From positions 2,949-66,948 of the forward strand of contig JAKQXH010000058.1 of the NCBI GenBank assembly GCA_029561555.1: a stretch of 64,000 bases of DNA. Direction: 5' to 3'. The stretch is from Candidatus Omnitrophota bacterium. Its GTDB lineage: Bacteria > Omnitrophota > Omnitrophia > Omnitrophales > Omnitrophaceae. Positions 1 through 64,000 of the stretch are shown here, piece by piece; the first letter of the stretch is position 1, and every line of letters starts with the position of its first letter. The notes under the pieces are model-generated. The model made no database searches and had not been told where the DNA came from. It saw only the letters and a program-made list of their open reading frames with translations. The position numbers and the translations under genes are program-made.

Positions 1-402
1 TCCGACCGGCACCGGGCTTGCCTGAATAATAGCCCGCCGTATCCCTAAAATATCGCCTCCGGTCGACAAATCCATCACTGCGTCCGCCCCCGCCCGGATC
101 GCGACTCGCATTTTCTCAAGTTCCGTACCGATCTCGGAAGTCACCGAGGAATTACCGAGATTCGCGTTGATTTTGCAGGACGCGGCAATCCCGATCGCCG
201 CCGGTTCCAGCGAAAGATGCCGGATATTGGCGGGGATAATCATCCTCCCCCGCGCCACTTCCGACCGCACGAATTCGGGATTCAACCCTTCCCGTCCGGC
301 CGCAAACCGCATCTCTCCCGTCATCACCCGGTTGCGGGCATAATGCATCTGCGTCACAATACCCTTCCGGTTTTTAACCCACGCGGCACGATTGGCTTTC
401 AT
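1..402 (-). CDS. thiC: Phosphomethylpyrimidine synthase ThiC, N-terminal part (gene runs off left edge)
   Basis: Absent from the ORF track because it has no in-window stop. My translation from the ATG at 402-400 gives [33 protein letters not shown]...[69 protein letters not shown], which matches conserved ThiC blocks (TQMHYAR, IIPANI, KINANx[11 protein letters not shown]). Confidence 0.85.
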
Positions 403-456
403 TTCTTTATTCCCCTCTCAAATAGGATAACGCAATTTCGCGGCGATAAAACGGCA

Positions 457-699
457 TTAATTCTTTCCGTAAACCCGCTCCAGGTATCCGATAATCTCGG
501 CGGATTCTTCCATCGAAACACCCCGATCCGGATCCACCAGAAAAGGGACCTGTTCGTTCGGATTCAGCGCGGAAAACTCTTTCCATTTCGGGGTCCCGAT
601 CCGGACATTCCTCGCGATATAATCGATTTCAAGCTCGCTCAGTTTCTCGCGAACCCGCCTGCAATACGGACAACTCTCGAATTGATAAAGTTCAAGCAT
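457..699 (-). CDS. Glutaredoxin-like thiol-disulfide oxidoreductase (80 aa)
   Basis: CPYC active-site motif (YQFESCPYCRRV) and thioredoxin-fold size. Overlaps the upstream radical SAM gene by 8 nt. Confidence 0.75.
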   Translation of the reverse strand: MLELYQFESCPYCRRVREKLSELEIDYIARNVRIGTPKWKEFSALNPNEQVPFLVDPDRGVSMEESAEIIGYLERVYGKN

Positions 700-1651
700 G
701 TTCTTCGGTTCCGGGGGCTATTTTCCTATTTTCCTTCCCAAGAGTCAATCGCCGGCAACCCCACTCAAGCAAAGGTTTTACGATCCTCAAGTCGCATAAA
801 CTCTCCCGGACCGCCCGTTCGAAGAGAAATTTGTCATACTGTTTCAGGGGGCAGTCACAGGATTTAACGGGGCAGACTTTCAAAAACCGGTTGAACCGGA
901 TCTCGTCGTAGATATTGCCCAGGATCTCCCGCGGAGTTTCCAGGCAAGGGCTGATATTCCCGTCGGGCCAGACGATGCCGATATTGAATCCCGCGTTGCA
1001 CAGCCCCCGATACCGGGGATGCGCCCGCAAACCGATCCGGCTCAGCCCGAATGTCCGGATCTCTTCCTCGGTGTAGGCGGCGGGATATCGTTTGCCGTTA
1101 TACGTCCCGACAAAATAACCGAAAAAAATATCAATCCCCCTCTCCCCGAAAAAAGTCCGGTACGCCTCCGCGCGTTCCAAAAGCGGAGGATAAGCCACCA
1201 CCGTCGCCGAAACCGGAAACCCTTTCCGCTTGCAGAGCAGAAAATTCTCCGAGAACCGGTCCGTCAAATCCCGGTCTTCAAGCTCCCGGACATGCAGAGA
1301 GGCATGGATATTGGACACCCTCCGGGGATCGACGGCTTCCGCAAATTCCCGGACATTGGCGCAGGTCAGATTCGTCGTAAACCCGACATAATGCCGCCGG
1401 GTGAGTTCCGCGCAGGCCTCCACAAGATTCGGGATCAGAAACGGTTCGCCTCCTCCGGCAAAGCGGATTTTGAAAACCTTTCCGGTCTTTTCGAGAGCTC
1501 TGACGAAAGCGGGGATGTTGATCTCGGGCAGACCGCCGTTTTCCCGGACCGGACTGTCGTGGGTAACGCAATAAGCGCAATTCAGATTGCAGCGGTTGGT
1601 CAGGCTCAGAAACAGGCAGGCGTCATAATCGGAGAGCAGCGGGTCTTTCAT
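692..1651 (-). CDS. Radical SAM protein with C-terminal Cys-rich (SPASM/twitch-like) region
   Basis: CxxxCxxC cluster motif (TNRCNLNCAYCVTH), a GGGEPFL SAM-binding motif, and C-terminal cysteines (CNAG...ISPC...CPVKSCDCP). Confidence 0.8.
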   Translation of the reverse strand: MKDPLLSDYDACLFLSLTNRCNLNCAYCVTHDSPVRENGGLPEINIPAFVRALEKTGKVFKIRFAGGGEPFLIPNLVEACAELTRRHYVGFTTNLTCANVREFAEAVDPRRVSNIHASLHVRELEDRDLTDRFSENFLLCKRKGFPVSATVVAYPPLLERAEAYRTFFGERGIDIFFGYFVGTYNGKRYPAAYTEEEIRTFGLSRIGLRAHPRYRGLCNAGFNIGIVWPDGNISPCLETPREILGNIYDEIRFNRFLKVCPVKSCDCPLKQYDKFLFERAVRESLCDLRIVKPLLEWGCRRLTLGKENRKIAPGTEEHA

Positions 1652-1657
1652 GCCGGT

Positions 1658-2659
1658 TCACCCTTCCGGAAAAACAAAAAATCGCGGTCTTGTCTTTTTG
1701 AATTCCCTTCCCGTCCGGAGGATTTTATGTTCAAAACCGCCGGTTCGGCCGATGATCCCGCGGATAATGCGGTCGAAATCTTCGGCGTCTTTTCCGTGAA
1801 TCATCGAAAAAACGGGATACGGCCATTCCGGAGGCACGAGCCGCTCATAGCAATGGCTGACTTCGGGAACTTCCGCAATTTTCCGGCCCGCCTGGTCCCG
1901 TTCCGGTTCCGGGACATTCCAAACAACCAGGGCATTCTCCCGGAACCCCGCGAGCCGGTGATTGAGTACGGCCGCCACCCGGCGGACGATTCCCCGATCC
2001 ACCATCCCGCGCGCTTTTTCGAGAAACAATTCTTCGGTGATCCCGCACAAACCCGACAGGTCTTCGAAAGGCCTCTCCGACAAAGGAATCCCGGCCTGAA
2101 ATGCCCGGATAAAAAACCGGTCTTCTTCGTCAAAATCAAAAGGACCGCCGCGGCACGGATCTTCCGGCGCGGGATCTCCTCCGGGATTTTCCGGCACGCG
2201 ATCTTTGCCGGACGGAAAATCGAATCTCACTCTGATCTTAAAAACCCTGACTTCCGGCAGGACCATGACGTCGGAAGGTTCCGAAAGCTCCCGGAGGTCC
2301 TCGACCTCGGACGGCAAATCCCGACCGGGCGGCACCATGATCGTGAACCAAAGATTGAAATCATCCAGCCTTTCGTAGTTATGGCTGACTCCCGGATGAG
2401 CGCTGATCTGCCGGGCCGACTCTTCAATCCGCCCCGGAGGGACTTTCATGGCAACCAACGCGCCTTGATATCCCAAGGCCTTGGCATTGAAAACGGGACC
2501 GATGTCCCGTATCCACCCTTGATCTTTCAATGCCCGGATCCGGAAAAGGCATTCCGGTCCGGAACATCCGACGGATTCGCCCAAGACCCGGAAGGGTTGG
2601 GAAACGAGAGGGAATCCTTTCTGGATTTCGTTTAAAATTTTACGCGAGATTTCTTCCAT
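1658..2659 (-). CDS. Fused Lrp/AsnC-like siroheme decarboxylase homolog (AhbA/AhbB, NirD/L-type, two repeats)
   Basis: Two tandem halves each carry the NirDLGH/AhbAB pattern (ILNEIQKGFPLVSQPF...GALVAMKVPPGRIEE...HPGVSHNYER..FNLWFT, then IRAFQAGIPLSERPF...ENALVVWNVPE...EVSHCYER). Confidence 0.7.
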   Translation of the reverse strand: MEEISRKILNEIQKGFPLVSQPFRVLGESVGCSGPECLFRIRALKDQGWIRDIGPVFNAKALGYQGALVAMKVPPGRIEESARQISAHPGVSHNYERLDDFNLWFTIMVPPGRDLPSEVEDLRELSEPSDVMVLPEVRVFKIRVRFDFPSGKDRVPENPGGDPAPEDPCRGGPFDFDEEDRFFIRAFQAGIPLSERPFEDLSGLCGITEELFLEKARGMVDRGIVRRVAAVLNHRLAGFRENALVVWNVPEPERDQAGRKIAEVPEVSHCYERLVPPEWPYPVFSMIHGKDAEDFDRIIRGIIGRTGGFEHKILRTGREFKKTRPRFFVFPEG

Positions 2660-2673
2660 CGGATTCGGGGTTT

Positions 2674-3435
2674 TCAGGCAAACACCCGGGCTGAAATACC
2701 GGTCCTCTGTTTCAATTTTTTCGCGATGGCCTCAAGCCGCTCCTCCGGGAGTTTCAGGACCCCGGCTTCGGCGGGGCCCCGGTCGATGCTGTAAACATGG
2801 ACCGCCTGAGGTCTGACGAATTGAATGATACGGATCCAGTCGTTCACCTGAGCGTCTCCGGCATTGTCGAAAACCCCGCCGACAAAAAGGCTCTGAACCG
2901 TCTTGTCCGGCAGCGCGCGGACCCCTTCGATCAGATCCTGCCAGCCGATGCCGGCCTGCGGGCGGTTGATCCTTTTGAATTCTTCTTCCGTCCCGGCGTC
3001 CAGCTTCACATACCGGTCATCGAGCTTGATCAAAGCTTCGCGGACGGAAGGCAGATACGCGCGGGAGCCGTTTGTGAGAATTCCGAGGCGGACTTTCGGG
3101 TAATAGCGGTCGCGGACCGCCCTCAAAAAATCGACGGCTTCCGGAAAATCGGGATGGAGCGTCGGCTCTCCGTTGCCCGCGATCGTGATGCAGTCGACGG
3201 AGACCCCCGAATCCGCCGCCGCCCGGAGCTCCCTCTCGAGGAGCGGAAAGAGTTCCCCCGCCCGCTTGATTTTTTCTTCGCCTTCCCGATCCGGGGTCGC
3301 TCCGTACTGGCAGTACACGCAATGAAAATCGCAGCATTTCCGGCTCAGAGGCAGAATATTGACCCCGAGAGAATTTCCGAGCCGCCGGGAACGGACCGGA
3401 CCGTACAAAACCGAGTTTTGAAGATCGATCGTCAT
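2674..3435 (-). CDS. Radical SAM protein (COG0731-like)
   Basis: N-terminal YGPVRSRRLGNSLGVN followed by CDFHCVYCQ (CxxxCxxC). Also GNGEPTL. Confidence 0.8.
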   Translation of the reverse strand: MTIDLQNSVLYGPVRSRRLGNSLGVNILPLSRKCCDFHCVYCQYGATPDREGEEKIKRAGELFPLLERELRAAADSGVSVDCITIAGNGEPTLHPDFPEAVDFLRAVRDRYYPKVRLGILTNGSRAYLPSVREALIKLDDRYVKLDAGTEEEFKRINRPQAGIGWQDLIEGVRALPDKTVQSLFVGGVFDNAGDAQVNDWIRIIQFVRPQAVHVYSIDRGPAEAGVLKLPEERLEAIAKKLKQRTGISARVFA

Positions 3436-3590
3436 TCGATTACCCTTTGCAAGAAAATGATGAGCCCTTCGGAATCCGCCCGGGCGGTTGTTTCAGACGG
3501 TTCTCTTCTTCGTGATAAGCCAAAAAGACCGGAGCGTCAAAATAAAAATCATACACCAGCAAAGCGTCATGAACACCCATCCGGAGACCT

Positions 3591-5204
3591 TCATGACGGG
3601 ATCCTCTGCTGAATATAATGGCGCTTCTGCCACGCGATGCGGACCAGCGCGACCATCAGAAGGAGTATCCCCGCCAGGACGAATCTCGCGAACCAGATGT
3701 ACGGATAATTTTCGGGCCGGACCCCTTTCATCAGGAGAACATTCATCCCGTCCTGCCAAAACCACACCCCCATTAAAATGATCAGGTATGCCGGCGTGAC
3801 GTATTTGATAATGGGATAGAAAATGCGGGGGATCCTGATGTCGGCCCCGGTGCAGATTTCCTTCCAGGCGTTCCGGGATCCGAAAACCCAGATAAATAGG
3901 ATGACCTCCACCAGCGCGAAGACCACCAGCCCGAATGTCCCGATCCAGAAATCCATTTCGTCCAGAAACCCGTGTTTAAGGAAGAAAATCACCGGCTGCA
4001 TGAGGAAGAAAGCAAGCCCCCCGACCACGTACGCGGCCTGTTTCTTCGCCAGCTTGAATTCCTCCTGAAGGAACGACACCAGCGGTTGGGCCATGGAGAC
4101 CGAAGACGTGATCCCGGCCAGAAAGAGCAGGAAAAACCAGATCGCCCCGAAAAACTGTCCGAACGGCAGCTTCTGAAAAATGATGGGCATCGCGAAAAAA
4201 CCGAGATCAAACGCCCCTCCGCTTGCGATTTGGCGGGTCTGCTGAAGCCCGAAAAAGGCGACGGTGACGGGGATCGCGATCGAACCGCCGAGAATCACTT
4301 CGGCAAATTCGTTGGCGGAACTGGTGGCAAGGCCCGAAAGCACGACGTCGTCGCGTTTTGAAAGATAGCTCGCGTAAGTCTGAATCGCGCCGAACCCGAC
4401 GCTCAAGGTGAAAAAAATCTGGCCGGTCGCCGCGAGCCAGACCTTCGCGTTCCCCAAAGCCCGGAAGTCCGGATTCCAGATAAATCCCAGACCGTTCCAC
4501 ACATTCCGGTCCGGATACGCGGGATCCGGCGTTCCCAGCGTGAAAACCCGGATCAACAGGATAAAACCGAAAACGAAAATCATGGGAATCGCGACATTCG
4601 CCAGCCGCTCGATCCCCCGGGAAATGCCCCGGGAGAGGATCCAGACGTTCAGAATCATGGTGATCATGAAAAACAGATACGCCGTCCCGATCCCGTTGAA
4701 ATAGCCGTTCACGGCCTTGCCCTGGTACCCCGCGAGGAAATCCACCATCCCCTGATGATTCTGGATCCCGAAATACTTGCCCGTGATCGAAAAGATGCTG
4801 TAAGCAAGCGTCCAGGACTCGATGTAGGTGTAATAGACCACGAGGCCGAACGGGATGGCGATGCCGATCGCGCCGAGGTATTTCGCCGCCGGATGTCTCC
4901 ACAAATAATGGAACATGCCGGGAGTGGTGCCGTGTCCGTATTTCCCGCCGAAGCGCCCGATCCCCCACTCAATCCACATGAGGGGAATCCCCAGAAGAAC
5001 AAACGCGATAATGTAGGGGACCATGAACGCGCCGCCTCCGTTGCCGGCGCACTGCACCGGGAAACGGAGGAAATTCCCGAGACCGATGGCATTCCCCGCC
5101 ATGGCCAGGACCAGGCCGATCCGGGTCGCCCATCTTTCGCGGGCGAAGCTCCCGCCGGAGGGTTCCGGCGAAGGGTGGATTTTTTTATCCGATTTTTCCG
5201 TCAT
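3591..5204 (-). CDS. Sodium:neurotransmitter symporter (NSS/SNF, LeuT-like) transporter
   Basis: RERWATRIGLVLAMAGNAIGLGNFLRFPVQCAGNGGGAFMVPY is the hallmark NSS TM1 motif. 537 aa and polytopic. Confidence 0.9.
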   Translation of the reverse strand: MTEKSDKKIHPSPEPSGGSFARERWATRIGLVLAMAGNAIGLGNFLRFPVQCAGNGGGAFMVPYIIAFVLLGIPLMWIEWGIGRFGGKYGHGTTPGMFHYLWRHPAAKYLGAIGIAIPFGLVVYYTYIESWTLAYSIFSITGKYFGIQNHQGMVDFLAGYQGKAVNGYFNGIGTAYLFFMITMILNVWILSRGISRGIERLANVAIPMIFVFGFILLIRVFTLGTPDPAYPDRNVWNGLGFIWNPDFRALGNAKVWLAATGQIFFTLSVGFGAIQTYASYLSKRDDVVLSGLATSSANEFAEVILGGSIAIPVTVAFFGLQQTRQIASGGAFDLGFFAMPIIFQKLPFGQFFGAIWFFLLFLAGITSSVSMAQPLVSFLQEEFKLAKKQAAYVVGGLAFFLMQPVIFFLKHGFLDEMDFWIGTFGLVVFALVEVILFIWVFGSRNAWKEICTGADIRIPRIFYPIIKYVTPAYLIILMGVWFWQDGMNVLLMKGVRPENYPYIWFARFVLAGILLLMVALVRIAWQKRHYIQQRIPS

Positions 5205-5493
5205 GATTAAGGGTACAGATTAGCATAACCGGCCGGCCCCAAAAACAATTTTCTTGGGCGGGATCCCCGGCAAAAAAATTTTCATCTCAAACGCGTCAAA
5301 AAAACTTGTAACTTAATCAAAGCGCGTTATCATACCGTTAGGAGAACGATTCATGGAATCGAAGTCCGGCATTCGAAAAATTCTTTCCTCAACCGTTTCA
5401 GCAACTCCGGCGATCGATCTTGGTCTTCGCCCATAAAACCGGCGGCCTCGGCTCTCCCGGGAATTCCGACGGACGCCGACTAGGAGAAAAATT

Positions 5494-5658
5494 ATGAGGA
5501 AGAAGAGAAAACTCGAACCCGAAAAAACAAAGCAAGATTCGTACCCGGCCGCGGCTCCGGGCGCAGCCTCGGGACAGGCCAAAGCCAAGCAGCATTCCTG
5601 GGTCGATGACGTCGATTGGTTCGGCGACAAGCCCGCGGTAGCGAAAAGTTCTTCCTGA
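5494..5658 (+). CDS. Hypothetical small charged protein (54 aa), unannotated
   Basis: Below the ORF-track cutoff. ATG preceded by TAGGAGAAAAATT (strong SD). Translation: MRKKRKLEPEKTKQDSYPAAAPGAASGQAKAKQHSWVDDVDWFGDKPAVAKSSS. No homology recognised. Confidence 0.25.
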   Translation: MRKKRKLEPEKTKQDSYPAAAPGAASGQAKAKQHSWVDDVDWFGDKPAVAKSSS

Positions 5659-5717
5659 TCAAACGGAACGTCCGGATTTCAGTCCGTCGCGAAGCGATTT
5701 CGGCAATCGGGCAAGGG

Positions 5718-6425
5718 CTAAAAAATAAGCCAGAGAAATTGCCGGAAGGGTACTTGCCTTTTCTCCAGCCACTTCAGCCAGTTCAGGTCTCCTTCTTTCG
5801 GGTAATTTTCGAAAAATACGGCGGGATCGTAGAATCTTTCCGTGACTTCCCCCGCGGTTTTGAGGGAAATCGTGTCGCTCGGGACGAAAGCCCTCCGGTG
5901 CAGCTGAAAATGAAGATGATCGTAATAGGCCCCGTATTTTTTGAGCTCCTGACGGTTGAACGTCCTGCCGATCAACGTCGAAACATCCACCCGCATCCCC
6001 CGCTTCACCCGGACGTCCGCGATATGAATATAGCTTGAGTAAACGATCTCCCCCGTCGGGAGAAGATGGGCGATCGTCACGCGGGTGCCGGCCCCCTGGA
6101 TTTTGACATCGTAGACTTTCCCCTTTGCCGCGGCATAGACCGGTTCGGCCGGTTTGGGAGTCCGGCCGCTTTGGAGATCGACGCCGGTGTGCAGATGGGC
6201 CGCCATGTGTTCATACGCCGCGCGATCGGCGAGAAACGCCCCTTTGTCCCGCGTCACGGAAGACTTCCAATCCGACCGATCCCCCGTTTCCAGGGGAAGA
6301 TCCCACACATAGGCCGCCGATGCCTTCACCCGGGAATCAATGACGCGGGGCAGAAGAAAGGAAATACCGGAAGCAAAAAAGACCGCGAGAACGACCGAAA
6401 CTTTCAGGCCCGGCAGAAATCGCAT
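5718..6425 (-). CDS. M23 family metallopeptidase (LytM-like), membrane-anchored
   Basis: HxxxD (HLHTGVD) and HLHFQL motifs. The start is trimmed to MRFLPGLKVSVVLAVFF (signal anchor), because the longer ORF overlaps nth more extensively. Confidence 0.75.
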   Translation of the reverse strand: MRFLPGLKVSVVLAVFFASGISFLLPRVIDSRVKASAAYVWDLPLETGDRSDWKSSVTRDKGAFLADRAAYEHMAAHLHTGVDLQSGRTPKPAEPVYAAAKGKVYDVKIQGAGTRVTIAHLLPTGEIVYSSYIHIADVRVKRGMRVDVSTLIGRTFNRQELKKYGAYYDHLHFQLHRRAFVPSDTISLKTAGEVTERFYDPAVFFENYPKEGDLNWLKWLEKRQVPFRQFLWLIF

Positions 6426-7045
6426 AATTTCCGGAGCTTGCAGGCCGCGCACTGCGGGGCGCGCGCTTTGCAAACCGCCCTCCCGTGATCGATCAAAAGA
6501 TGAGCGAGACGGATCCAGTCTTTCTCGGGATAAAGTTTCATCAAAGCAAATTCGATTTTAACCGGATCCTCCTCCGGAGTCAGTCCCAGCCGACCCGCAA
6601 GACGGATCACATGCGTCTCGACCGCGATCGAAGGTTTCCCGAAGGCATTCCCCAGAACCACATTCGCGGTCTTCCGCCCGACGCCCGGGAGCTTCACCAA
6701 ATCTTCAAGGCGATCCGGGACGGCACCCCGGTATTGTCCCGCAAGCGTCCGCGCGCAATTTTGAATACTCCGGGCTTTGCTCCTGTAAAAACCGGTCGAA
6801 TGGATTGCCTTTTCGATCGCGGCGGAATCCGCGGCACCGAGCGCTTCCGGCGTGGGATATTGCTTAAAAAGACCCGGAGTCACCCGGTTCACCCGTTCGT
6901 CCGTGCATTGCGCGGAAAGAATCGTCGCGATCAACAATTGAAATGGATTTTTAAAATGAAGGGATGAATGCGCGGCGGGATATTCCCGTTTTAAGACGGA
7001 AATAATTTTCAGCGCTCTGGCCTGGATGGCTCGGGGACCCGTCAT
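6404..7045 (-). CDS. nth: Endonuclease III
   Basis: LLIATILSAQCTDERVN, HhH-GPD motif (LPGVGRKTANVVLG), and a C-terminal 4-Cys cluster (CKARAPQCAACKLRKLC). Confidence 0.9.
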   Translation of the reverse strand: MTGPRAIQARALKIISVLKREYPAAHSSLHFKNPFQLLIATILSAQCTDERVNRVTPGLFKQYPTPEALGAADSAAIEKAIHSTGFYRSKARSIQNCARTLAGQYRGAVPDRLEDLVKLPGVGRKTANVVLGNAFGKPSIAVETHVIRLAGRLGLTPEEDPVKIEFALMKLYPEKDWIRLAHLLIDHGRAVCKARAPQCAACKLRKLCDFCRA

Positions 7046-7064
7046 GTTAAGGCTGGGAGAAAAC

Positions 7065-7598
7065 CTACATTCCCGCTTCGCGATTGGCCTGAGTTTCGTT
7101 CACGTCCGTGCGCTGCATCCAGCGCCGGGAACGGAGGACAAAAACCTGATATTTCCCGTTCCCGATCACCCAGCGGATCTCGAACGGGATGAATTCGTAA
7201 AAATGGACGTCCGGAAGCTGAAAAAGGTCTTTGGATGTCGGATATTTCTGCAGATAGGCGTCTTTGTAACGTTGAAGCCATTTCGCGTCTTTCGCCTCGT
7301 CGAGAAGATTCGTGGTGCAGATAAAAGTCACTTTCTGTTTCTCGTGAGTCGGAATGGATTTTTGTTCCATCAACAGCAGGCTGACTTCCGAATTCCTCGC
7401 GATGTTCTTCCCGTGCTGCGAAAAATCGCTCAGGATCACGGAAAATCTCCCGAACTCCCCTTCCTCTTTCTTGAACACAAAGCCCATCCCGCTCACGAAC
7501 GGGCGGCTGTAATCCAGCGAAGCCAACGCCAGCTCCTGGGACTCAAGCGCCAACGCCTGGACTTTCTGGAACATCACGACGACGCTGTCTGTAAACAT
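7065..7598 (-). CDS. Pyridoxamine 5'-phosphate oxidase-like FMN-binding split-barrel family protein (putative)
   Basis: 177 aa. The pattern resembles the PPOX/HugZ-like family only weakly (LASLD..PFVS...ARN..VSLLL; C-terminal FYEFIP...GNGKY). Confidence 0.45.
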   Translation of the reverse strand: MFTDSVVVMFQKVQALALESQELALASLDYSRPFVSGMGFVFKKEEGEFGRFSVILSDFSQHGKNIARNSEVSLLLMEQKSIPTHEKQKVTFICTTNLLDEAKDAKWLQRYKDAYLQKYPTSKDLFQLPDVHFYEFIPFEIRWVIGNGKYQVFVLRSRRWMQRTDVNETQANREAGM

Positions 7599-7641
7599 GT
7601 AACGCCTCCTAAAATTCTCCGCGGGCCAAAGCCCCCGCCTT

Positions 7642-8925
7642 CTACACCCTCAGATCCGCCTTCTTGAATTTAAACTCCGGAAATTCGGGCAACCGGTCTC
7701 CGATCAGGGGGAGCGCGTATTTTGAAAAAGCGGGCGAAATCCCTGTTTTCTCCGAATTCAAAAAGCAGGTCGGGAAATACCACTCCCGGTTCGGGATTTT
7801 TTCCAGAGGAACGGGACAATATTGAATGCGGTATTGGGGCCCCGGCTGTCTGACAAACCCGACCATCACTTTTGAAATCCCCTTGAGAGCCCATTGCACC
7901 GCCCGTTCTCCCGCTTCATAGGCCTCCCGCTGATCCACGGAGGAAACATAAGGGATCGACATTCTCTGAATCGTCCCCGGCTTGTCGTACCGCGCGCGCA
8001 CCTTGAGGTTTCTTTCAACCGACTGCGCGAGATAAGCGGCCGCGCCCTCGACATAAACATGCCCGAACCCGTCCCGGACAATCCCCTCCTTCTTGGTCCC
8101 GACCCGCTTCCCCGCCTCGTCCCGGATCGTCTCCGAAATCACCACGACACAATACCCCGCATCCCGCAGAACGCGCTCGACATTCCCCAAAAATCCCGAT
8201 TCCTCAAACGGGACTTCGGGAAGCAGCAAAAGATGGGGCGCTTCTTTTTCCGAACGCTTGAGCAGCGCGGAGGCGGCCACGATCCATCCTGAATTCCGGC
8301 CCATCAACTCGATGATTTTGACGGGATCGACATGCCTCATGGATTTCGTGTCCCATCCGGCTTCCTGCGTCGTGATCGCGGCAAAACGGGCCACGGAACC
8401 GTAGCCGGGGCAGTGATCCGTCTCGACCAGATCGTTATCGATGGTTTTGGGGACATGCACGACCCGGAGTTCGTATTGTTTATCCCGCGCCGCTTCCGCG
8501 ATCCTCAGGACCGTCTCCGCCGTGTCATTCCCGCCGATCAGGAAAAGATAGCGGACGTCCCATTTCTCCAGTTTCTCGAGGATTTCGAATTCTTCCCCGC
8601 CCTGCAATTTGTAACGGGAAGAACCCAAAACGGCCGAAGGCAGATTCCGGATATCGCGGCTGAAATTTTTCGGCTGGACTTTCAAATCCACCAAATCGTC
8701 GGTGAGAATGCCCGTCACCCCGTACTGGGCGCCCCAAATCTGGGTAATCGCCTTGGAACTTTTCGCGGCATCCAAAATCCCGGCCAGGCTCTGATTGATG
8801 ACGGCCGTACAGCCCCCGGACTGCCCTAAAATCGCCTTTCCCTTTAGCGGTGTCACAATCCCCTTCTTCCTCTGCAAAATTTCCTTTTTAGATTTTGCCG
8901 TCCCAGCGACCGCCCTTCCGGTCAA
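7642..8925 (-). CDS. pfp: 6-phosphofructokinase, probably pyrophosphate-dependent
   Basis: PFK-A family motifs GQSGGCTAVIN, IGGNDT, PKTIDNDL and MGRNSGW. Asp at the GGxD position and Lys in PKTIDND are the residues classically associated with PPi rather than ATP use. Confidence 0.85.
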   Translation of the reverse strand: MTGRAVAGTAKSKKEILQRKKGIVTPLKGKAILGQSGGCTAVINQSLAGILDAAKSSKAITQIWGAQYGVTGILTDDLVDLKVQPKNFSRDIRNLPSAVLGSSRYKLQGGEEFEILEKLEKWDVRYLFLIGGNDTAETVLRIAEAARDKQYELRVVHVPKTIDNDLVETDHCPGYGSVARFAAITTQEAGWDTKSMRHVDPVKIIELMGRNSGWIVAASALLKRSEKEAPHLLLLPEVPFEESGFLGNVERVLRDAGYCVVVISETIRDEAGKRVGTKKEGIVRDGFGHVYVEGAAAYLAQSVERNLKVRARYDKPGTIQRMSIPYVSSVDQREAYEAGERAVQWALKGISKVMVGFVRQPGPQYRIQYCPVPLEKIPNREWYFPTCFLNSEKTGISPAFSKYALPLIGDRLPEFPEFKFKKADLRV

Positions 8926-9178
8926 TCAAAGCGTCCCATCCGGACCAAAGCCTGAAAATGCCGGTCAGCCCCAAAAGCGCGTGGGTGACAATTTTCTTCT
9001 CTTCGTTATCGTTCAGGTACTGCCCGATACCCGGCCACAGCAGGAGAGAGCACAAGCCGTAAATCGCCGTTTTACCCGTTATTTTTCCGTGCACCGCGGT
9101 ATTCTCGGCAAACACCTGCCCGGGCAATGCTCCGAAAATCAAAGCCGCTATAATCAGCAATGAGATAAACTTTTTCAT
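8888..9178 (-). CDS. Small secreted/membrane protein (96 aa), hypothetical
   Basis: Signal peptide MKKFISLLIIAALIFGALPGQVFA plus a hydrophobic segment. Its 3' end overlaps the annotated pfp start by 38 nt, so the pfp start may lie further in. Confidence 0.5.
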   Translation of the reverse strand: MKKFISLLIIAALIFGALPGQVFAENTAVHGKITGKTAIYGLCSLLLWPGIGQYLNDNEEKKIVTHALLGLTGIFRLWSGWDALIDRKGGRWDGKI

Positions 9179-9325
9179 CGAAGTGCCTCCGTCTTTGAGC
9201 CTCTCAGTTAAAGAAATGATTCACCCAAAAACATCTTTCGGAAATCATGAAAGCGGTCTTTCAATTGGAAATTGATTATAGCACCGGCCATTATTGACGT
9301 CTACGCGCTTTCGCAGACCTCTTTT

Positions 9326-9847
9326 TCAATCGTTCACGCTGCAATTCGGGGAAATGACTTTTAGGTTCCTTTCTTTTTCCGGAGTCAGTAAAACAGGCGC
9401 CGCCCAGCCGTCCTTCGCTTCCGAATCCCGTTTTTTGACCAGCAGCCACGCCTTTTCCTTCCCCGGCCCCCGCATCTTGATCAGCGCGAACTCGCCGCGG
9501 AGGATTTCCCCTTTGAGCCGGAACTTCAGATTCCCTTTCGAAAGCCCCTCCCGGCCGCCGGCGGGGTCCTCCGTTTCGAATGCCCCCCGGTCCCAGATCA
9601 GGACGGCACCGGCCCCGTATTGCCCCGCCGGGATTACTCCTTCATACGCGCCGTACTCCAAATCATGATCGGCAACTTCGACGGCAAGGCGTTTTTCGCC
9701 GGGATCGAGCGACGGCCCCCTGGGAACGGCCCAGGACTTCAGGACCCCGCCGATCTCCAACCTGAAATCCCAGTGAAGCTTGGTCGCATGATGCTCGTGG
9801 ACGACGAATCGCGGCATGTTCCATCCCTCCTCCCGCCGGTCACTCAT
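9326..9847 (-). CDS. Stand-alone DNA ligase D 3'-phosphoesterase (LigD PE / LigD_N) domain protein
   Basis: FVVHEHHATKLHWDFRLEIGGVLKSWAVPRGPSLDPGEKRLAVEVADHDLEYGAYEGVIPAGQYGAGAVLIWDRG matches the LigD phosphoesterase signature. An alternative start is M11 at 9817. Confidence 0.8.
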   Translation of the reverse strand: MSDRREEGWNMPRFVVHEHHATKLHWDFRLEIGGVLKSWAVPRGPSLDPGEKRLAVEVADHDLEYGAYEGVIPAGQYGAGAVLIWDRGAFETEDPAGGREGLSKGNLKFRLKGEILRGEFALIKMRGPGKEKAWLLVKKRDSEAKDGWAAPVLLTPEKERNLKVISPNCSVND

Positions 9848-9918
9848 TCCCGCGGAACATTATACGCCCCGCGCTTCAGGCGCACAATTCCCCCGTTCTT
9901 CATCCCGCCCCGGTTTTA

Positions 9919-9927
9919 TGCTATAAT
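9919..9927 (+). promoter_or_regulatory. Candidate extended -10 promoter (TGcTATAAT) for the ABC-F gene
   Basis: TGCTATAAT lies about 70 nt upstream of the ATG at 9996. An SD (CAGGGAGAAATC) precedes the start. Confidence 0.35.
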
Positions 9928-9995
9928 TCCTCCGCGTTTGAAAGAGGTTCATCCCTCCTCAAAGTCCGCAAAAATTCGACAATCAGGGAGAAATC

Positions 9996-11624
9996 ATGCT
10001 GAATACCGAAGGGATTACTTTAGCTTACGGGAGCCGGAAGCTTTTCGAAAACGTGAATCTCTCGCTCGCGCCCGAAAATTGTTACGGCCTGATCGGCGCG
10101 AACGGATCCGGAAAATCCACCTTTCTCAAGATCCTCTCGGGAGAGGTGGAACCCTCTCACGGGACCGTCAGCGTCACGCCCGGCTACCGGATCTCCGTCC
10201 TTCAGCAGGATCATTTTCAGTTCGACGAATACCCCGTCCTGACCACCATTCTCATGGGCCACAAAAAACTTTATGAAGTCATGCTGGCGAAAGACGCCGT
10301 TTACGCGAAGCCGGATTTCTCCGAGGCGGACGGCGTCAGGGCCTCGGAGCTTGAAACGGAATTCGCGGAACTCAACGGATGGGAAGCCGAAGCAGAGGCC
10401 GCGAAGCTCCTGAGCGAACTGGGCATCGCCGAAGAATTCCATTCCCGGAAAATGAAAGACCTCGACGGCAGCCAGAAAGTCCGGGTCCTGCTCGCCCAGG
10501 CCCTTTTCGGGATGCCGGATATCCTCCTGCTCGACGAGCCCACCAACCACCTGGACATCGAAACCACCCTGTGGCTCGAAGAATTTCTGTACGAATTCAA
10601 AAACACCGTCGTCGTCGTCTCCCACGACCGCCATTTTCTGGACAGGGTCTGCACGCACATCCTGGACATCGACTTCGGGAGAATCCAGCTCTACACCGGA
10701 AACTGGAGTTTCTGGTACGAGTCAAGCCAGCTCATCCTCCGCCAGAAAACGGATCAAAACAAACAAATCGAGGAAAAGAGGAAAGAACTCCAGACCTTCA
10801 TCATGCGTTTCAGCAACAACGCGTCGAAATCCCGGCAGGCCACGGCGCGGAAAAAACTCCTCGAAAAACTGACGCTCGAGGACATCAAGCCGTCTTCCCG
10901 CCGCACTCCCTACATTTTCTTCAAAGCGGCCCGGGAAGCCGGAAACGACATCCTCACCGCCGAAGACCTCTCGAAAGCCGTCGAAGGCGAGACCTTGTTC
11001 CGGAACGCCTCGTTCCGCGTGGACAAGGGGGAGAAAATCGCGTTCGTCTCCAAAAACACGACGTCCATCACGGCGCTTTTCCGAATCTTAATGAAGGAAG
11101 CCATCCCCGACGGAGGCGCGTTCAAATGGGGCGCATCGACCGGCCGGGCCTATTTCCCGAAAGACAACGCCTCGTTTTTCGACTGCGATTTAAATCTAAT
11201 TGACTGGCTCCGCCAGTATTCGGCGGAGAAAGACGAGAATTTCATCCGGGGATTCCTGGGGAAAATGCTTTTCTCGGGAGACGAAACCTTGAAAAAGGCC
11301 AACGTCCTTTCGGGAGGAGAAAAAGTCCGCTGTCTGTTCTCCCGGATGATGCTCCTGGAAGCCAATGTCCTGCTCTTCGACGAGCCCACCAATCATCTCG
11401 ACCTGGAAGCCATCACCGCCCTCAACGACGGCCTGATCGCTTTCCGGGGAACGATTTTGTTCACCTCGCACGACCATCAATTCGTCCAGACCGTCGCGAA
11501 CCGCATCATCGAAATCACGCCAAACGGCCTGATCGACAAGCAAAACACGACCTACGACGAATACCTTGCCGACCCGCATGTCCGGGAACGCCGGCGGGAG
11601 CTTTATCCGGCGGGAAAGTCGTAA
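9996..11624 (+). CDS. ABC-F family ATPase (two ABC cassettes, no TMD)
   Basis: Two Walker A motifs (GANGSGKST and a degenerate second NBD), two LSGG signatures (LSGSQKVR, LSGGEKVR), and a charged linker. 542 aa. Confidence 0.9.
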   Translation: MLNTEGITLAYGSRKLFENVNLSLAPENCYGLIGANGSGKSTFLKILSGEVEPSHGTVSVTPGYRISVLQQDHFQFDEYPVLTTILMGHKKLYEVMLAKDAVYAKPDFSEADGVRASELETEFAELNGWEAEAEAAKLLSELGIAEEFHSRKMKDLDGSQKVRVLLAQALFGMPDILLLDEPTNHLDIETTLWLEEFLYEFKNTVVVVSHDRHFLDRVCTHILDIDFGRIQLYTGNWSFWYESSQLILRQKTDQNKQIEEKRKELQTFIMRFSNNASKSRQATARKKLLEKLTLEDIKPSSRRTPYIFFKAAREAGNDILTAEDLSKAVEGETLFRNASFRVDKGEKIAFVSKNTTSITALFRILMKEAIPDGGAFKWGASTGRAYFPKDNASFFDCDLNLIDWLRQYSAEKDENFIRGFLGKMLFSGDETLKKANVLSGGEKVRCLFSRMMLLEANVLLFDEPTNHLDLEAITALNDGLIAFRGTILFTSHDHQFVQTVANRIIEITPNGLIDKQNTTYDEYLADPHVRERRRELYPAGKS

Positions 11625-11660
11625 ACAACCAAAAGCTTTTTATTTTTCCAGTAACCTGTC

Positions 11661-11834
11661 CGGCAAATCTGACTGGAGCGAGCTCTCGCAACCGTTTGGA
11701 GCTTGGTCTGGCGCAAAGCGCCAGTCCAAACGGTGAGAGCGCAGACGGTCGGACGCCGCCGGAGCGGACGAACCGGCGGTCGCGGAAGCAGATTTGCCGA
11801 ACTTTATCGCTTGAAATCTCAAAAAACTTTTGAA
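11661..11834. repeat. Structured intergenic repeat, copy 1 (about 174 nt; 11-bp terminal inverted repeat CGGCAAATCTG/CAGATTTGCCG)
   Basis: Aligns without indels to 39401-39574 in the same orientation, with 13 substitutions. Contains nested complementary segments. Sits between convergent genes. Confidence 0.85.
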
Positions 11835-11907
11835 CGATGCCCTAGCATCCTTCGCCCGGAGGGTAGTGAAGGCAAGCATGTTTCTTCTCTGAAGGACTAA
11901 ATCGGCA

Positions 11908-12402
11908 TCAAAACTTTTCCCAGTGGAGGACGTCCTTGAGCGGGCGGTTTTTGGCCTGCTTCACCTCCCCGGCCGGCCAGCCGAGGGAAATCAGGCTCAC
12001 CAGCTTGCAATCCGCCGGCACACCCAGAAGCCTTCCGACGCGCTCCGCGTAAGGTTTCTTGTCCCCCGCCACCCAGCAGGCCCCCAATCCGAAATCCGCG
12101 GCGGCCAGCAGGATATTTTCGGTCGCGGCGCATCCGTCTTCGAGATAATATTTGGTCTCCCGGCAAAACACGGCAATGCAGGCGGAAGCCTGTTTGATGA
12201 ATTCGCCCGTTGTCGCGACCTCACCGAGCCGGACAAGCGCCGGTTTCTCCGTCACGACGACAAATTCCCACGGCTCGACGGCCCGCGCGGTCGGAGCCCG
12301 CCTCCCGGCGTCCACCAACGCTTCCAGCAGTTTCTTCTCGATCGCTTTGCCTTGATATTCCCGAACGCTCGCCCTCGATGAAATCGAATCGCGTGTTTCC
12401 AT
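11908..12402 (-). CDS. Nitroreductase family protein
   Basis: SVREYQGKAIEKKLLEALVDAGRRAPTARAVEPWEFVVV and a C-terminal GLGACWV pattern typical of FMN nitroreductases. Confidence 0.85.
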   Translation of the reverse strand: METRDSISSRASVREYQGKAIEKKLLEALVDAGRRAPTARAVEPWEFVVVTEKPALVRLGEVATTGEFIKQASACIAVFCRETKYYLEDGCAATENILLAAADFGLGACWVAGDKKPYAERVGRLLGVPADCKLVSLISLGWPAGEVKQAKNRPLKDVLHWEKF

Positions 12403-12484
12403 GATTCCCCTCCGTTTATTTAATATGAAGTTACGTCCGCGTCATCCTCAATGAGTTCAATTGGCAAAATTTCGAATCCCTGAA

Positions 12485-13282
12485 TTACTTTTCCGGCTCC
12501 GGACGCAGCGCTTCGGTCCGATGCCCCACCACCGTGAAATATTTTACCGGTATCCCGCCCTGGTACTTTTGAGTGTGAAAAAAAACCTCGCTGCGGGCAA
12601 AACCGAGAACGGCGATAAACCGCTGAATGATCTCCGGCGTCAAAAGCCACCAGGTCTCTTTCTTCTCGGCCGTCGCGGAATCCGGCACGAACTCCATGAC
12701 CGGACGCCCGCCGGATGGGATTTTGAGGGGTTCGGCGATCACCGCGGTTTCCCTGGTCAGGCTCAGCGCGCTTTGCAGAGCGAGAAAAGGATCCCGGACG
12801 TGAAGCAGGATGCTTCCGAAAATCGAAACATCCACGTCCCCGATTTCCCGCGGAATCGCATACACCGTCCCGAAAACCATCTTCGCCTTCGATCCAGTCG
12901 CACGGTGGCAGAACCAGTACGCGCGGTTCAACCGGCGGATCGTGTCGACTTTCAGGCGAAACTGATCATCCCCGAGCCGGGCGTAGGGCACAATATCCCA
13001 GCCGTTGCCGTCCGAAAGATCGTACGACACGACCTCCGCCCCCTCGGACTCCGCGTAAAAAGAAACGCACCCGCTGGCGGCCCCGACATCCAGGACCCGC
13101 TTGCCCCGGACCTCCACACCGCCCAAATACTCCTTAAGCCCCCCGCGAAGGTCCCAATCCCCGGGGATCGTCCCGTGCCCCGGGATTTCCATGGTGTGAT
13201 AAAAATAACAGCCCGCGGGATCCTCGACGGCCTGCGGAACCGCGTAAAGACTTCCGGATCGGGACTGTTTGGTGTCGGTCAT
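12485..13282 (-). CDS. Class I SAM-dependent methyltransferase
   Basis: Motif I VLDVGAASGCVSFYAESEGAEVVSYDL. The start is trimmed to MTDTKQS (ATG at 13282) because the longer ORF would overlap the glgP 3' end. Confidence 0.75.
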   Translation of the reverse strand: MTDTKQSRSGSLYAVPQAVEDPAGCYFYHTMEIPGHGTIPGDWDLRGGLKEYLGGVEVRGKRVLDVGAASGCVSFYAESEGAEVVSYDLSDGNGWDIVPYARLGDDQFRLKVDTIRRLNRAYWFCHRATGSKAKMVFGTVYAIPREIGDVDVSIFGSILLHVRDPFLALQSALSLTRETAVIAEPLKIPSGGRPVMEFVPDSATAEKKETWWLLTPEIIQRFIAVLGFARSEVFFHTQKYQGGIPVKYFTVVGHRTEALRPEPEK

Positions 13283-13338
13283 CAACGGTCGCCCATGGTT
13301 TGACGGTGATCTTCTATAGACAGCGGTCCGGACCGGAC

Positions 13339-15891
13339 TCAGCCGGGCTTCCGGTAGGGGGTTTTCCAAATATCGTCGGCGTACTGCATCACAACGCGGT
13401 CGCTTGAAAATTTTCCGGCCTTCGCCACATTGAGAACGGCCTTCCGCGTCCAATCGTCCTGATCCAGAAAATTCCCGGAAATCACGTCCTGAATCCTGCA
13501 ATAGGCGTCGAAATCCGCGCAGACAAAGAAATAATCGGAGTAAGTCAGGCTGTCCACGAGCGGCTTGAAAATACCGGCTTCCATCGGGGAAAAGAAATTG
13601 CTCCGGATCAGGTGAAAGATTTCCGTCAGCATGGGGGACCGGCGGATGTAAAGCCCGGGATCGTACCCCTGGCGCTTCAGCCCCGCAACTTCCTCGGTTT
13701 TCAGGCCGAACATGAAAATATTCTCGTATCCGACCTGCTCCGCGATCTCGATATTGGCGCCGTCATACGTCCCCACCGTCAGCGCCCCGTTCATCAGGAA
13801 CTTCATGCACCCGGTCCCGGACGCCTCCGTCCCCGCCGTGGAAATCTGCTCGGACAGATCGCTTGCCGGAAAGATTTTCTCCGCGAGCGAAACGCGGTAA
13901 TTCTCCAGGAAAACGACCTTCAGTTTGTCGCGCGCGGCCGGGTCGTAATTGATCACCCCCGCGATGCTCGTGATAAATTTAATGATCAATTTCGCCATGA
14001 AATAACCGGGGGCCGCTTTCCCGCTGAAAATAAACGTCCTCGGGACCCTATCCGCCGACGGGTTCTCCTTCAGCTTCAGGTACTGCGAAATCACGTAGAA
14101 AGCGAACAGCACCTGCCGCTTGTATTCATGGATCCGCTTCACCTGAACGTCAAACAGGGAATCCGGATTGACCTTCAGGCCGGTGTTCTGAAAAATGAAA
14201 TCCGCCAGCGCAAGCTTGTTGTCCCGTTTTACGGATCGCCATTTTTTGAAAAACGACCGGTCGTCCTTAAACCGGGCCAATTTTTCGAGCTCGGAGAGAT
14301 TATTGTTCCATTTATTCCCGATCGCCTTGGTGATCAATTCCGTCAGGGGGCGGTTAGCCTTCATCAGCCACCGGCGGGGCGTTACGCCGTTTGTTTTGTT
14401 GTTGAATTTATCCGGATAAAATTCGTAAAAATCCCTGAACAGGTCCTTCTTGAGAAGGCCGGTGTGCAGTTCGGAGACCCCGTTCACGGAATGCGATCCG
14501 ACGACCGCGAGATTCGCCATGCGGACTTTCTTGGGGCTCCCCTCCTCGATCAGCGACATGCGGCTCAGGCGCCCGCCGTCTCCCGGATAGCGGTTCGCCA
14601 CCTCGCGCAGGAACCGGCTGTTGATTTCGTAGACGATCTGGATGTGACGGGGCAATAGTTTTTCAAACAGCGGGACCGGCCACGTCTCCAGCGCTTCGGG
14701 CATCACGGTATGATTGGTGTAGGCGAAGGTCCTCACCGTCACGTTCCAGGCCGTGTCCCAATCCAACTCCTCTTCATCGATCAGAATCCTCATAAACTCC
14801 ACGATCGCCAGCGCCTGATGCGTGTCATTGAGCTGAATCGCCGCCTTGTCCGGGAATTTCCTGAAATCGGAATTCTCGGCCTTGAACCGGCGGATGATGT
14901 CGGCGATCGAGGCCGCGGTAAAGAAATATTCCTGTTTCAGGCGGAGCTCGCGGCCCTGGAAACTCGCGTCGCTCGGATAAAGCACGCGGGAAATATTTTC
15001 CGAAAACATCTTGTCGTAAATCGCGTTTTCATAGTCTCCGTGATTGAAATACTCCAGGTCGAATTCTTCCGATCCCCTCGCCGACCACAGGCGGAGCGTG
15101 TTCACCACGTTGTTTTTGTACCCCACGACGGGGATGTCGTAGGGCATCGCCACGACCGCCTTCGTGTTCAGCCATTCCACGCAGAGCTTTCCCTGACGGT
15201 CGTAATACATGTGGGTCTCCCCGTAAAACCGGATCGGCACCGCGTATTCCGGCCTTTCGAATTCCCACGGATTGCCGAATTTGAGCCACTTGTCGGGGGC
15301 CTCCACCTGATAGCCGTTCACGATTTTCTGCTGAAAAATCCCGTAGTCATAGCGGATGCCGTAACCGTGAGCCGGGATCCCGAGCGTCGCCATCGAATCC
15401 AGGAAACAGGCCGCCAGGCGTCCCAAACCGCCGTTCCCCAGGCCCGCGTCCAATTCCTCGTCGCGGATTTTCCAGATATCCAGGCCCAATTCCTCCAGGG
15501 CGGAGTTCGTTTCCTTCCAGAGCCCCAGGTTCATGATATTCGTACCCAGAAGACGCCCGATCAGAAACTCCAGGGAAAGATAATAGACTCTCTTGTCGTT
15601 CCGTTTGTGATACCCCTGCTGGGTGGAAATCCACCGTTCGACGATCCGGTCGCGGACCGCGATCGCAAGCGCCATGTAATCATCGCGGGAGGTCTGCGTG
15701 TAGCGGTCCTTGGCGAGATTATAATGAAGGTTCGAACAAAAAGACTGAAGGACCCCCGCCTTGGACATGTCCTTGTAGACCATCTTCCAGGACTCTTTCT
15801 TGGGTTTCGGTTCTTTTCCCGGCTTCCCCGGTTCTTCCGCCGCTTCCGTCCGGACCGGTTCTTTTTCCGTTTGTTTTTCCCTGATATCCAT
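13339..15891 (-). CDS. glgP: Glycogen/alpha-glucan phosphorylase
   Basis: 850 aa. PLP-lysine region EASGTGCMKFLMNGALTVGTYDGANIE, plus GLGNGGLGRLAACFLDS. Confidence 0.92.
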   Translation of the reverse strand: MDIREKQTEKEPVRTEAAEEPGKPGKEPKPKKESWKMVYKDMSKAGVLQSFCSNLHYNLAKDRYTQTSRDDYMALAIAVRDRIVERWISTQQGYHKRNDKRVYYLSLEFLIGRLLGTNIMNLGLWKETNSALEELGLDIWKIRDEELDAGLGNGGLGRLAACFLDSMATLGIPAHGYGIRYDYGIFQQKIVNGYQVEAPDKWLKFGNPWEFERPEYAVPIRFYGETHMYYDRQGKLCVEWLNTKAVVAMPYDIPVVGYKNNVVNTLRLWSARGSEEFDLEYFNHGDYENAIYDKMFSENISRVLYPSDASFQGRELRLKQEYFFTAASIADIIRRFKAENSDFRKFPDKAAIQLNDTHQALAIVEFMRILIDEEELDWDTAWNVTVRTFAYTNHTVMPEALETWPVPLFEKLLPRHIQIVYEINSRFLREVANRYPGDGGRLSRMSLIEEGSPKKVRMANLAVVGSHSVNGVSELHTGLLKKDLFRDFYEFYPDKFNNKTNGVTPRRWLMKANRPLTELITKAIGNKWNNNLSELEKLARFKDDRSFFKKWRSVKRDNKLALADFIFQNTGLKVNPDSLFDVQVKRIHEYKRQVLFAFYVISQYLKLKENPSADRVPRTFIFSGKAAPGYFMAKLIIKFITSIAGVINYDPAARDKLKVVFLENYRVSLAEKIFPASDLSEQISTAGTEASGTGCMKFLMNGALTVGTYDGANIEIAEQVGYENIFMFGLKTEEVAGLKRQGYDPGLYIRRSPMLTEIFHLIRSNFFSPMEAGIFKPLVDSLTYSDYFFVCADFDAYCRIQDVISGNFLDQDDWTRKAVLNVAKAGKFSSDRVVMQYADDIWKTPYRKPG

Positions 15892-15938
15892 AGCTCCCCC
15901 TGCCTACTTATCGGCAGATTCTTTTTCCGACTGAATTC

Positions 15939-17672
15939 CTAATTTGACTTTTCCGCCGACCGTTTCAAAATTGCCTCTTCGATCATCAGTTCCTTTCTCG
16001 CGATAATCCGTTCCAGATGATTCTTCTGACGGTCCGGCGCAATGTCCAGCAATTCCAGGACCACCCGGTTCAATTCATGCCCGGCTTCCCATTCCTCCAT
16101 GATCACCACGTCGGCCTCCAGATCGTACAAATGCGCGACGTCCTGCTCATACCGGGTCCGGACCACCAGCGTCACCCCGGAATTCAGCCGCTGCACCACC
16201 CGGATAATCTGCTCCATCCCGAGGGAGTCCCCGAAACTGACCACGACCGCCCGAGCCCGTTCGATCCCGGCGCGCCGCATGACGCCTTCATTGACGGCGT
16301 CTCCGTAAATAACCGACACACCCATCTCCCGCGCGTGCTTCACGCGATTGGGATTCATTTCGACCAGCACGAAAGGAATGTTCTCCTCCCGGAACGCCAT
16401 GGCAAGATCGTGCCCCGGAGGCCCGAATCCGCAGAGGATCACGTGATTCTCCGGGCGGGAGGGTTCGTTCCCTTCGGATTCCGCGGCGGACGAAAATCCC
16501 ATGAACGGCAATTTTTCCGACGCCTTCATGATCGGCGAGACCAGCGCGAAAAGAAACGGCGTCATGAACATCGTCAAAAACGCCGTCGACAGCAGCAACT
16601 GATAAAGATGCGGGTCGATCCCGCCGGAATTCCTTCCGGCCTCCAGAAGAAGAAACGAGAACTCTCCGATCTGCGAGAGAATGATTCCCGTCGCGATCGC
16701 GACGCGGAGCGGATACCCGAATCCGGCGACCAAAAACGTCATCAGCACGAAATTGATCAGGAGGACCAATCCCACCATCGCGGCCAGCGTCAGGAAATTT
16801 TCAAAGGCGAATCTCACGTCAAACAACATCCCGATCGAGACGAAAAAAATGCTGACGAAAATATGACGAAACGGGAGCAATTCGCCGGTCAGCTGGTCCC
16901 CGAAATCCGAATTCGCGAACATCACCCCCGCGAAAAACGCGCCGACGGCGAGCGAAAGCCCCATCCGTCCGCTCGCCCACGCCACTCCCAGGCAGATCAC
17001 CACCGAGGTCAGGAAGAAAATCTCCCGGTTCCGGGAAAGCGCCACTTCGTGAAGAAATCTCGGCAAGAGGTACCGCGCGAAAAGAATCGCGCATCCCAGC
17101 AGCAGGAGGGTCTTCCCGAAAGCGATCGCCAGCGTGTGCAGCAGAACGCCGGGAGCCGCGCCGGACCCGTTGATGAAGATCATAAGCGGAACGACGGCCA
17201 AGTCCTGAAAAATCAGGATCGAAACGGCTATCCGGCCGTAAGGCGTCGCGACTTCGCCCCGGTCGATCAGAAATTTGAGCACGATCGCGGTGGAGCTCAG
17301 CGCAATCACCGATCCGAGGAAAAAGCCCTCGTACGGCGACCACCCTTTCCAGAACGCAAACAGCAGCGCCAGAATCACCGACAAAACAATCTGGAGCATC
17401 CCGCCCAGTATGGCAATCCGGCCGAATCCTTTCAATCGGTCGAAAGTGATCTCCAACCCGATGGTCAGCATCAGCAGCACGACCCCCAATTCGGCAAGAC
17501 TATAAATACGAGCGACGTCGGACAGGAGCCCGAAACCGTGCGGACCGATCAAAATGCCGGCAAGCAGATACCCCAAAATCGCGGGAAGGCGGAACCGTTC
17601 GAACGTGAACGCCACCAGCGTTGCGATCAGGAGAATCGTCAGAAATTCGGTCAGAAAAGAATAGTCCGCCAT
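15939..17672 (-). CDS. CPA2 family monovalent cation:proton antiporter with C-terminal RCK/TrkA-N domain (KefB/C-like)
   Basis: Na_H_exchanger-type TM core (PAILGYLLAGILIGPHGFGL) and a Rossmann-like C-terminus (HVILCGFGPPG). Confidence 0.88.
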   Translation of the reverse strand: MADYSFLTEFLTILLIATLVAFTFERFRLPAILGYLLAGILIGPHGFGLLSDVARIYSLAELGVVLLMLTIGLEITFDRLKGFGRIAILGGMLQIVLSVILALLFAFWKGWSPYEGFFLGSVIALSSTAIVLKFLIDRGEVATPYGRIAVSILIFQDLAVVPLMIFINGSGAAPGVLLHTLAIAFGKTLLLLGCAILFARYLLPRFLHEVALSRNREIFFLTSVVICLGVAWASGRMGLSLAVGAFFAGVMFANSDFGDQLTGELLPFRHIFVSIFFVSIGMLFDVRFAFENFLTLAAMVGLVLLINFVLMTFLVAGFGYPLRVAIATGIILSQIGEFSFLLLEAGRNSGGIDPHLYQLLLSTAFLTMFMTPFLFALVSPIMKASEKLPFMGFSSAAESEGNEPSRPENHVILCGFGPPGHDLAMAFREENIPFVLVEMNPNRVKHAREMGVSVIYGDAVNEGVMRRAGIERARAVVVSFGDSLGMEQIIRVVQRLNSGVTLVVRTRYEQDVAHLYDLEADVVIMEEWEAGHELNRVVLELLDIAPDRQKNHLERIIARKELMIEEAILKRSAEKSN

Positions 17673-17764
17673 AATTGTTTATTTAAGGTTTCCCATACCC
17701 TCACGTCCCCAGAAATTAACGACCATTGAAAAATTTCGAGACGAAAAAACCAAAATAAATCCTC

Positions 17765-17935
17765 CCTAGTCGTATGGCCGGGCAGCTGACGAATGCCGAA
17801 GGTTTCGCTGAAAGACTCGGGAAATTTGACGAAGGGAAACGCTGGCCGACAGGAACAGCGAGGGCCCTTCGGAAAATTTCCCCTAGTCCTTTCCGAAACC
17901 GGAGGCTCTGAGGCAGCGAACCGAGCCATACGATG
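17765..17935 (-). promoter_or_regulatory. Highly structured 5' leader of the CPA2 gene; riboswitch candidate (c-di-AMP/ydaO-like class suspected, unverified)
   Basis: On the minus strand: P1 UCGUAUGGC/GCCAUACGA; P2 GGUUCGCUG/CAGCGAAACC; a three-segment hairpin (GGGAAAUUU/AAAUUUCCC, CGAAGGG/CCCUUCG, CGCUG/CAGCG); and a small hairpin CCUCCG-GUUU-CGGAAAGG. Lies in a 346-nt gap upstream of the transporter. Confidence 0.4.
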
Positions 17936-18018
17936 TAAAACTCCCCTATTTGAGATCTGATTTAGCTCACACTAAACCCTTATCTTGAATAAAAAACTCC
18001 TGAGGGCTCATTCCCCAC

Positions 18019-18894
18019 TCAAAAATCTCCGTGTATTCTCTTAAAAAAACCCGTCCGCGGCAAGAGCCCGATCAGCATCCCCGGAAACCGCATGAGAAAC
18101 CAGTACATTTCCGCGATCGCGACCGCAAAAGGCCCGAACCCCAGAAACCCCGGCACGGGCATTTCAAATAATTTAACATCCGCAAGGTAAGGCACGTGAT
18201 AAATCCACTTGGTCGCGGCCCAATAATTCAGAGTCTCCCAGACAATCCCGCAAATATAGCCGGCCAGAAGAAGGTTCGTCATCCCCATTCGTCTTTCCCC
18301 GTCTCTCCCGTTCGGAATCCCCAAAAGCCGGTTCAGGGACACAAACACGAGAAAATACCCTCCCCAAATCAGAGGGCCGGTATAAATCGAGGGAGCAATC
18401 GTCGGGATCGCGATCAGGACCATTCCCGCGGCGATCCCGGCAATCAACCGCCTTTCCGGATAAGTCCGGGCGGCAGGCTTTCGCTTCCCCACTCCGAGTC
18501 CTTCCAGAAATTCCGCCGTAACCATAATCGCCGGAAGGATGGTCGCGAAGGAAATGATCATCGCAAACGCGGTGACGGAATCACTCTCGGGCAGGCCGAT
18601 ATATTCCCAATTCTTGAAACGGAGATTGTGAAGTTCAAACACGCACCAGAGCCCCACCGAAACCGGGAACATCGCGAGAAACTCTCCCGTCCGGTGGATC
18701 AGAAGAGAACGCCCGGACCGGGCCTCAAGGCAGCCGTCCACAAACAGGATATACCCGTACCACCCGATCGGCGTCACCCAGATATTCAGGGGAGAAATTC
18801 CGAGCCATGCCGCGGCCTGCATGATCAAAAGAATAAAAAGCCCGCCCAAGCCATAGGACTTCCTCAAGAAACCCGCAATCCCGCCCATGTTCAC
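18019..18894 (-). CDS. Polytopic integral membrane protein, hypothetical
   Basis: 291 aa with about 8 hydrophobic segments. GTG start at 18894 overlaps the asmA-like stop (an alternative ATG is at 18888). No family recognised. Confidence 0.6.
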   Translation of the reverse strand: MNMGGIAGFLRKSYGLGGLFILLIMQAAAWLGISPLNIWVTPIGWYGYILFVDGCLEARSGRSLLIHRTGEFLAMFPVSVGLWCVFELHNLRFKNWEYIGLPESDSVTAFAMIISFATILPAIMVTAEFLEGLGVGKRKPAARTYPERRLIAGIAAGMVLIAIPTIAPSIYTGPLIWGGYFLVFVSLNRLLGIPNGRDGERRMGMTNLLLAGYICGIVWETLNYWAATKWIYHVPYLADVKLFEMPVPGFLGFGPFAVAIAEMYWFLMRFPGMLIGLLPRTGFFKRIHGDF

Positions 18895-20729
18895 TGCCCT
18901 TTCGATTGATTCTGCCGGTCCGGCTCGAACAGCGCGTTCAATAATTCTTCATACGGAAATCCCTTGCCCGAAGACGTCCCGGTGCCGGTTGTCTGGGCGG
19001 CCTGCGCTCCCGTCGTCTGCTGTCCCGCCTGTTTTGCGTCTCCCTTCGAAAAAGCTTTTTCCAAAAGCCCCCCCAGCACCTCCTGGGTCTTGTTTACGGC
19101 AAGACGCATTCCGATGTAGTTCACATCCGGAATAAACGAGGGATGATTGATCTTCCCCTGGATTTTCACGGGAAACCCGAGCCATCCGTCGGCCAAAAGA
19201 AAATACTCGAGTTCATTGACGCTCTGGGCCAGGGCTTTCGAAAATCCGGGATAGATCCTCAGCATGCTCTGGCAGACAAGCATCCCGTCAAACGACAGAT
19301 CGGCGGACCCCGTCATCTCAAGGGTGTCGGTCGCAAGCCTCAGTCGGTCGGTCGAAATCGAGCCGTCTTTCACGGTCACGGGAAAATCCACCGGTTTCAG
19401 GACCGTGTCTTCGACCTGGATTTTCATCTTGTCGGAAGGCGAAAGCCGCCCCAGCAGCGTCTCGACCAGACCGGGGAGAAACGAAAGTTTGTAAAAGACC
19501 TCGCGCAGGATATTGAAATTCAGAATCACCCCGTCCTCAAGCCCCAGCCGGCCTTCGCCCGAAAGCGTCTGAGCGATGCGCGGCCACGCGAACCCTTCTG
19601 CCGTCCCCTGAAAAGACACGGAAAGCCGCCCCCGGAAACCGGCCCCTTTCGGAGCGGAAGGCCGGAAAAACGGATCCAATTTCACGCCGGCAGCGGAAAT
19701 ATTCATCGCCGTCGCCGGAAGCGTTTCCGGGTGACTGATCTTCCCGGAAATCGAGATATTTCCTTCCGAGAACGTCGAAGAGAATTTTTCGATGCGGACT
19801 TCATTGTCCCGAATCACCGCGTCAAGGTCAATATGGTCAATCGGCGATTCCAAGCCCGAAAAGGAAACCTTCCCGTTCCGGAAACCCACCTGCCCCTTTA
19901 ATTTCGAAAACGCCTCGACGGGGAATTCCAGATCTTCCGCTTGAACCGTGAGCAGGCCGCCCAATCCCTCCCGCAGTCCCGTCCCGGAAAGCGAAGGAAT
20001 ATTCCGGAAAAGCTCCGCGGGGTCCGTTCCGTCAAAATCGATCTCCAGTTTTATGTCTTCCAAAGCGAACGGCCGCCCAAACGCGGGGATTCTGAACCGG
20101 CCGGCACAATCCACATTGCGGCGAGTCCCGAAAACCTTCGCGCGGACGCGAAAACGGACCGGCTGAAAAACCGAAAGGTTCTCCAATTCGACATTCAGAT
20201 TTTGTACCGGGATTTCGGCAAACCACTCCCGCGATTCGTCACGAACCAGGATATTGCCGTCTTCAATCCGGAGCGCGTCGATCAGGAGCGAAAGAGCGGA
20301 AAAGCCCGGCTGAGGCGAAGCGGCCCCGGTCTTTCCTTCCGGGAATTTCAGCCCGTCGATTCCGAAGGACCCGTCCCGGTACCGGGTGAGGCACAATTCG
20401 GGCTTCACGATTTTCACGGCTCCGATTTCCAGAGACCGGCGGAGCAGCGGGGCAAACCGGACCATGAAGCTGGCTTGCTCCAGTCTGACCGCGGGCCCCG
20501 AATCCGAAACGCCCGTTCCGCCGACACGGATCCGGCTCACTTCCATGGCGAGACCGTCACGAAAGGCGAGTTTCACGCCGCCGATCGTCACCGGCCCCCC
20601 GAGCGTTTCGGTCAGTTTTCGCTCGAAAAATGATTTGTAGCGGTCGGCATCGAAGGTGACGATAAAAATCGCGATCGCCGCGAGAATCAGAAAAAAAATC
20701 AGCCCGATTGCGATAAGGATTTTTTTCAT
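18891..20729 (-). CDS. AsmA family protein
   Basis: N-terminal anchor MKKILIAIGLIFFLILAAIAIFIV followed by FDADRYKSFFERKL, typical of the AsmA N-terminus. 612 aa and beta-rich. Confidence 0.8.
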   Translation of the reverse strand: MKKILIAIGLIFFLILAAIAIFIVTFDADRYKSFFERKLTETLGGPVTIGGVKLAFRDGLAMEVSRIRVGGTGVSDSGPAVRLEQASFMVRFAPLLRRSLEIGAVKIVKPELCLTRYRDGSFGIDGLKFPEGKTGAASPQPGFSALSLLIDALRIEDGNILVRDESREWFAEIPVQNLNVELENLSVFQPVRFRVRAKVFGTRRNVDCAGRFRIPAFGRPFALEDIKLEIDFDGTDPAELFRNIPSLSGTGLREGLGGLLTVQAEDLEFPVEAFSKLKGQVGFRNGKVSFSGLESPIDHIDLDAVIRDNEVRIEKFSSTFSEGNISISGKISHPETLPATAMNISAAGVKLDPFFRPSAPKGAGFRGRLSVSFQGTAEGFAWPRIAQTLSGEGRLGLEDGVILNFNILREVFYKLSFLPGLVETLLGRLSPSDKMKIQVEDTVLKPVDFPVTVKDGSISTDRLRLATDTLEMTGSADLSFDGMLVCQSMLRIYPGFSKALAQSVNELEYFLLADGWLGFPVKIQGKINHPSFIPDVNYIGMRLAVNKTQEVLGGLLEKAFSKGDAKQAGQQTTGAQAAQTTGTGTSSGKGFPYEELLNALFEPDRQNQSKGQ

Positions 20730-20830
20730 TTTGAAATCCGGATATTCTTTTTTAGAAAACCGTCGCGGGAAGTCATCCCGGCATTAAGGGCCCGCGCCGG
20801 AAGGTCCCGCCCGGGTTTTGTCGCGCGAGG

Positions 20831-22588
20831 TTAATCCGAAACCGTATTGTCCATCACCGCGCCGGTATGGGCGCTCAAAACATGCCGGGCGTATCGTCCG
20901 AGCCATCCCCGGGTGACTTTGGGGACAAAAGGTTTTAACCGGGACAGACGCTCCCGGATTTCCTTTTCCGGGACCGTAAGATCGAGCGTTCGCCGTTCGG
21001 CATCGATTTCGATCCGGTCCCCGTCCCGAATCACCGCGATCGGTCCTCCCGCCGCGGCTTCCGGGGAGATATGCCCGATGCAAAGCCCCCGCGTCCCGCC
21101 CGAAAACCGGCCGTCCGTGATCAACGCGGCACGAAGGCCCCTACCTTTGAGCGCGGACGTAGGCGAAAGCATTTCCTGCATTCCCGGTCCTCCTTTGGGG
21201 CCTTCATAGCGGATCACCACCACATCCCCGTCCGAAATCTTCCCGCCGAGGATGGCATCCAGCGCTTCTTCCTGGGAAGAAAAACATTTCGCTTTCCCTT
21301 TGAATTGCATCATGTCTTTCTCGACGCCCGCGGTTTTCACGACCGCCCCTTCCGGCGCGATATTTCCGTAGAGAATCGCAAGGCCGCCTTTTTCGGAAAA
21401 AACTTTTTCTCCCGAACGGATGACATCCCCGTCGGCGTCCGGCGCTTTCAGGACGGCATCTCCCAGACTGCCCGCGCAGGTCAGAAGATTCAGCTTGAGC
21501 GGAGCGCGGCCGTCTTGATGAACGGCCTTCAGAATCGCGGCAATGCCTCCGACCCGGTGGACATCCTCCAGGTGAATTTCGGGCCTCGACGGAGAAACCT
21601 TGCACACGTTCGGGGTAACTTCCGCCAACTCGTTGATGCGGGAGAGCGGATAATCGATGCCGGCCTCCCGCGCGAGCGCCAGCGTGTGAAGGACGGTGTT
21701 CGTCGATCCCCCCATCGCGAGATCCAGAATAAAAGCGTTGTCGATCGCCTCCCGGGTGACGATATCCAGAGGCCGGATATTGTTTTTAAGAAGGTATTCG
21801 ATCGTGTCCGCGGCGCGCGTCACCAAAGCGATCCTTTCGGGATTCACGTTCCAGGTCCCTTTTTCGCGGTCCGTCCAGACCGCGGCCGGGATCGTCCCGT
21901 TTCCGGGCAGGGCCATTCCGATCGCCTCGGCGAGACAATTCATGGAATTCGCCGTGAACATGCCGGCACAGCTTCCGCAGGTCATGCAGGCCGACTCGGC
22001 AAGGTTTTCAAGCTGCGTCGGAGTGATTTTCCCGGCGGCCTCGCTTCCGACCCCTTCAAAGACGGTGATCAGATCCGTATTGTTCTTCCCGGCCAGCATC
22101 GGTCCCCCGCTCACGTACAGCGCGGGGATGTTGAGGCGGACCGTCGCGTTCAGCATCGCGGGAACGATTTTGTCGCAATTCCCGATACCAATCCACGCGT
22201 CGCAGGGATGCGCCCCGACAATCGTTTCGATCTGATCGGCGATCAGCTCGCGGGACGGCAGGGAATATTTCATCCCGAAATGCCCCATCGCAATCCCGTC
22301 ATCGACCGCGCCGCCGATATTCGCGTACCAGACGTTGAAACCTTTCGCGCGGAGGCAGGACACCAGCTTTTCGCCGAGGACATTCAACCGGGCGTGGCCG
22401 GGGATTTGATTCGTGTAGGAATTGATGACCGTGATAAACGGCTTCCCGCGGTCGGAGACCTTTTCTAAAACGCCCGCCGCGACCATGAGGGATGCCGCGG
22501 GCAGCATGTGCTTCCCTTCGGCGACAATCCGGCTTCCGCGCTTCTGCACGGCTTCGATACCCGCATTCAGGGGGATTCTCTTTTTCAT
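20831..22588 (-). CDS. ilvD: Dihydroxy-acid dehydratase
   Basis: [21 protein letters not shown] and [31 protein letters not shown]. Confidence 0.93.
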
Positions 22589-22613
22589 TTCAGGCCGTCT
22601 CTCTTTCTATAGA

Positions 22614-23747
22614 TTACCGCGCGTAAAATTCACTGATCTTTTCCACGACATATTCCTGATCGGCGTCCGTCAGCTCCGGATAGATCGGAAGCGCGAAAGT
22701 CTCGGCCGCCGCTTTCTCCGAATTCGGGAAATCCCCCTGCCGGTATCCGGAAAATTCAAGCGCGCGGGTCAAATGCAGAGGAAAGGGATAGTAGATGTAG
22801 CACTCCACTCCGGCGTCGCCGAGATGCTTCAGCAGTTCATCCCGTTTCTCGACCCGGATCACGTACTGATGATACGTGTGATGACCGCGGGGGTCCTCGA
22901 AAGGAACTTTCACCTGCCCCAATCCCGCCCGCGCGATCATCTCGGTATAAGCGAGAGCCCGTTTTCTCCGGGTCTCAAGCGCGCCGGCCATGTATTTGCG
23001 CAGCTTGACCCGCAAAATCGCGGCCTGCAGCGTGTCGAGCCTCGAATTGAATCCGAGTTTGTCGTGATGATACCGCTTGGTCATGCCCTGATTCCGGAGG
23101 ATGCGGACTTCCTGCAAAAGCTTTTCGTCCGAAGTCACCACGATCCCGGCGTCTCCGTACGCGCCGAGGTTCTTGGTCGGAAAAAAACTGAAACAGCCGA
23201 ACTCGCCGAAAGTCCCGACCGACCGCCCTTCGAATTTCGTTCCGTGGGCCTGCGCGCAGTCTTCGACCAGAAAAAGATTGTGCTTTTTCGCGAGCGGCAC
23301 GATCTGATCCATCCGGCAGGGCTGCCCGTACAAATGCACCGGCACAATGGCCTTGGTTTTTTTCGTGATTCTTTTCTCGATCCGGGCGGGATCGATGTTG
23401 TAGGTCTCAAGATCGATATCGGCCAGGACCAGTTTCGCGCCCGTTTTCACGATCGCGTTTCCCGTCGCGAAATACGTGTGAGACGGCGCGATCACTTCAT
23501 CGCCCGGTCCGATCCCCAGCGCCAAAAGAGCGAGCACAATCGCGTCCGTTCCGTTCCCGACCCCGGCCGCATAGGCCGCGCCGAGCCATTTCGCGTATTC
23601 TTCCTCAAAAAGCCTGACTTCCTCCCCCAAAATAAACTGCCCGGAAGCGCACACCTTGTCCACCGCTTCCAGCAATTCCGTTCTGAAACCTTTATACTGT
23701 TCGCCGAAACGCTGTGCCGGCACCTTTTTCGCAATGGTCTGACTCAT
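22614..23747 (-). CDS. DegT/DnrJ/EryC1/StrS family sugar aminotransferase
   Basis: GNGTDAIVLAL, and FSFFPTKNLGAYGDAG containing the PLP lysine. 377 aa. Confidence 0.9.
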   Translation of the reverse strand: MSQTIAKKVPAQRFGEQYKGFRTELLEAVDKVCASGQFILGEEVRLFEEEYAKWLGAAYAAGVGNGTDAIVLALLALGIGPGDEVIAPSHTYFATGNAIVKTGAKLVLADIDLETYNIDPARIEKRITKKTKAIVPVHLYGQPCRMDQIVPLAKKHNLFLVEDCAQAHGTKFEGRSVGTFGEFGCFSFFPTKNLGAYGDAGIVVTSDEKLLQEVRILRNQGMTKRYHHDKLGFNSRLDTLQAAILRVKLRKYMAGALETRRKRALAYTEMIARAGLGQVKVPFEDPRGHHTYHQYVIRVEKRDELLKHLGDAGVECYIYYPFPLHLTRALEFSGYRQGDFPNSEKAAAETFALPIYPELTDADQEYVVEKISEFYAR

Positions 23748-23759
23748 TTTCCGCTCCGA

Positions 23760-24116
23760 TTATGCTTTGAAAAACATGTGAACCGCAACAACGGCCAAAA
23801 ATACCGCAAAAATTTTCCTCAAAAGTCCCGCTTCCAGCCCCAGAGAGATATGCGCTCCGATCAGAACTCCGATAACGGAAAAAACGGAAACCACGGCAAA
23901 AACTTTCAGATCAACCATGTGGTCCATTTTGTAGCGGATCGCGCCGAAAAAAGCCGTCAGGACGATGACCGCAAGCGAGGTCCCGAACGCCCGGTGCGTT
24001 TCCATCCCGAAAAAGCGCATAAAGGCGGGGATCAAAACCGTCCCGCCGCCGACCCCCAACGCGCCGCTCAGAAAGCCGGCGGCCGCTCCGGTTAAAATCA
24101 TCAAGACAAAGGTCAT
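23760..24116 (-). CDS. Half-size TauE/SafE family membrane protein (118 aa)
   Basis: GAAAGFLSGALGVGGGTVLIP motif with 4 predicted TM segments. Only about half the usual length, and no partner half-gene is adjacent. Confidence 0.65.
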   Translation of the reverse strand: MTFVLMILTGAAAGFLSGALGVGGGTVLIPAFMRFFGMETHRAFGTSLAVIVLTAFFGAIRYKMDHMVDLKVFAVVSVFSVIGVLIGAHISLGLEAGLLRKIFAVFLAVVAVHMFFKA

Positions 24117-24143
24117 GGAACCGTGCCTTTTTTTTCCGCCGTC

Positions 24144-24551
24144 TCAGTTACCGGCATCCAGAGCCTGATTCACCAATCGATCCGCCTCTCGCATCCGCGA
24201 ATGTTCCCGGGGAAGATGCCGGTAGGAAACCGTCTTGAATTCCCGCTCCAGTTTCCTGACCTCACCGACCAATTCCCGGATCGAATCGGACTTCACTTTG
24301 TATTTCCCGCTCATCTGGCAGACCACCAACTCGCTGTCCAGGAAAGCCTCGACTTCGTCCGCCCCGAATTCCTTGGCGATCGAAAGGGCCGCGATGAGGG
24401 CGCAATATTCGGCCACATTGTTGGTCGCGGTCCCGATCACGTCCCTGTGTTCGGCCAGGACCTTATCCCGGGCGTCGCAAATCAGGATCCCGATCCCACC
24501 GGGCCCCGGATTACCCCGCGCCCCGCCGTCCGAATAAGTCCGGAGTTTCAT
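24144..24551 (-). CDS. rnhA: Ribonuclease HI family protein
   Basis: YSDGGARGNPGPGGIG, TNNVAEYCALIAAL and DSELVVCQM fit the RNase H DEDD pattern. Confidence 0.85.
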   Translation of the reverse strand: MKLRTYSDGGARGNPGPGGIGILICDARDKVLAEHRDVIGTATNNVAEYCALIAALSIAKEFGADEVEAFLDSELVVCQMSGKYKVKSDSIRELVGEVRKLEREFKTVSYRHLPREHSRMREADRLVNQALDAGN

Positions 24552-24677
24552 TTCGATCCTGCCGAAAAATAAGGAGATAAAAGAAACATGAAGCTAAGTT
24601 TATTGGAATCCCTTCAAGAGTCAACGGAAAAAGCGGAATTGCCCCCGCCGTCCGGACCGGCAAAAAAGAAGCGCCGG

Positions 24678-25346
24678 TTATTTCTTCTTGAATTCGTTCT
24701 CAAAACCTTTCATATGCCCGTCAAGATTCTCAATTTCTCTCTGAAGCAGAAGCATTCTTTCCCGGAGCTCTTTGAGCGGGTCCGGCAAGTCCCCGTGATC
24801 CAGGTTCTGAGAAGAGACTTTTTCTCCCTGTATCCGGACCACTTCCGCCGGGACTCCGACCACGGTGCAATTATCGGGGACCGACGTCACCACGACCGAT
24901 CCGGCTCCGATTTTCACGTTGTTCCCGATGCGGATATTGCCCAAAACCGTCGCGTGAGCGCCCACCACGACATTGTTGCCTACCGTCGGATGCCGTTTCC
25001 CCTTTTCCTTTCCCGTCCCACCCAACGTCACGCCCTGATAGAGCGTCACATTGCTGCCGATTTCGGCGGTTTCCCCGATCACCACGCCCATCCCGTGATC
25101 GATAAAAAAACCGGAACCGATTGTCGCGCCGGGATGAATTTCAACTCCCGTAAAGAACCGGGCCAGGTGGGAGAGCAGTCTCGGAAGCAAAGGAATTCGG
25201 AGTTTATAAATGCTATGGCTGATCCGGTGCACGACTAAAGCCTGAAATCCCGAATAAGTCAGCAGAATTTCGATCGGAGCGAAGATGGTCCTCGCGGCAG
25301 GATCCCGGTCCAGCACCGCTTTAAAATCTTTGAGTATCGAAATCAT
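24678..25346 (-). CDS. cysE: Serine O-acetyltransferase
   Basis: [30 protein letters not shown] and hexapeptide repeats ([31 protein letters not shown]). Confidence 0.9.
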
Positions 25347-25405
25347 TTTTCCGATCCCTCCTTCCTATAACCTTTTTACCGGTCTTTATTTCCGTACGAT
25401 TTTGG

Positions 25406-25434
25406 ATTATGGCAATTTAGCCTCCGATTGTCAA
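25406..25434 (-). promoter_or_regulatory. Candidate sigma-70 promoter of cysE (TTGACA-17 nt-CATAAT)
   Basis: The minus strand reads TTGACAatcggaggctaaattgcCATAAT about 55 nt upstream of the cysE ATG. An SD (GGAAGGAGGG) follows. Confidence 0.5.
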
Positions 25435-25802
25435 GAAAGCCCCGCGTCAGCGATAGCCGAGGAAATTTCAAAATTTCCCATTCGAGAAGGTTAGAGGGAC
25501 TTCCTCTATGGGGACGATGCCCGCCGGGCAGAGAAAACTTTAACGAATTCCGGACTCCTCAAAGGGTCGGTTGGAGGGATTTCGACTTGCTGAAGCACCG
25601 GAAGAAATAACGCCGCCGGAACCAGCGAAAAATAAGCGCGGGTTTATCCAAACAGCTGAGCACGACACAATTTAGGACTTTCTTTCGTTTCATGGCACTC
25701 CCGCCTTTCTACCTAAAAGGTACCCTGCCTTTTTCTTGATGTCAAATCCTTTGGCCCAAGTTATAATAGGCCGCTTTATAATATGGAAAAGGAGACTGAG
25801 CC

Positions 25803-26297
25803 ATGCCGATGAAAGACTTTAAGATTGTGTTAGCCATATCGAATCAGCCATTCGCCAAAAAAGTCATCCGCATCTTGAATTCCTTCTATACAATCAGCCT
25901 CGTGACCTCCATACGCGACCTTTCATCAAAGATTCATCAGGAAAACCCGAATTTAATCATTATTGATTATTCTTTCGGAGGGATGAGGGCCGATGAAATC
26001 TATCGGGGGATTGAGTTTCTTCACCCCAACGTCAACTTTATCGTTTATACCGCCCGGGAGAAAAAATATCTGGCAAAAAAATTGTGGAAACGTCGGGCGA
26101 TGGACTATCTAAACTATACCGACGACCCGGTCCTTTTCGTCCAGAACGTGAACAAAACGGTACGCTGGACCATTCAGCGAAACGAAACCGTCGCCCTTGA
26201 AAAGACCGTGGACAAGATCGAAAAAGCCATCTTAGACGTCAAAAAAACCATCAAAAATTGGGAAACGAGCTTCGGTTCTTCGAATACAAGAAAATAA
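25803..26297 (+). CDS. Degenerate (pseudo-)receiver domain protein with C-terminal coiled-coil-like tail
   Basis: CheY-like beta-alpha pattern. The phospho-acceptor-position Asp is retained (LIIIDYSFGGM), but the N-terminal acidic pair is replaced (LAISNQP) and the conserved Lys is replaced (DYLNYTDDP). Strong SD (AAAAGGAGA). The gene is visibly more A/T-rich than its flanks. Confidence 0.6.
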   Translation: MPMKDFKIVLAISNQPFAKKVIRILNSFYTISLVTSIRDLSSKIHQENPNLIIIDYSFGGMRADEIYRGIEFLHPNVNFIVYTAREKKYLAKKLWKRRAMDYLNYTDDPVLFVQNVNKTVRWTIQRNETVALEKTVDKIEKAILDVKKTIKNWETSFGSSNTRK

Positions 26298-26335
26298 GCC
26301 CTCGGGGAGCCTTTCCTATTCATCAATAAAGAGTT

Positions 26336-28309
26336 TTAATTTTCCGTCCCCCGGAGAATGGCCTTTCCCAGAATGAAACAGTCGTTTTTCCCGTCCGGAA
26401 GGAAAAATAAGTTCTCTTTGCCGTCGGACCGGTCGTAATCGGCATCATGGACGGCAGGACTGAACCCGAATCGCAGCCCTTCCGAGGGGTCCATCTTCAG
26501 AAATTTCCAGGAAATCCTGGCTTCCAAATCGTATCCGTCGACCTTTCGCTTCACCTTGGCTTCGGCCAATCCCCTTGTCATGGGATCATAGGACTGAAAC
26601 CACGCCCAGCACCGGACGTCATCCCCGGAAGCCGCCGGACTGAATCCCAATTGAACGTCCTTTTGCCTTCCCCACCGCAGGCCTTTCCCGTCGGGATTGA
26701 CGAATAATTCGATGCAATCGTCCTTCCAGATCTTCTCGCCTTTCTGATTCAGGATCAGGCTCTCGTCGCGAACGCGGGCGGCGGCATAAAGAAAATCCTC
26801 GTCCCAGGCAAAATAAAAATCGCCGGACAAATCCGCATCATCCCCGATCTCCCCGACCTCGTAATGTTCCTGCAGCCGGAGTTCCGTGGCGGATCCCAAA
26901 TCCCAATCGTTCAAATTTCCGTCAATCGTTATCTCCCGGTCCCGTTTCGGGATTTCGACCAAAGGGCGCTTCGGCCGTTTTAGACGGAGCGTCCCCTCCC
27001 GGAATCCCATTTTCCCCAGTCCCTCTTTCACCGAAGGATTTCGCATAAAAAGGCGCCAGACCATTTCGCTCCGCAAATTTTCAATCATCAAGGCAATCGG
27101 CCCCTGATCGATTCCGATCACTTCATTTGAAAACCAGGGCCGTTTCAGATTGAAAGCGTCGCAAAATCCGTATTTCCCCGAAATCTTTCCCTTCAAGTCC
27201 GGATCGGACGCCATCGCGCGAAACGCCTTCAGGGAAAGTTCCGGCGTAAAAACGATGCTGCCTCCCGCCGCCGTCGGCGCGATCGTCCCGTCCTGCGGGG
27301 CGTTGCCGGGCGGCGCCCCGTAGGCCTTGTACCCGTCGGGCCCCATGCAGGCCGTCAGGCCCCAGATATTTTCGGAATACGTTTTGTTTTGATCGCTCCG
27401 ATCGATGCAAAATTCGCGGTTCACGATCGTCGCGACGCGGGAATTCTCGAAATAATCCGCGACCCCGTCATTTTTATTCCGCAAATCAAGCCAAACCTGG
27501 GAATACTGATGCGTGAAAAGCGGGGGACAATAAATCAGGACGTGCGTACCGTAAACCCCGATTTTTTTCTTCACGGCCCGCCAGGACTCCGCGGGGATCG
27601 GATGCGCCGGCGAAGCGATTGCGAGAAGGTACAATATGAGGGACTCATTATAGGAATTCCACCGTTCTTTCAGGAATCCGGAATCCGGTTTCCATCCCAT
27701 CGAAAGAGTTCTTCCGCCGTTCAGCATCCAGGAAAAATCCGCGCGTTCGTAAAGGGCTTGGGCCATCGTTTCGATTTCCGTCCCTTTGAAATATTCCCCG
27801 GCCGTCAGCGCCCCGGCGAGGAACAATGCCGTATCAACCGAAGAAATTTCGGAATACTTGGTCGGCTTACCGGTCCTCCAATCCATAAAATGATAAAAAA
27901 AACCGCGCTGGACCGGCAATTGCTTCAGGGCGAATCGCAGAGTCTTGACGCAATATTCCCGAGCGTCTTTTTTTTCGATCCAACCCCTCTCCGCTCCCAC
28001 GCACATGGCCGTGAGGCCGAATCCGGTCGCCGCAATGCTCGCGATCCGGCTCTGATCGTTTCCGGCATTGACGGCCTTGTCTTTCACAAGCCCCGTCTTC
28101 GGATGATGCTCCCGGTTGAAATAATCAAAGGCCTTCCGCTCGACTTCGTCCAAAAACCGCTCGTCATCCGGAGAAAAACTCGCGGGCTGCGCCCAAAGAA
28201 AAGGTCCCAGCGATAAGGCAAAAAGCGCAAGGGCGAGAATTTTCCGCACCGTTCTTCTCACTTTCTTCAAAATTAAAAATCCCGGCCTTTCATAAAATCC
28301 GCCGCTCAT
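26336..28309 (-). CDS. Secreted glucoamylase-like (GH144/beta-1,2-glucanase-like) protein with C-terminal CBM9-like domain
   Basis: Trimmed to MSGGFYERPGF... followed by a signal peptide. Alpha/alpha-barrel-like core (GFFYHFMDWRTG, SVDTALFLAGAL). C-terminal IDGNLNDWDL...FYFAWDEDFLYAAARVRD...DDCIELFVNPDG is typical of CBM9. Confidence 0.55.
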   Translation of the reverse strand: MSGGFYERPGFLILKKVRRTVRKILALALFALSLGPFLWAQPASFSPDDERFLDEVERKAFDYFNREHHPKTGLVKDKAVNAGNDQSRIASIAATGFGLTAMCVGAERGWIEKKDAREYCVKTLRFALKQLPVQRGFFYHFMDWRTGKPTKYSEISSVDTALFLAGALTAGEYFKGTEIETMAQALYERADFSWMLNGGRTLSMGWKPDSGFLKERWNSYNESLILYLLAIASPAHPIPAESWRAVKKKIGVYGTHVLIYCPPLFTHQYSQVWLDLRNKNDGVADYFENSRVATIVNREFCIDRSDQNKTYSENIWGLTACMGPDGYKAYGAPPGNAPQDGTIAPTAAGGSIVFTPELSLKAFRAMASDPDLKGKISGKYGFCDAFNLKRPWFSNEVIGIDQGPIALMIENLRSEMVWRLFMRNPSVKEGLGKMGFREGTLRLKRPKRPLVEIPKRDREITIDGNLNDWDLGSATELRLQEHYEVGEIGDDADLSGDFYFAWDEDFLYAAARVRDESLILNQKGEKIWKDDCIELFVNPDGKGLRWGRQKDVQLGFSPAASGDDVRCWAWFQSYDPMTRGLAEAKVKRKVDGYDLEARISWKFLKMDPSEGLRFGFSPAVHDADYDRSDGKENLFFLPDGKNDCFILGKAILRGTEN

Positions 28310-28358
28310 CGGGCGCTCGAAATCCGGCTCCGCCGAAACCCGGCGGCGTAAAATAACT

Positions 28359-29477
28359 TCAGGAAGGATTCTTCGGGAGGGTAACCTTGAATAAAGTCCC
28401 TTTTCCAAGTTCGCTTTCGACCTGCACCACACCGTGATGCGCATGAAACGTCCTGGAAGCAATCAGAAGCCCGAGTCCCGTCCCCTGTTTCCCTTTGGTC
28501 GAAAAAAACGCCTGAAACAGCCTGCCTTTCACTTCGGGGCTCATGCCTTCTCCGTTGTCTTCGATCGTAATCTCGTATGATTCGCTGTCGCAGGATTTTG
28601 CGCGGATCCGGACCCAGGATTCATCCTTGCCGCAGGCCTCCATGGCATTTTGAGCAAGATTCAAAATCGCCCGGTAAAGCGAGCGATTATCGGCATTCAC
28701 CGGCCCGAGGCCGTCTTCCGCCCGGAAATCCAGTTTAACTTCAAGCTGTTTGGCCTTCCCGCTCAGATCCTGCTCCAATTCGGACAGCAAAACCTTCAGG
28801 TCCACTTTCTGGCATTCGATCTTGTAATCCTTCGTCAAACTGAGCATGTCCCAGACAAATCCGTCCATCTGATGGATCGCCTTGGACATCCCTTCCAATC
28901 CGTGATCGATAAACTTTTGATTTTTATCTTTGATCCCGCGCCGGAACAGTTCATCACTCAGCTTGGCGATCTGTAAAATGTTCTTGATCTCATGCATCAC
29001 CATGCTGACGGTCTCTCCGATCGCAGCCAAACGCGCCATCCGCACGTTTTCCTCGAAAAGAAAAAGGTTCTTGAGGGCGCTTGCCGCCTGGGAAGCCAGG
29101 TCGAACACCAGATCAAGGTCCCGTCGCTCAAAAACGGGCTCACCCGGTTTCCTGAAAAAACAGGCAATGCCGACGGGATTGTTCCGGGCGAGAAGGGGAA
29201 CAAACAACGAACGGCCGTCAAGAGCGGGATGGCCTTTATCCAAAACGGCGTGAGCCTCCCGTTCGATCTCAACCGTCGGTTTCCCGGGATCGCCGGTCTG
29301 GGCCTCAAGCCAAATCTGCTCATTGCTTCCGACCAGGAACAACAGACTGGCGTCGGCCGGGACCAGATTCCGGGCGCTTTCCAAAAAAAATTCCGACAGA
29401 ACTTGCCGGTCAAGCAGTGAATTGAAAATTTTACCGATTTCGTGCGCGGACTGATAATCGTGATCTGGATTGGTCAT
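28359..29477 (-). CDS. Cytoplasmic GAF-domain sensor histidine kinase
   Basis: H-box MVMHEIKNILQ, N/G boxes (LNLAQNAMEA, DNGEGM, GTGLGLLIA), and an N-terminal GAF-like region. Confidence 0.85.
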   Translation of the reverse strand: MTNPDHDYQSAHEIGKIFNSLLDRQVLSEFFLESARNLVPADASLLFLVGSNEQIWLEAQTGDPGKPTVEIEREAHAVLDKGHPALDGRSLFVPLLARNNPVGIACFFRKPGEPVFERRDLDLVFDLASQAASALKNLFLFEENVRMARLAAIGETVSMVMHEIKNILQIAKLSDELFRRGIKDKNQKFIDHGLEGMSKAIHQMDGFVWDMLSLTKDYKIECQKVDLKVLLSELEQDLSGKAKQLEVKLDFRAEDGLGPVNADNRSLYRAILNLAQNAMEACGKDESWVRIRAKSCDSESYEITIEDNGEGMSPEVKGRLFQAFFSTKGKQGTGLGLLIASRTFHAHHGVVQVESELGKGTLFKVTLPKNPS

Positions 29478-29578
29478 GGAATGTAATCCTAATCAACTCC
29501 GGTCGATATTTCAAGCTTTTTGAAAAAACCTTTTCCGGCCCCCGGCCCGTCGGCGCAAACGATTTCGTCAAAACGGAG

Positions 29579-29606
29579 TTGTGCTGCCGGGGAAATTGCT
29601 TATAAT
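29579..29606 (+). promoter_or_regulatory. Candidate promoter (TTGTGC-16 nt-TATAAT) giving a near-leaderless HD-GYP transcript
   Basis: The TATAAT at 29601-29606 ends 9 nt before the ATG at 29616. No SD lies in between. Confidence 0.35.
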
Positions 29607-29615
29607 TCTTTTCAT

Positions 29616-30275
29616 ATGCGGAAAAAAGCCGTGTCGGGCAAAAAACGGAGCGGGACTCTTCTGAGAGAAATCGGGCACAAGAAAGAAGTGCTCGTGGAAA
29701 TGATGATGATTCTCGTCCGGGCGCTGGAGGAACGGGATGAATACACCAAAGGACATTCCGAGCGGGTAGCCAGTCTCTCCGTAGTCCTTGCCAAAGGATT
29801 GGGATTCAGTCCGGCTAAAATAGAAACTATCCGGCGGGGCGCCCTGCTTCATGATATCGGAAAAATCGGAATCTCCGACGAACTCCTCTACAAACCCGGA
29901 AATTTTACGCCCGAAGAGCGGGCCCGCATGAACCAGCACCCCGAAAAAGGCCATTTCATCGTGCTCAATTCCCATCTGCTCTGGGATCTGATCCCCGCGG
30001 TCCGCAATCATCACGAAAATTATGACGGATCCGGATACCCCGACGGGCTCAAAGAAGGAAACATCCCCCTCCCGGCCCGAATCGTCTCGCTGGCCGATTA
30101 TTTCGACGCCCTCGCCACGGCGCGGCCTTATAAGCCGGCCATGACCAAGGAATCGGTGCTGGAATACGTGCGCTCCATGAGCGGGAAAAAATTCGACCCG
30201 TCGATTGTGAAGGTGTTCTTTAAGATCATCGACGGATTTTACGAAAAAAACTTCAAACCGTTTGGAGAGTCATGA
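29616..30275 (+). CDS. HD-GYP domain phosphodiesterase (c-di-GMP)
   Basis: HSERVA, LLHDIGKIGISDELL and HHENYDGSGYPDGL. The ORF track begins at a TTG at 29520; I prefer the ATG at 29616 (MRKKAVSG). Confidence 0.85.
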   Translation: MRKKAVSGKKRSGTLLREIGHKKEVLVEMMMILVRALEERDEYTKGHSERVASLSVVLAKGLGFSPAKIETIRRGALLHDIGKIGISDELLYKPGNFTPEERARMNQHPEKGHFIVLNSHLLWDLIPAVRNHHENYDGSGYPDGLKEGNIPLPARIVSLADYFDALATARPYKPAMTKESVLEYVRSMSGKKFDPSIVKVFFKIIDGFYEKNFKPFGES

Positions 30276-30700
30276 GCCGAAGGACTTTTTTAATCGAAAG
30301 CCGGACCGAAAACCTGGAGCCCCTGCGCAAAGACCTCGCCCAAGCGCTCGGCGGCCCCGGCCTCTCGGAAAAAGAGCTCTACGGAATTCTCGTGTCCGTG
30401 GTCGAAGCCTGCACGAATTCCATCCGCCATGCGTACGGAAACGCGCCCGACGGAAAAATCCATATCACCGTCGACGACCGGAAAGACAGAGTCATTTTGA
30501 AAATCCGGGATTACGGAAAAAAAATCGATCTCGCGAAAATCCCTTCTCCCACGCTTCCTCCGGTCAATCCGGGAGGGCTCGGCATTTATTTCATGAAGAC
30601 ATTTACGGACGAATTGAAGTATAATACGCGGCACGCGAGGGGCACGGAGCTGACGCTGGTTAAATACAAAAACCGTTCCCCCAATAAGGAGGAGCCTTAA
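30272..30700 (+). CDS. RsbW/SpoIIAB-like anti-sigma factor type serine kinase (HATPase_c_2)
   Basis: N-box EACTNSIRHAY and G-boxes DYG and GGLGIYFM. 142 aa. ATGA overlap with the HD-GYP stop. Confidence 0.8.
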   Translation: MSRRTFLIESRTENLEPLRKDLAQALGGPGLSEKELYGILVSVVEACTNSIRHAYGNAPDGKIHITVDDRKDRVILKIRDYGKKIDLAKIPSPTLPPVNPGGLGIYFMKTFTDELKYNTRHARGTELTLVKYKNRSPNKEEP

Positions 30701-30703
30701 ACC

Positions 30704-31042
30704 ATGAAAATCCAGATCAAGAAAAACGAACAAAACGTAACGGTCATCGCGCTCCAGGGGGATCTCGATTTTCATTCCTCGCCCAATCTGCGGAAGGAAC
30801 TCGAAAAGCTGATAGAATCCCAGGCCCCGAAAATCATGATCGATCTCGCGAAAGTGGAATACGTCGACAGTTCGGGCCTTGCCACGTTCGTCGAACTTTA
30901 TCAGAAAATGAAACACTACGGAGCAAAATTCTCGCTGTTCAATCTGAGCGAAAGCGTTCAAAGCGTGTTCGAAATCGCAAAGTTGAATTCCATTTTTCTG
31001 ATCGCCAAAACGGAAGAAGAAGCGCTGCGGTTTGTCTCTTGA
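30704..31042 (+). CDS. STAS domain protein (anti-sigma factor antagonist / MlaB-like)
   Basis: VEYVDSSGLATFVELYQK contains the phosphorylatable-Ser DSSGL motif. 112 aa. Confidence 0.85.
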   Translation: MKIQIKKNEQNVTVIALQGDLDFHSSPNLRKELEKLIESQAPKIMIDLAKVEYVDSSGLATFVELYQKMKHYGAKFSLFNLSESVQSVFEIAKLNSIFLIAKTEEEALRFVS

Positions 31043-31092
31043 TCCGTATTCTTTTCAACCCCTCTGATTTCAGGTTTTAACCGGAACATTTG

Positions 31093-31917
31093 ATGCGGAT
31101 AAAATTCTTCGATTCTATTTTAGATTTCCTCGGCTCCCTGGGAGCGCGCAGCCACCGGTTCTTCTCGGAAGTTTACGGGATCGCGAAACTGGTGACGGCC
31201 TCCCTTCGCTGGACCGGCCTTTACCTGACCGGACGAAAGAGCAAATTGGTGCGGGAGGCCTTTGCGAAACAACTGGTCCTGATGGGAAACGATTCGTTCG
31301 GGATCGTCGCACTGGTCGCGGCTTCCATCGGAGCGGTCCTCGCCCTTCAGGCGGCCTATCAGCTGCGGCAGTTCGGGGCCATTCTGTATACCGGCAGCCT
31401 GGTCAGCCTCTCCGTCACGCGGGAACTCGGACCGGTTGTCACCGCTGTCGTCATCTCGGGAAGAATCGGCGCAAGAATCACCGCCGAGCTCGGCACCATG
31501 AAAGTCCAGGAAGAACTGGATGCCCTCACCACGATGGGAATCCCGGTCATCCCGTTCCTGGCCATTCCGCGCCTCCTCGCACTGGCCATCATGCTCCCGT
31601 GTCTGACGGCGCTGGCCGACATCATCGGGATGTTCGGAGGTTACCTGGTCGGGACGCTGAGCCTCGGTATTTCCTCGGGACTTTACATCATCAAAAGCTT
31701 CGACATGCTCGTCATGAAAGACGTCCTGACCGGTATCATCAAAAGTTTCGTGTTCGCGGTTCTGATCGGGTTCATTTCCATTCACAAGGGATTTTCGGTC
31801 GACGAAGGGGCCGAAGGAGTGGGAAAAGCGACCACCGCCTCCGTCGTGCTTTCCATTATCGCCATCATCGTGGCCGACTGTCTCTTCACCGCCATTTTCT
31901 ACTATTTATTCCCATGA
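31093..31917 (+). CDS. mlaE: MlaE family ABC transporter permease
   Basis: MlaE/Ttg2B pattern (GPVVTAVVISGRIGARITAELGTMKVQEELDAL). About 274 aa. Confidence 0.85.
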   Translation: MRIKFFDSILDFLGSLGARSHRFFSEVYGIAKLVTASLRWTGLYLTGRKSKLVREAFAKQLVLMGNDSFGIVALVAASIGAVLALQAAYQLRQFGAILYTGSLVSLSVTRELGPVVTAVVISGRIGARITAELGTMKVQEELDALTTMGIPVIPFLAIPRLLALAIMLPCLTALADIIGMFGGYLVGTLSLGISSGLYIIKSFDMLVMKDVLTGIIKSFVFAVLIGFISIHKGFSVDEGAEGVGKATTASVVLSIIAIIVADCLFTAIFYYLFP

Positions 31918-32729
31918 ATCCGGCCGATCCGATCATTTCCGTCAAAGGCGTCTACAAATCTTTCGGCCAAAGAAAGATCCTGAACGGAATCAACCTCGAC
32001 GTCCGCGAAGGGGAAACCCTGGTCATCATGGGAGGATCGGGCTGCGGCAAGAGCACGCTCTTAAGATCCGTTATCGGCCTGATCGAACCGGACCGCGGGG
32101 AAATTTTCCTGTTCGGAAAAAACATGAGCCGCTCGACCGAAGAAGAGCGGAACGAAACCCGGAAGAAATTCGGCATGTTGTTCCAGGGAGCGGCATTGTT
32201 CAATTCGCTCACCGTCGGGGAAAACGTGGCCCTCCCGCTCCGGGAGCACACGGATCTCGACGCTCCGATCATCGAAATCATCGTCAAAGTGAAACTCGAA
32301 CTCGTCGGACTCACCGGATTCGAAGACCTGATGCCTTACGAATTGAGCGGCGGCATGAAAAAACGGGTTGCCCTCGCGCGCGCGCTGGCGTTGGACCCGA
32401 AAATCGTCTTTTATGACGAACCCGGCGCGGGGCTCGATCCGATCACCGCGACCGTCGTCGACCACCTGATCACGGACCTCACCCACAAACTGAAGATCAC
32501 GTCCGTGGTGGTCAGCCACGAAATGAAAAGCGCGTTCCGGATCGCGGACCGCGTCGCGGTCTTGCAGAAAGGGAAGGTCGTCGCTTTCGGCACGCCCCAA
32601 GAAGTCCAGGACTCCGATGTCCCCTACGTGAGGCAATTCATCAACGGCGAAATCGAGGATTCGGCCGCCATTCGGGAAACCAAGGAAAATTATCTAAAAA
32701 GCATTTTCGGAGACGACATTGACTCTTAA
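31914..32729 (+). CDS. mlaF: MlaF-like ABC transporter ATP-binding protein
   Basis: Starts at an ATG overlapping the mlaE stop (ATGA). Walker A GGSGCGKST, signature LSGGMKKR, Walker B VFYDEP. Confidence 0.9.
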   Translation: MNPADPIISVKGVYKSFGQRKILNGINLDVREGETLVIMGGSGCGKSTLLRSVIGLIEPDRGEIFLFGKNMSRSTEEERNETRKKFGMLFQGAALFNSLTVGENVALPLREHTDLDAPIIEIIVKVKLELVGLTGFEDLMPYELSGGMKKRVALARALALDPKIVFYDEPGAGLDPITATVVDHLITDLTHKLKITSVVVSHEMKSAFRIADRVAVLQKGKVVAFGTPQEVQDSDVPYVRQFINGEIEDSAAIRETKENYLKSIFGDDIDS

Positions 32730-32758
32730 CTCAAACGGAAACCCCAGGGAAACAGGCC

Positions 32759-33436
32759 ATGAAAAAAAGAACTGATACTTACTCGCACGACGAAATCCGC
32801 TCGGGACTCTTCATCACTCTCGCCGCGATCGCGCTGATCGCGCTGCTTTTCGCGGCGGGCCGATTGCAGATTTTTCAGGAAACCTACAAGGTCAACATCC
32901 TTTTCAACTACATCAGCGGCCTTCAGACAAACGCGCCCGTTCATTTTGCCGGACACAAAGTCGGAAAAGTCACGAAAATCGAAATCCTCGAGAACCAAAG
33001 CAAGGAAATCTCCGTGACGGTTTCCCTCTCCCAAAAAGCCGTTCTCCGGAAAGATTCCAAGGCCTTCATTGAAATCATGGGATTCATGGGGGAAAAATTC
33101 GTCGAACTCACGCCCGGCTCGGCCGACGCGCCGCCCCTCCCCGCCGGTGAGCCGTTGATCGGCACGGACCCGATCGCTTTCTACGAAATCCTCAAGAAAG
33201 GGACCGACATCGCGGACGAGCTTCAGAAAACAACCGCCTCATTCGAAGAATTGGTCGTCAATCTCAACGACGCCCTGACGGAAAACCGGACCGATATCCA
33301 GCAAATCGTGCAGAACCTGAATTCCGCCTCCGGCAATATGAAGGAGATGACGGAAGATTTAAAGCGTCACCCTTGGAAGCTCGTATTCAAAGGTAAAGAC
33401 GATACCCAGAAAAAGAAACGGTTCTTTTTCTTTTAA
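32759..33436 (+). CDS. mlaD: MlaD/MCE domain protein
   Basis: N-terminal TM, then an MCE core (GLQTNAPVHFAGHKVGKVTKIE) and a C-terminal helical region. Confidence 0.8.
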   Translation: MKKRTDTYSHDEIRSGLFITLAAIALIALLFAAGRLQIFQETYKVNILFNYISGLQTNAPVHFAGHKVGKVTKIEILENQSKEISVTVSLSQKAVLRKDSKAFIEIMGFMGEKFVELTPGSADAPPLPAGEPLIGTDPIAFYEILKKGTDIADELQKTTASFEELVVNLNDALTENRTDIQQIVQNLNSASGNMKEMTEDLKRHPWKLVFKGKDDTQKKKRFFFF

Positions 33437-33479
33437 GAAACGTCCCTCTCGCCGCCTATCAGCCTTCTTTCGGCACTCC

Positions 33480-33501
33480 GTTCCGGCAACAAGGCCGGAA
33501 C
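33480..33501. terminator. GC-rich hairpin between convergent mlaD and mutL (possible bidirectional terminator)
   Basis: GTTCCGGC-aacaag-GCCGGAAC: 8-bp stem and 6-nt loop, with no clear U-tract. Confidence 0.3.
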
Positions 33502-33510
33502 TGCGCAGGA

Positions 33511-35262
33511 TCATTTCCTCTTGAATTGTTTCTCGAGATCAGCGACCGTGAATTTCAGGAAGGTGGGACGCCCGTGCGGGCACGAAAACGGGTTTTCGCA
33601 CTGCGCCAGTTTCTGAAGCAGCGCCCAAACCGCTTCGGGTCTGAGCGCATCATGGGCCTTCACGGATTTTTTCTTACACGCGATCAACGCGGCGATTTCA
33701 TCCGTCTGATTGTCCGCCGAAGTGCGGATCTTTCCTTCTTCGCGCTGCTCCAGACAGCTTTTGATGAAAACGGCGGGAGCCTCTTTTAAGACGGCGGGAT
33801 AAGACCGAATGATAAAAGACGTCTCTCCGAACGGTTCGATCTCAAAGCCCACCTGCCTCAGACTCGGAAGCAGTTGCTTGAAAAGTTCCGTTTGTTTCGG
33901 ATGGATTTCAAGGATTTCGTCCATTAAAAGGGTCTGGCGTTCCGGGTTCTCGGAACGAAAGTTTTTCGAAAATGCCTCAAATACGATCCGCTCATGCGCC
34001 GCATGCTGGTCCACCAGGAGGAACCCTTCTTCCGTTTCCGCCACGACAAACGTGTTGTGCACCTGTCCCAGCACGCGGGTAATCTGGAATTTCTCCTTGA
34101 GGGAAATCGTCTCCGCGGCGGAGGAAACGTCCCCGCTGAAATATCCGCCGCCGGAATCCCGGACGGAATGCGCTTCCTCCCGGAGCGTGAATTCTACCGG
34201 TTGCGCGGTTTCTTTCCCGAAAATCTTGGGCTGGCCGAGCCGCAACTGCAGGGCGGGGACCAGGTCCTGCTCTTTCATGAGCCGGTCCGTGACGATTTTC
34301 CGCAAAAGGGACTTGATTTCGGATTCATGCGACAGTTTCACTTCCTGCTTCGTCGGATGGACGTTCACGTCCACCCATTCCGGATCGGCCTCGAGAAAGA
34401 CCACCGCAACCGGGTATTTCCCGTCCATCAGAAGACCGTAAAAACCGTCCTGCAGCGCGTATCCCAGGGAAAGCGCCCGGACCCAGCGGCGGTTCACGAA
34501 GAAAACCTGCCCGGAACGGTTCGCCCGGGAGATAAACGGTTTCCCGATCAGCCCCGTAAAGCGTATCCCCTTGCTTTCCCCTTCCATTTCGAGCAGATGC
34601 TTGGCCGGTTCTTCCCCGAACACAAACCGGGCCCGTTCCATCGCCGTCTGCGCGGGGGGAAGGTCCAGCAAAACGCGGTTCCCGGATTTCAGGGAAAAAC
34701 GCACGGAAAGATTGGCAAACGCCACGTTGGAAACCATATCCAGGATATGCCCCATCTCGACGGCGTCGGACTTCAGAAATTTCCTCCGCGCCGGCGTGTT
34801 GAAAAAAAGATCCCGGACTTCGATCAGAGTCCCGGCGCGGACCGGGCAGTCCGAAACGGCGCTCCGGATGCCTCCTTCGATCTGGATCTCGGTCCCCGCG
34901 AGTTCACCGGCGAAACCCGTCACGAGTTTCACGCGGGAGACGGCGGCAATGCTCGGAAGCGCTTCCCCGCGGAACCCGAACGATTGGATCGTCTGAAGGT
35001 CCTCGACTTCGAGGATTTTGCTCGTCGCATGCCGGAGAAAGGCAAGCTCGGCGTCCGTGCGGTTCATGCCGTTCCCGTCGTCGGAAACCCGGATCAGACT
35101 TTTTCCGCCGTGCGCGATTTCAATCTCGACCGATGCGGCGCCGGCATCCAGCGAATTTTCGACCAGTTCCTTGACCACGGAGGCCGGCCGTTCGACCACC
35201 TCTCCCGCGGCGATCTTGTTCGCGACCGTCTCGGGAAGAACATGAATGATCCCTTTGCTCAT
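33511..35262 (-). CDS. mutL: DNA mismatch repair protein MutL
   Basis: IHVLPETVANKIAAGEVVERPASVVKELVENSLDAG. The start is trimmed to MSKGII; its ATG overlaps the mutS TGA (ATGA). Confidence 0.92.
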   Translation of the reverse strand: MSKGIIHVLPETVANKIAAGEVVERPASVVKELVENSLDAGAASVEIEIAHGGKSLIRVSDDGNGMNRTDAELAFLRHATSKILEVEDLQTIQSFGFRGEALPSIAAVSRVKLVTGFAGELAGTEIQIEGGIRSAVSDCPVRAGTLIEVRDLFFNTPARRKFLKSDAVEMGHILDMVSNVAFANLSVRFSLKSGNRVLLDLPPAQTAMERARFVFGEEPAKHLLEMEGESKGIRFTGLIGKPFISRANRSGQVFFVNRRWVRALSLGYALQDGFYGLLMDGKYPVAVVFLEADPEWVDVNVHPTKQEVKLSHESEIKSLLRKIVTDRLMKEQDLVPALQLRLGQPKIFGKETAQPVEFTLREEAHSVRDSGGGYFSGDVSSAAETISLKEKFQITRVLGQVHNTFVVAETEEGFLLVDQHAAHERIVFEAFSKNFRSENPERQTLLMDEILEIHPKQTELFKQLLPSLRQVGFEIEPFGETSFIIRSYPAVLKEAPAVFIKSCLEQREEGKIRTSADNQTDEIAALIACKKKSVKAHDALRPEAVWALLQKLAQCENPFSCPHGRPTFLKFTVADLEKQFKRK

Positions 35263-37928
35263 TTCCCGTCCCCTTCCGCCGCCAGTTTCTTTTTCCATTC
35301 GGCCAGTTTCGTCAACGCTTCAAGCGGAGTCATCCGATCGACCCCCGAATTCCGGATCTCATCCAGCAGGGGATGCTCCGGTTTCGCGGTCCCGAAAAAG
35401 GTCAGCTGCCGGCCGGTATCTTTTTTTGAATCCGGGCGGTTCTGCCTCTCGATAATCTGCGTCGCTTCCGTGTTTTCGCTCTCGAGGATTTCGAGGATCT
35501 CGCTTGCCCGGTCGGTCACCGACTTCGGGATTCCCGCCAGGCGGGCGACATGAATCCCGTAACTGCGGTCGGAACCTCCCCGGACGACTTTTCTCAGGAA
35601 CACGATGCCGTCCCTCGTCTCTTTGACGGTGATATTGTAATTCTTCACGCGGGGAAAATGCTCCTCCAACTGCGTGAGTTCGTGGTAATGCGTGGCAAAA
35701 AGAGTCCGGGGGCACCCGCCTTCCCGCGCCAGATGCTCGCAAATCGCCCAGGCGATGCTCACGCCGTCAAACGTCGACGTGCCGCGCCCCACTTCATCGA
35801 GAATCAGCAGGCTCCGGTCCGTGGCGTTCCGCAGAATATGGGCCGCTTCGATCATCTCGACCATGAACGTGCTTTCCCCTCCGGCGAGATTGTCGCTCGC
35901 GCCGATCCGGGTGAAAATCCTGTCCACAAGACCGACCCTGGCGGAACGGGCCGGGACAAAGGACCCCATCTGGGCCAGCAGCACGATCAAAGCGACCTGC
36001 CGGATGTACGTGGATTTCCCGGCCATATTCGGGCCGGTCAGAATGATCAGTTGATTTTCCTTCGTGTCCAGGAGCGCGTCGTTTTCGACGAACTGGCCGA
36101 GCGGCAGCATCGCCTCCACCACCGGATGCCTCCCTCCCTCGATCCGGAGTTCCTGAGATTCCGTCACCTCGGGCTTGACCCATTTTTTCTGAACCGCGAT
36201 CATGGCAAGCGACAGAAGGGCGTCCAAAACCCCGATGGCCTTTGCCATTTCCTGCAGGGGCGCAAGCTCTTCCAAAATTTTTCCCCGGATTTCGTCAAAC
36301 AGCCGAAACTCCAGCGCTTTGATTTTCTCCTCGGCCCCGGAAATCTTCTGGTCCCACTCGATCAGCTCCGGGACGATAAACCGTTCGGCGTTCGCCAGCG
36401 TCTGTTTCCGGATATAATCGGAAGGGACCGAATTCAGGTTTGACTGGCTCACTTCGATCGTGTAGCCGAACACCTGGGAATACCGGATCTTCAGAGACTT
36501 GATCCCCGTGCGTTCGATTTCCTTCTTTTGGAATTCGACGATCCAATTCCGTCCGTTCCGGGCGATATTCCGGAGCTCGTCGAGTTCGATCGAATATTTG
36601 TCGCGGATCAGCCCCCCTTCCTTCACGCTCAGGGGAGGCTCATCGACAATCGCCTGCCCGATCAGATCAAGCAGGTTCGGAAAAGGGATCAACGCCCCCA
36701 GAAGCTCCTTGAGAATTTCGCTCCGGGCGTCGCTCAGCAATTCCTGGATCTCGGGCACTTTCCCGAGAAAAATCTTCAGATTGAGAAGATCGCGCGCGTT
36801 GGCCACTCCGTAATTGAGGCGGCTCAAAGTCCTCTCCACGTCCCTGATCCCCTCGAGCAGAGAACAGAAGGATTTCGTTCTGGCCGACTGGCGGGTCAAT
36901 TCCTCGACGCCGCTCTGGCGTTTCCGGATTTCCCGGACCGTCAGAAGAGGATGGGTCACCCACTGGTAGAGCGTCCGCCCGCCCATGGAGGTGCGCGTCG
37001 CGTCGATCGCGGAAAGAAGCGTCGTCCCCTTTTTCCCCGTCATGCCGGAGACCAATTCGAGGCTTCTCTGCGTCTGCCGGTCGAGAATCATGTAGTCGCT
37101 CGTGTCCAGCAGGCGGGGGAGACGGATATGATCGAGGGCCGAATGAAAGTGGTCCTTCAGATAATACAAAACCGCTCCGGACGCGCTGACGCATAACGGC
37201 TGTCCGGAAAAAGGGATGCTCCGCTCGGAAGCAAGCCGGAAAGCCTCCGTCAGATGCCTCAGCCCTTCTTCCGCTTCAAAAATCCAGTCTTCGTAGACCG
37301 TCAGGCTCACGCGCAAAGTCTCCTTAAGGTAGGTAACAAGCGGCGAATGCCCGGCCAATCGCTTGGGGAGAATGACCTCTCTCGGCAGGAGAAGGGAAAG
37401 TTCGCTGACCAGCCGGTCTTCCGGAATTTCCCTCACGCAAAATTCGCCCGTGCTCAGCTCCAGAAAAGACAGCGCGAAATGCTTCCCGTCCGTCGCGATC
37501 GCGGCCATGTATTCGGGCGCGGCGTCCTTGCTTTCCTCGTCCAAATAAGTGGCGGGAGTAATGATCCGGGTGACTTTCCGTTCCACCAGGCCTTTGGCGA
37601 GTTTCGGATCCCCCATCTGTTCGCAAACGGCCACCTTGAGGTTTTCGTCCAGCAGTTTGCGCACATACCCCTGGAACGCGTGATACGGGATCCCGCACAT
37701 GGGAACGCGGCCCGCTTCGCCGCCTTCCCGTCCGGTCAGGGTAATGTTCAGGATATCCGAGGCCCGGATCGCGTCCTGAAAAAACATTTCGTAAAAATCC
37801 CCGAGGCGGAAGAAAAGAATCGTGTCCGTCGGCAGAGTCTTCTGGATGGAACGGTACTGTTCCATCATCGGCGTCAATTTCTGCTCTTTTTCCAGAGTTT
37901 TCCGGCCGGAAGTCAATTTTTCAGTCAT
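35259..37928 (-). CDS. mutS: DNA mismatch repair protein MutS
   Basis: TPMMEQYRSIQ N-terminus, Walker A GPNMAGKST, and DEVGRGTSTFDG. The start is set to MTEKLTSG (ATG at 37928) because the longer ORF begins at a GTG inside the upstream palindrome. Confidence 0.92.
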   Translation of the reverse strand: MTEKLTSGRKTLEKEQKLTPMMEQYRSIQKTLPTDTILFFRLGDFYEMFFQDAIRASDILNITLTGREGGEAGRVPMCGIPYHAFQGYVRKLLDENLKVAVCEQMGDPKLAKGLVERKVTRIITPATYLDEESKDAAPEYMAAIATDGKHFALSFLELSTGEFCVREIPEDRLVSELSLLLPREVILPKRLAGHSPLVTYLKETLRVSLTVYEDWIFEAEEGLRHLTEAFRLASERSIPFSGQPLCVSASGAVLYYLKDHFHSALDHIRLPRLLDTSDYMILDRQTQRSLELVSGMTGKKGTTLLSAIDATRTSMGGRTLYQWVTHPLLTVREIRKRQSGVEELTRQSARTKSFCSLLEGIRDVERTLSRLNYGVANARDLLNLKIFLGKVPEIQELLSDARSEILKELLGALIPFPNLLDLIGQAIVDEPPLSVKEGGLIRDKYSIELDELRNIARNGRNWIVEFQKKEIERTGIKSLKIRYSQVFGYTIEVSQSNLNSVPSDYIRKQTLANAERFIVPELIEWDQKISGAEEKIKALEFRLFDEIRGKILEELAPLQEMAKAIGVLDALLSLAMIAVQKKWVKPEVTESQELRIEGGRHPVVEAMLPLGQFVENDALLDTKENQLIILTGPNMAGKSTYIRQVALIVLLAQMGSFVPARSARVGLVDRIFTRIGASDNLAGGESTFMVEMIEAAHILRNATDRSLLILDEVGRGTSTFDGVSIAWAICEHLAREGGCPRTLFATHYHELTQLEEHFPRVKNYNITVKETRDGIVFLRKVVRGGSDRSYGIHVARLAGIPKSVTDRASEILEILESENTEATQIIERQNRPDSKKDTGRQLTFFGTAKPEHPLLDEIRNSGVDRMTPLEALTKLAEWKKKLAAEGDGK

Positions 37929-37982
37929 ATCGTAGGCTAGCGCTCCAATAATATCGGGAGGTATTATAACGTAAACAAGAAG

Positions 37983-38015
37983 TGGGGTCACACCTAAAAA
38001 TCAGGTGTGACCCCA
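37983..38015. promoter_or_regulatory. Perfect palindrome TGGGGTCACACCT-N7-AGGTGTGACCCCA in the divergent mutS/lnt control region (operator or REP-like unit)
   Basis: 13-bp arms and a 7-nt spacer. The left arm contains a candidate mutS -35 (GTGACC, 17 nt from TATAAT on the minus strand). The right arm ends 2 nt before the lnt extended -10. Confidence 0.45.
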
Positions 38016-38017
38016 TA

Positions 38018-38026
38018 TGATATAAT
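38018..38026 (+). promoter_or_regulatory. Candidate extended -10 promoter (TGaTATAAT) predicting a leaderless lnt mRNA
   Basis: The TATAAT ends 6 nt before the ATG at 38033, so the expected start site falls on the A of the ATG. No SD is present. Confidence 0.4.
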
Positions 38027-38032
38027 TCGTTT

Positions 38033-39352
38033 ATGCTAACCCTTATTGCTTGCCTTCTCCTTGTCTCGGGCCTTCAGCCTTTCGGGCTCTGGATGTTGTC
38101 TTATGCCGGTTTTTTCCCGCTCTTTCTTCTGGCGTTTGATCCGAAAATAAAATTTTCAAAGTTGTTTTTTTGCGCGCTCTTTGCGGGCGCCTTTTATTAC
38201 GGAATCTTCTTTTGCTGGCTCACTGCGTACAGCCTCCGGACTTTTTCCTCGGTTTGGCTGATCGTTTCTCCCGTTTTCGCGGTTTATTTCTCGGGAATCC
38301 GCTTGTTCTCAAAAATAAACTTCTCCGCTCTTTTGATCCCGGTTTCGATCGGTTTATGGGCGGCTCTCGAAAAAATATTCGCCCTGACCCCGCTGGGGGC
38401 CGCGGCCCTGCAGCTCCCGTTCTACGGCCCGCCCGCCCTGATGCAAGTCGTCTCCTATGCGGACTTTTGTCTCCTGTCGGGAGCCCTTATGGGCGTCAAT
38501 GCCTCCGCCGCGCTTTTAACCCGGAAGAAATCGCCCGGGGCCTGGTGCGGATTTCTCTTGTCCTCTCTCGTTGTTTCGGGAATTTATTTCCACGGGCATT
38601 TCAGAATGCAAAAGACGGGCGACACAAAAAAATCCGTGAAAGTATCCCTGATTCAGCACAACCTGCCGATCTCGGACGCCTGGCGGGGAAAACACCGGGA
38701 TGAGATCTACCGCCGTTACCGGGAATTGATTTTGAAAGCCGCGGAAGAAGCCCCCGATCTGATCGTTCTCCCCCTTTACACGCTTCCGGACGATCCCCTG
38801 CGCAATCCCGGTTTTTTCGCCGGCCTGGCGCGATCAACAAAAAGCCATATCCTTATCGGAAGTCATATCCCGGAAAAACCCGGCGGGGACCCCGGGAAAA
38901 ATTTTTTGGATGTCGCGATCCTTTACGCGCCGGACGGAAAAATCGCGGGCCTTTATCAGGCGGCACAGGCTCCCCCGTTCCGGGGGATTCCGGAAATAAC
39001 CGGGGACAACGCCGCGCCCCTTAAGGCGTCGTTCGGAACATTCGGCGTCCTTTTGTGCTATGAAGACGTTCTCCCCGGCCCCGCGCGAAAAGCGGTTTCA
39101 TCGGGAGCGGAATGCATCGCGGCCCTGTCCAATCCCGGACATTTCGCGAACACGGATTTGCCTTATTATCACCTGTTTCAGGACAGCCTGAGAGCGATCG
39201 AATCAAACCGGTGGCTCATCCGGGTTTCCCCGAACGGCTATTCCGCAATTGTCGATCCGTCAGGGCGACGGATCAAAAAAAGTGTTCTTCGGGAAGAACA
39301 GGTTCTGACGGGAAAAATCGGCTTGCTTGAAAATACCGCGCAAAACGGCTAA
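38033..39352 (+). CDS. lnt: Apolipoprotein N-acyltransferase
   Basis: N-terminal polytopic region (LVSGLQPFGLWMLSYAGFFPL) plus a C-terminal CN-hydrolase domain (LIVLP..., GVLLCYEDVLP). Confidence 0.85.
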   Translation: MLTLIACLLLVSGLQPFGLWMLSYAGFFPLFLLAFDPKIKFSKLFFCALFAGAFYYGIFFCWLTAYSLRTFSSVWLIVSPVFAVYFSGIRLFSKINFSALLIPVSIGLWAALEKIFALTPLGAAALQLPFYGPPALMQVVSYADFCLLSGALMGVNASAALLTRKKSPGAWCGFLLSSLVVSGIYFHGHFRMQKTGDTKKSVKVSLIQHNLPISDAWRGKHRDEIYRRYRELILKAAEEAPDLIVLPLYTLPDDPLRNPGFFAGLARSTKSHILIGSHIPEKPGGDPGKNFLDVAILYAPDGKIAGLYQAAQAPPFRGIPEITGDNAAPLKASFGTFGVLLCYEDVLPGPARKAVSSGAECIAALSNPGHFANTDLPYYHLFQDSLRAIESNRWLIRVSPNGYSAIVDPSGRRIKKSVLREEQVLTGKIGLLENTAQNG

Positions 39353-39400
39353 GTAACAATGCATAAGTTTTTGTATGCCGAAAACGATGTTCGTCTTGTT

Positions 39401-39574
39401 CGGCAAATCTGACTGGAGCGAGCTCTCGCAACCGTTTGGAGCTTGGTCTGGCGTAAAACGTCAGTCCAAACGGTGAGAGCGCAGGCGGTCGGACGCCGCA
39501 GGAGTGGACGAACCGCCGATCGCGGAAGCAGATTTGCCGAACTTTATGGCCTGAAATTTTAAAAAACTCTTGAA
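39401..39574. repeat. Structured intergenic repeat, copy 2
   Basis: Same orientation as 11661-11834, with 13 substitutions and no indels. Lies between convergent lnt and the clpX-like gene, ending 8 nt from the clpX-like stop codon. Confidence 0.85.
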
Positions 39575-39581
39575 TAGTTAC

Positions 39582-41135
39582 TTAGCCTTTATAGGCCTCT
39601 TTGATCCAGCCGTTCAAGACGGCGTTGGGATTTTCAATCGCTTCTTTGGAAATCAGGAATTCCTTCCCGCCGTTCTTTTCCGAAATCAGGGCGAGTCCGT
39701 AGGCGTAATTCGAAAAAAGTTTCCCGAGAAATTCCGGCGCGTCGCATTCCTTTCCCGCCATTTGTCCCTTGACCGCCTCGCAGGCGGAAGGATCCAAACG
39801 GAGGCGGATGCGGTTTTTCTCGAAAAAATCCTGTTCGAAACGCCGGATCGCCGACACGATCTCATGCTCGACTTCACCTTTCAGAAGCTCTCCGAGCCGC
39901 GCCCCGGGAGACAGGACGCCTTCCTTTGTCAGATCGAATTCCCGGATCTGAGTCGAAGGCAGTTCGTATTTGAAGCCCCTTAAAATTTTCTCGCAAACCG
40001 TGAGAAGCCCGCGGGCGCCGGTCCCTTCCCGGGCGGCTTTCTTCGCGATCTCCCGGAGCGCGTCCTTCTCAAATCTCGCATCGATCCCGTATCCGCGGAA
40101 ATCCGCCGCGTATTGGCGGAGGATCGAGCCTTCCGATTCCGTCAAAATCCGGTACAGATCCTCTTCCGACAACGGATCGCAGACCACCCGCACCGGCAGA
40201 CGTCCGACAAACTCCGGTTCAAATCCGAACGTCACGAAATCCTCCGTCCGGACTTCATTCAGCACATTCCCCGCCCCGGAATGCTCCGCGGGTTTCTGCG
40301 AAAAACCCACGACGCTCTGCCGCAATCTTTTCTCGACGATCGAATTCAGCTCGCCGAACGCCCCGCTCACGATGAAAAGGACGTGACGGGTATTGACCGT
40401 CGCCCGCGCCGTTTTTCCTTTACGCTGTAAATCCATGACCGCTTGAATTTGGGATTGAATATCCATGGGACTTCGGACCGGCACGTCCGTCTCCTCCAGC
40501 AACTTGAGAAGCCCCCGCTGGACCCCGCTCCCGCTCACGTCGCGCCCGATCACGTGAGAAGGCGCCGCGATTTTGTCGATTTCATCGAGATAAACGATCC
40601 CGCATTCCGCAAGCTCCGCGTCCCCGTCCGCCTTGCCGACAAGCTCCCGGACCAGGTCTTCGACATCCCCCCCGACATATCCGGTCTCGCTGAATTTCGT
40701 CGCGTCACCTTTCACGAACGGGACCCCGATCAATTCCGCAAGGCTCCGGACCAGATAAGTCTTCCCGACCCCCGTCGGCCCGAGAATGATCACGTTCTGT
40801 TTGACGTAATGCCGGCATTTCTTCCCGTCCCGGCAAGCCTTGATGTGGTTGTAATGATCGCAAATTACCGTCGCCAGGACTTTTTTCGCCTCATCCTGCT
40901 TGATCACATACCGGTCCAGGTATTTCTTGATGTCTTTCGGCTTGAGATGAAAGTCCAAAACCCGTTTAAACTTTTCTTCTTCCGCTTTCCCCGGCTCTTC
41001 CTTGGGAGCCTCGGCCTTCGGCGGCGTCACCACCGTCGCATGCTCCATGATTTTCTTAAAAGCCTCCGACAGCTCTTTCTGAAGTTCCGCCGGGTCCTTG
41101 TCTTTTTTCTCGCTCATCTCGTATTTCCTTTTCAT
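39582..41135 (-). CDS. ClpX-family AAA+ ATPase lacking the N-terminal zinc-binding domain, with a C-terminal extension
   Basis: LDRYVIKQDEAKKVLA, Walker A GPTGVGKT, pore loop ETGYVGGDVED, Walker B IVYLDEIDK, and a VGF tripeptide at the IGF-loop position. 517 aa, with no C4 zinc ribbon at the N-terminus. Confidence 0.8.
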   Translation of the reverse strand: MKRKYEMSEKKDKDPAELQKELSEAFKKIMEHATVVTPPKAEAPKEEPGKAEEEKFKRVLDFHLKPKDIKKYLDRYVIKQDEAKKVLATVICDHYNHIKACRDGKKCRHYVKQNVIILGPTGVGKTYLVRSLAELIGVPFVKGDATKFSETGYVGGDVEDLVRELVGKADGDAELAECGIVYLDEIDKIAAPSHVIGRDVSGSGVQRGLLKLLEETDVPVRSPMDIQSQIQAVMDLQRKGKTARATVNTRHVLFIVSGAFGELNSIVEKRLRQSVVGFSQKPAEHSGAGNVLNEVRTEDFVTFGFEPEFVGRLPVRVVCDPLSEEDLYRILTESEGSILRQYAADFRGYGIDARFEKDALREIAKKAAREGTGARGLLTVCEKILRGFKYELPSTQIREFDLTKEGVLSPGARLGELLKGEVEHEIVSAIRRFEQDFFEKNRIRLRLDPSACEAVKGQMAGKECDAPEFLGKLFSNYAYGLALISEKNGGKEFLISKEAIENPNAVLNGWIKEAYKG

Positions 41136-41932
41136 GAATTCACCTTCACCGCGGAGACGATGAATTCCGTGTGGGAGACCATGCGCTGAACCGGCCGGGT
41201 TTTGCCTTCCCGCGCGAGAATCGGCCGCTCCAGCAATTCGCAGGCCTCGACCCGGATAAAACCGGCCCGACGCAAGGCCTCCGCCATCCGCTCAATTTGA
41301 TTGAATGTGGGATTCAGGCTGATCAGCGCCGCGCTGCCCTTCATGGCTTCCTTCACGACATCCACCTCCTCCCAAGGGGTCGGGATGTCCAGAATCACCG
41401 CGTCGAAATCCTTCTCGGGGAAAGCCTCCTGCGGTTCCCTCCGCCGGAACTCCACATAATCCTGCAATCCGAAACGCCGGATATTTTTCCGGGCCAGTTC
41501 CAGGAAATCATCCCGCCGGTCATGCGTAAAAACCCTGCCGTCCGGCGCGACGGCCCGTGCCAGAGCGCCGGTCAGTGTTCCGGACCCGGTCCCCACTTCG
41601 AGGACTTTCTTTCCCGCCGAAATCCCGGCCCGTATCAGGATCAAGCCCGCGTCTTTCGGATAAATGACGCCGCTTTCCCGTGAATTTTTGAACATCAAAT
41701 CTTCCGTGGAAGGCTTCAGCAAATACCCCGTTCCGTGCGCGCATTCGACTTTCGTCCCGTACGGCGCCCCGATCCAGGAATCCACCTCCAGCGGCCTCCC
41801 CCGGTGAATCGCCGCCTTCTTTCCCGGCCTGGCTTCAACCAGATAACTCACATCATCTTCATCAAACCACAGCAAAACAAAGTCCCCTTCCCGGATCGCA
41901 TTCCCGGAAGCTAAATCATTCGCATCCGCCAT
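41132..41932 (-). CDS. trmI: tRNA (adenine-N1)-methyltransferase, TrmI/Gcd14 family
   Basis: VIYPKDAGLILIRAGISAGKKVLEVGTGSGTLTGALARAV and FDAVILDIPTPWE. The stop overlaps the clpX-like ATG (ATGA). Confidence 0.8.
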   Translation of the reverse strand: MADANDLASGNAIREGDFVLLWFDEDDVSYLVEARPGKKAAIHRGRPLEVDSWIGAPYGTKVECAHGTGYLLKPSTEDLMFKNSRESGVIYPKDAGLILIRAGISAGKKVLEVGTGSGTLTGALARAVAPDGRVFTHDRRDDFLELARKNIRRFGLQDYVEFRRREPQEAFPEKDFDAVILDIPTPWEEVDVVKEAMKGSAALISLNPTFNQIERMAEALRRAGFIRVEACELLERPILAREGKTRPVQRMVSHTEFIVSAVKVNS

Positions 41933-41938
41933 TCCCCC

Positions 41939-43204
41939 TCAACCTCCTTCGTCTTCCTCAAGAATTATTTTTCCGATCGCCGACCCCAAAATCATGCAAC
42001 CCCGTTTATTGAAATGACACATCGGGTCCGCGTAAACCGGCCCTTTTTCCGGAACAAACAGTTTCGTCAAATCATGAAAGCGTATCCCTTTCGCGGAAAG
42101 ATCGCGCCCCGCGGACATCAAATACCGGTAACCTTTGATCACCGGGATCGAATACCGGCGATGCTCGTCATAACACTCCTTTTTTTCCTTTGCCGTCAGC
42201 ACTTTCGAGCCGGCGACATACTGATTCGGCTGCAGAAAGTGAAAATAGCGGATTCCGTTTTCCCTGCAAAGCTGATTCAGCAAAACGGAACTCCTCTCCC
42301 AAATCGCCGCAAGGTCCTCATACAAAGCCGATTCTTTTTCGTAATGCACCAGAGGACCGGTTTCCGCATAATTACTTTTTTGGGGCTTATAATCCAGCAC
42401 GGCCGAATTTTCATTATACAAAAAACGGTCGATCAGGGTATCGCCGGCCTTCCAGACAATATAAAACGCCGAGCTGTCCCGGAATGGAAATCTCGAAAAA
42501 AAAGCGGCCCACCGGCTCTTCATCCCCTTCAGAATCGTGATCTTGCCCACATGCCCCATCAATTCGGACGTGGATAACGTACCGACCCGCATATACCACA
42601 ACCGGGGATAGGCCGGAAAGACATTCTTGGGAATGTTCTCGACAAACGGCAGTGAAATCTCGTTGAATCCGTCGATATTGATCAGGACGTCAAATTCCGC
42701 CCCCAGCATCAATAGATAATTGACGATCATCAATTGCTGCGGTTGTTTATAGCCCCCCGCCGCCAGACGGATCATCACGATCTCTTTGCCCCGGAAGGAA
42801 GGCGCCCGGCGCAACTCCCCAAGCAGCGCCTCCTCACCCCAGTCGAAAACCTGCCCGGCGACGGAACCTCCCAGGATTCCCACGATGACCTTCTCCGGCG
42901 ATTTTTTCTGAATCGGGCTGACCGAATTTTGGAATCCGTAGGGATCCGCCGGAGTCGGCGGCGCCAGGACAAAACCGACATACGGATGCAAGGTGTCCGC
43001 CTTCATCCATTCCGGAATTAGGACCGAACCCGGGTAAAAACTGATGCGGTTCTCCGCGGCGATCCGCCGCGCATGATCCGCCTCGGCGAAAGAGAAAAAT
43101 CTCCCTCTCGCAAGGGAAAGCGCCGCGAAGGAAGCCCCTTCGATCGCCAGAAAGATCAGCAATAAAAGCAAGACGGGGAAAAGGATTCTTTTTGAAAAAT
43201 TCAT
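41939..43204 (-). CDS. Membrane-anchored hypothetical protein (about 421 aa)
   Basis: Trimmed to MNFSKRILFPVLLLLLIFLAIEG (N-terminal anchor). The large extracytoplasmic domain has a GILGGSVAG segment faintly reminiscent of SGNH/AlgJ-type proteins. Family not established. Confidence 0.55.
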   Translation of the reverse strand: MNFSKRILFPVLLLLLIFLAIEGASFAALSLARGRFFSFAEADHARRIAAENRISFYPGSVLIPEWMKADTLHPYVGFVLAPPTPADPYGFQNSVSPIQKKSPEKVIVGILGGSVAGQVFDWGEEALLGELRRAPSFRGKEIVMIRLAAGGYKQPQQLMIVNYLLMLGAEFDVLINIDGFNEISLPFVENIPKNVFPAYPRLWYMRVGTLSTSELMGHVGKITILKGMKSRWAAFFSRFPFRDSSAFYIVWKAGDTLIDRFLYNENSAVLDYKPQKSNYAETGPLVHYEKESALYEDLAAIWERSSVLLNQLCRENGIRYFHFLQPNQYVAGSKVLTAKEKKECYDEHRRYSIPVIKGYRYLMSAGRDLSAKGIRFHDLTKLFVPEKGPVYADPMCHFNKRGCMILGSAIGKIILEEDEGG

Positions 43205-43331
43205 GGCAGAATTATAAATCCATTGCCCCGGTAAGAAAAGCACTTATCCTATTTTCCCGCTTCCATCGTCCGGTAAAAACATGCTAGTCTTTAGCCGGAA
43301 TCTTTTTAAAATTCATTTCGGGCCATTCAAA

Positions 43332-44972
43332 ATGAGATTGCTTTTGTTTCAACCGCCGGTTCAGGATTTTTACGATACCGACATCCGTCTTCAGCCGATC
43401 GGACTTTGCTATCTCAAGGCCGCCGTCAAAAAGCACCTTCCCGACGTCGAAGTGATCGTGAAAGATTTCCATCAAGGACGGGGGCGCAGGACCATTTCTC
43501 TTCCCGGTGAATTAAAGTATCTTGAAGATTACTACATCGGCCCCGACAAAAGCCCTTTTTCCGCGTTCCATCACTATTATCATTTCGGCGCCTCCTTCGA
43601 AGCCGTCGCGGATGAAGTATCGGAAACAAAACCGGATTTAGTCGGAATCTCATCCCTCTTTTCGCCTTATTACCGCGAAGTCCTGCGCTGCGCGGAAGCC
43701 GTCAAGAAAAAACTGGCCGCTCCCATTCTGATCGGAGGTCCGCACGCCTCGGCCGCTCCGCTTCTCATGCTGGGAAACTCCTGCGTCGATTTCCTGATCC
43801 GGGGAGAAGGCGAAAGGCCTTTGGTCGAATTCCTGCGCGCCTGGACCGGAAACCGGGAATTCGCGGAAGTCCCCAATCTCGGTTTCAAAGAAAACGGAGT
43901 GCCGGTTCTGAATAAAATCGAGCCCAATTGCCCGATCGAAGAAATTCCCCGTCCGGACTTTTCGGATCTTGACCCGGGGAATTACTGTTTTGAAAAACAA
44001 CCCATGAGTTTCATCATCACCTCGAGAGGATGCCCGCATCATTGCAGTTTCTGTTCCGTGCATCTGACTTTCGGCGACCGCTACCGGAAAAGATCCGTCG
44101 AAGATATCGTCGCGGAAATCGAGGCCCGGGTCCGGGAAGGAATACGGGTTTTTGATTTTGAAGACGACAATCTGACTTTCTATATCTCCGAAATGAAAGC
44201 GCTCTGCAAAGAGCTGATCAAGAGATTCTCCGGGAAAGACATCCGCCTCCTGGCCATGAACGGAATTTCTTATCTGAGCCTCGATCCGGAACTTCTGGAA
44301 CTGATGAAGCGCGCCGGCTTTTCCCATCTGAACATTTCACTCGTCAGCACGGAAGAGGGCCTTCTCCGGTCAAACCGGCGGCCTTATTCCGCCGAAAAAT
44401 ACGTCGAAATCGTGCGGGGAGCCGCCCGGCTCGGATTTAAAACGGTTTCCTATCACATCCTCGGGTTCCCCGGAGCCTCTTTGGAATCCATGACCGAAAC
44501 GTTGATCCGGATGGCACAACTTCCGGTCCTGATCGGATCCTCCCCGTTCTATCTCACGCCCCATTCCCCCATCGCGGAGAAATTTCCTCCGCCGGACGAG
44601 GAAGATATCTTCAAATCAAGATTGACCGCCATGGCTATTGAATCGGAACATTTCAAGCGGGAAGACATTTACACATTATTCGTCACCGCCCGAATCCTCA
44701 ATTTCCTTAAGGGGATTCAACTGAACGGAGAAAGCGGCACGCTTCGGGATGTTTTTGAAATACTTGAGAATTCGGATAAACGACAGGCTCTCGGAGGGGA
44801 ACTTCTCGCGAGACTTCTGTCGGAAAGAAAACTTTATGCCGTCATCCGAAACGAACGCCGCCTTTTACCGAAATTCAAAGCGGATCTTTTCTTTAGGATC
44901 TGGGATAAACTCGATTTTATCGCAACTCAAAACAATCAAAAGATATATGGGGTCACACCCCTTTTTGCTTAA
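43332..44972 (+). CDS. B12-binding domain-containing radical SAM protein
   Basis: N-terminal cobalamin-binding-like region (MRLLLFQPP...PIGLCYLKA) and the radical SAM motif ITSRGCPHHCSFCSV. The last 8 codons are formed by a GGGGTCACACCCC repeat arm. Confidence 0.85.
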   Translation: MRLLLFQPPVQDFYDTDIRLQPIGLCYLKAAVKKHLPDVEVIVKDFHQGRGRRTISLPGELKYLEDYYIGPDKSPFSAFHHYYHFGASFEAVADEVSETKPDLVGISSLFSPYYREVLRCAEAVKKKLAAPILIGGPHASAAPLLMLGNSCVDFLIRGEGERPLVEFLRAWTGNREFAEVPNLGFKENGVPVLNKIEPNCPIEEIPRPDFSDLDPGNYCFEKQPMSFIITSRGCPHHCSFCSVHLTFGDRYRKRSVEDIVAEIEARVREGIRVFDFEDDNLTFYISEMKALCKELIKRFSGKDIRLLAMNGISYLSLDPELLELMKRAGFSHLNISLVSTEEGLLRSNRRPYSAEKYVEIVRGAARLGFKTVSYHILGFPGASLESMTETLIRMAQLPVLIGSSPFYLTPHSPIAEKFPPPDEEDIFKSRLTAMAIESEHFKREDIYTLFVTARILNFLKGIQLNGESGTLRDVFEILENSDKRQALGGELLARLLSERKLYAVIRNERRLLPKFKADLFFRIWDKLDFIATQNNQKIYGVTPLFA

Positions 44973-44980
44973 AAGTGTAA

Positions 44981-45022
44981 AGACTACAGACCACAGACTG
45001 CAGACTGAAGACCAAAGACAAA
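44981..45022. repeat. Six tandem heptads AGACNNN
   Basis: AGACTAC AGACCAC AGACTGC AGACTGA AGACCAA AGACAAA, with an exact 7-nt period. Confidence 0.8.
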
Positions 45023-45026
45023 AAAG

Positions 45027-45046
45027 CTAGTAGGGACTAGTAGGGA
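45027..45046. repeat. Perfect 10-nt tandem duplication CTAGTAGGGA x2
   Basis: Read directly from the sequence: CTAGTAGGGACTAGTAGGGA. Confidence 0.85.
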
Positions 45047-45068
45047 AAAGGGGCGTGACCCCTGATTT

Positions 45069-45299
45069 CTAACTCCCTTTAAGCCATTTCAGCAATTTCC
45101 CAAGAAGCCCCGTATCCTCGTTTAATCTTGCGTCACAAAAAAGACAGGTTAATCCGTCGCGTGGCGTGAGCTTCCCGCAGGAAGGACACGCGGTCAATTT
45201 TTCCCCAAAATGCTCCTCCACGATCCACTTCCGTTTAAGCTGTTCGGGAACGGCTTCCTCCCGAACCTCTTCCCAATCTTTCGGTTCGTCGCTATCCAT
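45069..45299 (-). CDS. Small zinc-ribbon protein (76 aa), hypothetical
   Basis: Trimmed to MDSDEPKDWEE... Contains CPSCG...CLFC (4-Cys ribbon). Starts 5 nt after the upstream methyltransferase stop. Confidence 0.5.
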   Translation of the reverse strand: MDSDEPKDWEEVREEAVPEQLKRKWIVEEHFGEKLTACPSCGKLTPRDGLTCLFCDARLNEDTGLLGKLLKWLKGS

Positions 45300-45304
45300 A
45301 TCGG

Positions 45305-46252
45305 TTAACCGCTTTTGGCCACTTTCGCGATGAAGAACCCTTCCATCTCGCGGTCCGGAAAAATTCTGACGGCATTTTTCACGGAAGGATGAAAAGCCTT
45401 CCCTTCCCACTCCGAAAGACCGGGAGTCCTGTTCGGAACCGGAAACTCAATTTCACAAATTTCCGCCCGTCCGGCCAGCTTCCGGACCGCCCAATCCAGG
45501 ACCGCTTCGTTTTCCTCCGGCGCAAACGTGCAAGTCGAATAGACAAGGCTTCCTCCGGGCTTCAGCGCCGAAAGCCCCGAGAGAAGAAGTTTCTTCTGCT
45601 TCCGGGACATTTCCCTGATTTTGGCGGGTTTCCAGAATTTCCAGGACGCCTCATCTCCCGCCCGGAAACGCCCTTCCGAACTGCACTGCGCGTCCACCAG
45701 GACTTTATCGAATCGATCCGGAAATTGTTTCCCGAAACACTCCCCCGGTTTGCATGAAAATTCGACATTCTCCGCCCCTTGAAGTTCGACCGTATTCTTC
45801 AGTTTGAAGAACCGTCCCCGGTTATTGTCGTTGGCGGCCAAATGCCCCGTCCCTTTCATCATGCAGGCAATCTGAGTGGTTTTGCTCCCCGGCGCCGCCG
45901 CAAGATCCAGAACGTTGTCGCCCGGTGAAGGAGAAAGCGCCAGAACGGGAATCAGGCTGGAAAGGCTCTGGACGTAAAGCTCTCCTTCGCGATAGGCCCT
46001 CGTCTCCTGAAGGGCCCTCAAATCCTTCCGCGGAAGGATATAAACTTCGGGACACCAGGAAACTTTTTGGGTCGAAAGTCCCGCCCGTGAAAGTTCCGGA
46101 ATCAATGCCTCGGCGGACGTCTTCAAAGTGTTGACTCGGAACGAAACCGGCCTTGCGAATGAAAACGTTTCGATCAACCCGCCGGCATCCGCCTCCGGAA
46201 AGATTTTCCCAAGCCGTTCGATAAAAAGCGGAGGCAATTTCCCGGTCAGCAT
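45305..46252 (-). CDS. RsmB/RsmF (NOL1/NOP2/Sun) family RNA cytosine-C5 methyltransferase
   Basis: [26 protein letters not shown] and [14 protein letters not shown], which contain the two catalytic Cys motifs. Confidence 0.85.
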
Positions 46253-46761
46253 TGCATTTCCCCGACCAGGCGCCGGTAAATTGCATAATCGCCGTCACTG
46301 AAACACACAAAAACGACCTTCTCGATTTCCGGCGTTCCCCCCAGAATCTCCCGGACCGTCTCGACCGCGATCCGGGAAGCCCGCTCAATGGGAAAGCGAT
46401 ACGCTCCCGTGCTGATGGAAGGGAATGCGATGCTCTTGATCCCGTGTTTCGCGGCCAATTCCATGGAATTCCGGTAACAGTCTCTCAGCAACGCCTCCTC
46501 CCGCCGGCCGCCTCCGTGCCAAACCGGTCCGGCCGTGTGGATCACATACTTCGCGGGAAGCCGGTAACCTTTGGTCATCCTGGCCTCTCCGGTCGGACAG
46601 CCTCCGATCCTCCGGCATTCTTCGAGCAGTTCCGGCCCCGCGGCCCGGTGAATCGCGCCGTCCACTCCGCCGCCGCCCAGCAAAGTGGTGTTCGCCGCGT
46701 TGACAATCGCTTCGACCGCCTGCCGGGTAATGTCTCCCCGAACCGATTCGATTTCCCCCAT
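46246..46761 (-). CDS. Macro domain protein (O-acetyl-ADP-ribose deacetylase, YmdB-like)
   Basis: [34 protein letters not shown] and VIHTAGPVW. Confidence 0.88.
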
Positions 46762-46907
46762 TTAATTCCCCCTAATCTTTTCCCGCGTTTTATTTTACCG
46801 CAAGACATCCCCCGGACGCGAGCCGTAAAACTTATTTCAATTTGCGGAATTTTTCCCTTTCGTGTATGCTTCTGCCGTTAAATCAACGGGAGAAATCACT
46901 TTAACTC

Positions 46908-47603
46908 ATGAACCGGGACACGATCGTTCACGTAAGCTATCAGGCGGCCTTTAACCATATCCCGGTTTCCGTTCCGCAAGAAATACGGGAAGAGCTGATC
47001 CGGAAGATCGGAAAAGAAACCGGAGCGACCCGGACTTTTTTCAAGGAAGACGGATACGGTTTCGAAAAGAAGGCGGACACGGATGAAATCCTGCGCGGCA
47101 ATTTCTTCCCGAATCAGATCATCCTTCTTCACGATTACCCTTCACAGCTCGAAAGCGCCAAGGCCTTCGCGGAAACCGCCAAGACCGTCCTCCTCCCGGC
47201 TCTGGATACCCTGCAAATCCCGGTGATTTTGCAGCAGATTTACATCGTCCGCATCCACGCCCGCCCTTACGGAACGGACGACGCCAGAGTCTTCATCGGC
47301 GAGCAGGTCCTGCGCCTGGACGGAGAGCGGACCGCGCTTTTTGCCCGCCCCATTCAGGGGGTCGGATTCCGCTTCATGTTTCCGATGGTGAACGACACCC
47401 CTTACTCGTTCGAAGTCCGCGTCGAGTCGGTCCCCGACAACAACAAGCTCCTCGTCCTGGAAAATCACTGTCAATACGGCGAGCCTCTGTCTCCGCAGGC
47501 AATCCGGGAGGGAGAAATCGAACGGCGCCTGAATCTTTCCATTGAATTTCTCCACGAAAACGCGGTCGCGTTCCTCGAGAAATTCAACGAACCCGGAGAC
47601 TGA
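46908..47603 (+). CDS. Hypothetical protein (231 aa)
   Basis: Longest ORF at this locus; the overlapping 78-aa minus-strand ORF is rejected. No motif recognised with confidence. Confidence 0.55.
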   Translation: MNRDTIVHVSYQAAFNHIPVSVPQEIREELIRKIGKETGATRTFFKEDGYGFEKKADTDEILRGNFFPNQIILLHDYPSQLESAKAFAETAKTVLLPALDTLQIPVILQQIYIVRIHARPYGTDDARVFIGEQVLRLDGERTALFARPIQGVGFRFMFPMVNDTPYSFEVRVESVPDNNKLLVLENHCQYGEPLSPQAIREGEIERRLNLSIEFLHENAVAFLEKFNEPGD

Positions 47604-47619
47604 TCCGGCGAAGATTGCC

Positions 47620-47649
47620 TTGACCGAATGTTCGGCGGGCGTTTATACT
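47620..47649 (+). promoter_or_regulatory. Candidate sigma-70 promoter (TTGACC-18 nt-TATACT) for the small peptide gene
   Basis: Read directly. Lies about 65 nt upstream of the ATG at 47713. Confidence 0.4.
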
Positions 47650-47712
47650 TTTTCGGGGTTTTCGTGAAACGATTTTACAGGACCTGAGCGGCATTATAAA
47701 AAGGAGAGCGCA

Positions 47713-47817
47713 ATGAACAAATGGTTGTTGGGAGTTTTCATTGTCTTCACAATCGCTTTTATCGTAACCGTCGCCATCGTGATCCCGCGGGTCGCCTACG
47801 TCGTCTGCAACCGCTGA
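47713..47817 (+). CDS. Orphan 34-aa hydrophobic single-TM peptide
   Basis: Below the ORF-track cutoff. Strong SD (AAAAGGAGAGCGCA-ATG). Translation: MNKWLLGVFIVFTIAFIVTVAIVIPRVAYVVCNR. Has its own candidate promoter and a downstream terminator. Confidence 0.4.
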   Translation: MNKWLLGVFIVFTIAFIVTVAIVIPRVAYVVCNR

Positions 47818-47895
47818 GGATCCTTGTCCCGGAAACGGGCACCCTCTCCGGATCAGGACCGAATACGGCTCTTCCCGGAAAAACGATCGATAAAA

Positions 47896-47919
47896 ATCCC
47901 CGGATTTTCATCCGGGGAT
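47896..47919. terminator. Bidirectional rho-independent terminator
   Basis: ATCCCCGGA-ttttca-TCCGGGGAT (9-bp stem), flanked by AAAAA upstream and TTTTATTT downstream. Lies directly after the mscS stop (minus strand) and downstream of the peptide gene (plus strand). Confidence 0.7.
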
Positions 47920-47921
47920 TT

Positions 47922-48743
47922 TTATTTGGAAAGTATTTTGACTTCCCGCTGAGGAAAGGGAATGTTCAATCCGGCCGCTTTGACCGCCCGGTAAACGGCG
48001 AGGCTGACGACGTGAGAAATCTGGAAGTATTTCCGGGTCGGAACCCAGTAGCGGAATTCGATGTTCACCGAAGAATCCCCGAAAGCCTGTATCCCGATTT
48101 GAGGAGGGGGTTGATCCGTCACCTCTTTAAAACCGGCCAGGACCTGCTGAATCACGCGAACCGCTTTCTCCGGATCGTCCCCGTAGCTGATCCCGATCAC
48201 GGACTCCACAACCTTGTTCGGTCCCGAATTCTGAATAATTTCCCCGACGATATGCTTGTTCGGGATCGTGATCTTCACGTTATCTTCGGTCACCAGGGTC
48301 GTCGACGCAAGCTTCACCTGGTCCACGACCCCGCTCACGCCGGTGACCGTGACGGTGTCCCCGATCACAAAAGGCCGGCCGAGAATGATCGCGATCCCCG
48401 CCCCGTAATTCGACAAGGGCCCCTGAATGGCGTACGTCGCGCCGAAGATCATCGCGCCGAGGGCCGCGATAAAAGGCGCGATGGTGATCCCGAATTTCCC
48501 CAAAGCGATGATCACCGCAAACCCGACGATCACGAGCTTGACAAGGCCGGCAAGAAATCCCGAGAACGTTACGTCCAGCTTCTTTTTCTCGAACAAAGCC
48601 AGAAGAAGCGCCGCCGTCCATTTGGCGATCATCCAGCCGAGGAAGAGGACAATGAGGGCCCCGACAACCTGGAAACTGTAGTTAACGGAAAATTCGATCA
48701 GGGTGTTGACCAGCTTCTGGATGGCCGAAATCTCGTTTCCCAT
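47922..48743 (-). CDS. mscS: Small-conductance mechanosensitive channel (MscS family)
   Basis: Three N-terminal TM segments and the conserved beta domain (RPFVIGDTVTVTGVSGVVDQVKLASTTLVTEDN). Confidence 0.88.
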   Translation of the reverse strand: MGNEISAIQKLVNTLIEFSVNYSFQVVGALIVLFLGWMIAKWTAALLLALFEKKKLDVTFSGFLAGLVKLVIVGFAVIIALGKFGITIAPFIAALGAMIFGATYAIQGPLSNYGAGIAIILGRPFVIGDTVTVTGVSGVVDQVKLASTTLVTEDNVKITIPNKHIVGEIIQNSGPNKVVESVIGISYGDDPEKAVRVIQQVLAGFKEVTDQPPPQIGIQAFGDSSVNIEFRYWVPTRKYFQISHVVSLAVYRAVKAAGLNIPFPQREVKILSK

Positions 48744-48768
48744 TGTCCTCTCCCTTTATTGCCGTTTT

Positions 48769-49713
48769 TTATTTGGCGGTTTTTTCTTCGCCGGTCTTGG
48801 CGAAAGGATTCACCGATTTCAGACCGCTGGTCAGCCCTTTGGCTACCGAACCCAATTCTTCCGCCGTCTTTTTAGCGACATCCTTGACTTCTCCGGCCAC
48901 CTGTTGGGCGTTGCCGGAAGTCTGTTTGAGCGTGTCAACCGCGGACGCGCCGACCTGCTGGGCCTGCTGAGCCGTTTGTTTCAGGCTTTCTTCCGTTTTA
49001 GCGGTCACATCCCCCACGATTTTCGCGGAAGATCCCACCATCCCCGAAACCGACCCCTTCAGGCTGTCGACGTCAAAATTCGTCAGCGTTGCGATGGTGC
49101 TGTTCGTCATCGCCTTCAGCACGATCAGGCTCACGATGGCGTTGAAGTTTTTGACATCGGAGTATTTTTCGTCGATCTTAATGTTGAACTCGCTGACGGA
49201 AGGCGCCGCCCCCGTCGAATAGTCCTTAAAAACGACTTTGTCGATCTTGAGCTCCAGGCTGTCGATCCGCATCTCGGCGGGCTTCCCTTTCTCCTCCGGT
49301 TTCGCGGCCGGAGTTTTCGCCGCGCCCTCCTGAGCCTTGATGCCTTTGATTTCGTTCAGGTTTAGCTTCCCCGACTGGTTCTTCACGATCAGGAACTCCT
49401 TCAGATTGATCCGGATCGCGGGGACATGAATCTTCCCCTTCAGCAGAGAGCGCACCGAAATGTCAAAGTAGATTTCAGGGATGTCCGCCATAACTTTATC
49501 CTCATACCCCTGAGGATTGCCCACTTTCATGTCCCGGATGTGGACCAAAACATTCCGGAGTCCGATATGCAGGCTCCCGATATGAAGCGGCAGCCCGGTC
49601 GCGATGCGAACGCCGTTTTCCACAGCCACTTTAGCCACCGCGTCCCTCAACACCACCAATCCTAAAAAAGCCACTAATAAAATCCCGACCAGCATTAAAA
49701 GCGTTTTCTTCAT
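48769..49713 (-). CDS. Membrane-anchored hypothetical protein with amphipathic repeat-rich C-terminus
   Basis: Trimmed to MKKTLLMLVGILLVAFLGLVV. The central beta-rich region is AsmA/DUF748-like by eye. The C-terminus (KQTAQQAQQVGASAVDTLKQTSGNAQQVAGEVKDVAKKTAEE) is LEA/YtxH-like. Confidence 0.55.
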   Translation of the reverse strand: MKKTLLMLVGILLVAFLGLVVLRDAVAKVAVENGVRIATGLPLHIGSLHIGLRNVLVHIRDMKVGNPQGYEDKVMADIPEIYFDISVRSLLKGKIHVPAIRINLKEFLIVKNQSGKLNLNEIKGIKAQEGAAKTPAAKPEEKGKPAEMRIDSLELKIDKVVFKDYSTGAAPSVSEFNIKIDEKYSDVKNFNAIVSLIVLKAMTNSTIATLTNFDVDSLKGSVSGMVGSSAKIVGDVTAKTEESLKQTAQQAQQVGASAVDTLKQTSGNAQQVAGEVKDVAKKTAEELGSVAKGLTSGLKSVNPFAKTGEEKTAK

Positions 49714-49876
49714 CGCAAGCACTCCTTTTCCTTTGCCTAAAGACCGAGTTTTCTTCACATGCTTATGACAGCAACAATCCGGTTCCCGTTTCATTTGCAT
49801 TAGTTTACTAAAGAAATAACGGCCCTTTCCATTTATTTCTGCACTTTTTTCGGCCCGTCAGCCCCTCCGGTCCGTT

Positions 49877-51040
49877 TCAAATCCCCCGGCCGGTTTTCTC
49901 TTCCGGTTTCAAAGATTCAACCCATTCGAACCCCAACCGCCCCGGCTTCACCGAAACCGTCATCGCGGTTTTCCCGGGAACAACCGATAGATAGATTTCC
50001 TTTTTAACCCTCATCCGTTCAACCCGTTTTCCATCACGCCAGGACCCCAGTTCCGCATAGTAAGTCGTTCCGGAATCGGATTCTTTTTTATATTTCTCAA
50101 TCACCGGCACCGATTCGAAAACCGCCGGACTTTCCAGGTCCGCAAAACCGTTCCAGAAAGTCATAAACCCAAATCCGGATAAGAGATATGCGGTCACGGA
50201 CATGCTCAGGAGAATCAGAAGTTCCCGGTGAGAAGCCGCCCTCCCTTTGAGCCATTGAAACGAAAGCCACAAAAACAAAATTAATGAAGGAAGGCTGTAC
50301 CGGAGTGATTTCAGGAAAAGTTCCGGCCAATCCAGAGGCCGGTAAAATTCCATCCCAAATACGGCCGAAAGTCCTCCCGCAATGAAAAGAAAAATCGGGA
50401 CCCCGAAGCACAGGATTCTCTTTTTTTTGACCCCGGCAGAATCGGGATTCAGAGAGCGTTGAAAAAACAAAGGCATGTCTTTCGCGAGGGCTTCCATTTC
50501 GCCGGCGGCTTTTTCGATAAACGTCAGATCCGTATCGTCCTTTAATTCGAAAGGGCTCCATTTCACTTCCAGCGTCTTTCCGTTATGCCGGACTTCGGCA
50601 ATGCCCGAAGCGAAAAGACGGCGGATGGCCTGCCGTCTGGGGCTTTCCGAAAAATAGGCCTTCGAAAAATCAACGGCATCGGTCAGAATATAGAAATCCC
50701 GGTCGAAATCAGGGTCCCCGGTTTGAATTTCTTTCGAGACGCCGAGTTTTTTAAAAAAAACGTCGAACGCGTTTTCCTTGACGACCCGGAACCCGCCCTT
50801 GGACGGACAGGCAACGGAAATTCTGAAATAGGAAGGGATGTTCTCCCCGCCCGAGGAATATTCGTGAGTGTATTCGACGCCGCCGTAATTTCCTTTCCAA
50901 TTTCTGTTAACCGCGCCGCCCCGCATTTTGGCGAAAAAACCTTTCCCGGTCTCCCCCTTCCGCCTCCTTTGAATCCACATCACGGCCAAAACCCCGGCAA
51001 TCATCACGCCGTAGACCAGAAGAAAAAAATCGATATTCAT
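49877..51040 (-). CDS. Polytopic membrane protein, hypothetical (387 aa)
   Basis: An N-terminal TM, a soluble region, about 4 further TM segments, and a beta-rich C-terminal domain. No family recognised. Confidence 0.55.
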   Translation of the reverse strand: MNIDFFLLVYGVMIAGVLAVMWIQRRRKGETGKGFFAKMRGGAVNRNWKGNYGGVEYTHEYSSGGENIPSYFRISVACPSKGGFRVVKENAFDVFFKKLGVSKEIQTGDPDFDRDFYILTDAVDFSKAYFSESPRRQAIRRLFASGIAEVRHNGKTLEVKWSPFELKDDTDLTFIEKAAGEMEALAKDMPLFFQRSLNPDSAGVKKKRILCFGVPIFLFIAGGLSAVFGMEFYRPLDWPELFLKSLRYSLPSLILFLWLSFQWLKGRAASHRELLILLSMSVTAYLLSGFGFMTFWNGFADLESPAVFESVPVIEKYKKESDSGTTYYAELGSWRDGKRVERMRVKKEIYLSVVPGKTAMTVSVKPGRLGFEWVESLKPEEKTGRGI

Positions 51041-51055
51041 CGTGAACCTTCCGGG

Positions 51056-51574
51056 TCAGCCCTCAAACTTCCTTTTACCGAAAATCATCTCAAGATACGA
51101 GCGGGGTTCCTTGTCCCGATCCCCGAGCCCCAATCTTGCGGCGACTTTCCGTATTTTTTCCGGAGCCCCTTCGATTTCAAGAAAGCGCCCGAAACGGGGG
51201 ACTCGGTCCAGCGTGATCGTGCAGGAAGAAAGCAGGTATTCTTCGCGGTATTTCCGGTAAGAAACGGTTTTCCTGAAGCCCGTCATCTTCAAAATCTGCT
51301 CCATCTTCCCGAAATCAACGGCCGTCTCGATCTCCATCCTTCTCGAATAGTGTTTCCGCTTCATCCTGGGGCCTTTTAGCGTCAACCGTCCCTTTCCGGA
51401 AAATTCCCTCAAACGAAGCACCTGCTTTCGAAACCGGAGCATCCCTTCCCGGTCAAACAGCGCGTTATACTCGGTCCCTCCGGACAGCTTCCGGGCGCCG
51501 AAGGCCCGAAGTCTCCGGCGCATTGCGGAAAGGTTTTTCAACCGATACTTCTGTTCAATCTCATATGAAATCAT
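51056..51574 (-). CDS. CYTH domain protein (class IV adenylate cyclase / triphosphate tunnel metalloenzyme family)
   Basis: Trimmed to MISYEIEQKYRL, which contains the ExExK signature. Also RLREFSGKGRLTLKG and ITLDRVPRFGRFLEIE. Confidence 0.8.
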   Translation of the reverse strand: MISYEIEQKYRLKNLSAMRRRLRAFGARKLSGGTEYNALFDREGMLRFRKQVLRLREFSGKGRLTLKGPRMKRKHYSRRMEIETAVDFGKMEQILKMTGFRKTVSYRKYREEYLLSSCTITLDRVPRFGRFLEIEGAPEKIRKVAARLGLGDRDKEPRSYLEMIFGKRKFEG

Positions 51575-51634
51575 GGCTGGTTTATTCCTTCCACCCACTT
51601 CTACAAAAATGCTCCGAATCGCGGCAATTTCGGT

Positions 51635-52000
51635 TTAGGAAGAAAGAGGGGTACTCATTTCGACCTGAGTCTCGACGCTCATCAGCTCCTGTTCCGCCAG
51701 ATCCGAGGCGGAAGGCTTCATGAACAAATTCAGCAGCACACCGATGAAAACAGCGATAATGGCAAGAATGGCAAGAAAAAGAATTTTTTTCTTCAGTTCG
51801 GATATCCCGATCTGCCGTTTCGAAAACCATTTATTGCCGCAGGTCTTGCAATAGCGCCGTTTACTGCCCCGCATGAACCTTTCGAAATTGCGCCACCACA
51901 CCGAGCTGTAACGGATCTGATCGCCGCCGCATTTGGGACAGCTGTCGGAGGTAATGGAAAAGGTCTGGCTCAGATATCTCAGAATAGACGATTTACCCAT
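51635..52000 (-). CDS. Zinc-ribbon plus single-TM protein, paralog 1 (121 aa)
   Basis: Trimmed to MGKSS, with SD GGAAGGGAGA upstream. Contains CPKCGGDQIRYSS..WR...RGSKRRYCKTCGNKW followed by a TM (ILFLAILAIIAVFIGVLLNLF). Confidence 0.55.
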   Translation of the reverse strand: MGKSSILRYLSQTFSITSDSCPKCGGDQIRYSSVWWRNFERFMRGSKRRYCKTCGNKWFSKRQIGISELKKKILFLAILAIIAVFIGVLLNLFMKPSASDLAEQELMSVETQVEMSTPLSS

Positions 52001-52068
52001 TTCATCTCCCTTCCTCTGCCGGAATGGCTTCCCCGGATTCGCCGGCCCTTCGCAGGAAACGCCGCTTT

Positions 52069-52461
52069 TTAATGGGATCCGTAATCCGCTTCCGCCCCGC
52101 TCCGGGCATGATAGAGTTTCCCCCAATCCTGCCAGAGTTTTTTTCGGCTGTCGCCTCCGTAGGTCTTGTCGTACTGATTGACCACCTGGCTTTTGACCCA
52201 ATCGACGGGATTGAACGAAGTGGTCGCCATCAACGCAATCATCAAAGCGGCCGTAACGCCGAGAACAATCAGGACCGTCATTTTGAATGAAACCGGAAAG
52301 ACCGTCTTATCAACCCCCACCCATCGTTCTTCGCAGGACCGGCAATAACGCCTCCGGCTCCCCCGAAGACGCCGCAGCATGTCCCGCCACGGAGAAGAAC
52401 TGTAGCAGAGATCGGAGCTGCCGCATTTGGGACATTTTTCGGAAATTTTGCCGAACATCAT
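52069..52461 (-). CDS. Zinc-ribbon plus single-TM protein, paralog 2 (130 aa)
   Basis: Start at MMFGK, with SD GGGAGGGGAA upstream. Contains CPKCGSSDLCYSS..WR...RGSRRRYCRSCEERW followed by a TM (MTVLIVLGVTAALMIALMA). Confidence 0.55.
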   Translation of the reverse strand: MMFGKISEKCPKCGSSDLCYSSSPWRDMLRRLRGSRRRYCRSCEERWVGVDKTVFPVSFKMTVLIVLGVTAALMIALMATTSFNPVDWVKSQVVNQYDKTYGGDSRKKLWQDWGKLYHARSGAEADYGSH

Positions 52462-52525
52462 TTCCCCTCCCGGCCCCTTCACCCGGTCATTTATGAATCC
52501 TAAAGATTTCGATTTTCTTTCCCCG

Positions 52526-53062
52526 TCACAAATCTTTCAGGCGCGGGTATTTCTGATCCCTTTCGGAAAGAGCGTATTCCCGGTCCAGCCGCGGCCATTC
52601 GATTCCGAGATCGGGATCGTTCCAAAGGAGCCCCCGCTCATGCCGGGGGGAGTAAAAATTGGTGACCTTGTACAGGACCTCGCTCCCGTCCGTCAGCGAG
52701 CAATACCCGTGCGCGAATCCGGCCGGGATAAAAAGCATTTTCCTGTTTTTCTCGCCGAGCGTGACGCCCACATGCTTCCCGAAAGTTTCCGATCCCTTCC
52801 GGATATCCACCGCCACGTCGAAAATCTCGCCGCGAACGGCCCGGATCAGCTTCCCCTGGGCCATCGGTTCGATCTGATAGTGAAGCCCCCGCAAAATCCC
52901 CCGGTGGGAACGCACATGATTGTCCTGGACAAAATCGGAAGGGAGCCCTTCTGTCGCGAAGACCTTCTGATTGTAGGATTCGTAAAAAAAACCCCGCGAA
53001 TCCTCAAACAGACCGGGTTCGATCAGTACCACATCGGGCACGCTCATTCTGATGAATTTCAC
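52526..53062 (-). CDS. rfbC: dTDP-4-dehydrorhamnose 3,5-epimerase
   Basis: VVLIEPGLFEDSRGFFYESYN and VQDNHVRSHRGILRGLHYQ. The start is uncertain (GTG at 53062 preferred; the ORF track gives an ATG at 53131). Confidence 0.85.
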   Translation of the reverse strand: MKFIRMSVPDVVLIEPGLFEDSRGFFYESYNQKVFATEGLPSDFVQDNHVRSHRGILRGLHYQIEPMAQGKLIRAVRGEIFDVAVDIRKGSETFGKHVGVTLGEKNRKMLFIPAGFAHGYCSLTDGSEVLYKVTNFYSPRHERGLLWNDPDLGIEWPRLDREYALSERDQKYPRLKDL

Positions 53063-53188
53063 GTCTCGGTCATCCTTTCTTGCCCGGTTATTATACACTT
53101 CCCCGGCACGTTTCTGATATCCAAAAATCATCTCCGATCTTGCTGCGGTTTCGACTCAAAACGGGTAGAATAACCGCGGAGAAATTTC

Positions 53189-53464
53189 ATGAACAAACGG
53201 CTCGAAATCCTTTTCGGCGGAACCGTCCAGGGCGTCGGGTTCCGCTACGCGACGGAGCGGATCGCCGCTCATTTCAACGTCACCGGTTACGTGCGAAACC
53301 TCCCGTCCGGAAAGGTTGAAGTCATCGCGGAAGGGACGGAGACGGAACTGAAGGATTTTCTTACCGCGGTCCGCGAATCGGAAATGGCCCGTTACATCCG
53401 GGACGTCCGGCCGGAATGGTCCCCGCCGACGGGCGAATTCAAATTTTTCGGCATACGGTACTAG
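53189..53464 (+). CDS. acyP: Acylphosphatase
   Basis: GTVQGVGFRYATERIAAHFNVTGYVRNLPSGKVEVIAEG is the classic acylphosphatase signature. 91 aa. Confidence 0.88.
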   Translation: MNKRLEILFGGTVQGVGFRYATERIAAHFNVTGYVRNLPSGKVEVIAEGTETELKDFLTAVRESEMARYIRDVRPEWSPPTGEFKFFGIRY

Positions 53465-53472
53465 ACCTCGCC

Positions 53473-53982
53473 ATGCCCCGGGAAAAGCCCGAAAAACGAA
53501 GCGTCGCATCGGTTATTTTCTTCGGCCGGAAGAACCGGGTCCTTCTCCAGCAGAGGGATCAAAATCCGCGCATCCCGTTTCCCGGCCGCTGGGTGCTCTT
53601 CGGCGGGGCCTTGGAACCCGGCGAAACACCCCGCCAAGCCGCCCGCCGGGAAATGAAGGAAGAACTGAATCTCACGCTCGAGGCCCAAAAACTCCGGCTT
53701 TTCGGGAAATTTTTCACCCGCTTCGCGACGGAATATATTTTCACCTATCCGATTCCGTTTCCCCTCCGGGGGCTGAAATTGACCGAAGGGCAAAAAATGG
53801 CGGTTTTCCCGAAAACAAAAATCCGAAAATTAAAAATGGGGTTCTGTGACAAAGAAATCCTGAAAGAATATTTCCTCAGCGCTTCCGCCTCTTCGTCTTT
53901 TCGATTTCAGGAGGGAATCTCAAGACGTCGAAAGGCCGGATGTCGAAAGAAAGCGGTTTCTTTAAGATCGTCTCGGCAATGA
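53473..53982 (+). CDS. NUDIX hydrolase
   Basis: Trimmed to MPREKPEK. Nudix box GGALEPGETPRQAARREMKEELNL. The 3' end overlaps the convergent thiO-like gene by 107 nt. Confidence 0.75.
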   Translation: MPREKPEKRSVASVIFFGRKNRVLLQQRDQNPRIPFPGRWVLFGGALEPGETPRQAARREMKEELNLTLEAQKLRLFGKFFTRFATEYIFTYPIPFPLRGLKLTEGQKMAVFPKTKIRKLKMGFCDKEILKEYFLSASASSSFRFQEGISRRRKAGCRKKAVSLRSSRQ

Positions 53983-55012
53983 CTTTCGCCGTGATCGGAG
54001 CGAGCAGGATGCCGTTCCGGAAATGCCCGACCGCAAGGACCAATCCCCCGACGGGCGTGTCCCCCAAAATCGGCTGATTGTCCCGGGATCGGGGCCTCAA
54101 TCCCGCCCGGGCCTCGCAGAAACGGAAAGGCGCGGGATCCCCGCTGATTTTAACGAGCCCCCCGCTTAATTTCCGAATCCCCTTCGCCGTCACCCGCTTA
54201 TCGTAACCGGCGGACTCGACGGTGGAACCGACCAGCACTTTCCCGTCCCGGCGGGTCACCGCGTAAGTTCCCGGGATATGAAGCACCCGGCGAAAACACG
54301 GCCGGTCCTGATCAAAAAGGAGAATCTGTCCCCGAGAAGGCTTGAGGGGAATGCGAAAAGGAAGCGACGGATCAAAATTGCCCCAGGCACCGGCTGCGTT
54401 CACCGCAACGGGTGCGTTCAAAACGCCTTCCCGCGTCTCGACCCCCGTGATTTTTCCGTTCTCGATTCGGAATTTCAGAGCGGGGTTATGCTCGAAAATT
54501 TCCGCGCCGAGTTTTTCGGCAAGTTTTTTCACCGCGCAGACCAGCCGCTCGTTATTCACCTGGCAATCTTCCGGGAAATAAATTCCGTTCAACGCCCCGG
54601 CCGCGACACAGGGCTCCAGCTCCCTGACCCGGTCCGGGGGAAGCCATTCGGCTTTGACTCCCGCGTCGACCTGCCACCGGTACCGCTGCTCAAGCGCTTC
54701 CTTTTCCTCCTGATCAAAGGCGACGTACAGAAGCTCGGAACGGAAAAAATCCGTATCGATACCGGTCTCCTGTTCCGTCCGTCCGATAAAATCCGGGAAA
54801 ATTTCAAGCGCCCGCCGGAGAAAACCGAAAAAAGGCGTCCTGAGCCGGGGCCCCGCATGCGGCGCCAGGACTCCCGCCGCGGCCGTCGAGGCCTCCTGCC
54901 CGCAGGCCTCCCGCTCAACGACCGCGACCGAAAGCTTTGCCTCGCGAAGCTCACAGGCAATGCAAAGCCCGACCAACCCTCCGCCGACCACGACCGCGTC
55001 AAAATTTTTCAT
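53876..55012 (-). CDS. thiO: FAD-dependent glycine oxidase-like oxidoreductase (DAO family, ThiO-like)
   Basis: FDAVVVGGGLVGLCIACEL dinucleotide-binding motif. The 378-aa size and C-terminal GHFRNGILLAP are typical of ThiO/DAO enzymes. Confidence 0.6.
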   Translation of the reverse strand: MKNFDAVVVGGGLVGLCIACELREAKLSVAVVEREACGQEASTAAAGVLAPHAGPRLRTPFFGFLRRALEIFPDFIGRTEQETGIDTDFFRSELLYVAFDQEEKEALEQRYRWQVDAGVKAEWLPPDRVRELEPCVAAGALNGIYFPEDCQVNNERLVCAVKKLAEKLGAEIFEHNPALKFRIENGKITGVETREGVLNAPVAVNAAGAWGNFDPSLPFRIPLKPSRGQILLFDQDRPCFRRVLHIPGTYAVTRRDGKVLVGSTVESAGYDKRVTAKGIRKLSGGLVKISGDPAPFRFCEARAGLRPRSRDNQPILGDTPVGGLVLAVGHFRNGILLAPITAKVIAETILKKPLSFDIRPFDVLRFPPEIEKTKRRKR

Positions 55013-56913
55013 TCCGCCCCCGCCTGCCCCGTTTTGATTTTATCGAGATACGCGCGCGCTTTTTCATATCCGGGATTCAAACGAAGCGCGTCCCGAAAAT
55101 ATTTTTCCGCGTCCGCCGATCGTCCCGATAAAGCCAGCGCCACTCCCATATTGTAATACGCTTGCGGATAGTCCGGCTTGAGACGTATCGCCTTCCCGTA
55201 ATTTGAAATCGCCTCTTCATAACGCCCCAAAGTCGCCAGCGAAACTCCGAGCCCGGCATAGGCCTCCGCAAAACCGGGTCTCAGCTCTATCGCGCGGGAG
55301 AAACACTCCGCCGCCGGCAGGCTCCGCCCCGAACGCCCCAGCAGCACCCCCAGGCCGTAATAGGCGGTCACATAATCCGGATCGATCCGGATCGCCATCC
55401 GGTATTCCTCTTCCGCCCCGCTGATATTCCCCGATTTCGAAAGGACCTCCGCGGCATTGTAATGGGCCCTCGCGAATCCCGGATTCAGTGAAATGCTTCG
55501 GGCAAAATAAGACAGGGCCTCGTCCCATTTTTCCTGTTTCATTTTCATCACGCCGAGATTGTTGTACGTCTCCGCGTTATCCGGCTTGATCCCGATCGCG
55601 CGCAAAAAATATCCGGCGGCTTTTTCGTATTCGTCCCGGCAGGCCAGCTCGTTGCCGAGATTGTTTTGAGCGATATAATTCCGCGGATTCACCCGGATCG
55701 CCCGCTCAAAGACCGACAAATTATCCCGCCAATACGGCACTTGCAAAAACGAGGTTAAAGCAAACACGGCGATCGCGGCCATTCCCAAAACCGGCAGCAT
55801 GATTCGCGTCCGACGCCTACCGGTCAGCCGGTCCGAGACGCCCCAAACGGTAAGCAGAAAAATCCCGATCCCCGGAAAATACATAAAGCGGTCCGCCGGG
55901 ACCCAAAGGCCGATCATCGGAATCAAAGCGATGATCCACCAAAACCAGCCGGCAAAAAAATAAGGCCGGCGTTTCATTCCCGTCAACGCCGCAACGGAAC
56001 CCGCCGACAGAAAAACCCATCCCGCGAGACATTGCCACCACACTAGCGGTAATTCGGGAGAGGGCCCGTAAATTCCCAATCCGGCGGGCCAGAAAACTTT
56101 CCCGAAATACCCGGCGTAAATCAATCCGACCTGGGCGGCAATGCGGAAAGGAGAAGAATAGGTCAACGCCCCGCTCTGCCCGATGAAAGGAACGGGGAGC
56201 ATCAGGAGGCTCAGCAAAAACAGCGGCCATTTTTCCGATACCCGCTCAAAAAAACTTCGCAGTATCGAGCGATCGGCATTCATCCGTCTCAGGGGCCAGA
56301 CGTCCAGAATCAGCAAAAGCGCGGGCAAAGTCACCAGCATCGGTTTGGACATCAATCCCATGGCAAAAGTGAAAATCAGAAACCCCATCCGGATCGCGGA
56401 ACGTTTCCGGACATACCGGAGATAAGCCCCGACCGAAATCAGCCCCCAAAAAACGCTTAAGACGTCCTTTCGCGCCGTCACCCAGGCAACGGTTTCCGTC
56501 TGCAGGGGATGCACCGCAAAAAAAGCCGCCGTGAAAAAGCTCCGCCAGTACGATCCGGTCATTTGCCGGACGAGAATAAACAGCAGCAGCACGTTCAGGA
56601 TATGGATGAGAAGATTGGTCAGATGATGTCCGCGGGGATTCATGCCGAATATCGAAACATCCAGCATCCGCGAAAGAAACGTCACGGGCTGCCAGTAATC
56701 GGCATTCGGGGATTTCCGGACCAGATCCGCCTCGAACGCCCATCGAATCCCCTCCGGGGTCAGCCCGGCGTTTAAGTGCGGGTTTTCCGACACGTACAGG
56801 TCATCGTCGAAATTCAGAAAGGCGCACTGGGTGACCCGCCCGAACGTCAGCGCGGTCATCAGAATCAGGCCGAACCCGACCGCCAGAGAAAGACTAATCC
56901 GTTTCCCGTTCAC
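55009..56913 (-). CDS. TMTC-like membrane protein: PMT_2/DUF1736-type polytopic N-domain fused to TPR repeats
   Basis: FLNFDDDLYVSENPHL motif after TM1, about 10 TM segments, then 7 or more TPR units (AETYNNLGV..., ARAHYNAAEV...). Confidence 0.8.
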   Translation of the reverse strand: MNGKRISLSLAVGFGLILMTALTFGRVTQCAFLNFDDDLYVSENPHLNAGLTPEGIRWAFEADLVRKSPNADYWQPVTFLSRMLDVSIFGMNPRGHHLTNLLIHILNVLLLFILVRQMTGSYWRSFFTAAFFAVHPLQTETVAWVTARKDVLSVFWGLISVGAYLRYVRKRSAIRMGFLIFTFAMGLMSKPMLVTLPALLLILDVWPLRRMNADRSILRSFFERVSEKWPLFLLSLLMLPVPFIGQSGALTYSSPFRIAAQVGLIYAGYFGKVFWPAGLGIYGPSPELPLVWWQCLAGWVFLSAGSVAALTGMKRRPYFFAGWFWWIIALIPMIGLWVPADRFMYFPGIGIFLLTVWGVSDRLTGRRRTRIMLPVLGMAAIAVFALTSFLQVPYWRDNLSVFERAIRVNPRNYIAQNNLGNELACRDEYEKAAGYFLRAIGIKPDNAETYNNLGVMKMKQEKWDEALSYFARSISLNPGFARAHYNAAEVLSKSGNISGAEEEYRMAIRIDPDYVTAYYGLGVLLGRSGRSLPAAECFSRAIELRPGFAEAYAGLGVSLATLGRYEEAISNYGKAIRLKPDYPQAYYNMGVALALSGRSADAEKYFRDALRLNPGYEKARAYLDKIKTGQAGAE

Positions 56914-58156
56914 GCAATCTCCTCAAGACTCCCGCCGAAGCCACGTTCGCGCCGGCCCACGCCCACTGCAGATTAAACCCGCCGATTCTCCCGTCGGCGT
57001 CCAGAATTTCTCCGGCAAAGAAAAGCCCTTTTTGGAATTTGGATTCAAGCGTCGCCGAATCGACCTCGTCCAAGTCGACGCCGCCCGCCGTCGCTTCCGC
57101 CTTATCATAGCCCGAAGCCCCGTTGACCGGCAGAGGAAAATGGAACAAGGCCTTCAGAACGGCCTCCCTCGCCTCCCGTCCCAGTTGATTCAAAATCAAA
57201 TTCCCGTCAATCCCCCGTTTTTCAAGAAGCATTCCGGCCAGCCGTTCCGGTAAAAAGACGGAAAGGAATTTTTTCAACGTCTTCGCGGGAGTTTTCCGGC
57301 AGGCCTGAATCATCTGAAGGCGGAAATCCGCTTCTTTGATCCGGGGCAGAAAATCCGCTTTCACCTCCGCGCGGCCTTCGGTGCGCCGACGGATCCAATG
57401 CCGGCTGATGTCCAAAACCACGGGACCGCTGAAGCCGGAATGGGTAAACAGAAAATCCCCCCGGGACTCCGAGGCTTTTTTCCCGCCCGCCCAAAGACTC
57501 AAGCATACGGAAAGCGTCACGCCGGAAAGATTTTTGCAATCGGGATCCGTCGTCAGAAACGGCGTCAAAGCCGGCGTCAGCGAAATCAGGTGATGCCCGA
57601 AAGCTTTTGCGATTTCATATCCCGTTCCGTCGGAACCCGTGGACGGATACGACAGACCTCCCGTGCATAAAACAACCGTTTTCGAAAAATATTCAAAATC
57701 CCGCCCCTTGATCAAAAACAACCCGGCCCGGAAAACGACGGACCCGACTTTCTTCTTCGTTTCAATCCGGACTCCGAGCGGGCGGATCTCCTTCAAAAAA
57801 GCCTCCACGACCGCCCTGCCGGAAGACGGGGACGGGAATATTTTCCCGCCTTCGCCCGCGACCAACGGGACACCCAAAGACTCGAAGAACGCCGCCGTTT
57901 CCTCGGGAGAAAAAGCCTTCAGGACATGCCGGACTTTTCGCGGGGCCTCGCTTCCGTAATCCTTCTCCGTCACCTCCCGGTGCGTGATATTGCAATGCCC
58001 GCCTCCGGATATTAAAATTTTCGCCCCAGCGGAAGCTTCTCCCTCGAGAAGCAGCGTCTTTAATTTTTCCCGTCCGCATAAAACCGCGGCCGCAAGCCCC
58101 GACGCGCCGGCTCCGATAATCCCGACATCCCAAATCATTTTTTCATCCGCTGACAT
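56894..58156 (-). CDS. HI0933/YhiN (BaiN-like) family FAD-dependent oxidoreductase
   Basis: WDVGIIGAGASGLAAAV, ISGGGHCNITH and C-terminal FFAGEILDADGRIGGFNLQWAW. Confidence 0.85.
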   Translation of the reverse strand: MSADEKMIWDVGIIGAGASGLAAAVLCGREKLKTLLLEGEASAGAKILISGGGHCNITHREVTEKDYGSEAPRKVRHVLKAFSPEETAAFFESLGVPLVAGEGGKIFPSPSSGRAVVEAFLKEIRPLGVRIETKKKVGSVVFRAGLFLIKGRDFEYFSKTVVLCTGGLSYPSTGSDGTGYEIAKAFGHHLISLTPALTPFLTTDPDCKNLSGVTLSVCLSLWAGGKKASESRGDFLFTHSGFSGPVVLDISRHWIRRRTEGRAEVKADFLPRIKEADFRLQMIQACRKTPAKTLKKFLSVFLPERLAGMLLEKRGIDGNLILNQLGREAREAVLKALFHFPLPVNGASGYDKAEATAGGVDLDEVDSATLESKFQKGLFFAGEILDADGRIGGFNLQWAWAGANVASAGVLRRLRERETD

Positions 58157-58290
58157 TCATTCCCCCAACCGCGTATTATCTTACCGAATCCGCCCTTTTT
58201 ACCGAAACAAATCCTTCCTGCCGGACTTGCCGCACCAAGACACACCCCTTCCCCGTAAATAATGCCGGAAAAAGGGGAACGCGGACCGGC

Positions 58291-58647
58291 TCAGCGCCGT
58301 TCCGTAGGATGAATTTCTTCAAACGCCTCAAATACCGTCTCGGGCTTCCACAGCGGCTGATAATTTGAAGGCAAAGGGATCAAGAATGTCGCCACGTCAT
58401 AGACGCCGGTCAATTCCCGCGCGACGGTAAAGAGAGTCCCTCTGAGAAGTCCCGCAAAAAGGGACGTCAGGGCATCGTGATCCTGCCTCAACGAGCACGT
58501 CTGGATAAAATATTCCCAAGGGGCCGTGATGATATTGGTGAGCCCCCGGCTGAACTTGATAATGGGGTCATTCCCCGCATAAGCCGGACTGGGGACCAGC
58601 AGGCAAAAAAGTAATAAACCGATCAGGATCTTTTTCATGATTTCCAT
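58291..58647 (-). CDS. Small secreted protein, possibly exosortase system-associated TIGR04073-like
   Basis: Signal peptide, then KFSRGLTNIITAPWEYF, which resembles the KL.RG..N motif of that family as I remember it. No exosortase gene lies in the window. Confidence 0.45.
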   Translation of the reverse strand: MEIMKKILIGLLLFCLLVPSPAYAGNDPIIKFSRGLTNIITAPWEYFIQTCSLRQDHDALTSLFAGLLRGTLFTVARELTGVYDVATFLIPLPSNYQPLWKPETVFEAFEEIHPTERR

Positions 58648-58738
58648 AAATGGTCTCTCCTTTCGGAATCCTTTTCGAAAACAAGTACCGAAACGCTCTC
58701 TTATGAATTACGTCCTTTTTCGCAAATCTTTGAGTGTT

Positions 58739-59296
58739 TCACTTCAGCATTTTTCGGACGATCTCGACGGGAAGGCCGATCACATTCGAATAAGATCCCC
58801 GGATCCGGCTCACAATCTTGGGTCGTTCCTGAATCGCATACGCGCCGGCCTTGTCAAAGGGGTTGACACGGGAAACGTACTGAAGCATTCTCTCCCGGCT
58901 CAAGCGCTCCACATAAACCCCCGTTTTCGAAACCGCCGTCCGGACTTTCCCGGCCTTCCGATCCAGCATCGCGACCCCCGTGTACACGTGATGCAGCCGG
59001 CCCGAAAGAAGCGACAGCATTTTGAGAGCCTCTTTTTTCGTTTTCGGTTTTCCCAGAACGCGCCTCCCGCAGCAGACAATCGTGTCGGCCCCCAGAATGA
59101 ATCTTGCCCGGGCCGGAGCGCAGGCCCGCTTCACTTTCCCCGTTGCATGCCGGAGCGCTATCTTTTCGGGCGGAAGGCCCCGGAGCTTTTCCTCCCGGTA
59201 ACGGGAAGAAACGACGCGAAAACGGACTCCCATTTTCTTCAGGAGACTTCTGCGCCGGGGAGATTTTGATGCCAGGTAAACGATATCGCGTTTCAT
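58739..59296 (-). CDS. maf: Maf family nucleoside triphosphate pyrophosphatase
   Basis: LASKSPRRRSLL, GADTIV, KAGAYAIQE and GSYSNVIGLP. Confidence 0.88.
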   Translation of the reverse strand: MKRDIVYLASKSPRRRSLLKKMGVRFRVVSSRYREEKLRGLPPEKIALRHATGKVKRACAPARARFILGADTIVCCGRRVLGKPKTKKEALKMLSLLSGRLHHVYTGVAMLDRKAGKVRTAVSKTGVYVERLSRERMLQYVSRVNPFDKAGAYAIQERPKIVSRIRGSYSNVIGLPVEIVRKMLK

Positions 59297-59419
59297 GAAG
59301 TCGAAATCTAATCGTCTGCGAAACGAAAGTCAAGCATACATATATTGCTTCCGTTTCGGCATTGCTTATGACAAAATACGCCCGGCTGTTTTTACCGCAA
59401 AAACGGAAGGACTCGAACC

Positions 59420-60199
59420 ATGAAACCCGTCGCGCTCACCATCGCCGGTTCGGACCCCTCGGGAGGGGCCGGCATACAGGCCGATTTAAAGACCTTTCAC
59501 CAAAGAAAAGTCTACGGGATGAGTGTGATCACGCTTCTGACGGCTCAAAATACCCAATCGCTGGCCCGGGTGGAATATTTCAAGCCCGAATGGGTCCTTG
59601 CCCAGTTGGACGCCGTCCTGGCGGACATCAAGCCCCGGGCCGCCAAGACCGGCGCATTGGGGACCCGGGAGATTATCGAAGCGGTCGCGGCCAAAGCAAA
59701 AGAGTTTTCCTTCCCTCTTGTCGTCGATCCGGTCATGATCAGCAAGCACGGAGGGGTCTTGGTTGAAAAACGTGCCGTCCAGGCCCTGAAAGAACATCTG
59801 CTCCCCAGGGCAGACCTCGTGACTCCCAATATCCCGGAAGCCGGCGAATTGTCCGGTATCGAAATCACCGGCGACGATTCGATGAAAGAGGCGGCAAAAC
59901 GCATCGCGCAACTCGGGCCCAAAGCCGTGTTGATCAAAGGCGGGCACCGGAAAGGAAAAGCCGAAGACCTCCTGTACGCTCAGAAAAAGTTTTTCACGTT
60001 TTCGTCCAACCGCATCGACACCGTCCACACGCACGGGACCGGCTGCACCTACTCCGCGGCCGTCACGGCCGAACTCGCGAAAGGGATCGATCTCGTCAAA
60101 GCCGTCGAGACCGCAAAAAAATACGTTTCGAAGGCGATCGAAACCGCCCCCGGCCTCGGGCACGGCTCGGGCCCCGTCAATCACCACGCGGAAATTTAA
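59420..60199 (+). CDS. thiD: Hydroxymethylpyrimidine/phosphomethylpyrimidine kinase
   Basis: ALTIAGSDPSGGAGIQADLKTF, KTGALG, HTHGTGCTYSAA. Confidence 0.9.
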   Translation: MKPVALTIAGSDPSGGAGIQADLKTFHQRKVYGMSVITLLTAQNTQSLARVEYFKPEWVLAQLDAVLADIKPRAAKTGALGTREIIEAVAAKAKEFSFPLVVDPVMISKHGGVLVEKRAVQALKEHLLPRADLVTPNIPEAGELSGIEITGDDSMKEAAKRIAQLGPKAVLIKGGHRKGKAEDLLYAQKKFFTFSSNRIDTVHTHGTGCTYSAAVTAELAKGIDLVKAVETAKKYVSKAIETAPGLGHGSGPVNHHAEI

Positions 60200-60206
60200 T
60201 CCGGAT

Positions 60207-63200
60207 TTACGCGGAAAAACCTTCCCGGCTGAGCGGACCGCGCCCCTCCAGGAGAAGCTCGGAAAAAGATTCGGGCGGGACCGGCTTGCTGAAAAGATAC
60301 CCCTGCATTTTGTCGCAGCTTTTCCCGCGGAGGAACGCAAGCTGCTGCTGGGTCTCCACTCCCTCGGCAATCACCTCCAGCTTCAGGCCGTGCGCCATCG
60401 AAATGATCGCCCCGGCAATCGCGGCATGATTCGCTTCCGTCGAAAAATCCCGCATGAAGGATTTGTCGATCTTGAGCGCGTTGATCGGAAAACGGCTGAG
60501 ATAACCGAGCGAACAGTACCCGATCCCGAAATCGTCGACCGAAATCTTTACGCCCATTTTTTTCAATTCGCGGAGGATCTCGACGGTCTCCTCCACGTTC
60601 TCCATGATCGTCCCTTCCGTCAGTTCCAGTTCCAGATACGCGGGCTCCAGTTCGGTCTCCCGTAACACGCGGCGGATCATTTTCGCGAGGTTCCCCGACT
60701 GAAACTGCCGCGCGGAAAGATTCACGGAAACCGTCATCGGGAGGAATCCCTGACGCTGCCAGACCTTGTTCTGCGTGCAGGCGGCGTGAAGCACCCACTC
60801 CCCGAGCTCGACGATAAACCCGTTCTCCTCCGCCAGCGGGATGAATTCCGCGGGAGAAACCAGTCCGAGCGTCGGATGCTGCCAGCGCACCAGCGCCTCC
60901 GTCCCGGAAATCATCCCCGTCCGCAAATCCACCTGCGGTTGGTAGTAGACCCGGAACTCCGCCCTTTCCAGGGCATGCCGGAGACTTGTCTCCAGGACCA
61001 GCCGTTCGAAAGCCCGCGCGTTCATCGCGGACGAATAGAGCTGGTAATTATTTCTCCCGTGATTTTTCGCCCGGTACATCGCCGCGTCGGCGTTCCGCAG
61101 CAGCACTTCGCCTTCCTTCCCGTCGGAAGGATAGAAACTGATCCCCATGCTGCAGCTCATAAAAAGCTCGTGCCCCCCGACGTAAAACGGGATTTTCAAT
61201 GCCGCGTAAATTTTGTCCGCAATCTTGACCATGTCCTCCGTCGGCCCGATCTTCGGGACCAGGATGGCGTACTCATCCGACCCGAGTCGCGTCACCGTGT
61301 CCGTTTCCTGCAAAGTCTTCTGCAAACGCTCCGCGACCATTTGCAGGAGCTGATCCCCCAAGGCATGCCCGAGCGTGTCATTGACGCGCTTGAAATGGTC
61401 CAAATCCAGCAGAATCAGCCCCACATGCTGGCGATAGCGGCGGGCGGAAATGATCGCCTGATTCAGACGGTCGATAAAAAGAATCCGGTTCGGAAGATCG
61501 GTCAGCGAGTCATGATAGGCGATATACTTAAACCGCTCGACGGTCCTCTTCCGCTCGAGCGCGCTCGCGAAAATCTCCCCCATAATCTTGAGCAGCGCCA
61601 CCGCGTCTTCCGTCCAGGTCCGATCTTCCGTGACGGAATCAAATCCCAGAAAACCCACCAAATCCCCCCCGCACACCATCGGGACAACCACCAGCGAGTG
61701 AATCCCCTGCGATTCGAAATGCTCCCGCTCGGCATTCGCGTCCTGCGGAAGATCGGCCACCTTGGGGATATGAACCGTCTCCAAAGACGTGATTTTCCGG
61801 TACAGCCAGGGAAGGTCCATGGCGCGGATATTCTTGAGATTTTGGATCTCGGGCTCCACCCCTTCCTTGCACCATTCGTAAACATTGTCCATGATCGTGT
61901 CGTTTTCCAGGAACTGGAAAATATAACTCCGGTCGGCATCCACGAACTTCCCGATTTCCTGAAGCGCGTAATTGACCTCGCTGTCGATTTCATCCGGGGA
62001 AAGGTTGATGAATTTCGTGGACAAGGTCGTCACCAATTTTTCGAATTCGAGCCGGTACCGGAGCGCTTCCTCCGTCTGCCGCCGTTCGGTGATGTCCCTC
62101 CCCACGCCCTGGATTTCAACCGGCCGATTCTGCTCGTCCCGGATCGCGCAATCCTCCCATCCGATCCACCGCCATCCCTCCGCCGTCAAAGCCCGCTGCT
62201 CAAGATACGCGCGGTAGGGCGGAGTCTCAAGCGCTTTCATGGCTTCCAGCGTGCCGGGCAGATCGTCGGGATGGACCAGGGGCGAGAAATTCTTCCCGAG
62301 CAGTTCTTCGCGGGTCTTCCCGAATTTCCGGCAGTAGGCGTCGTTGACAAACGTGAAACGCCCTTCGGGGTCGACCCGGACGATTAAATCCTGCTGGGAC
62401 TCCACCAATCCCCGGTATCGATTTTCATTCTCGCGCAGCGATTCTTCCGCTTTCTTCCTCGCCGTGATATTCCGGGAAATCCCCATGACCGCTTCCACTC
62501 TCTGTTCGGAATCCTTGATGGGAATCAGCACCGTGCTCAGCCAGATTTCCTCCCCCGGGAAAACCACTTTCCCCTCAAACGTCCCGATCGTTCCCGTTTC
62601 GAAAACGGTCCGCAGATTCGTCATCTGCCGCCGGCTGGTTTCCTCCGGAAACAGTTCCGTGATTTTCCGGCCGAGAATTTCCCCGGAAGGCCGTCCGAAT
62701 TGCCGCGCGCCGATTTCATTCACGTATTGGACGCAGCCGTCCCCGTTGACGACAAATATGGAATCCTGGGTCGATTCGGCAAGCAGCCGGTAAAGCCGGG
62801 CGTCTTTGCGCAATTCGTCGAGGGCCTTTTTCTCTTCGGTGATGTTTTTGACCAGAACGGCCGCTTCGTTTTCGGAAAGCAAAAACAATTTGGCCTCGAA
62901 ATACTGCTCCCGTCCGTTGACCGGCAGCCAGTATTCGACGCCGGCCGGTTCCCGGGTCTCCCGGAGCCGGTCAAGCGCCTGCCGGAGCTTTCGGGCGACC
63001 TCCGCGGGAAGAATCTCTTCCGCCCGTTTCCCCAGAAAAAACTCCGGGGGGACGTACAGCTCAGACACCCGTTTGGCCTTGTAATCGAGAATCACTCCGT
63101 CCAGATTGATCCGGAAATATAAATCCGGAAGGACGCCGAAGACCGCTTCCAATTCGGAATTTTTCCGGACGAGTTCCCCCGCCGATTTTTTCCATTCCGC

Positions 63201-63575
63201 CGCGTAACGAAGCGCGCGAAGCAGCGTCTCCGAATCCAGGCGCTCCTTCAGCAAATAATCCTGGGCCCCTTCGAGCAGAATCTGCTTCAATTCAATTTCC
63301 CGGTCCGGGCCGACCAGGAGAATCACCGGGACCAGCGGAAACCGGTCCCGCATTCTTTCAAATTCGCCGGAACTCAGGACCGCGGGCATGGAGATATCAA
63401 GCAGAATCACGTCGAACTCGCATGACACAGCGGAAAGATTTTCATCGGAAGGAAACTCGGAAAGGCGGACGATATTCAGCGGGCAGTCTTTCTGCTTCGA
63501 AAAGAGCGACAAAAAAGTTTTCCCGCCCGCCGGTTCCGCATCAATCCATAATATGTTCAGAACGCGATCTTGCAC
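60207..63575 (-). CDS. Multidomain signalling protein: REC - multiple PAS - GAF - GGDEF (degenerate GSDEY) - EAL
   Basis: N-terminal receiver (VILLDISMP), repeated PAS-like blocks, a GAF domain, a GGDEF domain reading RLGSDEYAIL, and an intact EAL set (EALVRW, ELTE, DDFGIGY, KIDKSF, EGVET). Confidence 0.9.
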   Translation of the reverse strand: MQDRVLNILWIDAEPAGGKTFLSLFSKQKDCPLNIVRLSEFPSDENLSAVSCEFDVILLDISMPAVLSSGEFERMRDRFPLVPVILLVGPDREIELKQILLEGAQDYLLKERLDSETLLRALRYAAEWKKSAGELVRKNSELEAVFGVLPDLYFRINLDGVILDYKAKRVSELYVPPEFFLGKRAEEILPAEVARKLRQALDRLRETREPAGVEYWLPVNGREQYFEAKLFLLSENEAAVLVKNITEEKKALDELRKDARLYRLLAESTQDSIFVVNGDGCVQYVNEIGARQFGRPSGEILGRKITELFPEETSRRQMTNLRTVFETGTIGTFEGKVVFPGEEIWLSTVLIPIKDSEQRVEAVMGISRNITARKKAEESLRENENRYRGLVESQQDLIVRVDPEGRFTFVNDAYCRKFGKTREELLGKNFSPLVHPDDLPGTLEAMKALETPPYRAYLEQRALTAEGWRWIGWEDCAIRDEQNRPVEIQGVGRDITERRQTEEALRYRLEFEKLVTTLSTKFINLSPDEIDSEVNYALQEIGKFVDADRSYIFQFLENDTIMDNVYEWCKEGVEPEIQNLKNIRAMDLPWLYRKITSLETVHIPKVADLPQDANAEREHFESQGIHSLVVVPMVCGGDLVGFLGFDSVTEDRTWTEDAVALLKIMGEIFASALERKRTVERFKYIAYHDSLTDLPNRILFIDRLNQAIISARRYRQHVGLILLDLDHFKRVNDTLGHALGDQLLQMVAERLQKTLQETDTVTRLGSDEYAILVPKIGPTEDMVKIADKIYAALKIPFYVGGHELFMSCSMGISFYPSDGKEGEVLLRNADAAMYRAKNHGRNNYQLYSSAMNARAFERLVLETSLRHALERAEFRVYYQPQVDLRTGMISGTEALVRWQHPTLGLVSPAEFIPLAEENGFIVELGEWVLHAACTQNKVWQRQGFLPMTVSVNLSARQFQSGNLAKMIRRVLRETELEPAYLELELTEGTIMENVEETVEILRELKKMGVKISVDDFGIGYCSLGYLSRFPINALKIDKSFMRDFSTEANHAAIAGAIISMAHGLKLEVIAEGVETQQQLAFLRGKSCDKMQGYLFSKPVPPESFSELLLEGRGPLSREGFSA

Positions 63576-63708
63576 GGCTTCCCCCGAATTTTTTCAGGAA
63601 AAAGGGGTTATTTTCGCAAGTCTAATCTGTTACTTAAAATGGTAACGCGGGAAGGGACCTTTTTCAAGAAAGATAAAAAAGAGGGTTAAAAAGTCCGCTC
63701 ATTCCCTC

Positions 63709-64000
63709 TCAATTTTGATCTTTTTTTCCGAAATCCCCGGCCACGACCAGGCAAAGCCGGGACGGATGATAAAAGCGTTTGATAGCGTCATTAACGGTAA
63801 CGAGGGAAAGATGTTTCACTTCCGAAGGATAGCCGTCCAGATACCCGATCCCCAATCCCAGTTCTTCATACTTCAAAATCTGCCCCGCCAGCCCCTGAGT
63901 ACTGGCCAAATCCACTTTAAAGCGTCCGCAGATCGCGTTTTGATTCCGGGCCAGTTCATCTTCCCGGATCCCTCCGCTCACAAATCCGGCGAGTTGCTTT
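63709..64000 (-). CDS. C-terminal part of an M16 (pitrilysin/insulinase) family peptidase-like protein (runs off right edge)
   Basis: The reading frame is open to the window end. The C-terminal pattern (GLGIGYLDGYPSEVKHLSLVTVNDAIKRFYHPSRLCLVVAGD) is typical of M16 C-terminal domains. Confidence 0.5.
   Translation of the reverse strand, partial: KQLAGFVSGGIREDELARNQNAICGRFKVDLASTQGLAGQILKYEELGLGIGYLDGYPSEVKHLSLVTVNDAIKRFYHPSRLCLVVAGDFGKKDQN

Follow-up and report, generated by a model that had tools for sequence, protein, structure and literature searches.

A short mobile insertion with a conserved structured core, probably a MITE mobilised in trans, in a small clade of Omnitrophota

The Omnitrophota, a phylum so far uncultivated, have very small cells and compact genomes. 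The window analysed here is a whole stretch of 64,000 nucleotides from a Candidatus Omnitrophota bacterium, and two of its gaps between convergent genes, one separating an ABC-F gene from a nitroreductase gene and the other an lnt-like gene for an apolipoprotein N-acyltransferase, a CN-hydrolase, from a gene for a ClpX-like AAA+ ATPase, contain the same non-coding unit. A sequence-only reading of this DNA had described a two-copy unit of 174 nt with 13 substitutions and no indels in these convergent settings. Alignment of positions 11661-11834 with 39401-39574 reproduced this description, without gaps and with 13 mismatches in 174 nt (92.5% identity), and the corresponding repeat family D1 (178 nt) is the sole long repeat within the window. 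The perfect 11-bp inverted repeat reported for the unit, CGGCAAATCTG, has four exact occurrences in the window, which are the two arms of copy 1 and of copy 2. Open reading frames do overlap copy 1 and lack a counterpart at copy 2; no compensated coding frame was found in the element, and its substitutions are pair-compensating, not codon-like. Mobility genes, already reported as missing, were found neither among the annotated or scanned genes of the window nor at the other loci examined.

Both copies fold strongly on both strands, with minimum free energies (MFE) of -72 to -84 kcal/mol and z-scores of -5.2 to -5.8 against dinucleotide shuffles, none of which (0/200 for either copy on either strand) equalled the native fold. 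The helices named in the sequence-only reading are present in the MFE structures. No named RNA family had been recognised in the unit, and the Rfam search of the whole window gave no match at the gathering threshold, the best sub-threshold score being 16.5 bits against a threshold of 45; searches with copy 2 and with a longer variant (L003, see below) returned nothing at E <= 1. A sigma-70 promoter consensus is absent inside either copy. Neither copy contains an intrinsic terminator site: on one strand the closing stem leads into AACUUUAU, on the opposite strand into AACAAAAAG, and there is no U-tract.

The further copies to be expected of a repeat family do exist. Twelve copies were found at 11 loci of two sister species, 11 of them full-length and one a 5'-truncated fragment (on L009). 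The window species carries copies 1 and 2 (W1 and W2) and those at L021 and L035; the sister species carries those at L003, L004, L006a, L006b, L009, L010 and L011 together with the L009 fragment. An 18-mer scan of metagenome contigs returned 19 matches, namely 12 chance matches and seven true loci, six of which came from the JGI metagenome Ga0172375 and one (L021) from the window's own sample. Profile searches of the Ga0172375 contigs added L006b and the truncated L009 fragment, and a later look-up yielded one further copy of the window species (L035/L038). The Ga0172375 organism is the sister species; its orthologous proteins share 83-90% identity with those of the window's organism. The gaps that hold copies are convergent, tandem and divergent, and the element occurs in both orientations relative to the neighbouring genes.

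Wider searches delimit the family. Scanning one genome per GTDB species for the pair of 11-bp repeats gave only two chance matches with unrelated interiors (L001 and L002), and neither a scan of viral contigs nor a plasmid BLAST gave a match. With a covariance model of the core, neither additional copies nor more diverged ones came up in about 390 kb, of which about 55 kb belong to a relative at 76% identity. Eight short-read contigs from other samples (L027, L028, L029, L036, L037, L039, L041 and L042) break inside the element, as is expected of a repeat, and contigs of these organisms are thus interrupted by it in several public metagenome assemblies.

The unit first described is a genuine repeat, but its limits were too narrow: homology within the family reaches about 50 nt beyond the left limit and, at the other end, extends as far as a flanking TA. 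Likewise, the 139-nt core closed by the 11-bp repeat is present, but it is only the inner part of an element of about 230 bp whose true termini lie outside it. The full element measures about 220-230 bp, has the ends AGTAAC...GTTACT and is flanked on each side by a duplicated TA; in an alignment of the family's flanks it is bounded by CTAAGTAAC...GTTACTTAG. Its terminal inverted repeats (TIRs) extend into A/T-rich, imperfectly complementary tails of about 45-50 nt around the GC-rich core, and the whole folds into one long hairpin. In the core itself, a closing stem carries two arms, of which the long one is conserved and capped by a variable apical hairpin. [quoted passage not shown]

Copy 2 (39352-39582) is the better preserved example of the two at its ends. 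Its left target TA (39350-39351) forms, together with position 39352, the TAA stop codon of the N-acyltransferase gene. The left tail (39352-39400, plus strand) starts with the TIR AGTAAC and is about 35% GC (over 39349-39400); it is followed on the same strand by the core (39401-39539, 62% GC), whose helices are those of copy 1 at an offset of +27740, and by the right tail (39540-39582), which ends with the TIR GTTACT and is about 26% GC (over 39540-39585). The right duplicated TA occupies 39583-39584, and the AAA+ gene, read on the complement, has its TAA stop codon at 39582-39584.

Copy 1 (11624-11842) has the same plan. The left target TA (11622-11623) and position 11624 make up the TAA stop of the ABC-F gene, and the A/T-rich left tail (11624-11660, plus strand) is degenerate, with about 52% identity to the other left tails. 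In the core (11661-11799, plus strand, 65% GC), the closing stem pairs 11658-11671 with 11789-11802, the invariant long arm 11682-11700 with 11725-11740 and the covarying apical hairpin 11708-11714 with 11718-11724; the variable second arm spans 11741-11779 and includes a small hairpin (11744-11747 with 11754-11757). The right tail (11800-11842, plus strand) has the degenerate terminus GATGCCC in place of GATTACT, and a TA (11843-11844) follows the position of the family's consensus right end. Between this TA and the nitroreductase gene (stop codon 11908-11910) lie 64 extra nucleotides (11845-11908) that have no equivalent at the empty site or in any other copy and are not repeated in about 390 kb; they could represent a second small insertion or a rearrangement scar.

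Size variation is concentrated in the second arm. Three copies carry an insert of 99-100 nt there, the full L009 copy carries one of 49 nt, and the L009 fragment keeps the end of the latter; the longest variant, at L003:6128-6516, measures 389 nt. The inserts sit at the tip of the arm and fold into extra hairpins, and neither the 49-nt nor the 100-nt insert is an independent repeat in about 390 kb from these species. The tails vary as well: they are shortened in the L021 copy, and the L006b copy is a core without recognisable tails. Profiles of the tails alone found no tail-only elements, which argues against repeated invasion of a pre-existing small MITE by the core.

A few smaller features were seen next to the copies. 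The L009 fragment (L009:5005-5115), which comprises the right half of the core and the right tail of the variant with the 49-nt insert, abuts the 3' end of an open reading frame of 2238 amino acids. A 44-nt module found at L003:6083-6126 and, inverted, at L004:11331-11374 (98% identical) adjoins the element and has a CTAAG end like it, which suggests a second family of TA-targeting MITEs and nesting of elements. The short motif ATATGGGGTCACACCCCTTTTT, a 5-bp hairpin followed by a T-run, occurs at 44943-44966 of the window, as a partial reverse complement at 38004-38018 and at L003:6055-6077, that is, in intergenic DNA and within the inserted block of L003.

The comparison of orthologous sites with sister-species contigs, at 84-90% amino acid identity, permits a direct view of the insertions. 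At the site of copy 1, the sister-species contigs L024 and L025 (90% amino acid identity) are empty: the ABC-F and nitroreductase genes overlap by the four bases TTAA (L024:11626-11629, L025:11686-11689), the sequence reads ..AAAAACTTAAAACTTTT.., and the window has 285 nt extra relative to it. For copy 2, the empty site was predicted from the flanks beforehand and then found in L026 (87% amino acid identity), where the lnt-like and AAA+ genes overlap at CTAG (L026:11533-11536) in the context ..GGAAAAAC TA GCCTTGATAAG..; the 76% relative is empty at this site too. The filled site has the form C-TA-[AGTAAC...GTTACT]-TA-G (..GGC TA [AGTAAC ... GTTACT] TA GCCTTTATAGG..), where the empty CTAG has a single TA. 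At the third site, that of the L021 copy, the orthologous L006:6478-6481 is empty and the radical-SAM and carbamoyltransferase genes overlap at TTAG. These three stop-stop overlaps, empty in the sister species, are filled in the window species. The reverse case is provided by a divergent-promoter gap, which is filled in the sister species (L003:6128-6516) and empty in the window at about 59336 (59330-59345).

Target-site duplications had been proposed as a feature to look for at the boundaries of the copies, and a duplicated TA is indeed present there. The flank pattern TA-[AG..]...[..CT]-TA is found in W2, L011, L006a, L009, L035 and L003; among the filled and empty pairs, both junctions are intact only for copy 2, copy 1 and the L021 copy having one intact TA and a mutated second one. 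The four orthologous-site comparisons therefore show that the element is a mobile insertion that duplicates TA within YTAR (CTAG, TTAA, CTAA). Of the identities that had been considered for the repeat, a MITE-, ERIC- or Correia-like one is thus upheld by empty orthologous sites, TA duplication, TIRs, unrelated loci and both orientations, and the mobile nature of the element is well supported.

The insertions bear a particular relation to stop codons. In six of nine loci, the duplicated TA and the first base of the element together form the stop codon of a flanking open reading frame (235-569 codons), and at copy 2 the stops of both flanking genes are TAG in the empty and TAA in the filled state. 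The first base of the element (A or G) restores the TAA or TAG stop of the flanking gene and renders the insertion harmless, so that two overlapping convergent genes can be wedged apart without damage. The target is also scarce. CTAG occurs 10 times in the window (at 5480, 11842, 17766, 17883, 37937, 43284, 45027, 45037, 53461 and 56043) against 242 expected, a depletion of about 25-fold, and CTAA and TTAG reach about 0.15 of expectation; the preferred target is therefore nearly confined to gene ends and spacers. Among other short words, TATA is at 0.34 of expectation in the window and GATC is 2.2-fold enriched. Convergent genes in these compact genomes often share the TA of their stop codons, so that most surviving insertions are located on stops. 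The family illustrates a way for a transposon to survive in such a genome, by means of a target that is near-absent from coding DNA and coincides with stops.

The same location raises the question of an effect on transcription. The sequence-only reading had considered a terminator or insulator between convergent genes, and it is conceivable that the element was co-opted as a bidirectional transcription barrier, or as a stabiliser of RNA 3' ends, between formerly overlapping convergent genes without a terminator. The three insertions found only in the window species fall precisely on stop-stop overlaps, each strand folds to about -72 to -84 kcal/mol, and ERIC and Correia elements alter the stability and processing of flanking mRNAs (PMC2229807, PMC10969869). 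However, the terminator or insulator proposal fails the canonical test, since no U-tract follows the hairpin on either strand, and copies also occupy tandem gaps (L004, L009 and L006b) and one divergent promoter gap (L003). The YTAR target and the depletion of CTAG explain the bias in location more simply, and a pure barrier would not require the observed invariance of sequence; co-option as a barrier or stabiliser is accordingly regarded as quite unlikely.

What distinguishes the family is its interior. Mean pairwise identity is 0.92 in the core, 0.68 in the left tail and 0.77 in the right tail, values from a sample of 12 copies in which core identity is somewhat inflated by ascertainment through a core 18-mer. 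Between the species the core is 0.919 identical, and within them 0.912 and 0.915; gene conversion or concerted evolution within genomes was rejected as the cause, identity within species being equal to that between species. In the flanking genes, four-fold sites are 47-65% and second codon positions 91-95% identical between the species. A further comparison is offered by the permease/Pyr_redox site, where both species have a copy in the same orientation (L035:2750-3000 and L040:9080-9390). The cores of these copies are 93.5% identical and their tails 64-70%; they share two otherwise rare states, a TAGG terminus and a T at core alignment column 35, and differ in the type of apical hairpin and in the 49-nt insert. 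The site may reflect ancient shared descent with later conversion, or an insertion hot spot.

Pairing is conserved along with sequence. In 11 copies with the inserts excised, 98.8% of the pair cells are standard pairs, as compared to 33-40% for slid partners, and eight base pairs have changed on both sides; none of 500 shuffles reached the observed values. Four of the compensatory pairs belong to the apical 7-bp hairpin, two to the 4-bp hairpin, one to the long arm and one to the closing stem, and the lower long arm with its internal loops is nearly invariant. For the second arm, the pairing given by RNAalifold contains no compensated pairs; the alternative 4-bp hairpin (columns 90-93 with 100-103) was used because it has two. 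Each non-Watson-Crick cell is a single-transition intermediate, G.T in 15 cases and A.C in 6, a strand preference that is not significant (p = 0.08 by cells; 10 versus 4 distinct states, p = 0.18).

Taken together, a core about 92% identical between species, as against four-fold sites and tails that are near neutral, and eight compensated pairs show that purifying selection acts on the sequence of the core as well as on its pairing. Conservation so far above neutral suggests a function, and two roles may be envisaged: the core would either be needed in cis for propagation or have been recruited as a stable 3'-end hairpin by the flanking transcripts. Part of the conservation could stem from palindrome-templated mutation and recent spread between the species. 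The earlier suggestion of a family of small structured RNAs is not supported as the primary identity, given the lack of promoter, terminator and Rfam match and the mixed orientation, but compensatory changes and conservation far above neutral do indicate that the structure matters.

A stronger version of this suggestion sees in the GC-rich core a functional module of structured RNA or single-stranded DNA kept by selection, for which the A/T-rich, TA-duplicating tails are a mere vehicle. Between species the core matches second codon positions in conservation (0.92 versus 0.91-0.95) next to tails that are near neutral, a difference repeated in the permease/Pyr_redox copies; helices 2-4 and the internal loops hardly vary, the apical and 4-bp hairpins change by compensated or wobble steps only, and the second arm takes expansions at its tip, like structured RNAs. 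Such a module would nevertheless have neither promoter, terminator nor Rfam family, would be antisense to the flanking genes in three tandem-gene gaps and would show no clear preference for either strand (15 G.T versus 6 A.C, p = 0.08). The family, moreover, is present only in two sister species and absent from the 76% relative, and template switching can also yield compensatory changes in short palindromes without selection, so that a core with the tails as mere vehicle seems rather unlikely. A related proposal is put forward tentatively, as a possibility well short of an even chance: the core may be a selectively maintained new non-coding RNA or single-strand DNA signal on a TA-duplicating MITE, delivered onto stop codons, that acts on flanking transcripts or serves as the cis determinant of an unrecognised mobilisation. 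If its conservation does reflect function, the family would make it possible to study how a MITE disseminates a structured module of RNA or DNA.

The paired changes also call to mind hairpins that move as single-stranded DNA. In this scenario the core would be a REPIN- or PATE-like hairpin mobilised by a Y1/HUH transposase (RAYT or the TnpA of IS200/IS605) and the tails would be incidental, in keeping with compensatory changes that preserve hairpin pairing as in REPINs (PMC3116915). The better conservation of the core than of the flanks, the L006b copy with its core alone and the slight surplus of G.T intermediates relative to A.C on one strand point the same way. Yet what moved at copy 2 was the entire element of 231 nt, which has symmetric termini and produced a TA duplication. 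Elements of the IS200/IS605 type have neither of these features. In addition, the element has no 20-40-nt REP units tagged with GTAG or CGTC, the interior of its core is not a symmetric doublet, and no RAYT or TnpA gene was found in the DNA examined, all of which makes single-strand mobilisation of the core very improbable. On the same grounds, membership in the REP/REPIN-RAYT systems (asymmetric core with two different arms, TA duplication) and derivation from IS200/IS605 as a PATE, which would have asymmetric ends with subterminal hairpins and neither TIR nor TSD (target-site duplication), were rejected, the termini being symmetric and a TA duplication present.

Two further candidates were set aside. 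IS5-group elements make 4-bp CTAG repeats (PMC9241763), and a MITE of this group does not agree with flanks that read CTA|A...T|TAG instead of CTAG...CTAG and with an empty site that is a single CTAG. An IS110-type bridge RNA does not fit either, the flanks beyond YTAR differing among copies and no loop of the core being, by inspection, complementary to the ends of the element.

The likely identity of the repeat first noticed is, then, that of the conserved inner part of a non-autonomous bacterial MITE in a small Omnitrophota clade, with a YTAR target, mobilisation in trans and a constrained core. In ordinary MITE families the termini are the best conserved parts, and here it is the interior instead. 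The element would be mobilised in trans by a DDE transposase of the cut-and-paste kind, belonging to the IS630/Tc1-mariner type. This is probably the most economical account because the IS630 family duplicates TA and IS630 prefers CTAG; a transposase with matching ends was not found among the annotated and scanned genes in about 390 kb from the two species, including open reading frames of unannotated loci. No description of MITEs in Omnitrophota was found in the literature searched.

Several known systems invite comparison. Bacterial MITEs are shorter than 200 bp and have TIRs, TA at their termini, TSDs and transcripts with long stem-loops (PMC2229807; for their anatomy see also PMC10969869). 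The presumed partner family is represented by IS630 and ISY100 of the Tc1-mariner superfamily, which likewise duplicate a TA target on insertion (PMC2170065); IS630 prefers the TA in CTAG (PMC2170065, citing Tenzen & Ohtsubo 1991). Both are, however, autonomous elements of about 1-1.2 kb that encode a transposase, while the Omnitrophota element encodes nothing. RUP, the pneumococcal MITE ascribed to IS630-Spn1, is close in kind: short, non-coding and mostly intergenic, with TIRs, TA insertion and a stem-loop, and a transposase of the IS630 family is presumed to move it in trans (PMC2229807). It differs in being 107 bp long, A/T-rich throughout and endowed with TIRs that match a known IS, whereas the Omnitrophota element has about 230 bp and a branched, GC-rich core of 139 nt that is better conserved than its ends, and no partner IS was found for it.

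The ERIC/IRU sequences of enterobacteria are imperfect palindromes of about 127 bp with TA ends and 3' or intercistronic sites; they too have size variants through internal insertions, are conserved across species and form an RNA hairpin that affects mRNA stability (PMC2229807). There is no sequence relationship to them, and ERIC shows little recent mobility, in contrast to the filled and empty differences between the Omnitrophota sister species. REPIN-RAYT systems share extragenic hairpins, pairing kept by compensatory changes and vertical persistence in a lineage (PMC3116915), but REPINs are inverted doublets of 20-40-nt REPs without TSD and depend on a single-copy Y1 transposase, as opposed to the symmetric TIRs and TA duplication of the Omnitrophota element.

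The Correia or NEMIS elements of Neisseria offer a further likeness, with TA at the termini, a TSD, long-hairpin transcripts and subtypes that arise by internal indels (PMC2229807, PMC10969869). They often lie beside genes and influence the transcripts next to them by way of RNase III cleavage and of promoters (PMC2229807, PMC10969869). They belong to a different phylum and have no evident sequence similarity to the present family; Correia elements are marked by TIRs of 24-26 bp, by an IHF site and by promoters that point outward, features not seen in the Omnitrophota element, and they exceed 100 copies per genome, as compared to about a dozen copies found across two Omnitrophota species. By analogy of features, with no membership claimed, the Omnitrophota element may work like a Correia element. 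The family is best classed as a new bacterial MITE, restricted to its lineage.

Follow-up and report, generated by a model that had tools for sequence, protein, structure and literature searches.

The sequence analyzed here (hereafter the window) is a stretch of 64,000 nucleotides of a 73-kb metagenome contig, NODE_86 of ENA ERZ795044, from the Omnitrophota, a phylum known almost solely from metagenomes. It carries a 178-nt repeat at 11657-11834 (copy 1) and at 39397-39574 (copy 2), both on the plus strand and 92% identical to each other, and these were the only two copies within the 64,000 nt, including in a search with a covariance model. Copy 1 lies between convergent genes for an ABC-F ATPase (plus strand) and a nitroreductase (minus strand), and copy 2 between convergent genes for the apolipoprotein N-acyltransferase Lnt (38033-39352, plus strand) and an AAA+ ATPase (39582-41135, minus strand). 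A first-pass annotation had compared 39401-39574 with 11661-11834 and proposed that the differences reflect selection on a fold, in RNA or in cruciform DNA. Over this range we count 13 differences, eight in the folded body and five in a 3' tail that had been taken as unpaired. The five changes are indeed there, but the tail is the right terminal inverted repeat of a larger unit, and in copy 2 its partner sits upstream of the point at which the annotation had begun (39344-39372 with 39562-39590).

The segment is a copy of a MITE of about 231 bp, not a free-standing RNA gene. The complete element in copy 2 occupies 39352-39582 (231 nt, plus strand), runs from AGTAAC to GTTACT and lies within CTA/.../TAG with the TA duplicated. 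The left target TA (39350-39351) together with the element's first A forms the TAA stop codon of Lnt, and the right target TA (39583-39584) together with its last T forms the TAA stop codon, on the minus strand, of the AAA+ ATPase. The left terminal inverted repeat (AGTAACAATGCATAAGTTTTT, 39352-39372, plus strand) is conserved in L024, L027, L029, L023, L022 and L033, and the right one (AAAAACTCTTGAATAGTTACT, 39562-39582, plus strand) makes up most of the former tail; this inverted repeat, I1, is 29 nt long when the CTA/TAG flanks are included and is 83% complementary. Most copies are bounded by CTAAGTAAC...GTTACTTAG, which form a perfect 9-bp match; the imperfect terminal inverted repeats take up the outermost ~21-25 nt of the arms, and these ends recur at no fewer than eight unrelated loci. 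The 231-nt element is without a conserved open reading frame and is overlapped only by chance ones of 33-52 amino acids. Since neither strand of the core contains an ATG, a toxin-antitoxin or small-peptide locus was rejected.

Relatives in which the site is empty show how copy 2 arrived. In the closest relative (L007, whose Lnt is 68% identical), the gene order is that of the window, MutL-MutS-Lnt-AAA+-GCD14, and Lnt and AAA+ overlap by 4 bp at CTAG (AAAAACTAGCCTTGA, ~11332); in a more distant relative (L011), the two genes lie 9 bp apart and the site is likewise empty. Comparison of the filled site, ...GGCTA/AGTAAC...GTTACT/TAGCC..., with the empty CTAG indicates insertion into TA with the TA duplicated. 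Other copies are flanked by C-TA...TA-G or by T-TA...TA-A, and the copy in L018 by the halves of TTAA. With A as its first base and T as its last, the element rebuilds TAA stop codons on both strands when it inserts, so that such insertions are tolerated. The window has only 10 CTAG sites where base composition predicts 242, a 24-fold under-representation, and thus the stop codons that convergent genes share belong to a small set of possible targets; this scarcity may shape the possible landing places of the copies. The counts of TTAA (100) and TATA (55) are also low over 1-64000.

The empty-site evidence is clean for copy 2 only; that for copy 1 is partial, since its ends are degenerate and 62 extra bases are present. 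In L042 (5686-5689) and L043 (11626-11629), where the gene order is kept and ABC-F is 90% identical to that of the window, there is a 4-bp overlap, TTAA, between the ABC-F and nitroreductase genes, and the site is empty. The block absent from these relatives is 283 bp long (11625-11907) and includes 62 unique bases at 11846-11907. The right arm of copy 1 (11803-11845, plus strand) is a degenerate repeat that ends ...GATGCCCTAG, with CTAG at its very end (11842-11845), and is 93% identical to the A-type right-arm consensus. The left arm (11624-11657, plus strand, its boundary inferred) is degenerate and shortened, begins at the TAA stop codon of ABC-F and matches the arm consensus at no more than 60% of positions, close to the random level. 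We had at first placed this left end at the AGTAAC of 11650-11655, a choice that was dropped; a start at the ABC-F stop codon is more likely, considering the empty site in L042 and L043 and an inverted repeat (I3) in which CAAAAGCTTTTT (11630-11641) pairs with AAAAAACTTTTG (11821-11832) over 12 nt with 92% complementarity. The 62 nt that separate the right end of copy 1 from the stop codon of the nitroreductase gene contain a hairpin, CCTTCGCCC-GGA-GGGTAGTGAAGG, and matched nothing in the relatives or in any other locus compared.

Further copies were collected by scanning metagenomes with an 18-mer of the core, which returned 25 loci; 16 of them hold the element, one twice, and nine are chance matches. 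Removal of duplicates left 18 distinct copies from this organism and its close relatives, namely the two of the window and 16 others, at unrelated loci in four metagenome samples. At least six are in the window's own assembly and at least ten in Ga0172375, the sample containing the closest relative, the others being in Ga0116177 and Ga0208460; these numbers are lower bounds, as the scan did not list NODE_86 despite its two exact matches to the pattern. The neighbors of the copies are unrelated housekeeping genes, in every orientation relative to the element. Ten of 14 copies have a convergent gene downstream, a bias that is too weak for use. The 18 cores were combined into a covariance model to seek diverged copies; it detected none elsewhere in the window, in 31 kb of the relatives with 90% identical ABC-F or in the loci of more distant Omnitrophota. 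The family thus looks restricted to a narrow lineage, with about one copy per 30-60 kb in the genomes that carry it. BLAST against plasmid and phage collections gave no match, and scans of IMG/VR with five patterns gave nothing or chance matches only. A scan of a genome collection with GCAAATCTGACTGGAGCGAG hit a single site, in coding sequence on an unrelated contig of 1.9 kb (L006), which we take as chance. One locus carries two inverted copies (L021a and L021b) around a ShlB-like gene; a composite transposon was considered here and rejected, since the ShlB-like gene encodes a conserved transporter of the outer membrane and L021a and L021b are unlike in age and in their ends.

The core of copy 2 (39398-39542, plus strand, 145 nt) folds into a three-way junction, assigned from the minimum-free-energy fold, the consensus fold and covariation, and scores 173 bits with the covariance model. 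A stem of 14 bp closes the fold, which further comprises a long hairpin, interrupted and variable at its GC-rich tip, and another hairpin rich in GC. On the plus strand, the helices are P1 (39398-39411/39529-39542), P2 (39418-39421/39520-39523), P3a (39422-39427/39475-39480), P3b (39431-39440/39465-39474), P3c (39448-39454/39458-39464) and P4 (39484-39497/39502-39517). Copy 1 forms the same junction at 11658-11802 (plus strand, 173.5 bits), with P1 at 11658-11671/11789-11802 and P3c at 11708-11714/11718-11724. The first-pass annotation had asked for more homologs and for the folding energies of both strands against shuffled controls. With the 16 further copies, RNAalifold returns the junction described above, and both cores are far more stable than their shuffles: for copy 2, −80.5 kcal/mol on the plus strand (z −7.4) and −70.4 on the minus strand (z −6.4); for copy 1, −79.0 kcal/mol (z −5.7) and −78.1 (z −7.0), respectively.

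Most of what had been read from the two copies holds when the junction is taken as the frame. The apical hairpins are CTGGCGC-AAA-GCGCCAG in copy 1 (11708-11724) and CTGGCGT-AAA-ACGTCAG in copy 2 (39448-39464), so the loop-closing pair changes at both positions, from C-G to T-A, and a second pair of the same hairpin (alignment columns 56:66) changes from G-C to G-T, just as claimed. The helix ACCGTTTGGA/TCCAAACGGT is identical in the two copies, with no substitution; in the larger set, the invariance of the CCGTTTGGA helix is partly imposed, as the search pattern fixes columns 35-52 (P3b). The closing stem is free of substitutions between the two copies, as had been stated, but it is 14 bp long rather than 11. 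The bases at 11745/11776 (A and G in copy 1) and 39485/39516 (G and C in copy 2) were also read correctly, but their description as a compensated pair was not borne out: across the 18 copies this position is G-C in ten and non-canonical in eight.

Once two large insertions are removed, the 18 cores, extracted as 147 nt each, align free of gaps. Canonical pairs fill 97.7% of the pair cells, against 95.1% in shuffles, although 38 of the 110 paired columns vary. Eleven of the 55 pairs show double changes, whereas shuffled alignments show 4.2±1.3 and none of 500 reaches 11; sliding the partners by 1-3 columns leaves 0-1. The double changes lie in four helices (P1, P2, P3c and P4), most of the cells in P3c being derived from two hairpin types, CTGGCGC and CCGGGGC. 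Several double changes are seen in one copy only within a sub-family, among them three pairs in L034, 6:144 in L024, 58:64 in L018 and again in L035, and 59:63 in copy 2 and again in L021b. Independent compensations are present in both sub-families, and at least a dozen of them are implied by the alignment. Two kinds of insertion, found inside the elements only, fold as extra arms and leave the scaffold undisturbed: one of ~100 nt in the P4 loop (L018 6332-6431, L019 10816-10912, L024 ~7330-7426, L033 5996-6091) and one of 49-99 nt at the P4/P2 junction (L023 7445-7493, L033 6109-6207, nested in the latter). These comparisons support selection on the base pairing of the 145-nt junction, and hence the view that the fold matters; selection on a fold, as first proposed, is supported, and a cruciform of double-stranded DNA is disfavored by the strand asymmetry described next.

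In the 18 cores, G·U occupies 30 cells (13 pairs) and A·C 11 (8 pairs), and the direction of the asymmetry is kept irrespective of whether an upstream gene could read through into the plus strand (10:3 in one group, 12:6 in the other). The plus strand is the more stable one in 17 of the 18 cores, by 5.7 kcal/mol on average (Wilcoxon p = 1.4e-4, the copies not being independent). The hint of a functional plus strand that had been drawn from a single wobble pair is thereby reinforced, and a symmetric cruciform of double-stranded DNA is disfavored. The sequences favor a single-stranded plus strand as the constrained molecule and would fit RNA and single-stranded DNA of the same strand alike; we consider that it is probably plus-strand RNA.

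The core is also what persists when the rest of the element decays. Among copies with recognizable ends, pairwise identity is 0.91 in the core, 0.73 in the left arms and 0.75 in the right arms. We put the conservation of the core at three times that of the arms; collecting copies by an exact 18-mer of the core inflates its apparent conservation, and although the columns of this search word were excluded, rate heterogeneity among copies could still bias the comparison. In copies with decayed arms, the arms are down to 0.58-0.69 (random, 0.57±0.06) while the cores retain an identity of 0.86-0.95 to the consensus. A single locus is clearly orthologous, L021a/L025, lying between a ShlB-like gene and a CHASE2-SpoIIE gene in two species; there the core is 96.6% identical, against 81% over 1,400 flanking bases, and the 100 nt adjoining the core are 88-94% identical. 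In 37 kb around ShlB-like genes of relatives with 53-54% protein identity, the gene order differs and the orthologous copy is absent.

The copies also seem to exchange parts. The elements at L027 3975-4211 and L029 5094-5330 have near-identical arms (100% on the left, 97.7% on the right) and different P3c types, and all four combinations of hairpin type and the variant at columns 90/121 exist across the copies, which indicates recombination or gene conversion among them. Gene conversion may add to the homogeneity of the core and would lower the number of independent compensatory events; recombination cannot by itself produce pairing. At the end of an amino-acid permease gene, an element is found at the same site in L016 (8560-8810) and L023 (7370-7680) with B-type and A-type arms, respectively, which suggests that the site was re-used or that one element was replaced by recombination.

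Insertion at TA with a 2-bp duplication is a hallmark of IS630/Tc1-mariner transposons, and Stowaway-like MITEs belong with them, RUP of Streptococcus pneumoniae being the usual bacterial example. The element combines what is expected of a MITE, that is, a small non-coding unit, terminal inverted repeats, TA duplication, dispersed copies and presence or absence between relatives, with the IS630/Tc1-mariner target (TA, 2-bp duplication and CTAG preference); insertion of the IS630 family at TA with a 2-bp duplication, preferably at CTAG, is described in PMC2170065 and indicated by the title of Tenzen & Ohtsubo 1991 in its reference list. We infer from the target and the ends that the element may be mobilised by a transposase of the IS630/Tc1-mariner type. 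Neither an autonomous partner nor further matching ends were found in the window and ~500 kb of loci, or in IMG/VR. The IS200/IS605-derived and REP/RAYT classes do not accommodate an element with terminal inverted repeats, TA duplication and a 145-nt branched fold. The element shares with IS630/Tc1-mariner MITEs a small, non-coding sequence, terminal inverted repeats of ~20-30 bp and dispersed copies that vary between relatives; unlike theirs, its interior is no decaying remnant but a three-way junction whose conservation exceeds that of the terminal repeats.

Taken as a whole, the explanation that we prefer, with a probability of about 0.72, is an Omnitrophota MITE with a fold under selection and a plus-strand RNA that acts in cis. 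A transposase supplied in trans would recognize the imperfect terminal inverted repeats of ~21-25 bp and insert the element at TA, duplicating it, with CTAG as the preferred and TTAA as an occasional target. The usable CTAG sites would be overlapping stop codons of convergent genes, where insertion would be tolerated as the TAA stops are rebuilt. The plus-strand RNA of the core would then work in cis, within transcripts of gene-end or intergenic regions, either as a very stable block to 3' exonucleases or as a structure bound by a processing or binding factor. By analogy with REP, ERIC, Correia and bcr1 repeats, we propose such a role in 3'-end protection or processing with modest confidence. 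Two counterpoints should be considered: since the copies lie in every orientation, read-through alone would often give the minus strand, which fits poorly with the consistent plus-strand signature, and a plain exonuclease block needs neither a specific three-way junction nor conserved unpaired bases. A bolder proposal, about which we are more doubtful than convinced, is that the junction is a functional RNA (protein-binding, regulatory or catalytic) that is copied by a TA-targeting MITE, the host keeping copies that are no longer mobile; if so, it would be a structured RNA module dispersed by a bacterial transposon, of a class not yet described.

A trans-acting small RNA, whether protein-binding, regulatory or a ribozyme, could also be expressed from a promoter in the left arm, the MITE either spreading the core or having left copies that became domesticated. 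We consider this unlikely, yet several observations would suit it: the plus-strand signature is unchanged by the orientation of the neighboring genes, the core outlives the arms and at the orthologous locus is more conserved than the flanking coding DNA, unpaired positions are conserved, with three GGA motifs in loops or internal loops, and ~35 nt upstream of P1 are alike across sub-families and in decayed copies. On the other hand, dozens of near-identical genes for one small RNA would be unusual, and the family is limited to a narrow clade, absent as it is from the 37 kb of ShlB relatives mentioned above. To our knowledge, Omnitrophota promoters are uncharacterised; a scan of both window elements found no promoter matching the sigma-70 consensus. 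Neither element has an intrinsic terminator, P1 being followed by AACUUUAU. Rfam 15 at gathering thresholds gave no match over the whole window, and at E<=10 copy 2 and the longest variant (L033) gave only spurious matches to sroD and mir-228 at 13 bits, while ARAGORN found no tRNA or tmRNA.

The fold could instead serve propagation at the DNA level, as a hairpin or cruciform of single-stranded or supercoiled DNA seen by the transposase or a host factor, with selection acting on the element itself. The core is common to both mobile sub-families and to the insertion variants, G·T is tolerated in DNA hairpins, and the plus strand folded as DNA is also far below its shuffles (−58.8 kcal/mol, z −7.6). 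A cruciform, however, requires pairing of both strands, which does not agree with the 30:11 asymmetry, and the core is retained in copies with decayed ends, which are no longer mobile, as well as at 96.6% identity in the orthologous L021a/L025; the idea is also a poor fit with the known mechanics of the IS630 family, and we regard it as quite improbable. It is scarcely credible that there is no structural selection at all, that is, that the copies are young or gene-converted and inherited their compensation from two or three ancestral forms of the hairpin: most of the double-change cells do come from the two main P3c types and the four combinations of linked variants do indicate recombination, but arms that are 25-27% diverged show that the copies are not young, the 11 double-change pairs are spread over four helices, several being confined, within a sub-family, to one copy, the cells stay canonical despite the 38 varying columns, and both large insertions lie in a loop or at a junction.

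The cis-acting reading has its closest parallels among bacterial repeats of similar size or position. REPs are associated with RAYT transposases; like the element, REP and BIME repeats are GC-rich, extragenic, structured and found at gene ends, but REPs are single hairpins of 20-40 bp without terminal inverted repeats or target duplication, both of which the 231-bp element has. In PMC3733652, REP/BIME repeats are given as proposed to stabilise upstream mRNA. ERIC (IRU) and Correia (CREE/NEMIS) repeats are co-transcribed, and some of their RNA hairpins affect mRNA processing or stability (PMC3184786). They resemble the element as imperfect palindromic MITEs flanked by TA, often at the 3' ends of genes, and differ from it in folding as a single long hairpin, in belonging to Proteobacteria and in sharing no sequence with it; for Correia, functional promoters have been reported and an IHF-binding site described. 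The repeat bcr1 of the Bacillus cereus group is transcribed and, in the account of Klevan 2007 given in PMC3184786, forms a branched, "cruciform-like" RNA of two stem-loops that is kept by compensatory changes. Like the element, bcr1 is a mobile repeat of ~150-230 bp whose location varies between related genomes. Unlike it, bcr1 has 5-bp direct repeats, belongs to another phylum and shows no sequence similarity, whereas the element has a TA duplication and a three-way junction closed by a 14-bp stem.

If correct, the preferred reading adds a previously undescribed MITE family from Omnitrophota with a clear insertion logic at overlapping stop codons. Its unusual feature is an interior better conserved than the transposon ends and the neighboring coding DNA, so that the interior looks like a selected structured RNA rather than junk and offers a tractable case of a mobile repeat turning into an RNA-level regulatory part. 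Nothing is overturned by this, as compensatory evolution is already documented in bacterial MITE-like repeats such as bcr1. The covariance model is ready for finding the element in other assemblies.

Two minor observations were made along the way. A gapped P1 pattern matched an IMG/VR contig (L047), where the covariance model rejected the match; the sequence there consists of iteron-like palindromes, four of which (AGGCAAATCTGCC, AGGCACATTTGCC, GGGCAAATGTGCC and AGGCAGATTTGCC) lie at 7851-7973 with a spacing of ~30-40 nt. They are unrelated to the element and might mark a replication origin or an array of protein-binding sites. In the window itself, GC skew is negative in every 2-kb bin over 1-64000 (−0.04 to −0.22), the plus strand being C-rich throughout; the window as a whole is probably part of one replichore arm.

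Follow-up and report, generated by a model that had tools for sequence, protein, structure and literature searches.

An inverted doublet of a widespread palindromic repeat between two convergent genes of an Omnitrophota bacterium: a probable REPIN-like element with a tandemly repeated spacer

Between the convergent genes for a B12-binding radical SAM protein and a small zinc-ribbon protein in an Omnitrophota bacterium lies a 114-nt feature (44949-45062) in which two inverted arms enclose a run of short tandem repeats, and the question it raises is whether this arrangement evolved in place or is one copy of something more widely distributed. Positions refer throughout to the window, by which is meant the whole 64,000-nt stretch of DNA analysed. 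An earlier note, made from the sequence alone, had recorded the arms, six AGAC heptads and a 10-nt duplication, all of which proved to be present at the positions listed below and to be non-random. An RsmF-like gene accompanies the radical SAM and zinc-ribbon genes as a neighbour of the array. The relevant features are as follows.

43332-44972, plus strand: B12-binding radical SAM gene, 546 aa, with its last 8 codons and stop codon in or just after the left arm
44949-44965, plus strand: left REP-type arm GGGGTCACACCCCTTTT, with core 11-mer GGGGTCACACC and small palindrome GGGGT-CAC-ACCCC, encoding GVTPLF
44966-45045, no strand assigned: doublet spacer, 80 nt, A-rich in plus-strand reading, found in this copy alone, unstructured
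44981-45022, plus strand: six in-phase heptads, AGAC+NNN (NNN being TAC, CAC, TGC, TGA, CAA and AAA)
45027-45046, plus strand: CTAGTAGGGA twice, an exact tandem duplication
45046-45062, minus strand: right REP-type arm, minus-strand reading GGGGTCACGCCCCTTTT, the inverse of the left arm with one A/G difference
45069-45299, minus strand: zinc-ribbon gene, 76 aa, CxxC...CxxC, with a C-terminal GLLGKLLKWLKG helix, convergent with the radical SAM gene

The feature consists of two inverted copies of a short palindromic repeat, the arms GGGGTCACACCCCTTTT and AAAAGGGGCGTGACCCC being complementary at 16 of 17 positions and, according to a repeat finder, extendable to 25 nt (84% complementary) on either side of an 80-nt interval. 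The right arm ends 6 nt from the stop codon of the zinc-ribbon gene. The whole 141-nt region folded far more stably than shuffled sequences on both strands (z = -4.7 and -5.1), and in each strand's minimum-free-energy fold the two arms are paired with each other. The structure was due to the arms only, the spacer by itself folding no better than its shuffles (z = +0.6, plus strand; z = -0.9, minus strand).

Open reading frame positions confirmed that the genes converge and that the left arm supplies the end of the radical SAM frame, as the earlier note had it: the protein is identical to P0001, starts at the ATG at 43332 rather than spanning the full 563-aa ORF, and terminates in the tail YGVTPLFA with a stop codon at 44970-44972. 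The zinc-ribbon ORF is a real conserved small-protein family, with 70 homologous cluster representatives (E<=1e-3), most of them full-length proteins of 76-100 aa; the notion that it forms part of the element was rejected because this conserved family is present in other genomic contexts.

The main point that escaped the earlier note is that each arm is a copy of a REP-type repeat with a wide distribution, and that a second doublet is located 7 kb away.

37984-38014, no strand assigned: second doublet, a compact perfect palindrome, GGGGTCACACCT-aaaaatc-AGGTGTGACCCC, in the intergenic region between divergent mutS and lnt

This perfect 13-bp inverted repeat with a 7-nt gap (predicted fold -27.5 kcal/mol, z = -6.7) contains the 11-mer GGGGTCACACC and has the 15-mer ATATGGGGTCACACC in common with the left arm of the 44949-45062 doublet. 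The 64 kb hold two doublets, both intergenic or at a gene end, and the head GGGGTCAC is found in all four of their arms.

Extending the search to other genomes located the arm pair, 70-100 nt apart, at 37 reference-genome loci in at least seven phyla, against a chance expectation of ~0.01 by our own estimate; the loci belong to Acidobacteriota, Omnitrophota, Elusimicrobiota, Desulfobacterota, Planctomycetota, Victivallales and Burkholderiales. At least 120 metagenomic contigs among the matches listed carried the pair, together with two viral contigs only. Across the family the core is invariant and the extensions are lineage-specific, copies occurring as inverted doublets and as irregular clusters (up to 14 copies), in most cases at the 3' ends of genes, with doublet spacers that vary freely. 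Target-site duplications were lacking in 149 of 163 doublets and amounted to only 1-2 nt in the remaining 14; the copy at the window locus, with ATATAT immediately before it and TGATTT immediately after, has none. The element is identical in the window, L001 and L002, so that these offer no strain variation to compare.

The unit GGGGTCACACCCC also occurs in a large metagenomic family of 96-nt copies which, like the present spacer, hold AGACTAC-like strings; homology between the two spacers was rejected since the nhmmer profile of that family aligns to the arms only (E ~0.04). Rfam at gathering thresholds recognised no family in the window or in 17 related loci, bar an unrelated group I intron in L039, and at permissive E-values returned noise only over the element, while a literature search for the literal 11-mers recovered unrelated primer sequences only. 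Also considered were matS/CRP-like operators, integron attC sites and Tn3-type MITEs, which were dropped for reasons of motif, spacing or target duplication.

An association with a specific class of transposase emerged from the Acidobacteriota, in which the repeat flanks genes for RAYTs (REP-associated tyrosine transposases; Pfam Y1_Tnp, NCBIfam NF047646). Y1_Tnp was the top Pfam family among 148 neighbouring ORFs (6 ORFs), and this HUH/Y1 type was the only enriched transposase type; a more sensitive profile search detected RAYT homologues in 9 loci, a weak partial match in L033 included, and tblastn gave a partial match in L025. The RAYT proteins scored 74-83 bits on NF047646, for which the cut-off is 80. 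Loci with a repeat-flanked RAYT gene were L009, L010, L016, L022, L031, L034 and L289, the genes having copies in plus orientation to one side of them and copies in minus orientation to the other. Three RAYT homologues picked independently of the motif were all flanked by GGGGTCA-NN-CC-TTCG-type repeats (3/3), and the variants GGGGTCAG, which adjoin paralogous RAYT genes in L041 and L288, fit the consensus GGGGWSAS. Transposase flanking was shown for Acidobacteriota loci only, the copies in the window being dimers. Profile and tblastn searches of the window and of all loci found no RAYT gene in the 64 kb and none adjoining an Omnitrophota copy of the repeat, and when the Victivallales RAYT served as query, a database search returned no Omnitrophota-labelled proteins; the transposase link in Omnitrophota is consequently drawn by analogy.

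GGGGWSAS-tagged inverted repeats have been described as flanking genes for RAYT-like TIRYT tyrosine transposases ('TIRtrons') in cultured genomes, at moderate copy numbers and with the sharpest transposase group in Acidobacteria (Di Nocera et al. 2013, BMC Genomics 14:522; PMC3733652). Both the arm head GGGGTCAC and the core GGGGTCACACC fit that consensus, single copies, dimers and clusters occur in each case, and the HUH/Y1 genes so bracketed are Acidobacteria-centred in the TIRtrons as in the loci studied here. The present repeat differs in that its head is found in uncultured Omnitrophota, Elusimicrobiota and other phyla, that the spacer of this copy is made of tandem repeats, and that no transposase gene accompanies it in the window.

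There is also a likeness to the REPINs of Pseudomonas and E. coli (Bertels & Rainey 2011, PMC3116915; PMC3337134), which similarly comprise two inverted imperfect palindromes around a variable spacer of tens of nucleotides, are ~90-120 nt long and extragenic with no two spacers the same, and are tied to a Y1 transposase gene, usually present once and itself repeat-flanked; A/T runs at some copies are a further shared trait, the inverted REPs of PMC3337134 combining a variable spacer with flanking A/T runs. By contrast, the element described here has no GTAG tetranucleotide, its spacer, unlike that of classical REPINs, maintains no hairpin, and the RAYTs of related loci are ~320 aa with an extra C-terminal region, whereas those of Pseudomonas and E. 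coli are ~160 aa. Given its head GGGGTCAC and its lack of GTAG, the element falls outside the GTAG class and fits the separately described GGGGWSAS class.

Taken together, the recurrence of the repeat across phyla, its flanking of RAYT genes, the lack of target-site duplication and the fit to GGGGWSAS argue that the 114-nt feature is an inverted REP-type doublet between convergent genes, that is, a REPIN-like non-autonomous element or the remnant of one, a reading to which we assign a probability of roughly 0.78. On that reading the arms are an ordinary selfish repeat between two genes; the tandemly repeated spacer alone is unusual. An HUH/Y1 transposase acting on single-stranded hairpin DNA would have spread the repeat, and one copy would have landed between the radical SAM and zinc-ribbon genes, replacing the end of the radical SAM frame, so that the tail YGVTPLFA and its stop codon would be repeat-encoded.

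A comparison of orthologous radical SAM 3' ends bears on the last of these steps. The closest relative (radical SAM protein 76% identical) has no repeat at the locus and a different tail beyond the conserved ...TQNNQ(K/R)I, pointing to an element-derived C-terminus; along with the dispersed family and the repeat-encoded tails found elsewhere, this upholds the suggestion in the earlier note that an element had inserted into the gene's 3' end or been recruited there. The same relative also lacks the zinc-ribbon gene and differs over ~370 nt at the locus, so that the comparison falls short of demonstrating that the 114-nt element inserted cleanly and by itself, and the more distant homologues P0003 and P0011, having no conserved synteny, are uninformative on this locus.

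At the RNA level the arms are predicted either to close a long stem or to form two small hairpins, each with a U-run, at both convergent 3' ends, from which it would follow that the doublet probably terminates transcription weakly in both directions, or stabilises 3' ends, as an incidental effect. E. coli REPs are known to act in this way. Like E. coli REP/BIME sequences, the doublet directly follows stop codons or overlaps them in the gap between convergent genes, with potentially stable 3' stem-loops predicted on both transcripts, the difference being that the hairpin here starts within the coding sequence, 8 codons ahead of the stop.

The spacer is a separate matter. Its periodicity ranks second among 171 doublets, and the stability of the element per nucleotide is below that of 88% of the 170 others. 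The pattern AGACNNNAGACNNNAGAC gave 4 overlapping matches where 0.07 were expected, and AGACNNNAGAC gave 5 in the array with one further match in the whole 64 kb. The search for further copies that the earlier note had proposed gave a divided result: the arms recur widely, and the AGACNNN array is unique to this copy, being confined to 1 of the 171 doublets compared and having no other such array in the window. AGAC-containing 7-nt tandem repeats elsewhere are common generic repeats.

The heptads and the 10-nt duplication look, from their sequence, like slippage products. The heptads are most likely a decayed 7-nt tandem repeat, a direct repeat at spacing 21 reported by the repeat finder within the heptad region indicating that it is possibly a duplicated 21-nt unit; the 10-nt duplication, in which CTAG...CTAG can form a 4-6 bp hairpin, is to all appearances a recent slippage-type event. 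The doublet spacer would thus have been lengthened by replication slippage after the arms arrived, a 7-nt unit being amplified and then decaying, and the 10-nt unit being duplicated recently. All four AGAC positions are invariant and the ~8 inferred changes all fall in NNN (p ~0.001, or 0.008 allowing for 7 phases), a distribution that pure neutral decay does not predict. The earlier note was right to dismiss a CRISPR array, which has repeats of 23-50 nt and unique spacers, the units here being 7 and 10 nt and directly abutting.

Two variants of the REPIN-like reading are together unlikely, namely that the GGGGTCACACC head marks one widely spread REPIN/RAYT-like system in at least seven phyla, or that the spacer has been exapted as a binding array. 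A single system would pair a near-invariant head with stems and spacers evolved by lineage, in mostly uncultured bacteria, and if real would sit uneasily with the view of REPIN-RAYT pairs as lineage-bound and inherited vertically. In an exapted spacer, the six invariant AGAC cores, set apart by 3-nt linkers that are all different, might be bound by a putative multimeric protein with affinity for single-stranded nucleic acid, within the 3'UTR of either the radical SAM or the zinc-ribbon mRNA.

A different origin altogether would be a locally evolved bidirectional intrinsic terminator, in which two GGGG-N5-CCCC hairpins with T-runs arose in place and have no mobile copies. The site between convergent genes suits such a device, many family members in other phyla are flanked by AAAAA/TTTTT, and the left arm alone was called in a terminator-like scan (5-bp stem, 3-nt loop, five Ts), albeit at a position before the stop codon. 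The earlier note had each arm folding by itself ahead of a T-run, of which the hairpins and the left T-run stand; the single-arm hairpins are, however, weak (GGGGT-CAC-ACCCC, -7.4 kcal/mol; GGGGUC-ACG-CCCC, -8.7 kcal/mol), and the right arm, followed on the minus strand by TTTTCCC, was not called in the scan. Moreover, the identical 11-mer makes up a palindrome in the divergent promoter region 7 kb off, where a terminator is unneeded, and it recurs across phyla and brackets RAYT genes. Termination is compatible as a secondary effect but leaves this sequence identity unexplained, and a purely local terminator is accordingly improbable.

It is very doubtful that the AGAC heptads and GGA-containing decamers constitute a functional binding array, whether iteron-like or an RNA sponge or 3'UTR-derived sRNA (for CsrA, for example), insulated by the arms. 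The invariance of the AGAC core in 6/6 units, with variation in the 3-nt spacers (p ~0.001-0.008), and the position of one GGA in the loop of a predicted CUAG...CUAG hairpin are what such an array would have in its favour. Against it, the other 170 doublets and the remainder of the window hold nothing comparable, and AGAC tandem 7-mers are generic. The iteron proposal of the earlier note fails on unit length (7 nt, iterons being ~17-22 bp), on a 7-nt period out of phase with the DNA helix, on the lack of replication or partition genes nearby, and on absence of the array from the closest relative; its sponge proposal fares no better, there being only two GGA units, no Rfam match, no CsrA homologue in the 64-kb window and an unstructured spacer.

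Terminal inverted repeats, a length of ~100 nt and the many near-identical 96-nt copies in some metagenomes would suit a conventional MITE, derived by deletion from an IS that has a DDE transposase and termini starting GGGGTCAC (Tn3-like GGGG, for instance). That origin is nevertheless highly improbable: the 163 doublets show at most 1-2 nt of target-site duplication, the sole enriched neighbouring transposase is of the HUH/Y1 type, BLAST of the consensus palindrome against plasmid and phage collections returned nothing meaningful, and in Massilia-type copies the palindrome continues outward past GGGG, so that the motif is not a terminus. Least credible of all is that the GGGGTCACACC palindromes at the mutS/lnt promoter region and the radical SAM gene end are transcription-factor operator half-sites, an idea that the perfect inverted repeat between divergent mutS and lnt invites but that is contradicted by half-sites 92 nt apart in the other doublet and at gene 3' ends, by the absence of the mutS/lnt palindrome in relative L004, and by the occurrence of the motif in unrelated phyla and gene contexts, in clusters of up to 14 copies and beside transposase genes.

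For annotation purposes, the REPIN-like reading would explain a puzzling structure as one copy of a repeat family and would place the last eight radical SAM residues, as repeat-encoded, outside the enzyme family. GGGGWSAS repeats, first known from a few cultured genomes, prove to be common among uncultured lineages, Omnitrophota, Elusimicrobiota and Thermoanaerobaculia included, where they may mark RAYT-type activity and may also cause breaks in assemblies and spurious extensions of ORFs. As for the heptad spacer, it is a curiosity, of relevance only if protein-bound. In other genomes too the repeat supplies C-terminal tails, such as ...GVTPFHES* and ...GVTPMALS*, and the ...GVTP..., ...GSHL... 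and ...GHT... tails of other MAG proteins would likewise be repeat-encoded.

Judged by its sequence, the feature at the 3' end of the B12-binding radical SAM gene is a REPIN-like doublet of a known repeat family tagged with GGGGWSAS, with an oddly repetitive spacer. The inverted arms, heptads and duplication described in the earlier note were all confirmed to be present, and are given below with a second doublet and the neighbouring ORF.

37984-38014: second doublet, a perfect palindrome GGGGTCACACCT-aaaaatc-AGGTGTGACCCC between divergent mutS and lnt
44949-44965: left arm, 16/17 complementary to the right arm
44981-45022: six in-phase AGACNNN units
45027-45046: exact tandem duplication of CTAGTAGGGA
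45046-45062: right arm, 16/17 complementary to the left arm
45069-45299, minus strand: zinc-ribbon ORF of 76 aa, convergent with the radical SAM gene

A repeat finder lengthened the arm pairing to 25 nt with 84% complementarity, and the element region was predicted to fold much better than shuffled sequences on both strands (z = -4.7 and -5.1, one per strand). Because the 80-nt spacer alone was unstructured against shuffles (z = +0.6 and -0.9), this strong folding derives wholly from the arms. Per nucleotide, the element was less stable than 88% of the other doublets when 171 were compared.

The second doublet and the left arm have 15 nt in common (ATATGGGGTCACACC), and the pattern GGGGTCACRCC-N70-100-GGYGTGACCCC, scanned for in 185,579 reference genomes, matched 37 loci against an estimated ~0.01 by chance, several often occurring in one genome. 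These loci were distributed among Thermoanaerobaculia and other Acidobacteriota, Omnitrophota, Elusimicrobiota, Desulfobacterota, Planctomycetota, Victivallales and Massilia/Pseudoduganella, and the same arm-pair pattern gave at least 120 matches in metagenomes. An invariant 11-mer core is followed by lineage-specific extensions of 10-20 nt; copies are arranged as inverted doublets and irregular clusters of up to 14, mostly just past gene 3' ends and often between convergent genes, and a real target-site duplication was found at 0 of 163 doublets. On the strength of these matches, the arms of the element are copies of a dispersed repeat.

The compact GGGGTCACACC palindrome at 37984-38014 falls within the divergent promoter region of mutS and lnt, which spans 105 nt; the relative with 76% identity (L004) has an unrelated insert of ~350 nt (5640-6040) in its mutS/lnt gap in place of the palindrome. 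Dense arrays of 6-14 copies were recorded at three other loci (L029 4571-4679; L022 4241-4547 and 6057-6432; L031 4757-4965 and 7373-7494), most copies sharing one orientation and spaced irregularly, 12-45 nt apart, with some arrays adjoining RAYT genes; they are superficially CRISPR-like, but without regular spacers. Metagenome contigs (L046-L165; prefixes JAAUXU, JAAUXV, JAAUYB, JAAUYJ) carry doublets of ~96 nt in great abundance; this family has a conserved interior and is flanked by purine-rich sequence on the left and pyrimidine-rich sequence on the right, e.g., ...GGAGGGAGG|element|CCCCCTCC...; none of the contigs, most of them short, was found to carry a RAYT gene.

Of the 148 ORFs next to the repeat, six belonged to Y1_Tnp (IS200-like), the commonest Pfam family, and these six constitute one homologous cluster. 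A more sensitive profile search located transposase homologues at 9 loci, including a weak partial match in L033, and tblastn added one further partial match in L025. The repeat-adjacent transposases scored 74-83 bits on NCBIfam NF047646 'REP-associated tyrosine transposase' (cut-off 80 bits), and their database relatives carry the RayT label at both NCBI and JGI. The genes lie between plus-orientation and minus-orientation repeat copies, one orientation to each side, which, going by gene and repeat order, is the REP/RAYT arrangement. Three transposase homologues were also picked without regard to the motif: all three were flanked by GGGGTCA-NN-CC-TTCG-type repeats, one with the exact 11-mer, one with GGGGTCAGGCC and one with decayed copies. 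Paralogous RAYT genes are accompanied by matching head variants, GGGGTCAGAGC and GGGGTCAGGCC replacing GGGGTCACACC (L041 2336-3931; L288 1140-1340 and 2670-2750), suggesting that the transposase co-varies with positions 8-9 of the repeat.

Di Nocera et al. described RAYT-like 'TIRYT' genes with flanking inverted repeats that share the motif GGGGWSAS and occur as dimers or clusters, the best-defined transposase group being in Acidobacteria (PMC3733652); the element's GGGGTCAC fits this motif. REPINs, as described by Bertels and Rainey, comprise two inverted REPs plus a spacer variable in length and sequence, and some copies have A/T-run flanks suggestive of attenuation co-option (PMC3337134). 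The element agrees with both definitions in most respects. It departs from them in lacking a GTAG tag and in having a spacer that forms no hairpin; no RAYT gene was found in the 64-kb window or among the Omnitrophota loci and proteins searched.

The left arm lies within the final codons of the radical SAM gene (Pfam PF02310 + PF04055), and the element provides its last eight codons plus the stop codon. Repeat-made protein tails were also recorded in other genomes (...GVTPFHES*, ...GVTPMALS*, ...GWGSHLHY*), bearing out the earlier proposal of an element-derived C-terminus. The window is identical to DAORGS010000006.1 (Candidatus Omnitrophota MAG, GCA_035356955.1) and to one JGI metagenome contig; in the nearest database relative the radical SAM protein is 76% identical. 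There the radical SAM stop codon is 2 nt from that of the RsmF-like methyltransferase gene, which in the window comes after the zinc-ribbon ORF, and neither repeat nor zinc-ribbon gene lies between the two. DNA homology stops at ~44944 and restarts at ~45315, the protein tails parting after ...TQNNQ(K/R)I (window YGVTPLFA versus relative ILSSGVKP), and further radical SAM homologues have yet other C-terminal ends.

The zinc-ribbon ORF was considered as a component of the element and rejected: it represents a genuinely conserved family of small proteins (70 cluster representatives, mostly full-length) that is also found in other gene neighbourhoods. An ORF of 410-434 aa upstream of the radical SAM gene (41939-43243, minus strand) had no match in Pfam, and the 76%-identical relative lacks it at the syntenic locus.

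The spacer was the second most periodic among 171 doublets, the sole more periodic one consisting of repeat cores in tandem, and when the abundant metagenomic family of 96 nt was used as a profile, it aligned to the element's arms only. Three-unit AGACNNN matches numbered 4 against 0.07 expected, and outside the element AGACNNNAGAC occurred in the 64-kb window as one chance pair only, at 4097. The binding array first supposed, in its iteron, sponge and CsrA readings, found no support and was rejected: the spacer is unstructured, the array specific to one of the 171 doublets compared and the heptads otherwise absent from the window, and there was no Rfam match. Since AGAC-containing heptanucleotide tandem repeats are frequent and generic in viral contigs, most being perfect, the heptads are read as what may be an old slippage array, with a hint from the repeat finder that a 21-nt unit was duplicated; the exact decamer duplication would then represent a recent slippage event. 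Slippage leaves the invariance of AGAC unexplained: all ~8 inferred substitutions fall in NNN and none in AGAC (p ~0.001, or 0.008 with phase choice allowed), a pattern which is suggestive, although at a single locus too little for a claim of function.

The arms may act as terminators, as proposed: each on its own is predicted to fold into a weak hairpin with a U-run after it, but a terminator-like scan called the left arm only. It is plausible, by analogy with E. coli REPs, that the element might serve as a bidirectional 3'-end structure. Elsewhere in the window, a perfect 16-nt palindrome with a 4-nt gap (47890-47925, ATAAAAATCCCCGGAT / ATCCGGGGATTTTTAT) has the A/T-run flanks expected of a bidirectional terminator.

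A second, unrelated repeat family of ~180 nt is present as two plus-strand copies ~94% identical (11655-11835 and 39395-39575). Inverted termini of 14 nt, GTYCGGCAAATCTG...CAGATTTGCCGAAC, enclose the element, its predicted structure is very strong (-81.7 kcal/mol, z = -7.6), and one internal hairpin differs between the two copies by a compensatory change (GGCGC/GCGCC versus GGCGT/ACGTC). Rfam gave no match for it, even with E<=1 allowed; it may represent a further REPIN- or MITE-like element, or else a structured RNA. On another Omnitrophota contig (L039), a group I intron (Rfam RF00028, 51.5 bits, 4748-5023) lies ~2 kb from a GGGGTCACACC doublet, to which it is probably unrelated.
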